Part shown: in pieces, positions 1 through 40,000 of the stretch
Layout of the letters: each line of letters begins with the position of its first letter
Numbering within the stretch: the stretch's first letter is position 1
Translations under genes and position numbers: made by a program
The notes under the pieces: generated by a model
What the model saw: the letters and a program-made list of their open reading frames with translations, nothing else
Told to the model about the DNA's origin: nothing
The model's database searches: none
Assembly: GCF_009792235.1 (NCBI RefSeq)
Contig: NZ_CP046973.1
Coordinates: 1,473,062-1,513,061 of the forward strand
Direction of reading: 5' to 3'
Source of the DNA: Microcystis aeruginosa FD4
GTDB taxonomy: Bacteria > Cyanobacteriota > Cyanobacteriia > Cyanobacteriales > Microcystaceae
DNA: 40,000 nt

Positions 1-320
1 CTTGAACAATCCTGATAATACTGCTGGAATTAAGGACGTGACTGTTCAATCCTCCACCAATGGTACGACTTGGACTACTATAGCCGGCGCTCCTACTCAG
101 TTTGCTATCGCAGCTAACGCTCCTCAATCTCCAGCGCAGTTCAGTTTTTCTCGGTTACTGCGTCCTTTGTCGGTTTGTTGTTGCTAGTAACTGGGGATTC
201 TCTGGTGCTACTGGCTTCTCAGAGGTTCAATTTGATGGAACCCCCGTCCCCGAACCATCTGCCTTACTTGCGCTCTTAGCCTTTGGTTTAGGGGGTGTCA
301 GTTTAAGAAAAAGACTTTAA
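1..320 (+). pseudogene. C-terminal part of a PEP-CTERM-anchored protein with a discoidin/F5-8-type-C-like domain; reading frame broken; 5' end outside window
   Basis: The frame of ORF 2..187 (NNPDNTAGIKDVTVQSSTNGTTW...) stops at TAG 185-187. The domain continues in the frame of ORF 102..320 (RFVVASNWGFSGATGFSEVQFDG). It ends in a textbook PEP-CTERM signal, VPEPSALLALLAFGLGGVSLRKRL, with the stop at 318-320. Confidence 0.55.
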
Positions 321-483
321 GGAAGCGAGTGCAATTAATCCCTAGATAGCTGTAGTGGGAGCGTCTCGCTCCCCAGCAAGATACCGAAGCTTGTAGGAAT
401 GTTAACCAAAACCACTTATAGTTAAGGAATTTTGATAAGTTGGAGATTGAACAAAGTATAGAAAGTCTCTAGCGCTGACAACT

Positions 484-2289
484 ATGGCTGTAATTGTCCA
501 AAAATACGGTGGTACATCGGTAGGTTCCGTGGAACGCATTCAATCCGTCGCTCAACGGGTCAAAAATACGGTAATAGCAGGAAATACCGTGGTGGTGGTC
601 GTTTCTGCCATGGGTAAAACCACCGATGGATTGGTCAATTTAGCCAAACAAATCGCCGCCGAACCCTCGCGCCGGGAGATGGATATGTTATTATCCACGG
701 GGGAACAGGTGACGATCGCCTTGATGAGTATGGCCCTAGAGGAAATCGGACAACCGGCCATCTCCCTAACTGGCGCTCAGGTGGGAATTGTCACGGAATC
801 CGAACATAGTCGCGCCCGTATTTTAGAAATTAAAACCGATCGCCTCTCCCGTCATCTATCGGAGGGTAAAGTAGTTGTTGTCGCCGGTTTTCAAGGTGTC
901 AGCGATAGTGATCAATTAGAGATTACCACCCTGGGGCGCGGTGGTTCCGATACCTCGGCCGTGGCCCTAGCAGCCGCCTTAAAAGCCGATTTTTGCGAAA
1001 TTTACACCGATGTACCCGGTATTCTCACCACTGACCCCCGTTTAGTCCCCGAAGCGCGTCTTTTAGACCAAATTACCTGCGATGAGATGCTCGAATTAGC
1101 CAGTTTAGGGGCGAAAGTTCTCCACCCGCGAGCGGTGGAAATCGCTAAAAATTTCGGGGTTCCCTTGGTTGTCCGTTCCAGTTGGACAGATGAGCCTGGT
1201 ACTTGGGTGACATCCCCGGCACCGAAACCGCGCACCCTGCAAGGATTGGAATTGACAAAAGCAGTGGATGCGGTGGAATTTGACGGTAATCAGGCGAAAA
1301 TCTCCCTTTTACGGGTTCCTGATCGTCCCGGTATCGCTGCCCGTTTATTCGGGGAAATCGCTCATCAACAGGTGGACGTGGATTTAATTATTCAATCGAT
1401 TCACGAGGGGGACAGCAACGATATCGCCTTTACGGTGATGGGAAATGCCTTGAAAAAAGCCGAATCCGTGGCCGAAGCGATCGCACCGGTTTTACGTTCC
1501 CATCCCACTAATACAGAGGAAGCGGAAGTGATCATCGAATCTGGGGCTGCTAAAATCGCCATTACCGGCGCTGGAATGATTGGCCGGCCGGGAATTGCTG
1601 CCCAAATATTTAGCACTTTGGCCGCAGCGGCAATTAATATCGAAATGATCTCCACTTCCGAAGTAAAAGTCAGTTGTGTCATCGATGAAGCGGACGGAGA
1701 AAAAGCAATTAAAGTCCTTTGTGATGCTTTTCAACTGGAGTATTCTGCTAAAGTTGCTCATCGCGAAATCCCTCACAATTTAGTCCCGGTACGGGGAGTG
1801 GCCCTAGATAATAATCAGGCACAAATGGCCATTCGTCACGTCCCCGATCGCCCCGGGATGGCAGCGAGAATTTTCTCGGTTTTAGCGGCAAAAAATGTCA
1901 GTGTCGATATGATTATTCAATCCCAACGCTGCCGCATTGTCGATGGTATTCCCCGACGGGATATCGCTTTTACTTTGCCCCAAGCTGATGCTAATTTAGC
2001 CCAAAAAATCCTCTTAGAACTATCGGAAAGTTTGGGGTTACAGGAAGTGGTGGTTAATAATGATGTGGCCAAAGTTAGTATTGTTGGTTCGGGAATGGAA
2101 GGACAACCTGGGGTAGCAGCACGCTTTTTTGAAGCTTTAGCAAAGGAGAAAATTAATATTTTAATGATTGCTACTTCTGATATAAAAATCAGTTGTGTGG
2201 TGAATCAAGAAGATGGAGTCAGGGCCCTACAAGTGGTTCACGCCGCTTTTGGATTAGCCGGACAGGGTAAAATTGAAGTACCCGCCTAA
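484..2289 (+). CDS. lysC: Aspartate kinase, long cyanobacterial form with duplicated ACT-domain pairs
   Basis: 601 aa. N-terminal VQKYGGTSVG and VVVVSAMGKTTD kinase motifs. Two successive ACT-pair regions (LLRVPDRPGIAARLF... and IRHVPDRPGMAARIF...). Confidence 0.95.
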   Translation: MAVIVQKYGGTSVGSVERIQSVAQRVKNTVIAGNTVVVVVSAMGKTTDGLVNLAKQIAAEPSRREMDMLLSTGEQVTIALMSMALEEIGQPAISLTGAQVGIVTESEHSRARILEIKTDRLSRHLSEGKVVVVAGFQGVSDSDQLEITTLGRGGSDTSAVALAAALKADFCEIYTDVPGILTTDPRLVPEARLLDQITCDEMLELASLGAKVLHPRAVEIAKNFGVPLVVRSSWTDEPGTWVTSPAPKPRTLQGLELTKAVDAVEFDGNQAKISLLRVPDRPGIAARLFGEIAHQQVDVDLIIQSIHEGDSNDIAFTVMGNALKKAESVAEAIAPVLRSHPTNTEEAEVIIESGAAKIAITGAGMIGRPGIAAQIFSTLAAAAINIEMISTSEVKVSCVIDEADGEKAIKVLCDAFQLEYSAKVAHREIPHNLVPVRGVALDNNQAQMAIRHVPDRPGMAARIFSVLAAKNVSVDMIIQSQRCRIVDGIPRRDIAFTLPQADANLAQKILLELSESLGLQEVVVNNDVAKVSIVGSGMEGQPGVAARFFEALAKEKINILMIATSDIKISCVVNQEDGVRALQVVHAAFGLAGQGKIEVPA

Positions 2290-3710
2290 TTGACATCCTC
2301 ACCGCCGTAAACGGACGGTGATTCCCAAACCTCACGATTTGGGTTTCTGCTTCTTTCCCTTGCGGGGTTCCGCACCTGCCTTAACAGATTTACTCTGTTC
2401 TGGTCTTATGGTCGCTCTACAGACTGACACCGCAAGTCCTGCGGCCAAAATGTTTTTACTGGCGTTAATATCTCGGTCATGGTGAGTCCCGCAGTCTGGA
2501 CAATCCCATTCTCGAATATTTAACGGCATTTTCTCAGCAATATACCCGCAATTACTACACCTTTTAGAACTGGGAAACCATCTATCTATTTCGATGTAAT
2601 TTCTCCCATACCAACGGCATTTATAGGCTAATTGTCGAGTTATTTCTCCCCAACTAACGTCAGATATTGCCTGAGATAATTTCGGGTTTTTGACCAGATT
2701 CTTGACGGCTAAATTCTCAACCACAATCGTTTGGTTTTCACGAACTAATTGAGTGGTTAGCTTGTGTAAATGGTCTTTTCTACTATCAGTAATTTGGGCG
2801 TGAATCTTGGCTACTTTGATTCTCGCTTTTTCCCGATTTTTTGACCCTTTCTGTTTTCTAGAAAGGCTTTTTGGGTCCTTTCGCAGTCTCCGATAATGCT
2901 TTTTAAAATGCTTGGGATTAGATACCTTGTCTCCATCGCTGGTAATCACAAGGCTACTAATTCCTAAGTCAATTCCGATGGCTTTATCGGTTGGGGGTAA
3001 GGGTTTAATTGTTGGGTCATCAAATCTTATTGAGATATGCCAACGTCCAGAAGGATGTAATCTGACTGTTACTGTGCTTGGTTCACAAGCTTCTGGTATT
3101 TGTCTTGACCATCGAATAGGTAAAGGTTCTGTGCATTTAGCTAAATAGATTTGTTTGTCTTTGAACTTAAAAGCAGATTTGGTAAATTCGGCACTTCCTC
3201 CTTGATGTTTTTTCTTAAAGTTAGGATACTTAGTACGACCAGCAAAGAAATTGGTAAAAGCTGTTTGTAGGTGTCTTAACCCTTGTTGCAAAGGTACACA
3301 GCTTACTTCGTTGAGAAAGTCTAATTCTTCTTGCTTTTTCCACTCGGTTAGCATTGAAGAGGTTTCAGTATATCCTACTCTTTCTTGCTTTTCGTACCAT
3401 GCTTGTGTTCTGAGATGGAGAGCTTTATTGTAAACCAATCTTACACAGCCCAAAGTGCGCCGCAATAGCGACTCTTGTTCGGGTGTGGGGTAAAATCGAA
3501 ACGAATAGGCTTTTTCCATGTCTCACATTTTAGCATATATTTGGTAAATGCGCTATAGCAAATAATGGGTTATTTAGGACGCTTTCAATTTTCAAACTCT
3601 TATCTGAACAGGGTTTCAGCGATGGATTGTCCTAAGCACCTTGGTCTTTGCTATAGTATTTAACGGTAAAGCCGTCGTAGAACGACGGGGTTTCAGACCC
3701 AAAATTTTCG
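2290..3710 (-). mobile_element. IS200/IS605-family tnpB-only element (IS1341 group), complete copy
   Basis: The right end at 2290 reads TTGACATCCTCACCGCCGTAAACGGACGGTG, i.e. ...GTCAA on the element strand plus a hairpin. The left end has the hairpin CCGTCGTAGAACGACGG at about 3672-3688 and terminates ...CCCAAAATTTTCGAT at 3710. A second copy of the same right end occurs at 39353. Confidence 0.8.
2332..3519 (-). CDS. tnpB: TnpB/OrfB RNA-guided endonuclease-like transposase accessory protein
   Basis: 395 aa. N-terminus YSFRFYPTPEQESLLRRTLGCVRLVYNKAL, RuvC-like GIDLG and VVENL motifs, zinc finger CSNCG...CPDCG and a DRDINASKNI tail. Confidence 0.92.
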   Translation of the reverse strand: MEKAYSFRFYPTPEQESLLRRTLGCVRLVYNKALHLRTQAWYEKQERVGYTETSSMLTEWKKQEELDFLNEVSCVPLQQGLRHLQTAFTNFFAGRTKYPNFKKKHQGGSAEFTKSAFKFKDKQIYLAKCTEPLPIRWSRQIPEACEPSTVTVRLHPSGRWHISIRFDDPTIKPLPPTDKAIGIDLGISSLVITSDGDKVSNPKHFKKHYRRLRKDPKSLSRKQKGSKNREKARIKVAKIHAQITDSRKDHLHKLTTQLVRENQTIVVENLAVKNLVKNPKLSQAISDVSWGEITRQLAYKCRWYGRNYIEIDRWFPSSKRCSNCGYIAEKMPLNIREWDCPDCGTHHDRDINASKNILAAGLAVSVCRATIRPEQSKSVKAGAEPRKGKKQKPKS

Positions 3711-3734
3711 ATGAAATTAAAAGTTCTATGATAG

Positions 3735-3826
3735 AACGTAGGTTGGGTTGAAGCATGAAACCCAACGCTCGCATAGTTTACGCTACCGCTAACCCATCCT
3801 ACAAATAATTGTGCCTATCTACTTAA
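3735..3826 (-). mobile_element. 92-bp hairpin-forming MITE, copy 1 of 3 (others at 15626-15717 and 20954-21045, opposite orientation)
   Basis: Sequence AACGTAGGTTGGGTTGAAGCATGAAACCCAAC...CCCATCCTACAAATAATTGTGCC. It has subterminal inverted GTAGG(A/T)TGGGTT arms and an inner GTTGGGTT/AACCCAAC stem. A 24-bp direct repeat flanks it at 3711-3734 and 3827-3850. Confidence 0.7.
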
Positions 3827-3932
3827 ATGAAATTAAAAGTTCTATGATAGGGGTAAGAGTTGTCAAATTGCTGGCAACTTAACCCCCAAAAATCCGATCA
3901 ATAAGTTAACCCTCATTACCCCGATTTTATCT

Positions 3933-4325
3933 ATGGAACCGATAACAGTGGCGACAATTGTTGCTTTGGTATTTCAGACTACTGTAGAAAAATTTACTGA
4001 AGCTGCTCTAGAAAAAATTAATACTTTGCGGCAAATTATCTGGAATAAACTTAAAGCTAATCCTAATGCTGAAAAAGCTTTACAAGCTGCTGAAAAAGGG
4101 TCAAAAACTGATCTAGAAAAAGTGGCAGATTATTTAAAGGTTGCCATGAATGATGAAGCAGATTTTGCCGAAAAAGTCAAGGGTTTAGCAACAGAAATTC
4201 AATCCTTGAAAATTCAGGATAATAGTAGTATGAACCAGGCTAATTCTGGAGGTCAAAATTTCCAGAATCAGGGGGAGGTTGGTGAAGTTTATCAAGCAGC
4301 AACTATAAACATCAATAAAACCTGA
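3933..4325 (+). CDS. 130-aa helical N-terminal domain, in frame with the downstream NB-ARC/TPR ORF and separated from it by a single TGA
   Basis: Same frame as 4479..7235. Hydrophobic N-terminal helix MEPITVATIVALVFQTTV, three predicted helices, and a Q/N/G-rich tail GGQNFQNQGEVGEVYQAATININ. Confidence 0.6.
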   Translation: MEPITVATIVALVFQTTVEKFTEAALEKINTLRQIIWNKLKANPNAEKALQAAEKGSKTDLEKVADYLKVAMNDEADFAEKVKGLATEIQSLKIQDNSSMNQANSGGQNFQNQGEVGEVYQAATININKT

Positions 4326-4478
4326 CTGGAGCCGCCTGTTAAGGAACAGGTTAAACAACATCCTCACAATTTATCTAATAGTAATATCCCTAAATTTGTT
4401 GGTAGGGATAAGGAATTAATTGACTTAAAAAATAAATTACAACAATCCCAAAAGCTTGCTATATCTACCTTAACGGGA

Positions 4479-7235
4479 ATGGGAGGCATAGGTAAAACCG
4501 AACTAGCCAGACAATTTGGCTGGCAACAATGGCGAGAAAAAGCCTATCCAGGGGGTATATGTTGGTTAAATGTGGCAGAGAGTGATGGCGGTTTTATCGG
4601 TACTTCTATTTTAGATTTTGCCCGAGTACATTTCAAATTAACTTTACCGGATGAGGGAGAATTAGACATAAAAATTCGTTATTGTTGGCAAAATTGGTTA
4701 GCGGGAAATGTCTTAATTATTTTTGATGATGTACGGGATTATCAGCAAATTAAGTATTATTTACCACCGCAAGAGGAGAAACGCTTTCAGGTTTTAATTA
4801 CCACTCGCAAGGAATATTTATCAGCGACAATTGCGACTTTTCGGGTAGAAGTTTTAAAAGAAGAAGATGCACTTGATTTATTGCGTTCCTACCTCGGAGA
4901 TAACAGAATTGACACACAAATCGAAGAAGCTAAATTATTGTGTCAGGATTTGGGTTATTTGCCCTTAGGGTTAGAATTGGTGGCAAGGTTGCTGGTACGA
5001 CGACAGGATTGGAAAATTAGCAAAATACGGCAGAAGTTAGCAGAAAACGGCTTAGAGGAGCAAATTTTAGAGAAAAATCCCAAGTTTCATGGGGAAATGA
5101 CAGCAGAAAGAGGGTTGAAAGCTGCCTTTAATCTCAGTTGGGAGGAGTTGAATAGCGAACCAGATGCCCAAATTTTGGCACTTTACCTCAGTTTATTCGC
5201 TCTTGCGCCCTTTTTCAAGGAGATGATTCTGGATTTATTTCCCGATGAGGATGGGGATACAGTAGAGGAATGGTTAACCGATAGCTTAGTTCACCTGAGC
5301 TTAGTTCAGGATAAGGGTGAGGGTTGGTATGAAATTCATCCCCTGTTGCGTCGCTATTTTCGGGATAAGTTAGAAGCATCACCCCACGCAGAACCAGCAA
5401 AGCGCCGCTATTGCGGTATTATGGCCAAAAAATCGGCAGAAATGCCACAGGATGTGACTGTAGAAATCGTTGAAGATTTTAAACCTTTCCTTCTCCATCT
5501 GCAAGCATCTGTCGGGGAATATCCAGAATATATCGCTGATGAGGATTTAGCTCGGTCCTATACGGGTTTAGCTCGTTATTATGAAGGACAAGGATTGTAT
5601 GCTATTGCTGAACCTTACTATCAAAATTGTTTAACCGCAACTCGAACCCGTTTAGGAGACAATCATCCCGATGTGGCAAGTTCCCTCAACAATTTAGCAC
5701 TATTGTACGAATCCCAAGGCAGATACACAGAAGCGGAACCTCTCTATCTAGAAGCATTAGATTTGTATAAACGACTCTTAGGAGACAATCATCCCGATGT
5801 GGCAACTTCCCTCAACAATTTAGCAGGATTGTACGATTCCCAAGGCAGATACACAGAAGCGGAACCTCTCTATCTAGAAGCATTAGATTTGTATAAACGA
5901 CTCTTAGGAGACAATCATCCCGATGTGGCAACTTCCCTCAACAATTTAGCAGGATTGTACGATTCCCAAGGCAGATACCCAGAAGCAGAGCCTCTCCTTC
6001 TAGAAGCATTAGATTTGAGAAAACGACTCTTAGGAGACAATCATCCCGATGTGGCAACTTCCCTCAACAATTTAGCAGGATTGTACGATTCCCAAGGCAG
6101 ATACACAGAAGCGGAACCTCTCTATCTAGAAGCATTAGATTTGAGAAAACGACTCTTAGGAGACAATCATCCCGATGTGGCAACTTCCCTCAACAATTTA
6201 GCAGGATTGTACGATTCCCAAGGCAGATACCCAGAAGCAGAGCCTCTCCTTCTAGAAGCATTAGATTTGAGAAAACGACTCTTAGGAGACAATCATCCCG
6301 ATGTGGCAACTTCCCTCAACAATTTAGCAGGATTGTACGATTCCCAAGGCAGATACACAGAAGCGGAACCTCTCTATCTAGAAGCATTAGATTTGATAAA
6401 ACGACTCTTAGGAGACAATCATCCCGATGTGGCAACTTCCCTCAACAATTTAGCAGGATTGTACGATTCCCAAGGCAGATACCCAGAAGCAGAGCCTCTC
6501 CTTCTAGAAGCATTAGATTTGAGAAAACGACTCTTAGGAGACAATCATCCCGATGTCGCACTTTCCCTCAACAATTTAGCAGGATTGTACAAATCCCAAG
6601 GCAGATACACAGAAGCGGAACCTCTCTATCTAGAAGCATTAGATTTGATAAAACGACTCTTAGGAGACAATCATCCCCTTGTGGCAACTTCCCTCAACAA
6701 TTTAGCAGGATTGTACGATTCCCAAGGCAGATACACAGAAGCGGAACCTCTCTATCTAGAAGCATTAGATTTGAGAAAACGACTCTTAGGAGACAATCAT
6801 CCCGATGTCGCACTTTCCCTCAACAATTTAGCAGTATTGTACCGTTCCCAAGGCAGATACACAGAAGCGGAACCTCTCTATCTAGAAGCATTAGATTTGA
6901 GAAAACGACTCTTAGGAGACAATCATCCCGATGTGGCACTTTCCCTCAACAATTTAGCATATTTGTACCAATACCAAGGCAGATACACAGAAGCGGAACC
7001 TCTCTATCTAGAAGCATTAGATTTGAGAAAACGACTCTTAGGAGACAATCATCCCGATGTGGCAACTTCCCTCAACAATTTAGCAGGATTGTACGATTCC
7101 CAAGGCAGATACCCAGAAGCGGAACCTCTCTATCTAGAAGCTTTAGCAATTGCCGAGCAAGCTTTAGGGGAGAATCATCCTAATACAATAATATTTCGGG
7201 AAAATTATGCTATCTGTCTTCGTCGTGGGGGATAA
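4479..7235 (+). CDS. STAND NTPase (NB-ARC) fused to a 13-unit TPR array; NLR-like. The frame is open from 4326, and the listed ATG lies inside the Walker A motif
   Basis: Walker A GMGGIGKTELA and Walker B LIIFDDV. GYLPLGLELVA resembles the NB-ARC GLPLA motif. These are followed by 42-aa TPR units (LGDNHPDVATSLNNLAGLYDSQGRYTEAEPLYLEALDLRKRL). Confidence 0.85.
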   Translation: MGGIGKTELARQFGWQQWREKAYPGGICWLNVAESDGGFIGTSILDFARVHFKLTLPDEGELDIKIRYCWQNWLAGNVLIIFDDVRDYQQIKYYLPPQEEKRFQVLITTRKEYLSATIATFRVEVLKEEDALDLLRSYLGDNRIDTQIEEAKLLCQDLGYLPLGLELVARLLVRRQDWKISKIRQKLAENGLEEQILEKNPKFHGEMTAERGLKAAFNLSWEELNSEPDAQILALYLSLFALAPFFKEMILDLFPDEDGDTVEEWLTDSLVHLSLVQDKGEGWYEIHPLLRRYFRDKLEASPHAEPAKRRYCGIMAKKSAEMPQDVTVEIVEDFKPFLLHLQASVGEYPEYIADEDLARSYTGLARYYEGQGLYAIAEPYYQNCLTATRTRLGDNHPDVASSLNNLALLYESQGRYTEAEPLYLEALDLYKRLLGDNHPDVATSLNNLAGLYDSQGRYTEAEPLYLEALDLYKRLLGDNHPDVATSLNNLAGLYDSQGRYPEAEPLLLEALDLRKRLLGDNHPDVATSLNNLAGLYDSQGRYTEAEPLYLEALDLRKRLLGDNHPDVATSLNNLAGLYDSQGRYPEAEPLLLEALDLRKRLLGDNHPDVATSLNNLAGLYDSQGRYTEAEPLYLEALDLIKRLLGDNHPDVATSLNNLAGLYDSQGRYPEAEPLLLEALDLRKRLLGDNHPDVALSLNNLAGLYKSQGRYTEAEPLYLEALDLIKRLLGDNHPLVATSLNNLAGLYDSQGRYTEAEPLYLEALDLRKRLLGDNHPDVALSLNNLAVLYRSQGRYTEAEPLYLEALDLRKRLLGDNHPDVALSLNNLAYLYQYQGRYTEAEPLYLEALDLRKRLLGDNHPDVATSLNNLAGLYDSQGRYPEAEPLYLEALAIAEQALGENHPNTIIFRENYAICLRRGG
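5652..7163 (+). repeat. Twelve near-identical 126-bp tandem repeats encoding the TPR units, with a partial 252-bp higher-order periodicity
   Basis: TTAGGAGACAATCATCCC recurs at 5652 + 126k for k = 0 to 11. A diverged cap unit starts at 7164. Confidence 0.95.
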
Positions 7236-7253
7236 TTAAACATAAAACTAGCT

Positions 7254-7700
7254 ATGAAAATCTACTTAGATACTAGCGCACTCCATCGTATTTTTGATGA
7301 TCGCTCTCAGGTACGCATTGCTCTTGAAGCTTTAGCAGTACAATCTATTCTATTGCTAATTCAAGAACGTACAGTCGAACTAATTATATCAGACGCACTT
7401 GCCTATGAAATCTCTCGCAATCCTTATCCAGAAAATAAAATGACTGCTTTTAGCATTTTACGACTTGCCAACTCTTATCAAGTATTGACAACTGAAACGT
7501 TAAATCGTGGACAACAACTAGAAACAAATGATAACATCGGTAAACTAGATGCTTTACATCTAGCCTGTGCCGAATCTCAACAGGTTGATTTCTTTATTAC
7601 TTGCGATGATCGCCTCATCAAACGCTATAAAGGTATAATGCGTATATGTAATCCTGTCGAATTTATTTTACTAATGACTGAATCAGGAGATAAATCATGA
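7254..7700 (+). CDS. PIN-domain nuclease (toxin-like)
   Basis: 148 aa. Acidic PIN signature positions: IYLDTSAL, LDALHLA, ITCDDRL. Starts 18 bp after the NLR-like stop. Confidence 0.75.
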   Translation: MKIYLDTSALHRIFDDRSQVRIALEALAVQSILLLIQERTVELIISDALAYEISRNPYPENKMTAFSILRLANSYQVLTTETLNRGQQLETNDNIGKLDALHLACAESQQVDFFITCDDRLIKRYKGIMRICNPVEFILLMTESGDKS

Positions 7701-7924
7701 AAATTGACTTCCCTAGTTTACCTCGTAACACTGAATTGCATCGTGAAGCTATTGAAATTCTAAACGAACGAATGGGTATCGCCAAAGCTGCCATCTTTAT
7801 GAGTGATGCCTTTTGGAAACCAACTGACTATCTAGAAATTAAACATAATCTGTTTGCTGATGAAACTGTTGCTAGTCTTTATGAAAAAGTGGTACTTTGG
7901 CGTGAGCAAACTCAAAAACCCTAA
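7697..7924 (+). CDS. 75-aa partner of the PIN protein (putative antitoxin, family unrecognised)
   Basis: ATGA start/stop overlap with 7254..7700 indicates translational coupling. No motif recognised. Confidence 0.5.
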   Translation: MKIDFPSLPRNTELHREAIEILNERMGIAKAAIFMSDAFWKPTDYLEIKHNLFADETVASLYEKVVLWREQTQKP

Positions 7925-7936
7925 TATTACAGTAAT

Positions 7937-8380
7937 ATGTAGCAACTTTCCTCAACAATTTAGCAGAATTATACTCATCTCAAGGAAGGTACATATAGCG
8001 GAAGTCATAAGTCAGAACCCCTCTATTTACAAGCTTTAGAATTGTATAAACGACTCTTAGGAGACAATCATCCCCTTGTGGCACAATCTCTCAACAATTT
8101 AGCATACTTGTACCAATCCCAAGGCAGATACCCAGAAGCAGAACCTCTCTATCTAGAAGCATTAGATTTGATAAAACGACTCTTAGGAGACAATCATCCC
8201 TCTGTGGCACAATCCCTCAACAATTTAGCAGAATTGTACAAATCCCAAGGCAGATACACAGAAGCAGAACCTCTCTATCTAGAAGCTTTAGCAATTGCCG
8301 AGCAAGCTTTAGGGGAGAATCATCCTAATACAATAATATTTCGGGAAAATTATGCTATCTGTCTTCGTCGTGGGGGATAG
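7937..8380 (+). pseudogene. Displaced or decayed copy of the NLR-like TPR C-terminus (remnant 2)
   Basis: TPR-unit homology runs from about 7937 with an in-frame TAG and a 12-bp insertion. The distal part is intact (ORF 8042..8380). The last 113 bp (8267-8379) match 7122-7234 exactly by eye. Confidence 0.75.
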
Positions 8381-8467
8381 CGTCTTAGCTGTGATTGGTG
8401 TGATTATGTCAAGTTTTTAGGAAATTAAACCAGTTTATTCTTAATCAAACTTAAACGGAGAAAATTA

Positions 8468-8710
8468 ATGACAACCAACTTATTAAATAATGCTATTACC
8501 ATAGATAACGAAATTCAACATGGTAAACCAATATTAACAGGAACCCGAATCCCGATCGCCATTGTTATTGGTTCCCTGGCAGGAGGAATGAGCTATGAAG
8601 AAGTCATGGAGGAATATGGAGTTACTCAAGAGCAAATTCTTGCTTCTTTAGCATATTTTTCTGAACTTTTAAATAATGAAATCATTTATCCAATGGAGAA
8701 AACCAGTTGA
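8468..8710 (+). CDS. DUF433-family small protein (antitoxin-like)
   Basis: 80 aa. The GKPILTGTRIPIAIVIGSLAGGMSYEEVMEEY pattern is typical of DUF433. Overlaps the next gene (TTGA). Confidence 0.7.
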   Translation: MTTNLLNNAITIDNEIQHGKPILTGTRIPIAIVIGSLAGGMSYEEVMEEYGVTQEQILASLAYFSELLNNEIIYPMEKTS

Positions 8711-9075
8711 AAATTCGCTTTTTAATTGATCAAGACTGCCCCTTAAGTTTAAGCAACTTGCTAAATTCTAAAGGTTATGACGCTATTCATGTAAAAACCT
8801 CTGGACTAAGTGGCACAAAAGACCCTGAGCTATTTCGATTTGCTCAACGAGAACAGCGAATTATTATTAGCCGTGATTTGGGATGGGCTAATATCAAAAA
8901 TTATCCTCCCAATACCCATTGTGGTCTGATTATTTTACGATTTCCTTTTGAGGCGATAGCGGTAGAAATTAGACAGGTTTTAGAAAATTTTATCAATACC
9001 GTAGATATAGAAGAAATTATTGGCTCAACGGTAATTGTGGATAAAAATAAGTTTAGGATCAGAAAATCTGGTTGA
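8707..9075 (+). CDS. DUF5615 / Mut7-C PIN-like protein (toxin-like partner of DUF433)
   Basis: 122 aa. FLIDQDCP...GYDAIHV...RIIISRDLG...GLIILR pattern. TTG start overlaps the upstream stop. Confidence 0.65.
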   Translation: MKIRFLIDQDCPLSLSNLLNSKGYDAIHVKTSGLSGTKDPELFRFAQREQRIIISRDLGWANIKNYPPNTHCGLIILRFPFEAIAVEIRQVLENFINTVDIEEIIGSTVIVDKNKFRIRKSG

Positions 9076-9211
9076 CAAATTAATAGTGTTCCTAATATAA
9101 ATTAAACAGCGATCGCCACTTTTAAACCTGATAGAAAAACAGCAATTCTTTTACAGTTCATTAAATTGTAATTGCTTTTTTCCTACCCAATAAACCCAAC
9201 AGAATAAACCC

Positions 9212-9469
9212 ATGAATACAGCAACTAAAACCATCAAAGTCTATAACGAAATTATTGAACTAATCGCAGGGGGAACCACTCCCCAATCGGTGATTAACTT
9301 TCATCTTTCCGATACCGCTCAAAATCGCCTAGAAGACCTAATTTATAACGCTAAAAATAATGAACTTACCCAAGAGGAAAAACAGGAACTCGATGCTTAT
9401 TTAATGCTAGAACATATTATGACCCTAGCAAAAGCAAAAGCTCACCAATATCTCAATGGAGCTAACTAA
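9212..9469 (+). CDS. 85-aa small protein coupled to the HNH gene
   Basis: Overlaps the HNH ORF by 14 bp. Helical and acidic. No family recognised. Confidence 0.5.
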   Translation: MNTATKTIKVYNEIIELIAGGTTPQSVINFHLSDTAQNRLEDLIYNAKNNELTQEEKQELDAYLMLEHIMTLAKAKAHQYLNGAN

Positions 9470-9910
9470 AATGGCTCGACCTTACATTAGTGCAGAATTG
9501 CGAAAATTAGTTGCTGAACGTGCCGATTTTCTCTGTGAATATTGCTTAATTTCTGCTTCTGATAGGGTATCTGGCTATCAGGTGGATTATATCATTAGTG
9601 TTAAACATGGGGGAGCAACTTCGGCTGATAATTTGTGCTACGCCTGTATTTTTTGCAATTTACAAAAAGGTACAGATTTAGGCTCAATTAATTGGGAAAC
9701 TGGAGAACTTGTCCGTTTTTTTACCCGCGTCGAGACTTGTGGAAAGAACATTTTCAACTTAAAGAAGCTTTTATCCAACCCATTACTGATATTGGGAACG
9801 TGACAGCTAGGATTTTAGATTTCAATAATAAAGAACGCTTACAAGAGCGACAATTATTAATAGAAATTGCTAAATATCCACCTGTTTCTGCAAAACAAGG
9901 ACTTCTTTAA
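9456..9910 (+). pseudogene. HNH-family endonuclease, frame broken at a T7 run
   Basis: CEYC...DYIISVKHGG...NLCYACIFCNLQKG is an HNH zinc-finger scaffold. ORF 9456..9803 and ORF 9692..9910 join into one protein (ELVRFF|YPRRDLWKEHF) by a -1 shift at TTTTTTT 9716-9722. Confidence 0.65.
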
Positions 9911-9921
9911 ATTTATTTCAT

Positions 9922-10331
9922 AACCTCTTTCTCTACAAGCATTAGAATTGAAAAAACAACTCTTAGGAGACAATCATCCCGATGTGGCAGCTTCCCTCAA
10001 CAATTTAGCATACTTGTACTACTCCCAAGGCAGATACCCAGAAGCAGAACCTCTCTATCTAGAAGCGATTAATATTGCTACCCAAGTATTAGGGGAAAAT
10101 CATCCCCATACCCAAACCTTTTATCAGAATTATCTGAGGATGTTATCGCAATTACCCGAAGCAGAATTAAGACAACGGTTTCCTCTTCCTCATCCGTTGA
10201 ACCCAAAACCCCCTCATCCCCGAAAACAGCTATTAGGAAGATTGATACAAGGGTTTCTGATATTGTTAATTTTACCCTTTTATAGCCTCTGGTTAGTCTT
10301 GCGGTGGTTGCTGAGGAGACTGGGTTTCTAA
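9922..10331 (+). pseudogene. Third, more diverged TPR C-terminal remnant with an alternative cap and a hydrophobic tail
   Basis: Homology to the repeat unit begins at about 9922 (AACCTCTTTCTCTACAAGCATTAGAATTGAAAAAACAACTCTTAGGAGAC). ORF 9948..10331 has no N-terminal domain and ends LILLILPFYSLWLVLRWLLRRLGF. Confidence 0.6.
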
Positions 10332-10370
10332 GGAAACTTCAATGGGGAGTATTTGATGCTTGAAAAGAGG

Positions 10371-12985
10371 GTCTGCATACGCACGGATTTTCCATTATGA
10401 ATATAATATCATGTCAAGGGGCCTTTGTCAAGAGAAAATTTTTTCAAATCAGGATTTAGTAAAACCTAGTAACCCACCACCATCGACTGTGGTTGGTGTG
10501 ATGAACTGTGATTAGGAACCTAGTTAAGAGTGGATTAGAGATGAAGATTGATTGAATGAACCAATCATAGTCAATCACATAATCACATCAATCATAGTTA
10601 AGACCATGGGAAAATAGCGTCTGCATACGCACGGATTTTCCATTATGAATATAATGTCATGTCAAGAGGCTTTTGTCAAGAGAAAATTTTTTCAAATCAG
10701 GATTTAGTAAAACCTAGTAACCCACCACCATCGACTGTGGTTGATGTAATCATCTGATGGACTGTGATTAGGTATCTAGTTGAGAGTTTCTGAAAAGTAA
10801 ATGACTAACCCTAGTGGATTAGAGATGAAGATTGATTGAATGAACCAATCATAGTCAATCACATAATCACATCAATCATAGTTAAGACCGTTGGAAAATA
10901 GCGTCTGCATACGCACGGATTTTCCATTATGAATATAATGTCATGTCAAGAGGCTTTTGTCAAGAGAAAATTTTTTCAAATCAGGATTTAGTAAAACCTA
11001 GTAACCCACCACCATCGACTGTGGTTGGTGTGATGGACTGTGATTAGGAAGCTAGTTAAGAGTGGATTAGAGATGAAGATTGATTGAATGAACCAATCAT
11101 AGTCAATCACATAATCACATCAATCATAGTTAAGACCGTTGGAAAATAGCGTCTGCATACGCACGGATTTTCCATTATGAATATAATGTCATGTCAAGAG
11201 GCTTTTGTCAAGAGAAAATTTTTTCAAATCAGGATTTAGTAAAACCTAGTAACCCACCACCATCGACTGTGGTTGATGTAATCATCTGATGGACTGTGAT
11301 TAGGTATCTAGTTGAGAGTTTCTGAAAAGTAAATGACTAACCCTAGTGGATTAGAGATGAAGATTGATTGAATGAACCAATCATAGTCAATCACATAATC
11401 ACATCAATCATAGTTAAGACCGTTGGAAAATAGCGTCTGCATACGCACGGATTTTCCATTATGAATATAATGTCATGTCAAGAGGCTTTTGTCAAGAGAA
11501 AATTTAACAACATTCAGAAAAACGTAGGGTGCGTTAGACGGCCAAAATTTCTGCTTTAACTTCAAGCTAACAATCCGTCCTAACGCACCACCATCGACAG
11601 TGGTTGATGTAATCATCTGATGGACTGTGATAAGTAAAACCTAGGGTGCGGAATGTGGGTTCAAGCTAACAATCCCTCGTAACCCACCACCATCGACAGT
11701 GATTGGAATGATTGAATGATGAACTGTGATTAGGAACCTAGTTAAGAGTGGATTAGAGATGAAGATTGATTGAATGAACCAATCATAGTCAATCACATAA
11801 TCACATCAATCATAGTTAAGACCATGGGAAAATAGCGTCTGCATACGCACGGATTTTCCATTATGAATATAATGTCATGTCAAGGGGCTTTTGTCAAGAG
11901 AAAATTTTTTCAAATCAGGATTTAGTAAAACGTAGTAACGCAGCACCTATCATCGACTGTGGTTGATGTAATCATCTGATGGACTGTGATTAGGTATCTA
12001 GTTGAGAGTTTCTGAAAAGTAAATGACTAACCCTAGTGGATTAGAGATGAAGATTGATTGAATGAACCAATCATAGTCAATCACATAATCACATCAATCA
12101 TAGTTAAGACCATGGGAAAATAGCGTCTGCATACGCACGGATTTTCCATTATGAATATAATGTCATGTCAAGAGGCTTTTGTCAAGAGAAAATTTTTTCA
12201 AATCAGGATTTAGTAAAACCTAGTAACCCACCACCATCGACTGTGGTTGGTGTGATGGACTGTGATTAGGAAGCTAGTTAAGAGTGGATTAGAGATGAAG
12301 ATTGATTGAATGAACCAATCATAGTCAATCCAATAATCACATCAATCATAGTTAAGACCATGGGAAAATAGCGTCTGCATACGCACGGATTTTCCATTAT
12401 GAATATAATGTCATGTCAAGAGGCTTTTGTCAAGAGAAAATTTTTTCAAATCAGGATTTAGTAAAACCTAGTAACCCACCACCATCGACTGTGGTTGATG
12501 TAATCATCTGATGGACTGTGATTAGGTATCTAGTTGAGAGTTTCTGAAAAGTAAATGACTAACCCTAGTGGATTAGAGATGAAGATTGATTGAATGAACC
12601 AATCATAGTCAATCCAATAATCACATCAATCATAGTTAAGACCATGGGAAAATAGCGTCTGCATACGCACGGATTTTCCATTATGAATATAATGTCATGT
12701 CAAGAGGCTTTTGTCAAGAGAAAATTTTTTCAAATCAGGATTTAGTAAAACCTAGTAACCCACCACCATCGACAGTGATTGGAATGATTGAATGATGAAC
12801 TGTGATTAGGAACCTAGTTAAGAGTGGATTAGAGATGAAGATTGATTGAATGAACCAATCATAGTCAATCACATAATCACATCAATCATAGTTAAGACCA
12901 TGGGAAAATAGCGTCTGCATACGCACGGATTTTCCATTATGAATATAATATCATGTCAAGCCGCCTTTGTCAAGTAGGTTTCTAG
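10371..12985. repeat. ORF-free tandem array: nine full units (248, 284, 248, 284, 402, 288, 248, 284, 256 bp) plus a truncated tenth head
   Basis: GTCTGCATACGCACGG starts units at 10371, 10619, 10903, 11151, 11435, 11837, 12125, 12373, 12657 and 12913. There is no ORF of 60 aa or more on either strand across 2.6 kb. Confidence 0.95.
11528..11589 (-). terminator. Candidate intrinsic terminator (minus strand) inside the expanded array unit
   Basis: Arms GGTGCGTTAGACGG and CCGTCCTAACGCACC give a 14-bp stem with one bulge. On the minus strand the stem is followed by CTACGTTTTTC. The loop is long (about 34 nt), so this is weak. Confidence 0.3.
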
Positions 12986-13006
12986 TCAAAAGGGACTAAG
13001 TTGGAA

Positions 13007-13231
13007 TTACAGCAGACGAATAAATTCTTCTTGTGTCAGTTCAGCATCGCGTAAAATTTTTAAGAGTAATCCTTTCCCGACAGTTTTCCCCCGATGAACA
13101 GGTACGGTGACAACTCTTCCATCTTCATGTTTTAAGCGCAGATGACTTCCTTTTTGTCGGATAGATTGAAACCCTATTCTCGTTAAAGCTTTGATAACTT
13201 CATCACCTGTTAATATCGGTAATTTTGGCAT
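13007..13231 (-). CDS. hicA: HicA mRNA-interferase toxin
   Basis: 74 aa. LTGDEVIKALTRIGFQSIRQKGSHLRLKHEDGRVVTVPVH is the HicA/YcfA signature. Confidence 0.9.
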   Translation of the reverse strand: MPKLPILTGDEVIKALTRIGFQSIRQKGSHLRLKHEDGRVVTVPVHRGKTVGKGLLLKILRDAELTQEEFIRLL

Positions 13232-13452
13232 CAGATAGACACCTTTTCAATTCCAACAAACTCCGACACATCTTCAGGATTGTCATCTTGCAAGCAAAGT
13301 TCAATCACTTCCCTGATATTCTTCATCAATTCATCAATCGTTTCCCCTTGACTGTAACAACCCCGAAGTTGAGGAACTTCCCCAACATAATATCCATCCT
13401 CATCTCGTTCAATGACAACATAAAACTCTCTTTGATGGTTCATGGTTCTCAA
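13231..13452 (-). CDS. hicB: HicB-like antitoxin (N-terminal UPF0150 domain only)
   Basis: 73 aa. FYVVIERDEDGYYVGEVPQLRGCYSQGETIDELMKNIREVIELCL. One-base overlap with hicA. Confidence 0.85.
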   Translation of the reverse strand: MRTMNHQREFYVVIERDEDGYYVGEVPQLRGCYSQGETIDELMKNIREVIELCLQDDNPEDVSEFVGIEKVSI

Positions 13453-13516
13453 TCCTTAAAAAAATTATCGTTATCTAAGCTTTTATTGGCGATTATTGAG
13501 ACTTGAAGAAAGAGGT

Positions 13517-13700
13517 CGTAGGCGCACGGATTTTCCATTGTGAATATAATATCATGTCAAGTCGCCTTTGTCAAGAGAAAATTTGACAACATCCAGAAAA
13601 ACGTAGGGTGCGTTAGACGGCCAAAATTTCCGCTTTAACTTCAAGCTAACAATCCGTCGTAACGCACCACCTATTATCGACTATGATTGAATTAATCACT
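13517..13700. repeat. Solitary diverged array unit (head, hairpin element, one stem arm) on the far side of hicBA
   Basis: GCGCACGGATTTTCCATTGTGAATATAATATCATGTCAAGTCGCCTTTGTCAAGAGAAAATT matches the array head. It is followed by the GGTGCGTTAGACGG...CGTAACGCACC element at 13607-13668. Confidence 0.8.
13546..13574 (-). promoter_or_regulatory. Sigma70-type promoter of hicBA: TTGACA, 17-nt spacer with TGn, then TATTAT
   Basis: On the minus strand the -35 TTGACA is at 13574-13569. The extended -10 TGATATTAT spans 13554-13546. The spacer is 17 nt. The hicB ATG at 13452 lies about 85 nt downstream. Confidence 0.55.
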
Positions 13701-13730
13701 GATAACTCGATCGAATCTAAAAGCTAATTT

Positions 13731-13922
13731 GGGTGCATCTCCCGTTGGTTACTTTCTCTCACTTATGCTGAGCAGCAGAAGTTGTTCAAAGAGGGCGAAT
13801 GCAATTCGCCCCGACAATAATATGATTGCGCCAATGGTAGGGGCGCACCGTGGTCAGTGAGTTGAGCGAACTGCGTGCGCCCAAAATGTCATCTAGATAT
13901 TTCGACAAAATTGAGATGCACC
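13731..13922. mobile_element. 192-bp MITE with GGGTGCATCTC... termini (a second copy is nested in the ISL3 element at 27465-27634)
   Basis: Termini GGGTGCATCTC / GAGATGCACC. Internal palindromes GGGCGAATGCAATTCGCCC and GGGGCGCACCG...GCGTGCGCCC are shared with the 27.5-kb copy. Confidence 0.75.
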
Positions 13923-13964
13923 AGGCATAACCATCTCTGTCATTACTTTTTAAAAATGGTATCA

Positions 13965-13999
13965 GGAGTCAGGAGATAGGAGATAGGAGATAGGAGATT
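13965..13999. repeat. Heptamer microsatellite (GGAGTCA/GGAGATA), 5 units
   Basis: GGAGTCAGGAGATAGGAGATAGGAGATAGGAGATT read directly. Confidence 0.9.
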
Positions 14000-14128
14000 A
14001 TTTTTATTTATTCTCCCCGTTCCCAACTCTGGTGCAGTCTTAAGGAGTAATTTGGATAATAAAATTAGCATCCATCTCGCAGGGGTATTACCCTTGTTAA
14101 TACCCCCTATTTTTGCTCCAGTATAGTG

Positions 14129-15472
14129 TTAAGCTTCTCCTGTGATTGATAAACCCTCTACCCAAACGTAGGGACAAACACCACTGGGAGTAATAACTGC
14201 TTCTGGTTCCAGATAAACAATCGATTTCAGCAGTGTTAAAATATCTCCGGCTACGGTAGCGGAATCGATGCTAATGCGCTCATTTTTGTTAACTAACCAA
14301 CCGTCAAACGGCAAAGAGAAGGAACCTTGCAGAGAATTAACTCCTGCGTGAAGTGCCTGTAAACTATCAATTAAAACCACATTTTCTGCTGTTTCCAAAG
14401 AATAGCTTTTTGGTGGATTGGCACTAGCAAAAACGTGATAAAAATGGGGAGTAACCATTACTTTTGCGCCAATGTTACCATTGCCAGTCGGTTCTGTATT
14501 CATCCGTTTAGCGGTAATCGTGCTATGGAGAAAATTACTCAAAATCCCCTCTTTAATTAATTCCACACGACGGGTGGGAGTGCCTTCACTATCAAAAGTT
14601 TCCGCGGAAACATTAGCGGGATGGAGGGCATCATCGCACAAATTTAAGGCAGTAGCGGCGATTTGTGTTCCCAGGGATTCAGGAGTAGAAAGACTCTGTT
14701 TATCAAGGACATTTTGGGCATTAAACAGATTAGAAAATGCTCCGATTAGACTCAAAAAGGCGCGGGGAGCAAAAACCACCAAATATTTACCGGTGGTAAT
14801 CGGTTGATAGTCCAGATGGCTAACAGTTTTGCTAATCGCTTCCTTGATGCAACCATCGATATCTAATTTTTCCAGCCCCGGACTCACCCGAAAAGCACCG
14901 GCGCTGCGGGGTTTTTTGCCTTCCTGTTCGGTTTTGGTGTATAAATACACGCTGGCATAACTACGCGCTTCCTGACGCATTGCCCCGTCGCTATTGAGAT
15001 AAAAACGTCTGACCTGCTGTTGTCCCAAACCGTTATAGGGAACACTGGCAATAGCCGGATGGGCCGCTAGTAAGGATTTTTCAGCGGCCAATAACTTATC
15101 GATGAGAGTGGATACAGGTGCTTGATTAGACATTTCGCTGGCCACTTCTGTGGTAGGTGCGGTGGCAGCGGGACTAAAATCGGGGACATTTTCCTTAACG
15201 CCAAAAAAGCTGGCTTCCTGGGCGGTTTTCAGGGCTAATTGCAGTCCCACCGGGTCCACATCGGTGGTCGAGGTGACACCGACTTGATTATCCCGATTCC
15301 AGACGCGAACGATAACGCTGGAACGATTGGAAGCTTGTACCTGTTTCGGTTCCCCTTGAAACACATCCACATCGGTTTCATCGACAGAAGAACCATAGAT
15401 GTCGTATTTAGCAATTCCTAAAGCTTGGGCGCTAGAATTAGCGATTTGGGCGATATCTTCAACTTTTGGCAT
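14129..15472 (-). CDS. pmbA: PmbA/TldE-family metalloprotease partner
   Basis: 447 aa. Overall TldD/PmbA-family pattern without the HExxxH motif. Sits in an operon-like arrangement with tldD. Confidence 0.85.
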   Translation of the reverse strand: MPKVEDIAQIANSSAQALGIAKYDIYGSSVDETDVDVFQGEPKQVQASNRSSVIVRVWNRDNQVGVTSTTDVDPVGLQLALKTAQEASFFGVKENVPDFSPAATAPTTEVASEMSNQAPVSTLIDKLLAAEKSLLAAHPAIASVPYNGLGQQQVRRFYLNSDGAMRQEARSYASVYLYTKTEQEGKKPRSAGAFRVSPGLEKLDIDGCIKEAISKTVSHLDYQPITTGKYLVVFAPRAFLSLIGAFSNLFNAQNVLDKQSLSTPESLGTQIAATALNLCDDALHPANVSAETFDSEGTPTRRVELIKEGILSNFLHSTITAKRMNTEPTGNGNIGAKVMVTPHFYHVFASANPPKSYSLETAENVVLIDSLQALHAGVNSLQGSFSLPFDGWLVNKNERISIDSATVAGDILTLLKSIVYLEPEAVITPSGVCPYVWVEGLSITGEA

Positions 15473-15625
15473 AGATTTATGGGGGGGGTTAGGTGTTGGA
15501 GGATTTTTCAGTTATCAGTAAACAGTAATCAGTAATCAGTGAAAAGAAAGCTCAGAACTTGCCACTTAACAGTGTCCACTGAAAACTCAAATCTGATAAC
15601 TGATAGCGGTCAGCCGTAAGCTGGA

Positions 15626-15717
15626 TAAGTAGGGAGGCACAATTATTTGTAGGATGGGTTAGCGCACTTCGTAAACCATGCGGGCGTTGGGTTTCATGCT
15701 TCAACCCAACCTACGTT
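15626..15717 (+). mobile_element. 92-bp hairpin MITE, copy 2
   Basis: TAAGTAGGGAGGCACAATTATTTGTAGGATGGGTTAGCG...CAACCCAACCTACGTT. Same element as 3735-3826 and 20954-21045. Confidence 0.7.
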
Positions 15718-15725
15718 CTGAAAAC

Positions 15726-16301
15726 TCAAATCTGATAACTGATAACTGATAACTGATAACTGATAACTGAAGAGAGATGCGGCCAGGTGGTGACAATAAA
15801 GACGATAACGGCAGCCGTGGCCAGCATAGCTTTGGCAACGTGACCGATAACTGTACCGACGACGATACCGACACAGACTTTTAGGGATTGTTGCAAACGG
15901 GGGGTTAATTCCAAATCGCGACGATAGGCGTATTCTCCCAAAAAAGCCCCGACCACAGGACCGACAAATAGGCCGATAATTGGGCCGCCAATGGGTAAAG
16001 CTGGTAAAAGCCCGAATATTCCCGCTAATAAGCCCACTACTAGCCCGATTTGACTCCAATTGCTCGCCCCAACTTTTTGGGCGCCGAGATAACTAGCGAG
16101 GAATTCCACCCCCAGACTGAGGAGAAGGATAACAAAGGCCACGGTTAAAGCGACCCCCATCCCTGCGAATTTGGTGACGAAACCCCATACCAGCATGGCG
16201 ATTAAAATCAAACTCATGCCGGGGATAGCGGGCAGCAGTTCGCCAATTATCCCCACTATCATGATGGCGATGAGGAAATAGTAGAGAATTACTAAAGTCA
16301 T
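15726..16301 (-). CDS. DUF456-family integral membrane protein
   Basis: 191 aa and highly hydrophobic (LIAIMIVGIIGELLPAIPGMSLILIAMLVWGF). The last 14 codons are encoded by the (CTGATAA)n repeat. Confidence 0.8.
   Translation of the reverse strand: MTLVILYYFLIAIMIVGIIGELLPAIPGMSLILIAMLVWGFVTKFAGMGVALTVAFVILLLSLGVEFLASYLGAQKVGASNWSQIGLVVGLLAGIFGLLPALPIGGPIIGLFVGPVVGAFLGEYAYRRDLELTPRLQQSLKVCVGIVVGTVIGHVAKAMLATAAVIVFIVTTWPHLSSVISYQLSVISYQI
15732..15770. repeat. Heptamer microsatellite (CTGATAA), 5 units plus a partial
   Basis: CTGATAACTGATAACTGATAACTGATAACTGATAACTGA read directly. Overlaps the 3' end of the DUF456 CDS. Confidence 0.9.
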
Positions 16302-16303
16302 GA

Positions 16304-17773
16304 TTAGCGACCGCCAACGGTAATAGAATCGACTTTTAAATGGGGTTGACCAACGGTGACATAAACGCTACCACTGACAGAACCGCAAAAACCCGCCGCT
16401 AGACCTAAATCTTGGGAACACATAGAGATTTTATTCATAATCTCCTTAGCTGAACCAATTAAAGTCGCGCCTTTCAGGGGTTTAGTCAGGTTGCCGTTTT
16501 CGATAAGATAGGCCTCCTCGACGGCGAAATTAAATTCACCGGTAGCCCCCACACTACCACCGCCCATTTTTTTGCAATAAATGCCTTTATCGATGGAATT
16601 AAAGAGATTATCGAGGTTATATTCCCCGGGGGCGATGTAGGTATTCCGCATCCGACTAGCGGCGGCATAGGTGTAGTTTTGACGGCGACCGCTACCTGTG
16701 CGCGGATGGCCGGTTTTCATTGAACCGGTGCGATCGGCAATGAAGTTTTTTAGGATACCATTTTCAATTAGGAGAGTACGCTGGGCCGGCATTCCCTCAT
16801 CGTCCATATCGATAGTACCGAAAGCTTTATCGGATAATCCTTCGTCCCAAGCCGTCAGATTTTCGTGGGCGATTTTTTCGCCTTTTTTATCGAGAAAGGG
16901 TGTGGTTTTTTGTTCAATTTGGGTAGTTTCTAACAAATGGCCACAAGCTTCGTGGAAGATAACGCCGCCAAATTCATTGGCCATGACGATGGGATAACTG
17001 CCGGATTCTACATAGTCAGCGTAAAGCATTTTACCCGCCGATTCGGCCACTTCTGCCGCCGATTCCTCGGCATTCCAAGTCCGCAGAAAATCGGGATTAC
17101 TGGTACTACCCACCCGTTTACCAATGCTAGAACGATTAGTTCCATCGGCACAGAGGAGATTATAGCCCACCGATTGGGTGAGGCGAATATCCCGGGCAAA
17201 AGTGCCATCACTAGCGGCAACTAAAATTTCTTGCCAATCGCGAAAATAAGCGGCGCGACGAGATTGAACGTGAGAGGCTTTCTGATTGAGGTGAACGTTA
17301 GCATTTAGCAGAATATCACCCATTTCTCGCAAAGAACTGCAATTATTCAGCCAAATGTCTTTATTTTTTACCGTGGCATAATCCCGGAACATTTCCAGAT
17401 TGATTTCGGGAATATATGCGTTAGGACCGGGTAGGTTTAAACCGAGAATCGATAAACCTTTTTCTAGGGCATTTTTTAAGCCTTGGAAGCTTAAATCGTT
17501 GGTACTGACGTAACAATCGGCTTTACCGCGAAAAAGACGGATTCCTGCCCCTGTAGATAGTTTCGGTGAGAGACTGGTGATGGTGTCATCTTCGGCTAAA
17601 CAACTGATATAGTTAACTCTTTCGAGGAAAAATTCGATAAAAGTTGCCCCGGCAGCCCGTCCCAGTCCCAAAAGAGTGGACAAAGGGGCCGCCCAAGAGC
17701 TATCAAAGCGCTCCAGACTAGGATTATATTTCAGGGTGGGGAGTTCTTTGGAGATGAGTAGAGTGGGTGACAT
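16304..17773 (-). CDS. tldD: TldD metalloprotease
   Basis: 489 aa. Zinc motif [10 protein letters not shown] and the TldD-family C-terminal GGxxGG region. Confidence 0.9.
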
Positions 17774-17957
17774 AAAGCTCGTTTATCAGTTAATCTGCTG
17801 GTTTCTAGTCTAACAGCTATCAGTTTTTTCCGTATTGGGGTGCGTTAGCGCGGCCCAACCCAGCTAAATTTTTCTCCTTCATATCTCTTAATAAAAACCT
17901 TGATTCGATCGCTCATCGCCCGCAAGATTAGATAAAGAGCGACTCAGGATAAAAATA

Positions 17958-18422
17958 ATGGCCACAGCGACACAATTCTTAAACATTTCTGACTTGACAA
18001 AAGATGATTATTGTGTATTCGGTTTAGCGATTTGTTTTCTCAAACAGGAGGGAGAATTAGAAAAAGTGGCGGTGTTAGAACCGATTCCCTCGGCAGCCCT
18101 AGAGGCAATTGTCAAAGGAATTCCCACTTCCTACGAATTTGCCCGCGCTATGAGTTTAGGAGAGGTTTTTCAGGAAGATAATCCTCAAATACCCAGTAAT
18201 TTCCCCGATAATACCCAATTATGTGAGAATTTTGTTGAAAGGGCGATTGCGGCAACTCGCACCTATAAAAATCAACCCCACCTGCAAGGGTTAATCCCCT
18301 TGGGCAGCCAAAAAGACGATTTAAACTTTTCCCTAGAGAAAAAACGCATCTTGAATGCTGTTCATGTGGTGCGGACGGAGGATAACGTCAAACAACATTC
18401 TCACACCCATAAGGTTTTGTAA
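17958..18422 (+). CDS. Hypothetical protein, 154 aa
   Basis: Clean ORF with core-like codon usage. No motif recognised. Confidence 0.5.
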   Translation: MATATQFLNISDLTKDDYCVFGLAICFLKQEGELEKVAVLEPIPSAALEAIVKGIPTSYEFARAMSLGEVFQEDNPQIPSNFPDNTQLCENFVERAIAATRTYKNQPHLQGLIPLGSQKDDLNFSLEKKRILNAVHVVRTEDNVKQHSHTHKVL

Positions 18423-18501
18423 TCAAGGTTAGTTCGGGTTAGGGAATTTTTGCAGTTTTCCCTGATTCCGAACTCAGATGAACCAGTTATCTTAAGGGTG
18501 A

Positions 18502-18546
18502 GGTGTGGGGTGTGGGGTGTGGGGTGTGGGGTGTGGGGTGTGGGGT
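18502..18546. repeat. G-rich heptamer microsatellite (GTGGGGT), about 6 units
   Basis: GGTGTGGGGTGTGGGGTGTGGGGTGTGGGGTGTGGGGTGTGGGGT read directly. Confidence 0.9.
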
Positions 18547-18876
18547 TTTACCCATTTTCAGGGGGTCAATTACCTAATTTTCAGGGAAAAAGTGCCTAAA
18601 TTTCCCCCCCGAACACTCCAATGGCTGGCACTTTTTGATTTCAAAAAAGCCTAAAAATATTATCCAACAAGGTTTTTAGATTTATTCAGCAAACCCTACT
18701 TATAAGGACAGGCAAAAGGGTGAATAAATAATCAGTTTTTAATAACCGGATTTAGTATCAGACTATAGCAGTTATCTTAAGGGTGAGGTGTAAAGTTGGG
18801 ATTTTGAGGAGTCGGTCGTCAGGAGATTATTTTTATTTATTCTCCACACTTCATAATTCATAATTAGCAGAAATTA

Positions 18877-20133
18877 TTAAGGCAATGCTACACATAAATT
18901 TTTGCTGACTGAATAAATATATTCAAACAAATAATCCCATTGATTTTCTAAATGTTTAGCCATGTGGTAAGCAAGTAAAGGTGGCACAGCATTACCAATT
19001 AGTTTGTAACCATCCGTAGCCGAAAGTGAATATTTTTCATCTCCCTTGTTTTGTTGACGCACAAATTGAAAATCATCGGGAAAAGTCTGTATTCTCGCAC
19101 ATTCCCGCACAGTTAAACGTCTCATTTTTAATCCTGCTTCTAACTCATTAATTATCTTTCCCCCTAATTCTAAAGATAATCTCCTAAATTCAATATTGCC
19201 GTGATGTTCCGAGCGAATAGTCGGACCTAAACCCTGTAAATTAACCTCGATTTGTCCCTGAGTTTTACCATAATATTTAGCTTTTGAGTAGCTTTTTTGT
19301 GAGAGGTCAAATAACTCATCTTCCGGTTCTGCTAAACCTGATAATATCTGACCCACTGTACTGTAAGTTTTAACTTCATGGGTTGGACGGGGAAAAATAT
19401 CATTATTTTCTAGATGTCCTATCGCTGTCGCTTTTAAATAGGTTTTATTTAAACCGATAAAGATAATTCTTTCCCTAGTTTGGGGAATTCCGTAATCGGG
19501 AGCAAAGAGAAGTTTAGGGATAACTATATATCCATCTTTACCAATGGCACTAAAATCATCTTCAATTATATCTTTAACATTAGCCAAAGAGATTAAACCT
19601 TTGACATTTTCAGCAATAAAAACTTTAGGTAAGGTTAATTCAATAACTCTTTTCATCCAATAATAGAGTTTCCCGCGATTATCCTGAAAACTATCTTCAC
19701 TCTCGTCTAGTAGTTTACCTGTGTGACTTTTGTGAGAATTAAACCCCTTTCTTTTTCCTGAAACACTAAAATCTTGACAGGGAAAACCTCCCGTTACTAC
19801 ATCGATATTACTGGGAAACTGAAACTCTCCTTTTTCTGCTTGTTTGACTAAATCTACAATACTACCCAAGTGAAATACATTTGTTTTATCCCTTTTTTCA
19901 AAGTAGGGAATCCAAGCATTGTGAGCAGCTTTAGTTATATCATTAGCAAAGACAGTTTCAAAAGAAGTACGCGGTAGTTTTAGCCATGGTTCCCGTCTTT
20001 CTACTATCCAATCTTGATGAATATTTTCATTAACACAGTCTTGGTGTACCCAAAAACCTCCCTCTAATCCTAAGTCCATTCCCCCGCAGCCAGAAAATAG
20101 GGATAAAACTCGCTTTTGTTGCCTATTCATCAC
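18877..20133 (-). CDS. DNA (cytosine-5)-methyltransferase
   Basis: 418 aa with the canonical motifs: I FSGCGGMDLG, IV GGFPCQDFS, VI ENVKGL, VIII QTRERIIFIG, TVRECARIQTFPDDF, X GNAVPP. Confidence 0.92.
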   Translation of the reverse strand: MMNRQQKRVLSLFSGCGGMDLGLEGGFWVHQDCVNENIHQDWIVERREPWLKLPRTSFETVFANDITKAAHNAWIPYFEKRDKTNVFHLGSIVDLVKQAEKGEFQFPSNIDVVTGGFPCQDFSVSGKRKGFNSHKSHTGKLLDESEDSFQDNRGKLYYWMKRVIELTLPKVFIAENVKGLISLANVKDIIEDDFSAIGKDGYIVIPKLLFAPDYGIPQTRERIIFIGLNKTYLKATAIGHLENNDIFPRPTHEVKTYSTVGQILSGLAEPEDELFDLSQKSYSKAKYYGKTQGQIEVNLQGLGPTIRSEHHGNIEFRRLSLELGGKIINELEAGLKMRRLTVRECARIQTFPDDFQFVRQQNKGDEKYSLSATDGYKLIGNAVPPLLAYHMAKHLENQWDYLFEYIYSVSKNLCVALP

Positions 20134-20192
20134 TATTGATTAAATGAGTAATTTAATAATATCATACTGATAATCAACTCGATCAAAAGGGA

Positions 20193-20612
20193 TTAATTTA
20201 AAGTTAGTTGATTGGATATTATTAATCGATCCTGCATATCTTCAGAGTCAAGAATATTAGCATCGGTTGCTAAGGCACTAGCGACAATTAAACTATCCCA
20301 AAAAGAAAAACTGTAATGATTGCGGAGTTCAGAGGCTCTTAAAATAATATTGCGATCAAGTTGAATAACAAGACATCCATCGTAAAATTCTTGGATAATT
20401 TGTCTAATTTTAATTTCACTTATTTTAGCTTTTTTGGATAAAACAGAGCAAACTTTATTAATAATTTGCCTAGTGATTAAGATATTTTCCCTGCTAGTTA
20501 AAGCAGCCGCTAGATTGTGTTTTCGTATTTCTTCAGCCTCGTTACACTCTGGGTCTATTAAAAGACGGTATAGCCAGATATTAGAATCACAAAAATAAAG
20601 AGAATTGGTCAT
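20193..20612 (-). CDS. vapC: PIN-domain toxin (VapC-like)
   Basis: 139 aa. N-terminal FCDSNIWLY with the conserved Asp, FWDSLIVASA, and position just downstream of a small antitoxin-like gene. Confidence 0.75.
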   Translation of the reverse strand: MTNSLYFCDSNIWLYRLLIDPECNEAEEIRKHNLAAALTSRENILITRQIINKVCSVLSKKAKISEIKIRQIIQEFYDGCLVIQLDRNIILRASELRNHYSFSFWDSLIVASALATDANILDSEDMQDRLIISNQLTLN

Positions 20613-20614
20613 AA

Positions 20615-20824
20615 TTATAGCTGATGAATTTCTTCCCGATTTAATTGACGAATACCTTGAACAGCAACGGGTTTTTGAGTTAATTCGGCAATGATTCCAG
20701 TGGTTGATATTTTTTTATTTTGTTTGATCACAATAACTTGAACTTCGCTGTCTTCCCTCAAGTCCTGTTGATATTCTTCGGGAATTTCGATGATACCTTG
20801 TTTAATTTTAGCTTTAAATTCCAC
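20615..20824 (-). CDS. vapB: Small antitoxin-like protein upstream of the PIN gene
   Basis: 69 aa, 2-bp gap to the PIN ORF. AKIKQGIIEIPEEY...VQVIVI resembles a swapped-hairpin (AbrB/MazE-like) N-terminus. Confidence 0.55.
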   Translation of the reverse strand: MEFKAKIKQGIIEIPEEYQQDLREDSEVQVIVIKQNKKISTTGIIAELTQKPVAVQGIRQLNREEIHQL

Positions 20825-20953
20825 GGCATTTAACCTATTGTTTCTCTCGAGCGACTGTCTATAAGCTCAATTATAACCAATCTTGGTTAATTCCAACAGT
20901 TCTGTGCTGTTATAATTTTCGTTATTGAGCTTAGATAGTTTTTGGTTATCATA

Positions 20954-21045
20954 TAAGTAGGGAGGCACAATTATTTGTAGGATGGGTTAGCGCACTTCGT
21001 AACCCGTGCAGGCGTTGGGTTTTATGCTTAAACCCAACCTACGTT
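20954..21045 (+). mobile_element. 92-bp hairpin MITE, copy 3
   Basis: TAAGTAGGGAGGCACAATTATTTGTAGGATGGGTTAGCGCACTTCGTAACCCGTGCAGGCGTTGGGTTTTATGCTTAAACCCAACCTACGTT. Confidence 0.7.
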
Positions 21046-21255
21046 CATCTTATATTTAATTCCACCCACCCACTTAGGAAAAGATTAAAATGCAATGAGA
21101 AGTGGCACTAAAGCTGATGGTACTGACATTCCAGATAGTAGTATTCATTCTGTATTAAGCAAACTTATCGAAGAAGGAAAAGTCAAGCAAATAAAATCTG
21201 ATAAGTCCTCTGATCCCGATCAGTATCAAGTTGTAACTAATGTATGGGATTAATT

Positions 21256-22377
21256 CTAAGGTTTCCTGATCTCCCCCACTGCGATCGCTGCATTTTGTCC
21301 TCCGAAACCGAAACTAAGACAGAGACAATTGTGCAGGGAAAAATTAACAGCCGATCTAGTTAAATTTAATTGGAAAGGCGACTCGCTCATCCCGACACAA
21401 GGGGGAATTAGCTGATTTTTGAGAGCCATTAAACAAAAAGCCACGCCTAATACCCCCGAAGCCCCTAGAGTGTGTCCCGTTGCTCCTTTTGTCGAGCTTA
21501 CAGGTACTTGCGAGCCAAAAATGCTGGCGATCAGGTTTGCTTCCCGTTCATCGTTTAAACGCGTGCTAGTGCCGTGGGCGTGAATGTAATTAATTTCATT
21601 TTTTCTTAATTGACTTCTGTGCAAACACAGTTCTATGGCTTTGGTAGCACTACGATTATCCACCGCCGGGGCGCTCAGATGATCGGCATCGCAGGTAAAA
21701 CCATAGCCCAAAATCTGCCCGTAGATGGGGGCATTTCTGCTGAGAGCCAGTTCCTCCGATTCAAGGACTAAAATCGCCCCACCTTCGCCCAAAACCAAAC
21801 CCTCTCTAGCTCTATCAAAAGGATAACAGCCCGTTTTCGCCAAAGCTCCAATCTGTTCAAATCCCACCAAAGTTAAGGGAGTGATCGGGGTTTCGATCGC
21901 CCCGGCTAAAACTCGATCGCATTCTCCCAGGCTAATTAATTCTACACCCCTAGCAATCGACCAGATACCCGTGGCACAGGCTGCCATCGGTGCTAAAACT
22001 GGGGCGCTGGTTTCTATCAATCTAGCGGTCAATACCGAGGCGCGATCGGGTAAACTATCTAACCAGTTTTCTACTATTCCCGTCGCTGCCATCCGTTCCC
22101 ACAACCCCTGACAACTGCGACTAGAACCGATAGTGACACCACAATCCTTTAAGGGAGGCGTTAATTTTGCGTCTTCAAGGGCAGCGATCAGAGCAATTTT
22201 CGTTAAATCCTCTAAAAATGCGGGTTTGTGACCGATTAAACCCAGGGGTAGTGCGGGTAAATCAGAAAAGGGTTGTTGCCTAGTTATACCAATTTTGCCC
22301 TCTAGTAATCCTTGCCAACTCTGACTTAAATCTCCTAGAGAACTGATCAACCCAATTCCCGTCACTACAACATTCAC
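21256..22377 (-). CDS. Beta-ketoacyl-ACP synthase family protein (short KAS-II-like paralogue)
   Basis: 373 aa. Active-site Cys in PMAACATG, and the His pair in HAHGTSTRLND and GHTLGASG. Confidence 0.85.
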   Translation of the reverse strand: MNVVVTGIGLISSLGDLSQSWQGLLEGKIGITRQQPFSDLPALPLGLIGHKPAFLEDLTKIALIAALEDAKLTPPLKDCGVTIGSSRSCQGLWERMAATGIVENWLDSLPDRASVLTARLIETSAPVLAPMAACATGIWSIARGVELISLGECDRVLAGAIETPITPLTLVGFEQIGALAKTGCYPFDRAREGLVLGEGGAILVLESEELALSRNAPIYGQILGYGFTCDADHLSAPAVDNRSATKAIELCLHRSQLRKNEINYIHAHGTSTRLNDEREANLIASIFGSQVPVSSTKGATGHTLGASGVLGVAFCLMALKNQLIPPCVGMSESPFQLNLTRSAVNFSLHNCLCLSFGFGGQNAAIAVGEIRKP

Positions 22378-22606
22378 TTATCAGCTACCGAAGGACGCTA
22401 CGCGCCCTCAAAAGAAAAAGAGAAACTAGGGGTAAACCCTGATATTCTAAACCTAGAAGGCTCCTGAACTCACCCCGGAGTAACAATTGAAAGGCCACAA
22501 CCGTTGCCTTTCAAAAGTCAGTGACAAGGATTTTTCTGTCATGAAACCTTAAATTTAGAATTGCTGCGGGACTGAAAAAGCTCTCTTTTGCCGATCCTAT
22601 CTCTAG

Positions 22607-23860
22607 CTAAATCGAGGTTTCTTCCTCCGTCCAAATTTCTGGCTGTTGATTTAATAAAAGCTGGGCTGCCTCTAACATATCAGCGACAATATCGCGCAAA
22701 TCTGTCTTATTATCGATATAAGCTTTTAACGCTTCCATCGGGTCTAATTGATTACCCACCCCTAATTCTGGTAAACGGGGACGGGTTAATTGACTAATTA
22801 ATTCCGCCCGAATACTATAACTATGGGCAGGTTTTAATGCCTCATCAAGCTGATTGGTGTTGATTAGTTCTAATTGTTCACTGCGAATTTTATAAACTAA
22901 GCGGATAACTGCTTCCTGAATATCGTATTTTTTGAGAGCTTTCAGCAATTCTTTTTGGGGGTTTTCTGCCTCGGAAACATCCACTTCGATGGAACGGAAA
23001 GGACGCACGGGTAAAGGACAAAATTCCCATTTAACCTCTCCTTTAGCCACTTCTATTAAAACATAGCCCTTATCTTCTTTTTCCTCGCTAAAATCCACTC
23101 GATCGATGCTCCCCGGATAGACAATAGGGGGATCATTACTAGGATTAAGATTTTGGTGTTTGTGAACATGACCGAGGGCAACGTACTCGAATTGTGGACG
23201 ATTTAGCAACGATAAAGGTACAGTAAAACCTTTACCAACCGCTAAAAATCTTTCTGCTCCTAAACTAGCTCGATCGGCCATTAAATGGGCTAATAAAACT
23301 GTTGGTACACTTGTATCTAATTGGCGAATTTCTCCTTCTAAAACCGGTTCCAAACGGTTAATTAACAATTCATTTACCCCACTCAAGGATAAACCCTCGG
23401 TTTCGGGACGGGTTAAGAGAGTGGCGCGGGTTAACCAGGGTAAAGTAATTACTTGGATATCGCCGTTGCGGGTGGTGATGCGATGGGTGGTCAGGCGATC
23501 GCCAACAATAAACCCCGGCACCGCTAAGGTACGATAGATGGAGAGACTGACACCGCCATTACCATGAGAATGTTGATCGTGATTACCCACTAATAACACC
23601 GTCGGGATATTAGCATCGGCAAGACGACGGAATTGACTGGCAAAAGCTTCGTGAACAAAAGGAGGAGGAGTGGCATCGGGAAAGGCATCTCCCCCAAAAA
23701 GCACTAGATCCACAGGGTTGGCAATAGCCCGATCGATACAGAGGCTCAAACTGCCCATAAAATCCTCTAAACGCGTGTTTAATCCCGTTTTTGGGTTTAA
23801 ACGCCCATGGGAAAAACCACTCCCCATGTGAATATCCGATAAGTGCAGTATTTTAATCAT
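22607..23860 (-). CDS. sbcD: SbcD/Mre11-type DNA repair exonuclease (metallophosphoesterase)
   Basis: 417 aa. Motifs LHLSDIHMG, GGDAFP, VGNHD and LGHVH. Confidence 0.85.
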   Translation of the reverse strand: MIKILHLSDIHMGSGFSHGRLNPKTGLNTRLEDFMGSLSLCIDRAIANPVDLVLFGGDAFPDATPPPFVHEAFASQFRRLADANIPTVLLVGNHDQHSHGNGGVSLSIYRTLAVPGFIVGDRLTTHRITTRNGDIQVITLPWLTRATLLTRPETEGLSLSGVNELLINRLEPVLEGEIRQLDTSVPTVLLAHLMADRASLGAERFLAVGKGFTVPLSLLNRPQFEYVALGHVHKHQNLNPSNDPPIVYPGSIDRVDFSEEKEDKGYVLIEVAKGEVKWEFCPLPVRPFRSIEVDVSEAENPQKELLKALKKYDIQEAVIRLVYKIRSEQLELINTNQLDEALKPAHSYSIRAELISQLTRPRLPELGVGNQLDPMEALKAYIDNKTDLRDIVADMLEAAQLLLNQQPEIWTEEETSI

Positions 23861-23902
23861 GGTAAAGAAAAAACAGGCGCAATTAAGTACACCTGTTCAG
23901 GA

Positions 23903-24046
23903 TTATTTTCCTAATTTTTTATCGCCATCTTGACGACGGCGATCGCGCCATTCCGTAGTCGTCAGGTAGAGAATGCCACCACTGACGACAACGAGGAGAA
24001 TTAAGGCGACAAGAAAGAGAGTGTTGAGAATCAGAGATGTTTCCAT
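23903..24046 (-). CDS. 47-aa single-pass membrane protein downstream of petN (below the ORF-track cutoff)
   Basis: Hand translation gives METSLILNTLFLVALILLVVVSGGILYLTTTEWRDRRRQDGDKKLGK. It has one TM helix plus a basic tail and starts 16 nt after the petN stop. Confidence 0.4.
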   Translation of the reverse strand: METSLILNTLFLVALILLVVVSGGILYLTTTEWRDRRRQDGDKKLGK

Positions 24047-24062
24047 GGTATCTATAGATTAC

Positions 24063-24152
24063 CTAGAAACCGTTACGACCCCAAACCACCATGGCGATCG
24101 ACCAAGTGAACAGGGCGAGAATGCTAACCCAACCAAGTGTCAAAATATCCAT
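24063..24152 (-). CDS. petN: Cytochrome b6f complex subunit VIII (PetN), 29 aa (below the ORF-track cutoff)
   Basis: Hand translation gives [29 protein letters not shown], which matches the conserved PetN sequence pattern. Confidence 0.9.
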
Positions 24153-24198
24153 AATTGCCTTTGTTAAACGAATTACTTGCAAGATAACTACTCAACTT

Positions 24199-24544
24199 TT
24201 GACACTCTCCGCCCTAAAAGTGCGGAGATTCTTGGGCTGAATCTTGCCGCTACTAGCAAAGCTAATTTTGGTCTTACAGTTTCATGTCTAGTCCGACTAC
24301 ACCTACAAGGTAAGCACTCTTAAAGACTACTCCCCAAGCGTAAATTTCTGTGTGTCCCACAGTATTTAATTGTTTTTCGCTCTTACCATGTGGACTTACG
24401 ATGAAAGCTTTTGTACCAGTGATGGTTAGAGATTTAGGGATTACGGAGTGTCGCTTGTTTCCTGCGTTCCCAAAGTCAACGACTCAATTTAATGCTAACA
24501 TAAAGTCGCCCTAAAGGGCGAGGTTTTCAACCCAAATTTTCGAT
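24199..24544 (-). mobile_element. 346-bp non-autonomous IS200/IS605 derivative (PATE-like), without tnpB
   Basis: The right end TTGACACTCTCCGCCCTAAAAGTGCGGAGATTC parallels 2290-2325. The left end TCGCCCTAAAGGGCGAGGTTTTCAACCCAAATTTTCGAT parallels 3668-3710. Interior GGTCTTACAG...CTACAAG resembles the tnpB 3' region GGTCTTATGG...CCGCAAG. Confidence 0.65.
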
Positions 24545-24581
24545 AATACTTCATCAGTGACTCCGTTTTAGAGAGGCGATC

Positions 24582-24977
24582 GTGCAAATTACGCTCAAGG
24601 AAAGAATCGAATCCATACAGGTGGGGAGTATCTCGGCGCTGGCTTTCCTGGTTCCCTATCTGCTATTTTTGACTGTTGATCGACTATTTTTAGGGGAATC
24701 GATCACATTAATTGGCGCTTTTGTCAAGATATCCGGGGCGATAATTAGCGGGTTTCTCTTTGGTGTCACCTATCGTTATGTCGTCCGTAACGATGATAAT
24801 CCCCATCTCAAAGATGGTACAGTGGCAGCTTTTGCCCTAGTCCGCGGCCTAGTTCCCCTACAATTATCCACAGACTTGCTCGCTGACGCTTGGCGCTTAA
24901 GTCTCTTTCTGGGAGAGAGCTTTATCTGTTTTTTATGCTGTCGTCTGCTCTTAGAGTTGACTAAGCTGCGCCAATAA
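24582..24977 (+). CDS. Hypothetical membrane protein, 131 aa (GTG start)
   Basis: Three or four hydrophobic segments. No motif recognised. Confidence 0.5.
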
Positions 24978-25068
24978 CCGATCATCTTTTTGTCCTGGAG
25001 ATAGGAGTCAGGAGTCGGTCGTCAGGAAATAGGGTGATAGGGTTTTGGGGTGATAGGGTGATGAGACA

Positions 25069-25250
25069 GCTTCCCCACTTCCCCACTTCCCCACTTCCCC
25101 ACTTCCCCACTTCCCCACACCCCACTTCCCCACTTCCCCACTTCCCCACACCCCACACCCCACACCCCACACCCCACTTCCCCACTTCCCCATTCCCCAC
25201 ACCCCACTTCCCCACTTCCCCACTTCCCCACTTCCCCACTTCCCCACACC
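25069..25250. repeat. About 180-bp microsatellite of mixed 8-mers (CCCCACTT) and 7-mers (CCCCACA), abutting the aroB start codon
   Basis: Read directly. C-rich on the plus strand. Ends 2 nt before ATG 25253. Confidence 0.95.
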
Positions 25251-25252
25251 CT

Positions 25253-26353
25253 ATGGCTATTTGTATTCCCGTTAATTTACCCGATCGCTCCTATAATATT
25301 CTGATCGAGAAGGGCAGTTTAGCCAATCTCGGTGCAGAAATGAGCCAGTTAAGCTTAGGTAAAAAGGTTTTATTGGTTTCTAATCCCGAAATTTTTGAGT
25401 ACTACGGGCAAATAGCGGTTAATTCCTTAGAAAAAGCGGGATTTACCGTTTCTACTCATCTGATCCCCGCTGGCGAAAATTATAAAACCCTCGATTCGAT
25501 CGCCCAAGTTTATGATAGCGCCCTCGCTCACCGGTTGGAACGTTCCTCGACTATGGTTGCCCTCGGTGGTGGGGTGATCGGGGATATGACGGGATTTGCG
25601 GCAGCCACATGGTTACGGGGTGTTAATTTTGTCCAAGTTCCCACCACCCTCTTAGCGATGGTAGATGCTTCCATCGGGGGTAAAACTGGTGTCAATCATC
25701 CCCAGGGCAAAAATCTGATCGGGGCGTTTTATCAACCGAAATTAGTTCTGATCGATCCTAACGTCCTTAAAACCCTACCCGTGCGAGAATTTCGCGCAGG
25801 AATGGCAGAAGTGATTAAATATGGTGTAATTTGGGATGCCCAGTTATTTCAACAGTTAGAAGACTCGGACAATTTAGCTAGTTTTTCTCAGATCGATGGC
25901 GAGCTATTGCAAACAATTATTACAAAATCTTGCCAAGCTAAAGCAGATGTGGTAAGTAAAGACGAAAAAGAAGCGGGTTTGCGGGCGATCTTAAACTATG
26001 GTCACACGATCGCCCACGGCATTGAAAGTTTAACCGGATATACTAAGATTAACCACGGGGAAGCGGTGGCCATGGGGATGGTGGCAGCAGGAGCGATCGC
26101 TGTTAAACTGGGAATGTGGACGGAAGCGGAAAATCAACGACAAACGGCGTTAATTGCCAAAGCTGGCTTAGAAACACAAATTCCGCCCTTAAACCCCGAC
26201 CAGATGATCGAGATGCTTACTGCCGATAAAAAGGTCAAAGATGGCAAGGTTAGATTTATTTTACCAACAGCAATCGGCCAAGTCACCATTAGCGATCGAG
26301 TCACCCCCACCCTGGTGCGCGAGGTGTTATCCCCAACCAAATCCGAGCAATAG
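25253..26353 (+). CDS. aroB: 3-dehydroquinate synthase
   Basis: [23 protein letters not shown] is a typical DHQS N-terminus. [58 protein letters not shown] is also present. The track ORF start at 25034 is a repeat-encoded artefact. Confidence 0.9.
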
Positions 26354-26389
26354 ACGTTTTGGTGGTGATTCGGTAGTAGTGATGGCGGC

Positions 26390-27095
26390 TTAATCCTTTG
26401 CTTTGCTGTGCATTGTAGTCATGGATAAAATACCAAAGAGCTCCCCAACGTGATTCTCCATTTTTTTAGAGAAAGATAGACTCTCTCTCACCAGCCGAGA
26501 AATCCTTTGTCGAAAGGTATTATTTAATCTTTCAATAGGATTAGTTTGACCAGTTTCTTTCCCGACCGGTCGATGACGTTTACTGGGAATTACTGTCTTA
26601 TAGTACTCCCAAAAGTCTGTGTAAGCAACCGCACATTGTCGGTAAACGCCTGGTAAACTGGCCCCAAAGTTTTTTGGCTGATTGACGACTCCTATCTCCG
26701 CGCATAGCAACCAATAATTTCTCTTTTCTTTCTATCAATTAACCGCCAAATATAAACTTTTATCGTCTTAGAAAAAACAAAAGACCACATCTCATCACAT
26801 TCTCTAACCAATTTACCTTTTGGTTTGTCCGAAACCTTTATTTGACGGGGGACAGCCGCCAGTTTATTGTTGACATAATTTTGTAACCATGACCAACTTA
26901 CTCCTGTTACTCTAGCAATTCCTCGTCAGGAAATTCGTTCGAGCAAGAGTTGATCAATTAATTGTTTTGTTTCGTCAGAGACGGTTTTATTAGTGGGATT
27001 GATCACAAACGGTTGACCACATTCTTTACATTGATGTTTGGGTTTTCCCTTATGAATAGAACCATTCTTGATCCTATGGTGAGAACCACAACGCT
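26390..27095 (-). pseudogene. IS1-family transposase, degraded
   Basis: The C-terminal frame (ORF 26390..26710) reads YTDFWEYY...NPIERLNNTFRQRISRLVRESLSFSKKMENH. The upstream frame reads KRCGSHHRIKNGSIHKGKPKHQCKECGQPF...LLLERIS*RGIARVTGVSWSWLQNY. It has an in-frame TGA, a frameshift near 26700 and no start codon. Confidence 0.75.
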
Positions 27096-27418
27096 TGACA
27101 GGGGAATAGAGGTGAACTAGGGGGGGTATTTTGTTCGGTGCTAGACTGATATTTGAGTAAGCCAGACAGGAGCCAGAAAAAGATATTTATCAGAAAAGTC
27201 ATGAGCAAGCTAGAGGTTTAAAGACTGAGCGGGTTCCAATTATTTTTATTAATAAATATTTTACACAATTCATACCAGGTAAGCAAGAGAGCTACGCCAC
27301 TACTACCGAATCATTACCATGAAAGATTTCAGATGAATAAAAATTTCCAAGGTTCATCTGCAAACTTGCTTGTTCTTGTTCAGTATTGTTATATTTTTTC
27401 AATACTTCTAAAGCTTCC

Positions 27419-28637
27419 GGCTCTTCTGGTTTTTGTGTGAAAGGAAGAAGAATAGGGATAATTTGGGTGCATCTCAATTTTGTCGAAATATCTAGAGGAC
27501 ATTTTGGGCGCACGCGGTGCGCCCCTACCATTGGCGCAATCATATTATTGTAGGGGCGAATTGCATTCGCCCTCTTTGAATAACTGCTGCTGCTCACCAT
27601 AGGTGAGGGAAAGTCTCAAAATTGAGATGCAGCCGATAATTTTCGGGAAATATAGTCTTTAAAGCCTTGTCTGGCAAGACTCCTACGAATGATAAGCACC
27701 GATTATCACACAAAGTCGAGGAGAGCCGATGTTCTTTCAGGATAACTTCTAGTTGTTGTTTTTGCTCGTCCTTTAAGTCCTCTTTATTCTTCCATAATAA
27801 ATGAGGTAATCCTTTTTCATGCACCCCCATTAACTTTCTCAATTTATTAAGCTCGTCATTGATGATAGCCATTACATGAAAACGGTCATAGATGATTTTA
27901 GCATTGGGAAATAATTCCTTGATCACTGCTGTAAATCCTGACCACATATCGACGCTCACCTCCTTCACCTTCTCTCGAACCGCCTGGAGGCTATGCTTTT
28001 AAGGCTTCCATTAATTCTTCTTGCTTATGTCCTTTAATCACATCTAGTAAAATTTTCTTGTCCAGATCTACGACCGTTGTTATGAAATCTTTCTGTCCTT
28101 TTAAGTTACTAAATTCATCTAAGCTTATTCGTTCTGGTGCTTCCCACTCTTCCTTTTCTAGTTCTTTAGCAGAGTGATTAAATATTAACTCAACTTCTTC
28201 CCATCCCAACCCTTCTTCTCGACTTATTTCTTCGATACTACAATTTTTTACTCTCTCATAAATCATCGATTCATAGCGAACTGTATGATGCTGTCTTAAT
28301 CTCATAAAACTCAGTCTTTCGCTGATATACTTTTGGCACTTTTGACAATGAAACTGGCGGCGTGGTACTTCTAAATATACTCGATTGCCTAATCTTGACA
28401 AATCTCTGACTAGATTGTACTCTGTCTGATTGATTCTGTCCAAGGTTTGATGGCAATTCGGACATTCAATTGTTTCATTTAAAAGAGCGAGCTTTAGGAA
28501 AATTGTCTGCTCAATTTTTTGATAATTGACCACTGTTACATTTGGTAAATCGAGGAGTTGCTCAAAATTTATCCACATAACCCACCTCCTGTTCTGTGTT
28601 ACTATTATACCATGCTCACACAGAACCTAGAAGAGCC
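27419..28637 (-). mobile_element. ISL3-family element, degraded (transposase in fragments 27991..28578 and 27594..27968, internally deleted)
   Basis: The N-terminal zinc-finger/HTH region reads CPNCHQ...FHCQKCQKY. The DDE region reads VSVDMWSGFTAVIKELFPNAKIIYDRFHV. Inverted ends are GGCTCTTCTGGTTTTTGTGTGA (27419) and, in reverse complement at 28637, GGCTCTTCTAGGTTCTGTGTGA. Confidence 0.65.
27465..27634. mobile_element. 170-bp MITE nested in the 3' end of the ISL3 transposase gene
   Basis: Termini GGGTGCATCTCAATTTTG / CAAAATTGAGATGCAGCC. Same family as 13731-13922. It supplies the artefactual ORF 27292..27600. Confidence 0.75.
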
Positions 28638-28813
28638 AGCAGTTTTTATGTGGGTCAACATCTCTATCATTGGCTCCAGCTACATCAAATGTTCCCAAAA
28701 AATATAGAAGAGCTAATGCAAATTAGCCGCTATCGGTTGAAGGATTACATCAAAGGACAAAGAGCTATATCGCTTGCCCTATCTACCTTCTAGCTCGCTT
28801 GTCCCCCTCTCAG

Positions 28814-29163
28814 GGGATATTGACCAAACCAAACAGACTTTGAGCATTATCTCGTCCACAACGACTATTCAGTTGACGCTGATATTCTAGAAATGATTCA
28901 TTCTGGCGAAAAAAGGCGGCAAATGCCCCTAATATTGCGTCTTTCAGACTGTAGCGGGTAGCATTGCTGGCACTTCGAGGGTCAGTTATCCCAGCGATAA
29001 CTACCTGGAAATAGCTCAGCATCCCCATAAAACCCAGTTGTTTGACTTCCATTCCCCCGAAACCCACTGTTCAAACCCTTCACTCCATTTTGAGAGGCAA
29101 GAGTAAGACTGGTTCTGTATTCTGTGCTACCGTTTGCCTTGGGAATTGCTGGGTGTTGGCAGG
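28814..29163 (-). repeat. 350-bp direct repeat, copy A: 5' end of a DDE transposase gene plus its upstream terminus (ORF 28810..29067 is the truncated N-terminus)
   Basis: Identical base for base, by eye, to 34679-35028. Confidence 0.9.
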
Positions 29164-29176
29164 AGATGTTGAATAA

Positions 29177-29216
29177 ATTCTGAGATTCTGTTAACCTTGT
29201 AACAGAATCTCAGAAT
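29177..29216. promoter_or_regulatory. Perfect 17-bp inverted repeat with a 6-nt loop, 8 nt upstream of the mysA ATG
   Basis: ATTCTGAGATTCTGTTA-ACCTTG-TAACAGAATCTCAGAAT. It lies in the unique sequence between repeat copy A and mysA. Confidence 0.45.
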
Positions 29217-29224
29217 GAAACCTT

Positions 29225-30457
29225 ATGGCAGGCATCAGGGCCACTTTTACGTCTACAGATTGTGCCTTTCATATTGAAGGCTACGAAAAGATTGATTTCA
29301 GTTTGCTCTATGTAAACGGTGCTTTCAAAATTGGGAATCCCGAAATTGCTGAAAGTTATGCACCATTCGGACGCTGCTTGATGGTGATTGATCAAACTGT
29401 TTACGGTTTGTATCGCCAGCAGATCGATCAGTACTTCGCTCACTATCAAATCGATTTGACTGTTTTTCAAGTCAGTATCAAAGAGCCTGAAAAGACTCTG
29501 AGAACTTTCGAGAAGATTGTCGATGCGTTTGCCGACTTTGGACTGGTGCGTAAGGAGCCTGTTTTGGTTGTGGGTGGCGGACTCACGACCGATGTTGCTG
29601 GGTTCGCTTGTTCTGCCTATCGTCGCAAAACCAACTACATTCGCGTACCCACAAGCTTGATTGGCTTGATTGATGCTAGCGTGGCGATTAAGGTTGCTGT
29701 CAATCACGGCAAACTAAAGAATCGTCTTGGTGCGTATCATGCCTCTCAAAAGGTGATTCTTGATTTCTCATTTTTGAGAACTTTGCCGATCGCTCAAATT
29801 CGCAATGGAATGGCAGAGTTAATCAAGATTGCAGTTGTGGGCAATCTTGAAATCTTTGAGCTGCTAGAAGAACATGGTGCGGCATTGCTGCACAGCCATT
29901 TTGGCTATCTGAATGGCACCCCTGAGTTGCAAGCTGTGGGGCATCGTCTGACTTACAAGGCAATTCAAATCATGTTAGAGCTAGAGGTGCCCAACCTGCA
30001 TGAGCTAGATTTAGATCGAGTGATTGCTTACGGTCATACCTGGAGTCCGACGCTAGAATTAACGCCAGAACCACCGATGTTGCACGGTCATAGCGTCAAC
30101 ATTGATATGGCATTTACGGCGACGATCGCCCAGTTGCGCGGCTATATTTCGGTTGAAGACCGCAATCGCATTTTAGGCTTAATGAGCCGATTGGGGCTGG
30201 CGATCGATAGCCTCTATCTCACCCCAGAACTCCTGTGGAAAGCGACCGAAGCAATTACGCGGACTCGCGATGGTTGGCAGCGAGCAGCGGCTCCCCGCCC
30301 GATTGGGCAATGCGTGTTTATGAACGACCTAACGCGATCTGAGTTGGACAAGGCCTTAGCGGTTCACCGAGCGATCGCTCAAAACTATCCTCGTCAGGGC
30401 AATGGTGAGGATATGTACGTGCGCCTCGAGCCAGCCTTAGAGGGAGCAGGCGTATGA
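29225..30457 (+). CDS. mysA: Demethyl-4-deoxygadusol synthase (sugar phosphate cyclase, DHQS/EEVS superfamily)
   Basis: 410 aa. [47 protein letters not shown]. First gene of a four-gene MAA-type operon. Confidence 0.85.
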
Positions 30458-31257
30458 GACCCGTTACGCCCGTTGGAATTATCTCAGCGAAGTTAGCAGC
30501 CTTGGTCGGTCGCGCCGAGTCGATCGATGGGCTTGATCCGGTTTTCAAAGCTGAATTGCAGCAAGTCTGTGCCCTAGCTTGCGGACTCGACCCGTATTTG
30601 GATGTTTGTACGACACCCGAATCGCCTGACTTGGCTGCATTGGTGCAACGGACTCAAGCGGAGGACTGGAGCAAGCGATTTACGGATGGTGAAACAGTGC
30701 GCCAGCTAGAGCAGGAAATGCTCTCTGGGCATGTGGAAGGTCAAATGCTCAAATTTCTGGTGCATTTGACGCAAGCGCAACGGGTGCTAGAGATTGGTAT
30801 GTTTACGGGCTATTCCGCTCTAGCGATGGCAGAGGCATTGCCCAGCGATGGACAGGTGGTGGCTTGTGAAGTTGATGCTTATGTGGCTGAATTTGCGCGG
30901 CAGTGTTTTAACGAGTCGACGGCCGGACACAAAATCGTAGTCAAGGTGGCGCCTGCTCTTGAAACCCTGAAGCAGCTTGCAGAGGCAGCAGAGGTGTTCG
31001 ATCTAGTCTTTATTGATGCCGATAAAGCGGGTTACATCGACTACCTCAATCTGCTCCTGACTACCTCGCTGTTAGCTCCAAACGGGTTAATCTGTGCGGA
31101 CAATACTTTGATGCAGGGGCAGCCCTATCTCTCGGAAACGCCTACGCCCAATGGCAAGGCGATCGCACAGTTCAACCAAACCCTGAGCCACGATCCACGA
31201 GTTGAGCAAGTCCTGCTACCTCTGCGAGACGGCTTGACCTTGATTCGGCGTATGTAG
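30454..31257 (+). CDS. mysB: SAM-dependent O-methyltransferase (4-deoxygadusol-forming)
   Basis: 267 aa. Class I OMT motifs [19 protein letters not shown] and FIDADK. ATGA overlap with mysA. Confidence 0.85.
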
Positions 31258-31282
31258 TCCATTAATCCGCCCACTTAAACCT

Positions 31283-32671
31283 ATGATAAAAACCGCTCCC
31301 AAGGTTAAGCTTCTCTCTGAGCCAGCGGTCAGTGCGGGCAGCAGCGGGGTGAGATCGCGCTTAAAAACCCTTGCCACTCTTACTTTGCTGCTGCTGGCAT
31401 TGCCGTTCAACCTTACCCTCGTGTCGATTGCTTTGCTGAGATCGCTAGTTCTTCGCCAGGCGCGATCAACCACAGTAAATCCGCAAACGGTTCTCATTAG
31501 CGGCGGCAAGATGACTAAAGCCTTGCAGCTTGCGCGATCATTTCACAAAGCAGGGCACCGAGTCATCCTAGTGGAGATGCACAAGTACTGGTTAACCGGA
31601 CACCGCTTTTCTTGGTGCGTTGATCGGTTCTACACCATACCCAAACCGCAATCGTCGCAGTATGCTCAGGCATTACTGGAGATTGTGCAAAAAGAAAACG
31701 TTACTGTTTACGTTCCCGTTTGTAGCCCCGTTGCCAGTTATTATGATGCGCTGATTGCAGAAATGCTTGCGCCCCATTGCACCGTCATGCATGTGGATGT
31801 AGAGAGGCTCAAGCAACTGGATGATAAGTACGCCTTTGCGATCGCCGCAGGGACCCTAGGATTAAGCGTGCCGAAATCCCATCGCATCACCCATCCTCAG
31901 CAGGTGATTGACTTTGATTTTAGTAAGGCAAAGCGTCCCTATATCCTCAAAAGCATTCCTTACGATTCAGTGCGGCGATTGGAGCTGACGCAGTTGCCCC
32001 TACGAGATGCTGAGGAAACGGCGACTTTTGTGCGCTCGCTGCCCATTTCTGAAGCAAATCCCTGGATTATGCAGGAGTATATTCCAGGGCAAGAATATTG
32101 TACCCATAGTACTGTTCGTCAAGGACATGTGCAGCTTCACTGCTGCTGCAAGTCTTCAGCGTTTCAGGTCAACTACGAACACGTTGATCATTCTGAGATT
32201 GAACGGTGGATTCTCGCCTTTGTCAAGGGGCTGAACCTTACGGGACAAGTGTCTTTCGACTTCATTCAGGCAGCAGATGATGGACAGGTTTATGCGATCG
32301 AATGCAATCCGCGCACACACTCTGCCATCACGATGTTCTACAACCATCCTGATGTAGCACAGGCTTATCTAAATCTACATCCACTCCCCCACATGGCTCA
32401 GCCACTTGCCTCTAGCCGCCCAACCTATTGGACTTATCACGAAGTTTGGAGATTGCTAACCCAGCTACTTTCTCCAAAGATGCTCAGGCAACGATTACAG
32501 ATTCTCGTCAACGGCAAAGATGCCATCTTTGAGTGGGACGATCCCCTCCCTTTTTTAATGGTGCATCATTGGCAGATTCCGCTATTACTGCTGGGAAGTT
32601 TTCGGCGCGGCAGTGAATGGATTCGGATTGACTTTAACATTGGCAAGCTTGTTGAACTGGGAGGAGACTAG
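31283..32671 (+). CDS. mysC: ATP-grasp ligase (mycosporine-glycine synthase)
   Basis: 462 aa. ATP-grasp core pattern (YILKSIPYDS..., QEYIPGQEYCTHS, YAIECNPRTHSA). Operon position as in characterised MAA clusters. Confidence 0.8.
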   Translation: MIKTAPKVKLLSEPAVSAGSSGVRSRLKTLATLTLLLLALPFNLTLVSIALLRSLVLRQARSTTVNPQTVLISGGKMTKALQLARSFHKAGHRVILVEMHKYWLTGHRFSWCVDRFYTIPKPQSSQYAQALLEIVQKENVTVYVPVCSPVASYYDALIAEMLAPHCTVMHVDVERLKQLDDKYAFAIAAGTLGLSVPKSHRITHPQQVIDFDFSKAKRPYILKSIPYDSVRRLELTQLPLRDAEETATFVRSLPISEANPWIMQEYIPGQEYCTHSTVRQGHVQLHCCCKSSAFQVNYEHVDHSEIERWILAFVKGLNLTGQVSFDFIQAADDGQVYAIECNPRTHSAITMFYNHPDVAQAYLNLHPLPHMAQPLASSRPTYWTYHEVWRLLTQLLSPKMLRQRLQILVNGKDAIFEWDDPLPFLMVHHWQIPLLLLGSFRRGSEWIRIDFNIGKLVELGGD

Positions 32672-32674
32672 AGC

Positions 32675-33766
32675 ATGGAAAAATTGCAGATTTTGCATCT
32701 AGTTGGCTCTGCTGTGAGCGACTTTTACTGTGAGTTGTCGCGACTCTATGCCCAAGATTGTCTACAAAATACGGCCAATCCAGACCTCTATGAGTTCCAC
32801 ATTGCCTACGTGTCGCCAGATTTGAGGTGGCGGTTTCCCAAATCTTTAGACAATGCCGAGATCGCCCAGACTCCCTCAGTTTCAGTCCCTGAAGCAGTCG
32901 CGGTTTTGATGCAACGACCGATCGATGTGATGGTACCCCAAATGTTCTGCCTGCCCGGAATGACTCAGTACCGTGCGCTATTCGATCTGCTCAAAATTCC
33001 GTATGTGGGAAATTCGGCTGAGCTAATGGCGTTAGCCGCAGATAAGGCAAAGGCGAAAGCGGTTGTCTCCGCAGCTGGGGTGACCGTGCCCGCTGGCAAG
33101 GTTCTGCATCGAGGCGATTGCTTATCTGTATCCCGTCCGTCGATTATTAAGCCGAACCATTCCGATAATTCATTGGGTTTGAGTTTAGTTACAACAGACA
33201 CCGATGGAGATGCTGCTTTAGCAACTGCCTTTGAGTATGCAGATGAAGTCTTAGTTGAGGAGTTTATCGAACTGGGTCGAGAAGTTCGCTGTGGGGTGAT
33301 TGTGCAAGCGGGCGAGTTAGTTTGCTTGCCGCTAGAAGAGTACGCCGTGAATCCCGAAACTCATCCGATTCGGACTTATGCAGATAAACTCAAGCAAAAT
33401 GAAGATGGTAGTTTGGATTGTGCTGCTAAAGAGAAAACCAAGGCGTGGATTGTTGATCCTAGGGATCCAGTGACTCAGCGAGTTTGGGCGATCGCAAAAC
33501 AATGTCACGTTGCTTTGGGCTGTCGGCATTACAGTTTGTTTGATTTTCGGATCGATCCACACGGACAGCCGTGGTTTTTAGAAGCAGGTTTGTATTGTTC
33601 GTTTGCTCAGAAAAGCGTCATTTCAATGATGGCTCAGGCTGCTGGAATTTCATTGACAGACCTGTTTCAAAATATGGTGCAGATGGCAGTGGCGGGAGAG
33701 GCTGCCTCTTTGGGCGATCGCTCCACGATCGCGCAGATTGACACAAAAGCCGAAACTTATTCTTAG
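32675..33766 (+). CDS. mysD: D-Ala-D-Ala-ligase-like ATP-grasp enzyme (final amino-acid condensation in MAA synthesis)
   Basis: 363 aa with a Ddl-like pattern (NSAELMALAADKAKAKAV, EEFIELGREVRCGVI, FDFRIDPHGQPWFLEAG). Starts 3 bp after mysC. Confidence 0.8.
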   Translation: MEKLQILHLVGSAVSDFYCELSRLYAQDCLQNTANPDLYEFHIAYVSPDLRWRFPKSLDNAEIAQTPSVSVPEAVAVLMQRPIDVMVPQMFCLPGMTQYRALFDLLKIPYVGNSAELMALAADKAKAKAVVSAAGVTVPAGKVLHRGDCLSVSRPSIIKPNHSDNSLGLSLVTTDTDGDAALATAFEYADEVLVEEFIELGREVRCGVIVQAGELVCLPLEEYAVNPETHPIRTYADKLKQNEDGSLDCAAKEKTKAWIVDPRDPVTQRVWAIAKQCHVALGCRHYSLFDFRIDPHGQPWFLEAGLYCSFAQKSVISMMAQAAGISLTDLFQNMVQMAVAGEAASLGDRSTIAQIDTKAETYS

Positions 33767-33984
33767 CCGGACATTCGGGTGGCCGAAATAGCCATCAAAT
33801 TCTCAAAGCATTGCCAAGCAAGCGTTTCAAACTTCTTTTAGCTGAACTTTCCCCATATGTACTACAAGAGCCGAAAACCCTTATCCATCAATGGATACAC
33901 CCATTAACTTTTCTTAATGTACCCATGTAATTTGTAACATTTCTTAATGGACAAGAATTCTCTCTATTTGCTGGAATGGTAGTC

Positions 33985-34104
33985 ATGTATACAGAAAAAG
34001 TTCCTAACCGTAATTCCCCCCCCGCCGTTCTTCGACCAGATTCCTATCGAGAAGGAGATCAAGTCAAAAAAAGAACCCTGGCTAAGGGACTGGCGTGGGA
34101 ATAA
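33985..34104 (+). pseudogene. N-terminal stub of an IS1634/IS4-type transposase
   Basis: Hand translation gives MYTEKVPNRNSPPAVLRPDSYREGDQVKKRTLAKGLAWE*. The MY.E.V.NRNSPPAVLLRESYREG.KV.KRTLANL pattern is the conserved N-terminus of that family. Confidence 0.55.
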
Positions 34105-34434
34105 TATCCCAGCTTTGAAAATCGCTCTGTAGAAGAATCAGACCAGCCAGATGGCATATTATCAAAGCGCAAGTCCCTTATTGGAAGGGAGCTCTCGAAG
34201 GCTCTCCCCCTACTTAGGGTGATCAGCAAACCCCCTCCGCGCGGAGGGCGCAGGTTCCAGGCGCCCCGACAGTAACGGATTTTGTCCACAATGTAGGGGC
34301 GAACTGCGTTCGCCCAAAAGGTACATTATCAAAGCGCAAGTCCCTAACCGCTCAAAATTACCCGATTATATTATCGACAATCTGAAACTGGCTCTTAAAG
34401 GAGCAACACTGTCCATGACTGAAGGCATTCCCAA

Positions 34435-35028
34435 TCATTTTCGGTGGTGATAGGTTATCTTTCCCTGTTTTGAGGTGCGGCTTGAGCAACAAGGACAACT
34501 AATTTTCTCTGATTCATAGTACTGAGTCCCATCTAGGGTGACGAGTAAGTTGCCCTCCAAGGCTGCAAACAGCCTCAAATAGCCTTGGTCTCCCAGACCT
34601 TGATCAATCCATTTGAACAGGGGAAAAAGATGCTTTGCGGCTATTCCATCGAGGATGTTCCGCATCTGTTCTACTGTCGGGATATTGACCAAACCAAACA
34701 GACTTTGAGCATTATCTCGTCCACAACGACTATTCAGTTGACGCTGATATTCTAGAAATGATTCATTCTGGCGAAAAAAGGCGGCAAATGCCCCTAATAT
34801 TGCGTCTTTCAGACTGTAGCGGGTAGCATTGCTGGCACTTCGAGGGTCAGTTATCCCAGCGATAACTACCTGGAAATAGCTCAGCATCCCCATAAAACCC
34901 AGTTGTTTGACTTCCATTCCCCCGAAACCCACTGTTCAAACCCTTCACTCCATTTTGAGAGGCAAGAGTAAGACTGGTTCTGTATTCTGTGCTACCGTTT
35001 GCCTTGGGAATTGCTGGGTGTTGGCAGG
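34435..35028 (-). pseudogene. DDE transposase 5' fragment (165 codons) plus upstream terminus; contains direct-repeat copy B (34679-35028)
   Basis: ORF 34435..34932. The N-terminal 85 aa are identical to ORF 28810..29067. It continues ...TVEQMRNILDGIAAKHLFPLF...LDGTQYYESEKISCPCC and is then truncated. Confidence 0.75.
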
Positions 35029-35516
35029 CTTTTTGGCTGTGATCGGTAAACAGTAAACTGAAAACTCAAATCTGATCACTGAATCTCCCCTCTTGCCTCT
35101 GAGAAAAAAAAATGCTATGATGAAAACAAATCGGGCTTCTACGTTGGTGACTGCCTTTCAAGTTTTTTGATCTATGCTTGATTGTGATAAGGGAGCAAAT
35201 AACCAATTCGTGTGGTAGTAAACCGAGCTTGTACTCGGAAACAGAAACGCGTAATATAAGTTCCCACCTGGTTAACCCAGGTCATAAACTTAGGTAAAAC
35301 GGCGTAGCGGTCTTTTCAAGTTTTTCGAGCATATATAGGCCAAATTCTGGTGAGATTCCCTGTACTTCCTTAGTTTTGCCCTCTTGGTTGGTCAAAAAAG
35401 CCAGTATCTGTATTTTTTTCTAGATTAAAGACTGCGGTTTTCGGTAACGCTTGTCACCGCTAAATTGTGACAATCCGGACTACACTAGGGAAAAATTTAT
35501 GAATTATTGTTAAGCA

Positions 35517-36896
35517 ATGACTGAAAAACAGCCAAGAGTTGTTATCATCGGCGGCGGATTTGCGGGTTTATACACGGCCAAAGCCCTAAAAAACGCCCGC
35601 GTTCATGTTACCCTCATCGATAAGCGAAATTTCCATCTTTTTCAGCCCCTCCTCTATCAAGTCGCTACTGGGGCGCTGTCTCCGGCCGATATCTCCTCAC
35701 CTTTGCGCTTAATCCTACGGGGTCATGACAATACAGATATTCTCCTCGATCAGGCCATAGATATAGATCCAGTTAAGGGAGAAGTGATCTTGAAAGATCA
35801 CCCGCCGATCGCCTACGATCAGTTAGTCATTGCCACGGGAGTCAGTCATCACTATTTTGGCAATGATCAATGGCAGCCCTACGCTCCCGGGTTAAAAACC
35901 ATTGAAGACGCAGTAGAAATGCGTCGTCGCATCTATCTCGCTTTCGAGAAGGCCGAGAAAGAAATCGATGCCGAAAAGCGGCAAGCTTTATTAACTTTTG
36001 TTATTGTCGGTGGCGGACCGACGGGGGTAGAATTAGCAGGAGCGATCGCAGAAATTGCCCACGGTGCGCTTAGGTCTGATTTCCACCAGATTAACCCCAC
36101 AGAAGCGAAAATTTTGCTCTTAGAAGGGATGGATCGAGTATTACCCCCATATTCACCCGATTTATCCGCTAAAGCTGCCGCTTCTCTCATAAAATTAGGG
36201 GTGACAGTGCAAACTAACAGCATCGTTACCAATATTGTTGAAGGTTGTGTCACCGTCCGTCAGGGAGAAAAGACGACAGAAATCGCTGCCGAGACAATTT
36301 TATGGGCAGCAGGGGTAAAAGCATCGAGAATGGGGCGAATTTTGGCCGAAAGAACCGGGGTAAATCTCGATCGCGTCGGCCGGGTAATCGTCGAACCTGA
36401 TTTAAGTATCGCTGGTTATGCCAATATTTTTGTGATCGGGGATCTGGCTAATTTTGCCCATCAGGGAGATAAACCTTTACCCGGAGTTGCTCCCGTGGCC
36501 ATGCAGGAGGGCGAATATCTAGCGAATTTATTAATTTCTCGCCTAAAAGGGCAAACTATTCAACCTTTTCATTATATCGATCGAGGTAGTCTGGCAGTGA
36601 TCGGCCAAAATGCGGCCGTGGTTGATTTGGGATTTGTTAAGTTTTCTGGGTTCATCGCTTGGTTAGTCTGGGTTTGGGCCCATATTTACTATCTGATCGA
36701 ATTTGATAATAAATTAGTGGTGATGGTGCAATGGGGTTGGAATTATTTTACCCGCGGTCGTGGCGCTCGTTTGATTACGGGAGAGGGGCAAAATTTAGCC
36801 TCTGGACAATTGCCGCAAAATAACAGCCAAAATAATAATAATCTCGCCGTTTCTAACCAGACGGAAACTCTCTCTCCACCGATTGTGAAAGTGTGA
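35517..36896 (+). CDS. Type II NADH dehydrogenase (NDH-2) family FAD oxidoreductase
   Basis: 459 aa. Two dinucleotide-binding motifs, VVIIGGGFAGL and VIVGGGPTGVELAG. GDLANF near the C-terminus. Confidence 0.85.
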   Translation: MTEKQPRVVIIGGGFAGLYTAKALKNARVHVTLIDKRNFHLFQPLLYQVATGALSPADISSPLRLILRGHDNTDILLDQAIDIDPVKGEVILKDHPPIAYDQLVIATGVSHHYFGNDQWQPYAPGLKTIEDAVEMRRRIYLAFEKAEKEIDAEKRQALLTFVIVGGGPTGVELAGAIAEIAHGALRSDFHQINPTEAKILLLEGMDRVLPPYSPDLSAKAAASLIKLGVTVQTNSIVTNIVEGCVTVRQGEKTTEIAAETILWAAGVKASRMGRILAERTGVNLDRVGRVIVEPDLSIAGYANIFVIGDLANFAHQGDKPLPGVAPVAMQEGEYLANLLISRLKGQTIQPFHYIDRGSLAVIGQNAAVVDLGFVKFSGFIAWLVWVWAHIYYLIEFDNKLVVMVQWGWNYFTRGRGARLITGEGQNLASGQLPQNNSQNNNNLAVSNQTETLSPPIVKV

Positions 36897-36949
36897 AAAA
36901 AATAGCCGTGATTATCTAGTTATCAGTTAGCAGGTAAGAACAATCAATC

Positions 36950-37204
36950 ATGAAAATAGAACATCCTAACAGTCTAGAAATTACCCCCGAGGAAAGCCAA
37001 GAATTAGAATATTTACGAGTTACAATTGAACGAGCGATCAAAGATGGTGTGATCACAAGAATAGAATTTGAATCGATTAAAATGATCATGTTTTCTAACA
37101 AGAAAAACAATCCCGACCAAATCCTCCGGCAAGTGACACTCTATCGCCATTTAGTCGTTGAAAAAATGAATAATGGCGAACTAATTTTTGAATCTCCCCA
37201 ATAG
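36950..37204 (+). CDS. Hypothetical protein, 84 aa
   Basis: ORF only. No motif recognised. Confidence 0.4.
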   Translation: MKIEHPNSLEITPEESQELEYLRVTIERAIKDGVITRIEFESIKMIMFSNKKNNPDQILRQVTLYRHLVVEKMNNGELIFESPQ

Positions 37205-37343
37205 GGCGAAATACCCTTTTGAGCTATTTAGTACAAATGCTCAAACTTTCTCTCCCTTCTTCCCACTCCCCACTATCCTATACCTTTTAAACAGGATTTA
37301 GTAAGTAGCTAGACACAATTAATTAGACATATCTAACCACCTC

Positions 37344-37371
37344 TTGCCTTTTGCCTTCTGCCTTTTGCCTT
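37344..37371. repeat. Heptamer microsatellite (TTGCCTT), 4 units
   Basis: TTGCCTTTTGCCTTCTGCCTTTTGCCTT read directly. Confidence 0.85.
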
Positions 37372-37378
37372 CATTAGC

Positions 37379-38020
37379 TTATTCTTTTTTGTCGCTACTG
37401 GGAAAAGCTCGACCTTGAATATTTTCTAAAGCTGAAACTGCCGCTCGGGAACCGGCGATAATATCTCGTTCTTCTCCCCCTAAATATAAGCGGCCAAAAC
37501 TGCCCACGGAAGTAACGTGTAGGATATTAATTAAAGCGGCTTTTTCGGCTTGATTAGCGGCTAGGGAAGCGTAGGCGGCCGGTTGTACTTCTAAAACGTA
37601 TAAAGTCTGTCCTGCCATTAACATCATACCCCGAGAACTACGGTTAATTAATTGGGCTTGGTAAGCGTCAATGTTGCGAATAATTTGGCTAGAGACAATT
37701 TGCGGTTTCAGACAATCGCGCTGAGTAACGCCTAAATACTGCAAAATTGCCTGACCGGCCGCCCTGACCTCTCCCTGACTGCTAGAATGGAGTTCTAAGA
37801 GTCCGTAGAGTCGTTCTACGAATAGAACCCCCGGACGAACCACGGCGGATTTGAGGGCAATATCGGTGATGCGATTAATCTCGATGCCGGGGGAAATTTC
37901 AATCCAGAGGGAAGCATCCCCGGGTAAGGGTAAAAATCCTTGGGCGACTGTACCGATGTAAGCGGCGTGTTGAAGCTGTAAATTGTCAAGATAAACGTAA
38001 CTGCGAAGTTCTACACCCAA
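37379..38020 (-). CDS. ccmP: Carboxysome shell protein CcmP (tandem-BMC, BMC-T)
   Basis: 213 aa with a TTG start. [50 protein letters not shown]...[19 protein letters not shown] matches the CcmP sequence as I recall it from Synechococcus elongatus. Confidence 0.85.
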
Positions 38021-38309
38021 GCTAATTTCTCCCTCTCTGGTCTATCTTAAAAGTTATGAGGACAGTGATAGCTTCTGCCGCCCTATCGATCGCCTTGAGG
38101 CTACAGTTAGACCTAAAATGTCTTTAAGTCCTGTTTCTGTCCTCTGGCAAATCCCCATTCCAACCCCGGAGCGACGATTAATCAATCCTTAATTAGGGCT
38201 TAGGCATTACCATCTTTCACTATATTATAGAATTGGCGGCCTTTAAATTTGCCAGGGAGAAAGGGGAAAAAAACTATAATTATGGGGACAAACTCAGGGA
38301 AAAACCAGC

Positions 38310-39356
38310 ATGACGATTCTTTTAGGGGGAGATATCGGGGGAACCAAAACAATCCTGCGTTTAGTGGATTGCCAAAACTCAGCGGATAGTCCCCAACCCC
38401 TGCTAATTACTCTCGATCAAGAAATTTATCCTAGTAAACAATACCCCGATCTGGTGCCGATTGTCCAGCAGTTTTTAGCCCGACAAGTCACTGTTCTCCC
38501 AGTGGAAAAAGCTTGTTTCGGTATTGCCGGTCCTGTGGTTAACAATAGTTCCGAATTGACTAATTTAAGTTGGTTCCTCACTGGCGATCGCCTAAGCCAG
38601 GAGCTGCAGATTGAGCGAGTAAAATTAATTAATGATTTTGCGGCGATCGGTTATGGGGTGTTAGAATTAGCCCCAGAGGAGCTGCACAATCTACAGTCGG
38701 CCCCGGCAGTACCAGAGGCCCCGATTGCGGTTATTGGTGCAGGAACTGGGTTAGGAGAGGGTTTTTTGATTCCTGTCTCGAAGGGTAAATATCGGGTGTT
38801 TGCTAGTGAAGGTTCCCACGCCGATTTTGCTCCTCGATCGAGTTTAGAATATCAATTATTAAATTATCTCTTGGAACTCTATAATATCGAGCGCCTTTCG
38901 GTGGAGCGAGTGGTTTCCGGCCCTGGAATCACTTCTATCTATCGATTTCTCCACGATAGTAACTATAGTCAGTCATCGCCAGCCATGGCGGAAATTTACC
39001 GCACTTGGTTAGAAGAAATGGATAAAACGCAAAAAACCGTCGATTTAGCGGCTAAAATCGCCACTTTTGCCCAAGATGACTCGGATTATCTTTGTTATCA
39101 AACCATGAAAATCTTTGTCGAGGCCTACGGTGCGGAAGCGGGCAATTTAGCCCTCAAGTTGCTTCCCTACGGAGGATTATACATAGCGGGAGGGATTGCG
39201 GCCAAAAATCTTCCCCTAATGACCGAGGGTAGCTTTATGAAGGCTTTTCGGGCTAAAGGTCGGATGAGGGAGCTATTAAGCAATATTCCCGTGCATATCG
39301 TTCTTAATACCCAAGTGGGACTAATGGGGGCAGTTTCCTGCGCTAGTCAGCTTTGA
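38310..39356 (+). CDS. glk: Glucokinase
   Basis: 348 aa. N-terminal LLGGDIGGTKT phosphate-1 motif, IGAGTGLGEG, and overall bacterial Glk pattern. Confidence 0.88.
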   Translation: MTILLGGDIGGTKTILRLVDCQNSADSPQPLLITLDQEIYPSKQYPDLVPIVQQFLARQVTVLPVEKACFGIAGPVVNNSSELTNLSWFLTGDRLSQELQIERVKLINDFAAIGYGVLELAPEELHNLQSAPAVPEAPIAVIGAGTGLGEGFLIPVSKGKYRVFASEGSHADFAPRSSLEYQLLNYLLELYNIERLSVERVVSGPGITSIYRFLHDSNYSQSSPAMAEIYRTWLEEMDKTQKTVDLAAKIATFAQDDSDYLCYQTMKIFVEAYGAEAGNLALKLLPYGGLYIAGGIAAKNLPLMTEGSFMKAFRAKGRMRELLSNIPVHIVLNTQVGLMGAVSCASQL

Positions 39357-40000
39357 CATCCTCACCGCCGTAAACGGACGGCGATTCCCAAACCTCACGA
39401 TTTGGGTTTCTGCTTCTTTCCCGAAGGATTTTTCGCACCTGCCTTAACAGATTTACTCTGTTCTGGTCTTATGGTCGCTCTACAGACTGACACCGCAAGC
39501 CCTGCGGCCAAAATATTTTTACTGGCGTTAATATCTCGGTCATGGTGCGTCCCACAGTCTGGACAATCCCATTCTCGAATATTTAACGGCATTTTCTCAG
39601 CAATATACCCACAATTACTACACCGCTTAGAACTAGGAAACCATCTATCTATTTCGAGGTAATTTCTCCCATACCAACGGCATTTATAAGCTAATTGTCG
39701 GGTAATTTCTCCCCAACTAACGTCAGATATTGCCTGAGATAATTTCGGGTTTTTGACCAGATTCTTGATAGCTAAATTCTCAACCACAATCGTTTGGTTT
39801 TCACGGACTAATTGAGTGGTTAGCTTGTGTAAATGGTCTTTTCTACTATCGGTGATTTGAGCGTGAATCCTGGCTACTTTGATTCTCGCTTTTTCTCGAT
39901 TCTTTGACCCTTTCTGTTTTCTAGAAAGGCTTTTTTGTGCTTTTCGCAGTCTCTGATAATGCTTTTTAAAATGCTTGGGATTAGATACTTTGTCACCATC
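39353..40000 (-). mobile_element. Second copy of the tnpB element (right end plus 3' two-thirds of tnpB; continues beyond the window)
   Basis: 39353-39420 TTGACATCCTCACCGCCGTAAACGGACGGCGATTCCCAAACC... is nearly identical to 2290-2350. Confidence 0.8.
39395..40000 (-). CDS. tnpB: TnpB, 5'-partial at the window edge
   Basis: ORF 39395..39787 is near-identical to the C-terminus of 2332..3519. Hand translation shows the frame stays open to position 40000 (KHYQRLRKAQKSLSRKQKGSKNREKARIKVARIHAQITDSRKDHLHKLTTQLVRENQTIVVENLAIKNL). Confidence 0.85.
   Translation of the reverse strand, partial: DGDKVSNPKHFKKHYQRLRKAQKSLSRKQKGSKNREKARIKVARIHAQITDSRKDHLHKLTTQLVRENQTIVVENLAIKNLVKNPKLSQAISDVSWGEITRQLAYKCRWYGRNYLEIDRWFPSSKRCSNCGYIAEKMPLNIREWDCPDCGTHHDRDINASKNILAAGLAVSVCRATIRPEQSKSVKAGAKNPSGKKQKPKS

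Follow-up and report, generated by a model that had tools for sequence, protein, structure and literature searches.

Organisation of the locus and its upstream protein

The window, which is the whole stretch of 40,000 nt analysed from Microcystis aeruginosa FD4, carries a short ORF at 3933-4325 that encodes 130 aa and ends in the TGA at 4323-4325, with an NB-ARC and TPR region lying directly downstream on the same strand and in the same frame. The base after the TGA is C and the next codon is CTG. Past the stop the frame continues open across the 51 codons of 4326-4478 (LEPPVKEQVKQHPHNLSNSNIPKFVGRDKELIDLKNKLQQSQKLAISTLTG), in which no in-frame ATG, GTG or TTG is found; the earliest ATG, at 4479, encodes the Met within G-M-G-G-I-G-K-T, and the frame then remains open to 7235. 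A frame check agreed exactly with the sequence-only reading, which had placed the ORFs 3933..4325 and 4479..7235 in one frame with a single TGA between them, and had described the 51 codons as open and start-less. Its further claim that the NLR part could not start alone is borne out by the linker and by the NB-ARC domain, which occupies residues 30-250 of the frame from 4326 (Pfam PF00931) and thus begins 5' of ATG 4479. The features, all on the plus strand, are as follows.

3933-4325, +: short ORF, a Bell-type helical effector with a C-terminal BASS-like amyloid-signalling tail (62 homologues; MEPIS-like N-terminus)
3933-4217, +: Bell-like helical domain, residues 1-95 (AlphaFold2 model)
4218-4322, +: Q/N/G-rich amyloid-like motif region, residues 96-130, DNSSMNQANSGGQNFQNQGEVGEVYQAATININKT (disordered in the model; family alignment)
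4323-4325, +: conserved in-frame UGA, candidate recoded stop (stop counts in 43 junctions)
4326-4333, +: 8-nt spacer CUGGAGCC, opening with a conserved CUR Leu codon that places C at +4 (codon counts)
4334-4351, +: RNA hairpin S1, GCCUGUU-AAGG-AACAGGU, 7 bp including a closing G.U (RNAalifold, covariation)
4342-4364, +: tentative pseudoknot stem S2, loop AGGA 4342-4345 with UCCU 4361-4364 and an A-rich 9-nt connector
4326-4478, +: 51-codon linker without canonical start, encoding the FVGRxxEL helix and beta-1 strand of NB-ARC (translation, alignments)
4413-5075, +: NB-ARC NTPase domain, Walker A GMGGIGKT at 4476-4499 (Pfam PF00931, E 1.7e-19)
5658-7235, +: TPR sensor array of about 13 near-identical 42-aa units, stop at 7233-7235 (Pfam TPR_12/TPR_10, 13 stretches)

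The linker aligns to translated residues 32-80 of a canonical NLR and to residues 146 onwards of a fused relative, and the copy number of the TPR units varies among strains. A word-index search with the N-domain of the short ORF recovered 62 homologues, every one of them a stand-alone protein of 74-190 aa, so the stop is evidently ancient. The N-terminus, MEPITVATIVALVF, fits the 'MEPIS' hydrophobic helix described for Bell/Hell domains (10.1101/2024.11.07.622273), reading MEPIT in the window protein, and M1, E2, F21 and T22 are among the residues kept in the family alignment. The AlphaFold2 model displays a bundle of five helices (residues 6-15, 23-40, 44-54, 58-74 and 76-91, helix 1 being 6-15) with block-mean pLDDT of 79-94 across residues 1-90, while residues 96-130 are disordered, their Q/N/G-rich composition and C-terminal position fitting a BASS-like motif. 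No match was returned by a Pfam scan of the 130-aa ORF, and no significant neighbour by a PDB structure search with the Bell-like domain. As judged from its homologues, ORF 3933-4325 encodes a Bell-domain protein that is conserved as a stand-alone unit and bears a putative amyloid-signalling tail.

Conservation of the stop codon, its context and a downstream hairpin

The in-frame stop arrangement recurs, far beyond chance, in 43 non-redundant junctions, drawn from metagenome contigs and from 12 or more named cyanobacterial taxa; the stop with an open frame into an NLR is present in Anabaena, Scytonema, Fischerella, Xenococcus, Moorena and other taxa. TGA was observed in 40 of these junctions, TAG in 3 and TAA in none, against a background in the neighbouring genes of the junction loci of 51% TAA, 28% TGA and 21% TAG. 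The codon after the stop is CTA in 19, CTG in 17, GTG in 4, ATC in 2 and CCG in 1, so that C stands at +4 in 37/43 and CUR follows in 36/43; all 36 Leu codons at this position are CTR, as compared with 25% CTR among the Leu codons of the downstream ORFs, and in neighbouring genes only 10% of TGA stops are TGA-C. Leakiness is classically associated with UGA, with C at +4 and with UGA-CUA (review PMC7026636). When DNA was searched with the post-stop block as query and the stop itself left unspecified, 31 true junctions were obtained; in 30 of them an in-frame stop lies exactly 9 nt upstream, and in none does a sense codon occupy the stop position. As no sense-codon variant was seen, the Bell-BASS termination product has evidently been selected for. 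Codon 131, for which an orthologue comparison had been proposed, is a conserved TGA and not a sense codon in all Microcystis strains compared and in loci of other cyanobacterial taxa with only about 45-55% identity. The stop is thus kept in position and identity, with its leaky context, over divergent orthologues, as is expected of a readthrough site, and UGA-C readthrough, which the sequence-only reading had put forward as one of two explanations, stays a live one.

A hairpin of 5-7 bp begins exactly 8 nt 3' of the stop, with constant spacing among the junctions. It was recovered by RNAalifold as S1, with 96.5% of its cells paired, and is present in the MFE fold of the window sequence. One S1 pair occurs as CG in 23 sequences, UA in 14 and UG in 3, with no mismatch. 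The compensatory C:G to U:A changes, found with no C.A mismatch, gave 2.7e-6 by Fisher test in the unbiased set, a P-value that overstates independence because many of the junction sequences are interrelated. The two compensating changes each alter the amino acid (Pro to Ser and Ala to Thr), and synonymous diversity collapses over the same stretch, with pS of 0.086 in codons 1-10 past the stop versus 0.58-0.66 just downstream. Single-sequence folding energies are unremarkable, being no better than those of shuffled controls (z -1.0 to +0.6), and the hairpin is small. The columns of S2 pair as GGGA:UCCC in the main class, and the change from CGGCA:UGCCG in L054 to CGGUA:UACCG in L057 is compensatory; support for this tentative pseudoknot is modest because its columns are mostly invariant. 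The element as a whole displays what a readthrough signal would require, a conserved 3' RNA structure at fixed distance. Within 678 kb, matches to a covariance model of the junction were limited to these junction sites and, on this search, the junction element is specific to them. The conserved block is also found in one canonical NLR with its own ATG and motif (L084), and therefore its role may not be exclusive to recoding. Neither the hairpin 8 nt past the stop nor the tie to amyloid-signalling NLR pairs had been part of the sequence-only reading.

Constraint on the NLR part and explanations of the junction

For the NB-ARC domain, pN/pS is 0.23 when five Microcystis strains are compared and 0.22 within the main class; it is 0.47-0.54 for the linker and 0.22-0.35 for the downstream region. 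By this measure the Microcystis NB-ARC is under purifying selection. Over the junction loci there is no conserved in-frame start before Walker A, and in Microcystis, Anabaena L007, L059, L078 and L089 there is none at all; annotations of start-less NLRs fall back on ATC or ATT starts. As no conserved alternative start exists between 4326 and 4478, the view of the locus as a single unit stands, and the downstream frame is open, coding and constrained with no start of its own, as readthrough would demand. The description as one interrupted gene holds in part: the two ORFs form one translational unit, but the upstream ORF is a conserved stand-alone effector with Bell domain and amyloid motif. A second copy of the amyloid motif, by which Bell/BASS-NLR pairs are recognised, is absent between 4326 and Walker A.

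Programmed UGA readthrough probably accounts for these observations, yielding an abundant Bell-BASS protein and a rare Bell-BASS-NLR from one mRNA. Most ribosomes would stop at UGA 4323-4325 and release the 130-aa Bell-BASS, which would be a latent killer directed at the membrane, its tail able to form amyloid, and a minority would decode the UGA by a near-cognate tRNA, most likely tRNA-Trp, aided by the weak UGA-CUR context and by the hairpin, possibly a pseudoknot, that lies at the mRNA entry channel 8 nt past the stop. At about 1,100 aa, the readthrough product would run Bell-BASS-NB-ARC-TPR, so that the NLR acquires the one amyloid motif present, where canonical relatives carry two copies, and readthrough efficiency would set a low sensor-to-effector ratio. 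Ligand binding on the TPR array might then drive NB-ARC oligomerisation, by which the BASS segments would be clustered and an amyloid fold nucleated; this fold would template the free Bell-BASS pool, whose N-terminal helix would attack the membrane, leading to abortive infection or regulated cell death. As an extension of the same scheme, it is conceivable, though a long shot, that the UGA acts as a sensor or conditional gate, only harmless Bell-BASS being made in uninfected cells and the NLR nucleator appearing if UGA termination is compromised. Phage opal-suppressor tRNAs or recoded stops, phage attack on RF2 or translational stress could be the triggers, so that a hallmark of infection would arm the defence, with the conserved hairpin or pseudoknot tuning the threshold.

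The competing account that deserves most attention, although we regard it as rather unlikely, is translational coupling, in which ribosomes stop at the UGA, are held or paused by the hairpin while terminating, and begin anew on or close to the codon that follows (CUG, GUG, AUC) or on some other non-canonical codon of the linker, so that the NLR is made without Bell domain and amyloid motif. A weak start right after the stop is possible in 23/43 junctions (CTG 17, GTG 4, ATC 2), the two genes of canonical Bell/NLR pairs are at most 10 bp apart in 57% and overlap in 42% of cases (Dyrka et al. preprint, bioRxiv 10.1101/2020.01.06.895854), and the block is also found in L084, an independently translated NLR. 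However, the next codon is CTA in 19 of the 43 junctions and CCG in one, and translation does not initiate at either; once codon usage is allowed for, CTG shows no enrichment over CTA, and ATG or TTG is never the codon after the stop. Coupling has no need of a common frame, a zero-codon gap, TGA over TAA or C at +4, and its product, unlike every canonical relative, would be an NLR that has no amyloid motif, leaving a coupled pair without a known signalling route. The block could instead serve mainly to delimit modules, in DNA or in protein, perhaps as a recombination joint at which effector and sensor cassettes are swapped, with the stop incidental. It joins at least five Bell/motif families to different sensors (NB-ARC-TPR, nSTAND1-WD40 and protein kinase), a mosaic that suggests frequent shuffling at the block, and several copies occur per genome, as on contigs with one assembly accession prefix (e.g. 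L063/L064/L072 and L061/L076/L087). We consider this improbable as the main explanation: covariation, a constant spacing of 8 nt from the stop, a preference for TGA-C and the avoidance of TAA are not expected of a recombination joint, and such a joint leaves translation of the NLR without explanation, although shuffling at the block is compatible with a recoding function and not opposed to it.

That the locus is a very recent nonsense pseudogene, the other explanation of the sequence-only reading, is refuted by the antiquity of the stop and by purifying selection on the NLR; a stop absent in orthologues and relaxed selection would mark such a pseudogene, and neither is seen here. An older version, with only Bell-BASS functional and the NLR an untranslated relic of an ancestral fused gene, draws on the truncated ORFs behind some junctions (L012, 101 aa; L036, 154; L042, 140; L074, 125; L082, 60) and on the second L060 junction, from which the NLR is deleted; some junction copies are therefore decaying, and Microcystis genomes are rich in IS elements, one of which lies just upstream of the window locus. 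It is nevertheless very unlikely, as the stop is common to loci with N-domains only about 45-55% identical, most downstream ORFs are open for 500-1,500 codons, the NB-ARC values contradict it, and a relic would not keep TGA over TAA, the +4 C, hairpin covariation and frozen synonymous sites. Selenocysteine insertion at position 131, with the hairpin as a bacterial SECIS, matches the formal signature of an in-frame UGA and a conserved coding-region hairpin a few nt downstream, and is still extremely unlikely. The SelA/SelB Sec-decoding trait was undetected in Cyanobacteria in a comparative survey (PMC1794560). Three junctions use TAG, neither Cys nor another sense codon stands at the site in any homologue, and the stop lies in a linker and not at a redox site; an Rfam scan gave no SECIS match, and no tRNA, tRNA-Sec included, was found in the 40,000-nt window. 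The hairpin loops (AAGG, AACGGGAA) also count against it, since we take them to be unlike the fdhF-type loop of E. coli.

Implications and comparison with known systems

If programmed readthrough is correct, the junction would be a rare case of conserved, RNA-structure-associated stop-codon recoding in a cellular bacterial gene family, occurring in 12 or more named cyanobacterial taxa and with several types of sensor. A low ratio of sensor to executioner would be hard-wired, and start-less NLR genes annotated with ATC or ATT starts would be accounted for. At about 45 nt, the signal (UGA-CUR, spacer of 8 nt, hairpin) is compact and would lend itself to the study of RF2 competition in bacteria, and the locus bears on the nucleation of amyloid-based immune signalling.

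The relatives fall into three architectures, namely canonical two-gene pairs, true single-ORF fusions, and the class with one motif, an in-frame stop and no NLR start, which would become a third effector-NLR design with its motif shared by recoding. In the canonical pairs the NLR has its own ATG and a second motif copy, gaps and frames vary, and the stop is TAA, TAG or TGA; the C-terminal motif is repeated at the NLR N-terminus in L014, L016, L031, L053 and L084. The window locus resembles the described Bell/BASS pairs (Dyrka et al. 2020, bioRxiv 10.1101/2020.01.06.895854) in its helical effector of about 100 aa with a 'MEPIS'-type hydrophobic N-terminal helix, its C-terminal Q/N/G-rich motif of about 25 aa and its collinear NB-ARC-TPR NLR immediately 3', and canonical members of its own family with paired motifs occur in Nostoc and Calothrix. 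It differs in that its NLR has neither start codon nor second motif and lies in frame behind a conserved UGA and hairpin. Because the published screens demanded the motif on both annotated proteins (Dyrka et al., bioRxiv 10.1101/2020.01.06.895854), the one-motif class would have escaped them, and recoding would explain why motif-pair screens pass over it. The fungal HET-S/NWD2 paradigm and the E. coli Bab/Agp system are related amyloid-signalling systems (10.1101/2024.11.07.622273). Stop codons or readthrough are unmentioned in 10.1101/2020.01.06.895854 and 10.1101/2024.11.07.622273, and no description of stop-codon readthrough in Bell/BASS-NLR systems was found in the literature searched.

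The natural single-ORF Bell-BASS-NB-ARC-TPR fusion P0119 has the domain order of the predicted readthrough product, and the window NLR part is 43% identical to it; checked on its DNA, P0119 is uninterrupted, and therefore the long product is a viable architecture. In contrast to the window locus, it has no conserved block and hairpin, whereas the TGA at 4323-4325 makes the effector alone the predicted default product here. Bacterial selenoprotein genes likewise have an in-frame UGA with a conserved coding-region hairpin close behind, but the window locus belongs to a phylum without reported Sec machinery, and its family has TAG variants, no Cys homologues and a linker site.

Phage Qbeta makes its A1 protein by UGA readthrough of the coat gene. 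To our knowledge, structure-stimulated readthrough in cellular genes has little bacterial precedent. Viral and eukaryotic signals include UGA-CUA and UGA-CGG contexts, the 8-nt spacer and pseudoknot of MuLV gag-pol, UGA-C with a 3' stem-loop in alphaviruses, and UGA-CUA in LDHB and MDH1 (PMC7026636). The junctions are similar to these in preferring UGA and avoiding UAA, in C at +4 with CUA or CUG next, and in having a structured element some 8 nt past the stop; two products with a common N-terminus, in a ratio set by the signal, are predicted at the window locus. The window locus differs in being a chromosomal cellular gene of a bacterium, in which RF2 and not eRF1 terminates at UGA, and in having as its extension a complete 970-aa NTPase sensor.

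The interrupted frame and its two parts

Two ORFs lie in one frame and are split by a single TGA, as the sequence-only reading had described: 3933..4325 (130 aa) ends at the TGA 4323-4325 and the frame runs on to 7235. The 51 codons at 4326-4478 (the linker) are open and contain no ATG, GTG or TTG, and the ATG at 4479 is, as also noted there, the Met within GMGGIGKT.

A search of 5.8 billion proteins with the upstream ORF returned 62 homologues among 132 candidates, every one of 74-190 aa, including 27 Microcystis clusters with identities of 86-98% and homologues from Nostoc, Anabaena, Aphanothece and Moorena with identities of about 37-58%. The family alignment exhibits a conserved N-terminal helical domain opening with MEP(I/L)T and a hydrophobic helix, and a C-terminal segment rich in Q, N and G with the consensus QDNSSMxQxNY...G.Q.K.EGG..Y; the AlphaFold2 model places helices at residues 6-15, 23-40, 44-54, 58-74 and 76-91, with a tail disordered from residue 96. 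The published Bell domain comprises about 100 aa, in which four helices cup an N-terminal hydrophobic helix bearing the 'MEPIS' motif (10.1101/2024.11.07.622273), and BASS, the bacterial amyloid-signalling sequence, spans about 25 aa in which Q, N and G are overrepresented (10.1101/2020.01.06.895854). The predicted product of the upstream ORF matches the former description and, in the composition and position of its tail, the latter. The N-domain drew no significant family from Pfam, NCBIfam or PADLOC (weak DUF7607 matches fell below threshold), and no PDB entry matched the model at E below 5.

In the downstream part, the 4326 frame enters the NB-ARC domain at its residue 30, ahead of the ATG at 4479, and about 13 TPR units follow (Pfam); translation from 4479 would thus leave the NTPase fold without its first helix and strand. 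The peptides QHPHNLSNSNIPK, FVGR and LAISTLTGMGGIGK are all encoded upstream of this ATG or span it. Among five Microcystis strains, pN/pS was 0.23 for the NB-ARC (pS 0.20), 0.35 for the 180 codons after it and 0.54 for 50 linker codons, and no stops were observed within the compared NLR codons; pN/pS was 0.47 for linker codons 11-50 of the main class. Codons 4-51 past the window stop align with a canonical NLR over its translated residues 32-80, which come straight after its motif, and also with the fused protein P0119 from residue 146 on. The position of the first in-frame ATG, GTG or TTG past the stop varies across junctions from codon 0 to codon 96, and lies at or past the Walker A in Microcystis and in loci L007, L059, L078 and L089. 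Annotated NLR starts are arbitrary, such as ATC (L001, 5529), ATT (L007, 5481), a position beyond the P-loop, or likewise 5667 in L008, because a real initiation codon is absent. The NLR part is, to judge from its sequence, a living gene without a start codon.

The TPR array (5658-7166, +) consists of near-identical 126-nt units, with identical antisense ORFs at 5915, 6167 and 6419, and the post-stop ORF has 969 aa in the window vs 759, 698 and 682 aa in other strains; this difference in array length suggests that the repeats of the sensor expand and contract rapidly. The following features were observed around the locus:

484-2289, aspartate kinase gene
2332-3519 (-), IS605-type TnpB gene with OrfB_IS605 and a Cas12f1-like TNB domain
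3711-3734 and 3827-3850, 24-nt direct repeat ATGAAATTAAAAGTTCTATGATAG, flanking the right side of the TnpB insertion
7254-7924 and 8468-9075 (+), two pairs of small, overlapping genes of the kind usual in toxin-antitoxin systems, just downstream of the NLR: PIN domain with an unannotated 75-aa ORF, and DUF433 with DUF5615
8042-8380 (+), orphan 112-aa TPR fragment

The TnpB insertion separates the aspartate kinase gene from the Bell gene, whose ATG follows after about 105 nt, and is absent at that place from other Microcystis genomes. The last 31 residues of the orphan fragment, ALAIAEQALGENHPNTIIFRENYAICLRRGG, are identical to the NLR C-terminus (7140-7232), and the fragment appears to be the leftover 3' end of a second NLR copy or else a duplication. 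ParE and HicA/HicB genes occupy the place equivalent to the gene pairs in other strains.

The stop codon and the structure behind it

The window junction reads ACC TGA CTG GAG CCG CCT GTT AAG GAA CAG GTT, and that of the Anabaena locus L007, with an N-domain about 50% identical to that of the window, reads ACT TGA CTA CAG CCG CCC GTT GGA GAA CGG GTA; conservation is far higher over the 30-40 nt past the stop than in the coding sequence before it. Metagenome contigs were searched with the post-stop block alone, the stop being left unspecified (YCGYCCRAANGGGANCGGRYAAAG), giving 33 matches on 32 contigs, one of which (L062) was a chance match. An in-frame TGA or TAG lies exactly 9 nt upstream in 31 of the remaining 32, a count that takes in both junctions of L090 and some near-duplicates; the odd one is the canonical NLR of L084, and none of the 32 has a sense codon at the stop position.

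Among 43 pooled non-redundant junctions, the stop is TGA in 40, TAG in three and TAA in none, and the next codon is CTA (19), CTG (17), GTG (4), ATC (2) or CCG (1). The background in these loci, taken from ORFs of 200 aa or more, is TAA 51%, TGA 28% and TAG 21%, with C after the TGA in just 10% of TGA stops. Wherever Leu is encoded at +1 (36 junctions) its codon is CTR, against a share of only 25% for CTA and CTG together among the Leu codons of the downstream ORFs. One transition turns TGA into TAA, which these genomes prefer, yet TAA occurs at 0/43 junctions; as neither TAA nor single-change sense codons are seen, selection appears to oppose both tighter and lost termination. Frameshifting or bypassing was ruled out: the frames are identical, no codons intervene, and the codon ahead of the stop is not conserved.

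Two junctions deserve separate mention. L076 (- strand, around 4638-4697) reads TGA CTG TAG, in which a further in-frame stop follows after a single codon; either the copy is decaying or the stop is a tandem leaky one. The protein P0129 ('...PKD W LNSSERDRTK') was considered as a TGA to TGG sense variant and rejected, as its DNA (L059) has TGA CTA and the hairpin; the public metagenome gene call at L059 488-1648 reads the junction TGA as Trp, apparently under a TGA=Trp code, and this spurious fusion in the protein database is a trap in hunts for sense-codon variants.

The stop is followed at 8 nt by a hairpin, seen in these forms:

Window, 4334-4351, 8 nt after the stop: GCCUGUU-AAGG-AACAGGU
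Anabaena: GCCCGUU-GGAG-AACGGGU
Main class: GCCCG-AACGGGAA-CGGGC or GUCCG-AACGGGAA-CGGAC
Rivularia type: GUCAG-(9 nt)-CUGAC
Moorena: GCCUG-GGGAG-CAGGU

The hairpin was also predicted independently by RNAalifold. Over 40 distinct sequences, 96.5% of its cells pair; one pair is CG in 23, UA in 14, UG in three and mismatched in none, and another is CG in 35 and UA in three. In the metagenome set, where both positions were free in the search pattern, the counts were C-G 12, U-A 12, U-G 1 and C-A 0 (Fisher 2.7e-6). Both compensating substitutions are non-synonymous (Pro to Ser with Ala to Thr), which points to selection on the RNA and not on the peptide. Synonymous divergence past the stop is 0.086 for codons 1-10, 0.58 for codons 11-50 and 0.66 at the NB-ARC start. 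A covariance model of the junction, run over the 678 kb of DNA fetched, matched junction sites alone and added one junction (L060, 9645-9704); in the canonical L084 its match was confined to sequence past the stop region. Of six sequences folded singly, five show the hairpin in their MFE fold, and single-sequence folding energies are no better than those of shuffles.

A candidate second stem, S2, pairs the loop GGGA (window AGGA, 4342-4345) with UCCC/UCCU 9 nt past the hairpin (window 4361-4364), and together with the hairpin would form a pseudoknot of the H type, its connector rich in A. It is supported by a compensatory change between L054 (CGGCA:UGCCG) and L057 (CGGUA:UACCG) and by a G-C to A-U change in Microcystis, and is kept tentative because the stem is mostly invariant, though consistent with the data. 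An Rfam scan of 3700-4700 gave only chance-level matches, with no SECIS or known recoding element, and a tRNA scan of the window found none.

Architectures among Bell relatives

The 49 genomic loci fetched with the Bell alignment were tabulated, and Bell relatives fall into canonical two-gene pairs, true fusions and the window class. Canonical pairs (many Nostoc loci, Calothrix, Egbenema) have a Bell gene ending in TGA, TAA or TAG, a gap of 11, 27 or 126 nt, a variable frame, and an NLR that starts at its own ATG or TTG and holds its own motif copy, for example Bell '...NQDNAKGWQTKVEGGTVYQGEINIH' followed by NLR 'MNQSNQDNAKGWQNKVEGGIVYQGDISIY...FVGRDEKL...GMGGMGKTE'. P0119, a Bell-BASS-NB-ARC-TPR protein of 957 aa, is a true fusion, its ORF being uninterrupted on its DNA. 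The window class has one motif, an in-frame stop and an open frame straight into the NLR, the second motif being absent; it was found in Microcystis, Anabaena, Nostoc sp. LPT, Iphinoe, Fischerella, Coleofasciculaceae, Scytonema, Brasilonema, Aphanothece, Xenococcus, Rivularia and Moorena, among others.

In L084 (2861-3420), a canonical pair whose Bell stop is TAA and whose NLR lies in another frame with its own ATG and motif, the SSERERVKSNPP block and the hairpin are retained right after the motif, and this apparent retention cuts against an exclusive recoding role of the block. In L050 of Moorena (4001-6932), one ORF joins a Bell domain whose motif is partial to a predicted transmembrane segment and WD40 repeats; the NTPase is absent, and by its predicted domains this is a further architecture of the family. 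The stop-plus-hairpin junction stands ahead of a protein-kinase-domain protein in L040 of Fischerella (4421-5950) and, with TAG for TGA, ahead of an nSTAND1-WD40 NTPase in L055 of Moorena (1843-4617). The upstream partners all open with MEP- Bell-type helices but bear at least five different C-terminal motifs. As both the motifs upstream and the sensors downstream vary, the junction acts as a portable adaptor and is not bound to NB-ARC-TPR sensors.

Probable readthrough, its rivals and known systems

The comparative evidence strongly supports a readthrough reading, and Bell-BASS and Bell-BASS-NLR are probably both produced from the locus by programmed UGA readthrough. By default most ribosomes would end at the UGA and yield the 14-kDa Bell-BASS effector, while a fraction would decode it with a near-cognate tRNA, presumably inserting Trp to judge from known near-cognates (PMC7026636). 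Decoding would be aided by the UGA-CUR context and by RNA structure at the mRNA entrance, and would yield Bell-BASS-NB-ARC-TPR, giving the sensor the single motif copy and setting a low sensor-to-effector ratio. By analogy with HET-S/NWD2 and Bab/Agp, ligand-induced oligomerisation of the NLR would nucleate the amyloid fold, which would template the free effector pool, and the effector would kill via its N-terminal helix. Rho is not known from cyanobacteria, which would allow a long, rarely translated 3' region of the mRNA to persist.

Termination at the UGA followed by re-initiation at the next codon can be given a modest chance; it accords with the junctions having GTG, ATC or CTG after the stop, and is at odds with the 19 CTA and one CCG junctions and with the same-frame, TGA-not-TAA and +4 C rules, and its product would be an NLR without any motif. 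That the conserved block is purely a recombination joint is improbable, since this leaves the covariation and the stop rules unexplained; such a joint would itself be compatible with recoding.

Some individual junction copies are decaying, but that the NLR part at large is a relic pseudogene is very improbable given its conservation and purifying selection; the recent nonsense pseudogene that the sequence-only reading had offered as one explanation is refuted by the conservation of the stop and by pN/pS. A selenocysteine codon is scarcely credible: the Sec trait was not detected in Cyanobacteria (PMC1794560), junctions with TAG exist, no Cys homologues occur at the stop position and the site is a linker.

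The window system belongs with Bell/BASS-NLR amyloid signalling, although Bell/BASS-NLR pairs are defined by paired motifs and the window system, by this definition, falls outside them. Published screens demanded the motif on both annotated proteins (10.1101/2020.01.06.895854), so the window class was invisible to them. A full-text literature search that included the Bell/BASS papers, Aravind-group conflict-system papers and selenium surveys found no description of readthrough, stop codons or recoding in Bell/BASS/NLR or cyanobacterial STAND systems. The MuLV signal has an 8-nt spacer, equal to that of the window junction (PMC7026636). The window system would join a known immune module to a known type of recoding. 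Conserved, structure-associated readthrough in cellular bacterial genes is, as far as we know, very rare, which makes this combination notable.

Follow-up and report, generated by a model that had tools for sequence, protein, structure and literature searches.

In transformable bacteria, homology-facilitated illegitimate recombination integrates foreign DNA by combining one homologous anchor with an illegitimate join of the DNA adjoining it; we know of no demonstration of the process in Microcystis. Displacement of C-termini that leaves behind orphan arrays has been described for polymorphic toxin loci such as rhs and cdiA (for example, Koskiniemi et al., 2014; PMC3967940). Among the Bell/BASS amyloid-signalling NLRs of multicellular bacteria, whose hosts include Microcystis, the TPR or WD repeats are highly conserved internally, and repeat reshuffling is known to diversify the sensor domain of fungal NLRs of the HET-E/NWD type (both in Dyrka et al., 2020, bioRxiv 10.1101/2020.01.06.895854, the latter as summarised there). 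In Microcystis PCC 7806, a ParE/ParD-like module lies 3′ of the orthocaspase gene MaOC1 with 152-bp direct repeats around it (Klemencic et al., 2021; PMC7935541). Here we describe a locus of Microcystis aeruginosa FD4 at which the 3′ end of an NLR-like gene has quite probably been swapped at least twice for the 3′ ends of related NLR genes, as judged from comparison of sequences. A limited literature search found no paper describing this arrangement, and the interpretation offered in an initial annotation of the locus is partly supported.

An NLR-like gene followed by truncated TPR tails

The window, a 40,000-nucleotide stretch of the FD4 chromosome, contains an NB-ARC/TPR gene followed by two 5′-truncated TPR tails (remnants 2 and 3) with small genes between them:

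3933–4325 (+): candidate Bell-like effector ORF of 130 aa, the N-terminal ORF, from its position and motif comparison with relatives
4326–7235 (+): 'live' NB-ARC/TPR NLR-like gene with 12–13 TPR units of 42 aa (126 bp)
5595–7106 (+): TPR array, twelve 126-bp units 93–96% identical to each other
7107–7235 (+): live type-I tip, cap ...EALAIAEQALGENHPNTIIFRENYAICLRRGG, stop codon TAA
7122–7234 (+): 113-bp tract, copy 1, in the live tip
7254–7700 (+): block 1 cargo, PIN gene (E 2.7e-13), beginning 18 bp past the NLR stop codon
7697–7924 (+): block 1 cargo, 75-aa partner, overlapping the PIN gene by 4 bp
7925–7936 (+): block 1 right junction; Gloeothece verrucosa homology to 7935, remnant-2 TPR from 7937
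7937–8380 (+): remnant 2, 5′-truncated TPR tail of a partial unit, two units, a type-I cap and TAG
8267–8379 (+): 113-bp tract, copy 2, in remnant 2
8381–8467 (+): native 3′ flank of the displaced remnant-2 tip, including a 28-nt motif
8468–9910 (+): block 2 cargo as one unit (DUF433, DUF5615, 85-aa ORF, HNH pseudogene)
8468–8710 (+): DUF433 gene (E 5.7e-18)
8707–9075 (+): DUF5615 gene (E 5.4e-19)
9212–9469 (+): 85-aa ORF, partner of the HNH pseudogene
9456–9910 (+): HNH pseudogene (HNH E 1.6e-9)
9911–9921 (+): block 2 right junction; TrmE-locus homology to 9917, TPR from 9922
9922–10331 (+): remnant 3, 5′-truncated tail with a type-III cap and a hydrophobic, tail-anchor-like helix extension
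10332–13000 (no strand assigned): repeat-rich native 3′ flank ('post3') with about 9 copies of 248/284-bp MITE-like units

The first ATG of the NLR-like gene, at 4479, coincides with the P-loop, and the 51 codons that separate it from an upstream TGA, among which ATG, GTG and TTG are all absent, form a conserved pre-P-loop segment. This TGA closes the 130-aa ORF and is in frame with the NB-ARC ORF. The 130-aa ORF is helical, with a hydrophobic N-terminus and the C-terminal end ...GEVGEVYQAATININKT; it has no matches in Pfam, NCBIfam or PADLOC. It shares its position with the 152-aa and 130-aa ORFs of L029 (G. verrucosa) and L032; each of these ends in a motif that is matched at the N-terminus of its own NLR. 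The TPR array shows a higher-order period of 252 bp between 5973 and 6602.

The order of live tip, module, dead tip, modules and dead tip, as first annotated, is real. So is the identical repetition of the gene's tail: 7122–7234 and 8267–8379 match at 113/113 bases, and the identity stops at the third base of the stop codon (TAA in the live gene, TAG in remnant 2). The adjoining 126 bp on the left contain 11 mismatches (91% identity), a rate at which 113 successive matches would have a chance of about 2e-5. The two caps are likewise nearly equal in further assemblies that carry this stack (0–1 nt apart in L027, L002 and L003, and 4 nt in L001), so the identity is not special to the window; the equal caps could alternatively reflect gene conversion or duplication. 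The live tip is followed by the PIN flank, unlike remnant 2 and the live tips of L013 and the second, 'TrmE' locus, which share the native post-tip flank (TAG CGTCTTAGCTGTGATT...). The 28-nt motif GTCTTAGCTGTGATTGGTGTGATTATGT at 8382–8409 recurs behind nearly all tips of the two paralogous loci.

In remnant 2, the TPR homology sets in at nt 77 of the 126-nt unit. Its first partial unit is decayed from about 7937 and carries a TAG, as annotated, with a net insertion of 13 nt (12+1 in the alignment) instead of the 12 reported, which puts this unit out of frame with the remainder; remnant 2 contains no ATG. Remnant 3 begins at nt 17 of the unit and its ORF extends to 10331. The initial description of it holds, in that its cap differs from type I and its C-terminal helix is hydrophobic (19-residue Kyte-Doolittle mean 2.18).

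Native contexts of the three blocks

Block 1 consists of the type-I tip, 18 bp, the PIN gene and the 75-aa gene. Positions 5681–7935 of the window are collinear with 2428–4682 of a full-length NLR locus of G. verrucosa (L029; 81% over 2256 bp), where an 18-bp spacer likewise separates the stop codon from the PIN gene; at the amino-acid level, the PIN protein is 88% and its partner 79% identical. The NB-ARC parts of these two genes share 30% of residues, and set against the collinear 3′ part this marks the window gene as a mosaic. The block occurs in its native state in G. verrucosa and one metagenome cyanobacterium. The PIN and 75-aa pair also lies behind NLR genes in L032 and L030. Its position directly 3′ of NLR stop codons in three other cyanobacterial lineages suggests that it may be a conserved accessory of NLRs and not the hitch-hiking addiction module first proposed. 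The same right junction is found in L002–L005, L027 and L028.

Positions 8379–9679 are 98.4% identical to 9912–11212 of L018, L019 and L022 at the TrmE locus, where the match opens precisely with the stop codon of a 974-aa, full-length NLR, and 8089–9917 is 94.5% identical to L021 and L023. By these matches, block 2 is evidently the native 3′ neighbourhood of a paralogous NLR at this second Microcystis locus. The initial annotation had counted three two-gene modules; the gene families are present, but DUF433/DUF5615 and 85-aa/HNH are evidently one block that entered together and not two cassettes, and the HNH gene, which has lost 1 bp from a T run and reads DY in place of the catalytic DH, is a pseudogene in the window. 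The TrmE-locus homology stops 7 bp past the HNH stop codon at a junction also present in L026 and L027; no clean microhomology with an L021-type donor was seen there.

In the repeat-rich flank of remnant 3, every MITE-like unit contains the inverted complement of the 28-nt post-tip motif. The aspartokinase-linked gene of L006 ends, across a 100-N scaffold gap, in the same tip and flank. To judge from this correspondence, the aspartokinase-linked gene originally ended in remnant 3 with its flank. The extended type-III tip is very probably the live tip in L006, and L007, L010, L012 and L014 have the type-III core as theirs, so that remnant tips are indeed live elsewhere. With native contexts found for all three blocks, the proposal that a tip travels with the genes directly 3′ of it stands, and comparative data agree with older tips lying further downstream.

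Polymorphism across assemblies

Comparison across strains, as the initial annotation had suggested, found, in at least 12 other assemblies and at two to three loci, stacks of a similar kind as well as chimeric remnants and alleles free of insertions; complete chromosomes as well as independent metagenomes contain the stack. The window stack itself is found in the independent assembly L027 (a M. viridis MAG) and in metagenome contigs L001–L005, L026 and L028, which rules out an assembly artefact. At the TrmE locus, L020, L021, L023, L024 and L025 have a live NLR, a 73-aa and ParE-like pair, a 145-aa remnant and DUF433; L018, L019 and L022 are without the insertion. An antitoxin/PIN module in L007 lies between 394-bp direct repeats (last unit, cap and flank; 94% identity), and in its uninserted counterpart, L012, the corresponding tip is live. 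In L010, two remnant types are fused into one chimeric remnant and one module is deleted, and junction 2 is combined with three different downstream tips (in the window and L027, in L001, and in L034/L035). Modules and remnants have been reshuffled as well, by recombination among remnants and among MITE-like repeats, which makes the array as much a scrambled island as an ordered stack.

Proposed serial replacement of the 3′ end and its alternatives

The stacked old tails with their attached genes suggest that the 3′ end was replaced repeatedly through the repeat units. On the upstream side of each event, the near-identical 126-bp TPR units would provide homology, the array at 5595–7106 acting as the left anchor; on the downstream side, a non-homologous join would form within the resident TPR array. 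The incoming piece would then comprise a few TPR units, the tip and the genes 3′ of the donor gene, and the resident tip would be displaced downstream and left as a 5′-truncated fragment. The original gene would have ended in remnant 3 and the repeat-rich flank; the TrmE-locus paralogue block (remnant 2, DUF433, DUF5615, 85-aa ORF, HNH) would have arrived next, followed by the type-I-tip NLR block (cap, PIN, 75-aa ORF). The sequences show the block structure, the native contexts, the junctions and the differences among strains; the mechanism, one-sided homology with an illegitimate join, and the order of events are inferred. The direction is based on parsimony and on synteny with aspartokinase, and the left crossover points are not mappable because the TPR units are homogenised. 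Once flanked by TPR on both sides, a block could be copied, deleted or chimerised by homologous recombination, in exchanges between strains and between paralogues. Toxin-antitoxin-like cargo is perhaps over-represented, speculatively because addictive genes resist loop-out between direct repeats.

If selection were added to the same mechanism, the remnants would be kept as a stock of alternative tips for sensing or localisation; recombination would carry them into the live gene so as to alter specificity or membrane anchoring, and each cassette would be stabilised by addiction modules. At least six tip types, with a transmembrane-like tail (Kyte-Doolittle 2.2–2.4) or without one, are polymorphic at one locus; some remnant types are live in other strains, the chimeras show that remnants recombine, and many remnants keep open reading frames across strains. 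Nevertheless, we regard such adaptive switching as unlikely. The initial annotation had the sensor tip being exchanged, but the newest event in the window delivered the same type-I cap allele, so none was gained there and switching stays unproven; moreover, a stop and a frameshift interrupt the first unit of remnant 2, another frameshift lies in the L012 remnant, the HNH gene is decaying and remnant-free loci are common (L009, L014, L015, L018, L019 and L022).

Alternatively, a complete NLR with its downstream module could have been inserted upstream, destroying the resident 5′ part, in which case the remnants would be leftovers of former occupants and not the displaced tips of one gene. At the TrmE locus, the NLR of L024 is a TIR-NB-ARC and that of L019 is Bell-type, with DNA homology limited to the TPR array and downstream flank; since the 5′ part differs by strain in this way, some events there may be 5′-part or whole-gene replacements that left the old tail behind. 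Alleles of the N-terminal ORF also vary between orthologues of the window gene. At the window locus, however, the NB-ARC part is 88–96% identical to its orthologues in nine Microcystis loci, which differ in their 3′ ends, it keeps its aspartokinase neighbour across strains, and the locus to which block 1 is related has an NB-ARC with only 30% identity. It follows that the change took place in the 3′ part, and we rate this alternative as improbable for the window.

Very improbable, in our estimate, is that the fragments are independent small TPR genes, such as membrane-anchored TPR adaptors, in a toxin-antitoxin island. Protein annotations exist for the 127-aa remnant-3 ORF in 28 member sequences, and 44/44 relatives of its tail are short. 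At the TrmE locus, the 145-aa fragment, with an ATG and 36 N-terminal residues that are not TPR, is intact in at least four strains, an observation that counts in part against the initial interpretation. The window fragments, by contrast, all lack an ATG and both begin mid-unit, right past another gene's stop codon; the same tips and flanks terminate full-length NLRs at other loci, and some short 'partial' hits lie at scaffold gaps. We give hardly any credence to autonomous two-gene cassettes inserting site-specifically in TPR DNA or beside NLR stop codons, with the TPR fragments as target duplications: modules do start near stop codons (18 bp past the tip), junctions do lie 7–12 bp past module stop codons, MITE-like repeats precede several modules and the 28-nt motif follows nearly every tip, but the starts of the remnants fall at four to five phases of the 126-nt unit (77, 17, 35, 88 and about 85–91, each junction position being constant per module across strains), which marks insertion as not site-specific, the duplicated segments vary in length and run to hundreds of bp, neither common terminal sequences nor a recombinase gene was found in 7–10.4 kb, and block 2 is a plain native neighbourhood of a paralogue.

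Comparison with known systems

Read as serial replacement of the 3′ end, the locus resembles rhs and cdiA, the likeness drawn initially, in the form of C-terminal displacement. In both, a full-length gene is followed by 5′-truncated fragments, with newer tips proximal; each fragment joins a piece of the conserved region to an alternative C-terminus and the gene(s) travelling with it; and the fragments lack initiation signals and are able to recombine with the main gene. Where rhs/cdiA have toxin domains as tips and immunity genes as partners, this locus has TPR caps, some with a hydrophobic tail and some without, and pairs of the PIN, DUF5615 and HNH types, and in place of a fixed demarcation motif there are junctions at varied repeat phases. 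The homology is, moreover, a tandem repeat array, so that unequal exchange changes the unit number too.

With the Bell/BASS NLRs the locus shares the NB-ARC and TPR architecture, units 93–96% identical and a small ORF at the Bell-effector position, and the relatives L029 and L032 have the paired C-terminal/N-terminal motif. The Microcystis NLR ORF differs in lacking the N-terminal motif and a canonical start and in continuing the reading frame of the upstream ORF beyond a conserved TGA, and the 3′ stack of remnants and modules is absent from the described system. As in the fungal HET-E/NWD genes, high internal repeat identity would be both a result and a promoter of unequal recombination; in the fungal case units are shuffled within one gene, whereas at the present locus recombination would also bring in foreign 3′ ends together with the genes behind them, leaving tails as pseudogenes. 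The MaOC1 module resembles the present ones as a toxin-antitoxin(-like) module directly 3′ of a cell-death-related(-like) Microcystis gene, between direct repeats. Its repeats are non-coding, whereas those in the window are copies of the upstream gene's own 3′ end, and the 16-nt inverted repeat of the MaOC1-module repeats was not found in the window. Finally, one homologous anchor and an illegitimate join are what the locus would have in common with homology-facilitated illegitimate recombination; the difference is that the join here falls within the downstream copy of a repeated anchor, and the old tip is thereby preserved.

A stack of truncated TPR tails behind an NLR-like gene

The window carries an NLR-like gene (hereinafter the main gene) recognized by profile matches to NB-ARC (E=1.1 × 10–14) and TPR_12 (E=2 × 10–222), with TPR units of 126 bp each that are 93–96% identical to one another. 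Behind this full-length gene lie two 5′-truncated pieces, remnants 2 and 3, which keep some of the conserved region together with the C-terminus (the tip), and between the tails lie three small gene pairs, or modules:

4479 (first ATG) to 7235 (stop): main NLR-like gene, NB-ARC and 12–13 TPR_10/TPR_12 units
7254–7924: pair 1, PIN gene and 75-aa ORF, 4-bp overlap
7937–8380: remnant 2, TPR homology with a TAG and a net 13-nt insertion in the first partial unit
Pair 2: DUF433 and DUF5615 genes, 4-bp overlap
Pair 3: 85-aa ORF and HNH gene (HNH at 9456–9910)
9922–10331: remnant 3, TPR homology with a different cap and a hydrophobic tail

The initial annotation had described a 113-bp identical tract and displaced TPR tails with gene pairs between them, and both descriptions were confirmed: 7122–7234 and 8267–8379 agree at 113 of 113 bases and part only at the last base of the stop codon (TAA vs TAG). 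Since the 126 bp upstream of the tract show just 91% identity, a run of this length is unexpected from background (~2 × 10–5). Gene conversion as the source of the identity is weakened by the finding that both caps belong to a single low-diversity allele class in all stack-bearing strains. A Microcystis viridis MAG (L027) and several metagenome contigs carry the same stack. In profile searches the tips match TPR families only, and remnants here and at related loci start at nucleotides 77, 17, 35, 88, and ~85–91 of the 126-nt unit, each start being fixed for its module across strains.

All three pairs consist of two small adjoining or overlapping genes, one of them with a known toxin-type domain, in the format of type II toxin-antitoxin (TA) modules. 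The 75-aa and 85-aa partners matched no family and no solved structure; solved-structure searches with these and the PIN protein, PADLOC, and a promoter and terminator scan all gave nothing useful, and Rfam at its gathering threshold placed no family near the stack of tails and modules. The HNH gene, whose status in the initial annotation needs correction, is a pseudogene: it has lost 1 bp from a T7 run, which shifts the frame, and its catalytic DH is changed to DY (loss of the His). At the paralogous locus, its copies are damaged in other ways or truncated at the 3′ end. No recombinase gene occurs in the 7–10.4 kb interval, the sole transposase-like gene being an upstream TnpB; no shared module ends were found, and the junction phases vary.

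The main gene and its upstream region

Within the TPR array, 5973–6602 shows a 252-bp higher-order period in which RYPEAEPLLL.. and RYTEAEPLYL.. units alternate, indicating recent duplication of two-unit blocks; identical minus-strand ORFs at 5915, 6167, and 6419 mirror this period. Upstream, a 130-aa ORF with a hydrophobic N-terminus and no match to any profile occupies the position of the Bell effector. It shares a frame with the NB-ARC ORF, from which it is separated by a lone TGA (4323–4325). The 51 codons after this TGA form a conserved pre-P-loop segment (..IPKFVGRDKELIDLK..) devoid of ATG, GTG, and TTG (4323–4478), and a 6-bp hairpin (CCTGTTaaggAACAGG) lies 9 nt past the TGA. The same arrangement is seen in the relatives' loci L007, L009–L015, and L017, with the TGA kept in 11 loci despite two unrelated C-terminal alleles of the upstream ORF (..TININKT* and ..FIGGNF*), and dS is 0.06 in the pre-P-loop segment vs 0.21 in NB-ARC. 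Readthrough or recoding, non-canonical reinitiation, and a shared defect are all possible explanations of the conserved TGA.

The TnpB-like gene (IS200/IS605 family, 395 aa, 2332–3519, minus strand) lies between the aspartokinase gene and the NLR operon. As the aspartokinase-NLR interval is only ~100 bp in L011 and L015, and neither L006 nor L013 yielded a homologue of the TnpB-like gene, the latter is a strain-specific insertion.

The blocks match the 3′ ends of other NLR genes

Comparison with relatives divides the stack into three blocks. Block 1 comprises the live tip, the PIN gene, and the 75-aa gene. Its counterpart in Gloeothece verrucosa PCC 7822 (L029) consists of a 152-aa ORF, a 965-aa NB-ARC/TPR gene, an 18-bp spacer as in the window, and genes for a PIN protein (88% identical to that of the window) and a 75-aa protein (79% identical). 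Positions 5681–7935 are collinear with this locus (81% over 2256 bp), and the homology stops 11 bp past the stop codon of the 75-aa gene, exactly at the remnant-2 junction. The NB-ARC domains of the two genes are identical at only 30% of residues, and the window gene is therefore a mosaic.

The pair itself, with the toxin-like gene first, belongs to a PIN148-family pair (PIN148 and a ~74-aa protein) that was NLR-linked in three of the four other cyanobacteria sampled. It lies 3′ of Bell/BASS-type NLR genes at 7254–7924 in the window, 4001–4671 in Gloeothece, 5001–5665 in L032 (a metagenome cyanobacterium), and 5001–5672 in L030 (Lyngbya). The L032 pair follows the NLR directly with an ATGA overlap, the Lyngbya pair is two genes removed from it, and that of Limnofasciculus (L033) is solitary. 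Because of its recurrent position right after NLR stop codons, the pair may be a true and conserved accessory of Bell/BASS-type NLRs, and we flag the PIN and 75-aa proteins as possible partners of this kind.

Block 2 runs from remnant 2 through the HNH pseudogene. Its exact DUF433 protein, present in 858 blocks of the collection, is very common in Microcystis, and in closed genomes it is found at another locus, between DUF3782 genes and trmE. At this second, paralogous NLR locus (the trmE locus), a full-length NB-ARC/TPR gene (974 aa) stops 89 bp before DUF433, which is followed by DUF5615, the 85-aa ORF, and HNH. Window positions 8379–9679 are 98.4% identical to this stretch, the match starting exactly at the NLR stop codon; thus, remnant 2 and both downstream pairs form one block, the 3′ end of a paralogous NLR with its native neighborhood. 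The trmE-locus homology ends at 9917, 7 bp past the HNH stop, and remnant 3 picks up TPR homology at 9922. Considered as microhomology at the block-2 junction, an ACCTCTT match with L021 fails to reproduce the product sequence, and we make no claim from it.

Block 3 consists of remnant 3 and its repeat-rich flank. Both have their match where the NLR gene linked to aspartokinase ends in L006; there the tail is parted from the rest of the gene by a 100-N scaffold gap only. The orthologous gene of L007, L010, L012, and L014 has the type-III core of the remnant-3 tip as its live tip. When the unique tail of remnant 3 was searched against 5.8 billion proteins, all 44 matches were short, with no full-length protein among them. 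This result proved misleading, as full-length genes end in the same tip type at the locus level; scaffold gaps adjoin some of the short matches.

A tip and its immediately downstream genes are accordingly inherited jointly: block 1 in L029 and L032, block 2 at the trmE locus, and block 3 in L006. A reading in which the conserved linkage joins a module to the fragment downstream of it, in place of a tip to its downstream module, was rejected: where blocks 1 and 2 occur in their native setting, both linkages prove to be inherited, and the one from module to downstream fragment is just a fossil junction. The displacement reading of the initial annotation is supported for the architecture and the unit of transfer; its count of cassettes needs correction, pairs 2 and 3 sharing one block with remnant 2.

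Repeats and a post-tip motif downstream

Several further elements lie at or beyond the tails:

8382–8409: 28-nt motif (GTCTTAGCTGTGATTGGTGTGATTATGT), directly after the remnant-2 stop codon
10360–13000: about nine 248/284-bp repeat units, 77–99% identical, all of which hold a short ORF on the minus strand (MIDYDWFIQSIFISNPLLT..)
10577–12898: inverted copies of the 28-nt motif
13007–13452, minus strand: HicA/HicB-like pair (74 and 73 aa) belonging to this island
35130–35317: 6S RNA (Rfam RF00013, 82.8 bits)

The 13-nt core (CTTARCTGTGATT) of the motif is found within ~10 nt of the stop codons of most tips, live or dead, at both paralogous loci, and the reverse complement of the motif occurs once per repeat unit in about nine downstream units (ten matches vs 0.08 expected by chance). 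The motif may represent a terminator, a 3′ UTR element, or a MITE end, or it may supply a short homology arm on the right-hand side when tips are exchanged. Relatives of the 248/284-bp repeats precede several TA modules in other strains and are involved in island rearrangements. The HicA/HicB-like pair is 96–98% conserved in L007, L010, and L015.

Variation among Microcystis loci

Stacks of this kind are general in Microcystis. Nine orthologous loci fetched for comparison carry 0, 1, or 2 downstream TPR remnants, interleaved with other small pairs (79 aa + PIN141; 73 aa + PIN137; Phd + ParE/RelE; HicAB; 69 aa + ParE). At least six types of tip can be told apart, and a hydrophobic tail is present in some of these types and absent from others. 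A scan of metagenomes returned only two loci. The trmE locus is likewise polymorphic, an extra tip with a 73-aa/ParE-like pair and a 145-aa remnant being present in five assemblies and absent from three. L010 has a chimeric remnant built from two remnant types, the intervening module being gone, and the window junction numbered 2 was found with three different downstream tips. In L007 one module is enclosed by a 394-bp direct repeat whose copies, 94% identical, comprise the last unit, the cap, and ~100 bp of flank, and in L012 the tip corresponding to this repeat is live and the module does not occur at that position. Judged from these sequence configurations, the remnants probably recombine with the main gene or with one another.

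The direct repeat in L007 raises Campbell-type integration of a circle, which is possible for that locus; it is unneeded for the window, where the homology ends exactly at the stop codon.

As a separate observation, the trmE locus has a TIR N-terminus fused to NB-ARC in some strains (L024/L025, 6215–8938) and a Bell-type two-ORF gene in others (L019, 6532–9911). DNA homology between these NLRs is confined to the TPR array and the downstream flank, which indicates that 5′ gene ends have been swapped too.

Proposed serial replacement of 3′ ends

Serial 3′-end replacement is the simplest account of the stack. The blocks, their junctions, and the polymorphisms among strains are directly seen in the sequences, from which we infer the recombination pathway and the order of events. 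A homologous crossover at some point of the TPR array, coupled with a non-homologous join farther downstream within the resident array, would bring in a donor tip with its downstream genes, and the old tip would stay behind as a truncated fragment. Once a block has TPR sequence on both sides, ordinary homologous recombination could move, delete, or recombine it, and the MITE-like repeats of the island might serve as further substrates. One possibility for the dominance of TA-like cargo is that addictive genes resist loop-out between direct repeats; another is that the PIN pair serves these NLRs as a true accessory. The finding suggests a reason for the build-up of TA-like pairs downstream of such genes in Microcystis.

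Bacterial NLR-like proteins are regarded as sensors that act in phage defense and regulated cell death, and little is known of the ways in which their sensor ends diversify. The locus and its relatives offer a concrete route, with whole 3′ ends and their downstream genes exchanged via the repeat array and earlier ends kept as a record. They also provide a natural allele series (soluble and hydrophobic-tailed tips, 0–2 remnants, chimeras) for testing the roles of the cap and tail anchor. An adaptive 'sensor tip exchange', as the initial annotation had it, is unproven. It is also conceivable, if rather unlikely, that NLR TPR arrays act as portable homology arms moving tip and module cassettes between paralogues, strains, and even genera, with retained tips as a silent reservoir for switching C-termini by recombination (e.g., soluble vs membrane-anchored, with different terminal repeats) and TA-like cargo both exploiting the vehicle and guarding cassettes from loop-out; NLR genes would then have their own equivalent of silent-cassette variation or of the orphan arrays of polymorphic toxins. 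Should the stacks be no more than recombination scars, most of the short 'TPR proteins' annotated in Microcystis would be pseudogene tails.

Comparison with known systems

Unlike site-specific cassettes borne by integrons, IS elements, or MITEs, the modules show no shared ends and have no recombinase gene beside them in the 7–10.4 kb interval. A TA module between direct repeats has been reported behind a Microcystis orthocaspase (PMC7935541); the window does not contain the 16-nt inverted repeat that Klemencic et al. described. NB-ARC/TPR NLRs with highly internally conserved repeats have been described for cyanobacteria including Microcystis (bioRxiv 10.1101/2020.01.06.895854). Like the Bell/BASS NLR systems, the window gene combines an NB-ARC NTPase with TPR repeats of high internal identity; unlike them, its NLR ORF lacks the N-terminal amyloid motif, and the paired motif is not present as two separate ORFs, whereas the effector/NLR motif pair is visible in the relatives L029 and L032. 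In the literature searched, whose coverage falls short of all journals, we found no description of NLR 3′ stacks. A close parallel is the C-terminal displacement of rhs/cdiA (PMC3967940). The window differs from those systems on two defining points, in having TPR tips with PIN, DUF433/DUF5615, and HNH genes in place of polymorphic toxin-domain tips and cognate immunity genes, and in lacking a fixed demarcation motif between conserved and variable parts, the remnant starts being variable. It resembles the rhs/cdiA orphan arrays in its full-length gene followed by 5′-truncated fragments and in the co-inheritance of each tip with its downstream genes, and follows the same logic.

Follow-up and report, generated by a model that had tools for sequence, protein, structure and literature searches.

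A tandem array without open reading frames in Microcystis aeruginosa FD4 as a probable expansion of empty toxin-antitoxin cassette slots

Both chromosomal integrons and pdif modules typically carry toxin-antitoxin (TA) cassettes. The attC sites of integrons are imperfect palindromes of 57-141 bp that carry R''/L''-L'/R' boxes (GTTRRRY) and fold as single strands. The pdif modules of Acinetobacter plasmids, which often hold TA genes, are flanked by XerC/D sites of 28 bp in which conserved palindromic arms surround a 6-nt spacer, and these sites alternate in orientation. Among cyanobacterial tandem repeats, the NsiR1 array of Nostoc/Anabaena, said to have been described by Ionescu et al. in 2010, reportedly consists of short units that give an sRNA of ~60 nt with a conserved fold from a heterocyst-specific, HetR-dependent promoter. 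In M. aeruginosa PCC 7806, the orthocaspase gene MaOC1 is immediately followed by a ParE/ParD-like TA module that is fenced by 152-bp 'border repeats' (PMC7935541).

Here we analyse a tandem array in the window, by which we mean the whole 40,000-nt stretch of M. aeruginosa FD4 under study. The array is best explained, with a probability of about 0.6, as a copy-number expansion of payload-less slots in a Microcystis-specific, integrase-less TA cassette array. Each window unit joins a head and a leader stub of the kind seen in TA cassettes to the 3' flank of a TPR gene. No description of this TA cassette and head architecture in Microcystis was found in the searchable literature.

Layout of the window array and its neighbours

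The head sequence GTCTGCATACGCACGG is present in exact copies at 10371, 10619, 10903, 11151, 11435, 11837, 12125, 12373, 12657 and 12913, on the plus strand only, with spacings of 248/284/248/284/402/288/248/284/256 bp (Table 1). This re-search reproduces the unit starts and lengths of the original prediction exactly and confirms the place of the array, whose nine units occupy 10371-12912, but the repeat system is longer than had been proposed: an 11th head at 13514-13584, beyond hicA/hicB, extends it to ~13703 and brings in the hicBA cassette. The window contains 11 copies of the 31-nt head core, where chance would give 0. As had been stated for the array, no ORF of at least 60 aa was found across 10332 to 13006. 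The predicted 532-bp higher-order repeat is real and present three times, with ~98.5% identity among copies; 7 positions separate block 10371-10902 from 10903-11434, 8 separate the latter from 12125-12656, and units 2 and 4 are identical.

Upstream, the head-less cassette region runs from a PIN operon through a TPR 3' fragment (8042-8380), DUF433/DUF5615 (8468-9075), an unknown ORF plus HNH (9212-9803) and a second TPR 3' fragment (9948-10331) to head 1. Downstream, hicA and hicB are the payload of the sole filled cassette in this stretch. Head 10 diverges past its second GTCAAG (+62), the point at which the hicBA cassette is entered from its 3' end, and the leader stub that follows head 11 is 89.6% identical to the start of the 402-bp unit. 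The HicA protein recurs identically in 664 blocks of a public collection; an exact-sequence look-up of HicB gave no match. The hicBA operon may also have a weak promoter of its own (TCGCCA-17-GATAAT).

Neither of two well-known kinds of repeat array fits. A CRISPR array requires 23-55-bp repeats that alternate with unique spacers of about equal length, as a rule with cas genes; here the repeat is ~80 nt or more, the 'spacers' are mutually homologous or TA operons, and the window holds no cas gene, in agreement with the earlier statement that the locus is not CRISPR. A type III TA system (ToxI-like) would have repeats of ~34-45 nt just ahead of a ToxN/AbiQ-type toxin gene and co-transcribed with it. 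The units here measure 248-402 bp, the toxin next to them is HicA, from a type II pair, and the array follows hicA rather than precedes it.

Table 1. Features of the array and its surroundings in window coordinates.
Feature	Position	Strand	Remarks
NB-ARC/TPR (STAND) gene	4479..7235	+	cassette region directly downstream, same orientation
Head-less cassettes region	7254..10331	+	same order in loci L013, L016, L036
Nine tandem payload-less cassette units	10371..12912	+	three unit pairs are copies of the 532-bp higher-order block
Head 1	10362..10441	+	minus-strand promoter-like site 10431-10403
Head 2	10610..10689	+	minus strand: -35 TTGACA 10679-10674, 17-nt spacer with TGn, -10 CATTAT 10656-10651
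Head 2 plus-strand TATAAT	10650-10655	+	
Unit 2 stub of TA-cassette leader	10690..10731	+	aligns with head and vapBC leader of L004
Unit 2 hairpin arm 1	10732..10772	+	start of sequence found elsewhere 3' of TPR-gene stop codon
28-nt insertion	10787..10814	+	in 284/288-bp units only
Unit 2 tail 'middle'	10815..10844	+	least variable segment of units
Unit 2 hairpin arm 2	10845..10881	+	four AATCA motifs
Head 3	10894..10973	+	minus-strand promoter-like site 10963-10935
Head 4	11142..11221	+	minus-strand promoter-like site 11211-11183
Head 5	11426..11505	+	minus-strand promoter-like site 11495-11467
MITE-like inverted repeat GGGTGCGTTAGACGG ... CCGTCCTAACGCACC	11527..11589	+	in unit 5
Head 6	11828..11907	+	minus-strand promoter-like site 11897-11869
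Head 7	12116..12195	+	minus-strand promoter-like site 12185-12157
Head 8	12364..12443	+	minus-strand promoter-like site 12433-12405
Head 9	12648..12727	+	minus-strand promoter-like site 12717-12689
Head 10	12904..12974	+	minus-strand promoter-like site 12973-12945
hicA toxin gene	13007..13231	-	Pfam HicA_toxin, E = 5e-21
hicB antitoxin gene	13231..13452	-	Pfam HicB_lk_antitox; start faces left edge of head 11
Head 11 (terminal)	13505..13584	+	minus-strand TTGACA-17-TATTAT 13574-13546, aimed into hicB ~95 nt away
Leader stub past last head	13585..13703	+	MITE-like inverted repeat inside; no TA gene after

The head element and its distribution in Microcystis

Among 185,579 species genomes, a 23-mer of the head matches Microcystis only; it occurs at 73 further metagenome loci, and no head was found in viral contigs, phages or plasmids. 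Altogether 215 heads were collected from 84 sources, co-oriented within every locus. Along cassette arrays at 93 related Microcystis loci, beside an NB-ARC/TPR (STAND) gene, the head recurs in the general layout NBARC-TPR > [HEAD > cassette]n HEAD, in which every cassette is bracketed so that n cassettes go with n+1 heads, and cassette content and order differ among strains. In about 20 loci the array directly abuts the STAND gene, and its other flank is housekeeping (FrhB-like, ArsP, DUF1611, pmbA). Ten finished genomes share one chromosomal locus for the array, with 2-5 heads each; PCC 7806SL has 5 heads at CP020664.1:2,595,992-2,608,216. Distances from head to head form two classes, with 63 intervals in the short one and 62 in the long one. 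Five kinds of type II TA operons, namely Phd/YefM-ParE, DUF2281-like-ParE/RelE, two kinds of VapBC (PIN) and HicBA, fill the long intervals (0.6-1.3 kb), while the short ones, of 220-450 bp, are homologous to the window units. Such empty units make up 63 of 132 intervals and have one architecture throughout; being so widespread, they could be kept for a reason.

The heads keep to one kind of locus, clustered and co-oriented, rather than dispersed. This distribution argues against an amplified MITE, a mobile element that is non-autonomous, and against a plain satellite with no relation to the neighbouring genes, a reading that we regard as very improbable. It draws on the repeat richness of Microcystis genomes (PMC2442094), on a shorter core of ~52 nt that stands solitary at four unrelated loci (L028, L049, L054 and L061) and on small MITE-like hairpins inserted in some leaders, but neither terminal inverted repeats nor target-site duplications were seen at the head, and the unit body comes from the leader and 3' flank of neighbouring genes. 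The fallback options first offered, an unusual satellite or an amplified element, come close to the outcome. Beyond the reach of that first prediction were the sharing of the head with neighbouring TA cassettes and the fusion, in the unit body, of a TA leader stub and the 3' flank of a TPR gene.

The head measures ~80 nt, with a conserved core from -9 to +71 relative to GTCTG, and its conservation stops sharply at both edges regardless of the flanking context. On the minus strand, all 11 window heads read TTGACA, 17 nt with TGn, then C/TATTAT (score 10-11 of 12), as originally described. This putative, near-consensus sigma-70 promoter recurs across 175 heads, with TTGACA in 166, a spacer fixed at 17 nt, A2 and T6 of the -10 box retained in 174 and TGn in 142. 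The plus-strand TATAAT that had also been pointed out is present as well, in 104 of the 175 heads, with TATAGT in another 61. We infer that the head is a compact promoter module on both strands, whose minus-strand promoter would read into hicB at head 11 and whose plus-strand TATAAT/TATAGT would face the TA operons; support for the orientation amounts to n = 5 independent cases, one per cassette type. With a conserved promoter-like head in every unit, per-unit transcription is plausible, and if the head is a promoter module each empty unit is probably transcribed into non-coding RNA. An NtcA-like GT-N10-AC box, which has neither the A nor the T of GTA...TAC, can be read 22 nt upstream of a TATCAT. 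Literature searches on the head sequence and on Microcystis TSS maps gave nothing usable. A small head ORF (MNI.SCQ.AFVKRKF...) was rejected, its C-terminus being context-dependent, its codon 8 variable at two positions and its codon 5 a stop in two heads.

Two further features of the head bear on proteins that might bind it. The direct repeat TGTCAAG-N7-TGTCAAG is invariant, with its first copy in 173 of 175 heads, and the palindrome CATTATGAATATAATG, with a 4-nt centre, is perfect in 45 of 175 only, so a palindromic operator or recombinase core was dropped as a conserved feature. The direct repeat would suit a promoter or operator decoy, in which the 11 heads titrate RNA polymerase or a head-binding regulator and thereby tune head-driven TA cassettes elsewhere in the genome. 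An identical head in front of TA operons and beside hicB and a strain-variable copy number are consistent with this proposal, but no candidate regulator was found, the palindrome is not conserved, and most finished genomes have just 2-5 heads. As the cassettes span five unrelated antitoxin families, no common autorepressor is expected. We consider a decoy quite improbable.

The same element could instead be a site-specific attachment site, integron attC/attI-like or Xer pdif-like, with a recombinase encoded elsewhere in the genome that would capture and excise cassettes, and the empty units as recombination products or landing pads. The n+1 direct repeats around n cassettes of variable order and content are what such a site would give, as are the sharp edges of head conservation in any context and the linkage of head polymorphisms, which switches from upstream to downstream context within the head: those at positions 2-14 follow the upstream context and those at 36-53 the downstream one, in at least 11 left/right combinations. 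The switch, however, is not at a single point, positions 6-9 tracking both contexts. No integrase or recombinase was found among the recurrent neighbours of head loci, which are housekeeping genes, and the ~20 arrays noted above have the STAND gene itself as their immediate neighbour. Attachment by an attC-like fold was ruled out, since the single-stranded head folds weakly (-9 to -10 kcal/mol, z = -1 to -1.6), and GTTRRRY/RYYYAAC boxes are absent from it. The rarity of perfect palindromes and the carriage of TPR 3' fragments along with the cassettes also count against an attachment site, which we judge improbable.

Unit body, possible RNA structure and probable copy-number expansion

Outside the head, the window unit is built from pieces of its neighbours. 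Unit positions 1-125 match the head plus vapBC leader of locus L004 at 101 of 117 positions, and positions 117-204 match the TPR 3' flank at 83 of 88. Leader stub and TPR flank meet in a common CTGTGRTTG motif, from which it follows that the TA genes are missing. The imperfect hairpin of the original prediction was recovered by folding, with the same arms. Arm 1 is made of GATTG-type low-complexity repeats and differs in length among units; 8 nt in this arm and the 28-nt insertion make up the difference between 284 and 248. On the minus strand the insertion gives a weak terminator-like hairpin, CTAATCCACTAGGGTTAG, followed by a T-rich tail (10822-10795). The 402 bp of unit 5 result from its MITE-like inverted repeat and a duplicated piece of leader and arm 1. 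The indels behind the unit classes are flanked by short direct repeats, for example AATCATAG and TAGTTAAGA. Pairwise difference in the tail middle is 0.030; in neighbouring genes, third codon positions show 0.05-0.07. Of 94 copies of the tail middle, 86 have a head directly after them. Head diversity is 0.091, higher than that of the tail middle probably because heads swap between cassette types.

The AATCA motifs of arm 2 recur at 10, 8 and 9 nt, a spacing confirmed by direct reading. They lie in an inner piece of 27 nt that is missing from many unit variants of other strains. Because this piece is dispensable, an iteron reading of the spacing was ruled out, and the iteron or titration option put forward earlier is weakened.

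The original prediction put first a structured-sRNA locus in many copies, comparable to NsiR1, in which every unit would be an sRNA gene with its own promoter. The near-consensus promoter in every head and the little-varying tail middle, nearly always joined to a head, agree with it. The RNA would be either a minus-strand transcript of ~130 nt that starts at the TTGACA-17-CATTAT promoter, crosses the tail in reverse complement and, in 284-type units, stops at the terminator-like hairpin in the insertion, or a plus-strand transcript with the long hairpin. For the minus strand, a 134-nt segment of 284-type units has a folding energy of -32.2 kcal/mol (z = -2.24) and shows a stem-loop at its 5' end, CU-rich sequence and a weak terminator-like 3' hairpin plus U-rich tail, but the consensus fold of 36 diverse tail-plus-head copies reaches -1.06 kcal/mol with 6 pairs and no covariation. 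The terminator-bearing insertion occurs in just ~12 of 56 unit variants, and terminator-like elements number 4 against 2.2 +/- 1.5 expected. For the plus strand, the G-T oppositions of the long hairpin favour an RNA, but the stem shows 0 compensatory pairs, a level reached by 500 of 500 shuffles, and no double-sided change was found in its pairs among unit variants. Arm 2 is partly or wholly missing in about 40% of the 56 variants, which come from other strains. RNAalifold gives covariation terms of -0.66 (plus strand) and +0.11 (minus strand), so that the covariation check lends no support on either, and whole-unit folding energies are unremarkable (z = -1.2 plus; -0.4 and -2.0 minus). Rfam 15, scanned at the gathering threshold over the window and at E up to 10 over the array, has nothing at gathering score in the array, where four sub-threshold matches are weak (E >= 2); a 6S RNA match lies elsewhere in the window. 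Finally, most finished genomes sampled have no empty unit at the head locus, and one has a single unit. With no Rfam match, a hairpin so often lost and no compensatory changes, we find a structured-sRNA locus unlikely.

Comparison of relatives at the same site points to expansion of empty slots. The window's left junction, which is conserved at 97-99.5% identity, leads into two empty units in loci L016 and L036, a single one in L033 as in L047, and a TA cassette in L010; in the window it leads into nine empty units. Near-identical blocks and a copy number that varies among relatives at one junction are the marks of tandem duplication, and the few differences between the 532-bp blocks point to a recent one. 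A 248+284-bp pair was probably duplicated by replication slippage or by unequal homologous recombination, with near-identical heads and other short repeats as partners, until nine empty units stood where relatives have one or two, or a TA cassette. Recombination from head to head, with which the linkage switch inside the head also agrees, would likewise shuffle, duplicate and delete TA cassettes without a dedicated integrase, and the long hairpin would have arisen incidentally from GATTG/CAATC low-complexity repeats rather than through selection for an RNA structure. Sequence alone cannot separate homologous from site-specific recombination at the head; that TPR 3' fragments move with the cassettes suggests homologous crossovers in TPR repeats.

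A rather unlikely but more far-reaching proposal would join several of these elements. The head would be a bidirectional promoter and the recombination substrate of an integrase-free TA-shuffling system behind the STAND NTPase gene, and the empty units would be minus-strand ncRNA genes, with the head promoter, the conserved CU-rich tail and an optional terminator, whose dosage is set by copy number and which act on tail-containing STAND/TA transcripts.

The locus thus resembles a structured-sRNA array but may not be one, its hairpin coming from low-complexity repeats and being unconserved. In bloom-forming Microcystis, a gene for a STAND NTPase is followed by TA operons that are interchangeable as cassettes, with copies of a single promoter-like element on either side of them and no integrase nearby. 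If the head is an active promoter and exchange site, it would help to explain how Microcystis gathers and reshuffles its unusually large TA complement, and also why short-read assemblies break at the locus. The head could become a compact native promoter part.

Comparison with described systems

Like the NsiR1 array, the window array is a cyanobacterial set of tandem direct repeats with a promoter-like element in each repeat and no ORF. It differs in unit length (248-402 bp), in a host without heterocysts, in having neither an Rfam match nor a conserved structure on either strand, and in that its repeated promoter is common to protein-coding TA cassettes.

Integron arrays and CALINs share with the Microcystis loci small cassettes, a conserved repeat between them, n+1 repeats, TA cargo and strain-variable content. 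No intI is present at the Microcystis head loci, although a CALIN lacks intI too. In contrast to both, the head is not a folded palindrome of the attC type, 3' gene fragments of TPR genes move with the cassettes, and the head lies on the 5' side of the cassettes and is promoter-like, whereas integron cassettes are mostly promoterless. The pdif modules are likewise small, include TA pairs and are bounded by a short conserved site in varied combinations, but heads are ~80 nt long, all in direct orientation and chromosomal, with an unconserved palindrome around a 4-nt centre.

The border repeats of PCC 7806 belong to the same genus and also place a TA module between identical direct repeats immediately downstream of a large gene of the signalling or death-domain type. 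Their sequence is different, with GGGCGAAGCATTCGGA inverted repeats, and what is described there is a single cassette, neither a multi-cassette array nor a set of empty tandem units. Ordinary tandem duplication by unequal crossing-over accounts for the near-identical 532-bp block in three copies, the strain-variable copy number and the indels bounded by short direct repeats; unlike the product of such duplication alone, the window unit is a recognisable empty cassette slot with a conserved promoter-like module.

Layout of the array and composition of its units

The window carries ten plus-strand copies of GTCTGCATACGCACGG in the array, each where the original prediction placed it and each within a head (the promoter-like element of ~80 nt that opens each unit). 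The unit spacings are also as claimed (248/284/248/284/402/288/248/284/256 bp), and no ORF of at least 60 aa occurs across 10332-13006. The proposed 532-bp higher-order repeat is real: between any two of its three 248+284 blocks there are just 7-8 differences, and unit 2 has exactly the sequence of unit 4. The 402-bp unit contains an extra MITE-like inverted repeat together with a duplicated leader and arm-1 piece. While the ten heads stand, the array end does not, as an eleventh head lies past hicA/hicB; the repeat system therefore extends to about 13703, with the hicBA cassette as part of it. Cassette leaders also carry an inserted MITE-like 15-bp inverted repeat (GGGTGCGTTAGACGG / CCGTCNTAACGCACC); in three related Microcystis loci (L014, L015, L030), its place in the leader is taken by a second family of small palindromes, GTAGGGGTAATTCATGAATTACCCCTAC.

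Comparison with one such locus, L004, helps to explain what a unit consists of. Positions 1-125 of the unit align with the head and 5′ leader of vapBC (101/117 identical), positions 117-204 match what follows the TPR-gene stop codon (83/88 identical), and the two parts overlap in a common CTGTGRTTG motif. By these alignments, a unit is a cassette without its payload of toxin-antitoxin (TA) genes and TPR fragment, reduced to its head, a stub of the leader and the 3′ flank of the TPR gene. The middle of the tail is its least variable segment (pairwise difference 0.030, versus 0.05-0.07 at third codon positions of neighbouring genes) and nearly always travels with a head.

Features of the array and its neighbourhood (window coordinates)
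Feature	Position	Strand	Remarks
TnpB / IS605 OrfB-type gene	2332-3519	-	between aspartate kinase and STAND genes; HTH_OrfB_IS605, OrfB_IS605 and Cas12f1-like TNB domains
Conserved ORF, 130-144 aa	3933-4325	+	always just upstream of STAND gene
NB-ARC/TPR (STAND) gene and small cassettes	4479-10331	+	PIN; DUF433/DUF5615; unknown ORF plus HNH
TPR 3′ fragment	8042-8380	+	C-terminus same as full gene
TPR 3′ fragment	9948-10331	+	different C-terminus
MITE-like inverted repeat	11527-11589, 13606-13668		in cassette leaders
Eleventh head	13514-13584
AGGAGAT heptamer x4	13971-13998
C-5 cytosine DNA methylase gene	18877-20612	-	adjoins PIN-domain gene
Small ORF upstream of methylase	20615-20824
6S RNA	35130-35317	+	Rfam RF00013, 82.8 bits, full length

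Cassette arrays behind the NB-ARC/TPR gene

Across 84 sources we located 215 heads, co-oriented within every locus, whose head-to-head distances fall into two groups. The 63 short intervals (200-460 bp) are ORF-free and comprise 56 distinct sequences, all homologous to the window units, and the 62 long intervals (460-1800 bp) have TA operons inside. Four payload types, namely Phd/YefM with a ParE/YoeB-like toxin, a DUF2281-like antitoxin with a ParE/RelE-like toxin, this antitoxin type with a PIN toxin, and a second antitoxin with a second PIN toxin, always lie downstream of a head on its plus strand, whereas HicB + HicA always occupies the minus strand, where hicB looks towards the next head's left edge. 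As all cassettes of one type represent one homologous element, these orientations amount to five independent cases rather than dozens. The general layout is an NB-ARC/TPR gene, [head, cassette]n, a terminal head and a housekeeping gene (often FrhB-like; pmbA in the window), with cassette number, kind and order varying among strains. Phd-ParE precedes hicBA in L001, L005 and L045 and follows it in L011 and L036, and ten finished or near-finished genomes encoding a HicA identical to that of the window have 2-5 heads at the same chromosomal locus.

We favor, at a probability of roughly 0.6, a reading in which the nine units would be expanded empty slots of such a head-punctuated, integrase-less TA cassette array behind the STAND gene. 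The head would act both as a portable promoter module and as homology for cassette duplication, loss and reshuffling, the units would probably be transcribed, and the long hairpin would be incidental.

Filled cassettes also vary. Tandem duplication or truncation between heads affects the TA cassettes of L058, where three consecutive head intervals measure 625-628 bp, and of L004, L069 and L071, and several loci hold a Phd antitoxin without its toxin; one process seems to act on both filled and empty cassettes. CTGATAA heptamer runs directly precede antitoxin start codons in cassettes of other strains (L004 630-668; L010).

Each small cassette after the STAND gene ends in a TPR 3′ fragment, and their order recurs in L013, L016 and L036. 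These fragments could have been left behind by recombination in the TPR repeats, or they could serve the STAND gene as a reserve of alternative 3′ ends. The conserved ORF before the STAND gene has homologues in L085, L089 and L091 (130 aa) and no Pfam match, and may encode an N-terminal partner or effector. A further cluster of TA or defence type, a few kb away, comprises the methylase gene, its PIN-domain neighbour and the small upstream ORF.

The promoter-like head and the predicted hairpin

As predicted, the minus strand of each window head has TTGACA and C/TATTAT separated by 17 nt that include TGn (score 10-11/12), and its plus strand has TATAAT. The conserved core spans about -9 to +71 relative to GTCTG, and heads of unrelated cassettes share >90% identity. 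On the minus strand, 166/175 heads have TTGACA and 142/175 have TGn, the spacer being fixed at 17 nt, and the -10 box (TACTAT, TATTAT or CATTAT) retains A2 and T6 in 174/175; the plus-strand hexamer is TATAAT (104/175) or TATAGT (61/175). That these repeated promoter-like elements are a promoter or regulator decoy is, in our judgment, quite improbable. A small ORF in the head is not conserved across heads, and the perfect palindrome of the window occurs in only 45/175, so it is not a conserved operator or recombinase core.

A shorter core of ~52 nt (GGTC..CAC..TTTTCCATTRTGAATATARTATCMTGTCAAGTG), without the second TGTCAAG and hence without the minus-strand -35 box, stands alone at four unrelated loci (L028, L049, L054 and L061; head positions 2333, 1097, 109 and 11122), where the surroundings are intergenic, differ from site to site and include neither TA genes nor TPR fragments. 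It is thus the plus-strand -10 region that is shared more widely, and this core may be a general Microcystis promoter motif. A 23-nt head probe matched 10 loci, all Microcystis, among one genome per species from 185,579 species; a degenerate 31-nt probe matched 73 metagenome loci and no viral contigs, and BLAST gave no matches in phage and plasmid collections.

The long imperfect hairpin is present in minimum-energy folds, as originally predicted, but arm loss and zero compensatory changes count against the proposed structured RNA. Its arms are the two ends of the TPR-gene 3′ flank, built of short, mutually complementary GATTG/CAATC repeats. Whole-unit folding energy is not unusual (plus-strand z = -1.2; minus-strand z = -0.4 and -2.0), and Rfam has nothing in the array at gathering score, only four weak sub-threshold matches (E >= 2). 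In about 40% of the 56 unit variants, either the entire tail or the inner 27 nt of arm 2 is missing, which argues directly against a hairpin that has to be kept. Among 28 distinct full-length bodies, pairing in the outer 17-pair stem is 96% and zero pairs changed on both sides, with 500/500 shuffles reaching the same values; the RNAalifold covariation term on the plus strand is -0.66. A minus-strand alternative would be an RNA running from the head promoter through the reverse complement of the tail; in 284-type units it folds to -32.2 kcal/mol (z = -2.24), with a 5′ stem-loop and, within the 28-nt insertion, a weak terminator-like hairpin. However, this insertion occurs in only about a fifth of unit variants, and the consensus fold of 36 diverse copies reaches -1.06 kcal/mol with no covariation. 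These comparative tests, of limited power because variation is low, and the loss of whole arms speak against a structured RNA, and we consider an sRNA array unlikely.

Copy-number change, exchange and known systems

The left junction of the window, from TPR fragment to first head, recurs in six other loci at 97-99.5% identity. It is followed by nine units in the window, two empty units and then hicBA in L016 and L036, one empty unit in L033 and L047, a TA cassette in L010, and a contig end inside the first unit in L013. The right flank is 100% identical to L076, whose contig begins 86 nt before the hicA-preceding head. L013 (99.5%) and L076, two contigs of one metagenome (VYLQ), each terminate within the array; assemblies from short reads thus appear to break there, and metagenome contigs give only minimum copy numbers. 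Different unit numbers at a common junction, together with the near-identical 532-bp blocks, suggest that the array grew recently through unequal recombination or slippage; indels that gave rise to the unit classes are flanked by short direct repeats (e.g. AATCATAG, TAGTTAAGA), another signature of slippage. A plain MITE or satellite is the least probable origin of the array.

Head polymorphisms at 2-14 associate with upstream context and those at 36-53 with downstream context, in at least 11 left/right combinations, and exchange breakpoints therefore fall inside the head with no single clean switch point. Homologous exchange, as in our preferred empty-slot reading, would fit better than a fixed crossover, a pattern that is suggestive only because head sequences are not independent. 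A site-specific att-like system is very unlikely, given that no recombinase is found among recurrent neighbours of the arrays and that the head folds weakly as single-stranded DNA, unlike an attC site.

Neither the head nor head-punctuated arrays turned up in the searchable literature. The closest published precedent comes from M. aeruginosa PCC 7806, where two 152-bp border repeats enclose a ParE/ParD-like module adjoining the MaOC1 orthocaspase gene (PMC7935541); unlike the head arrays, it has another repeat sequence and a single cassette. The NsiR1-like structured-sRNA reading fails the structural tests of that family, and the likeness to the NsiR1 array is limited to tandem repetition and a promoter-like element per unit. 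Although the Microcystis arrays have neither integrase nor attC sites, integron/CALIN arrays are the most similar in layout, sharing n+1 repeats, TA cargo and variable content.
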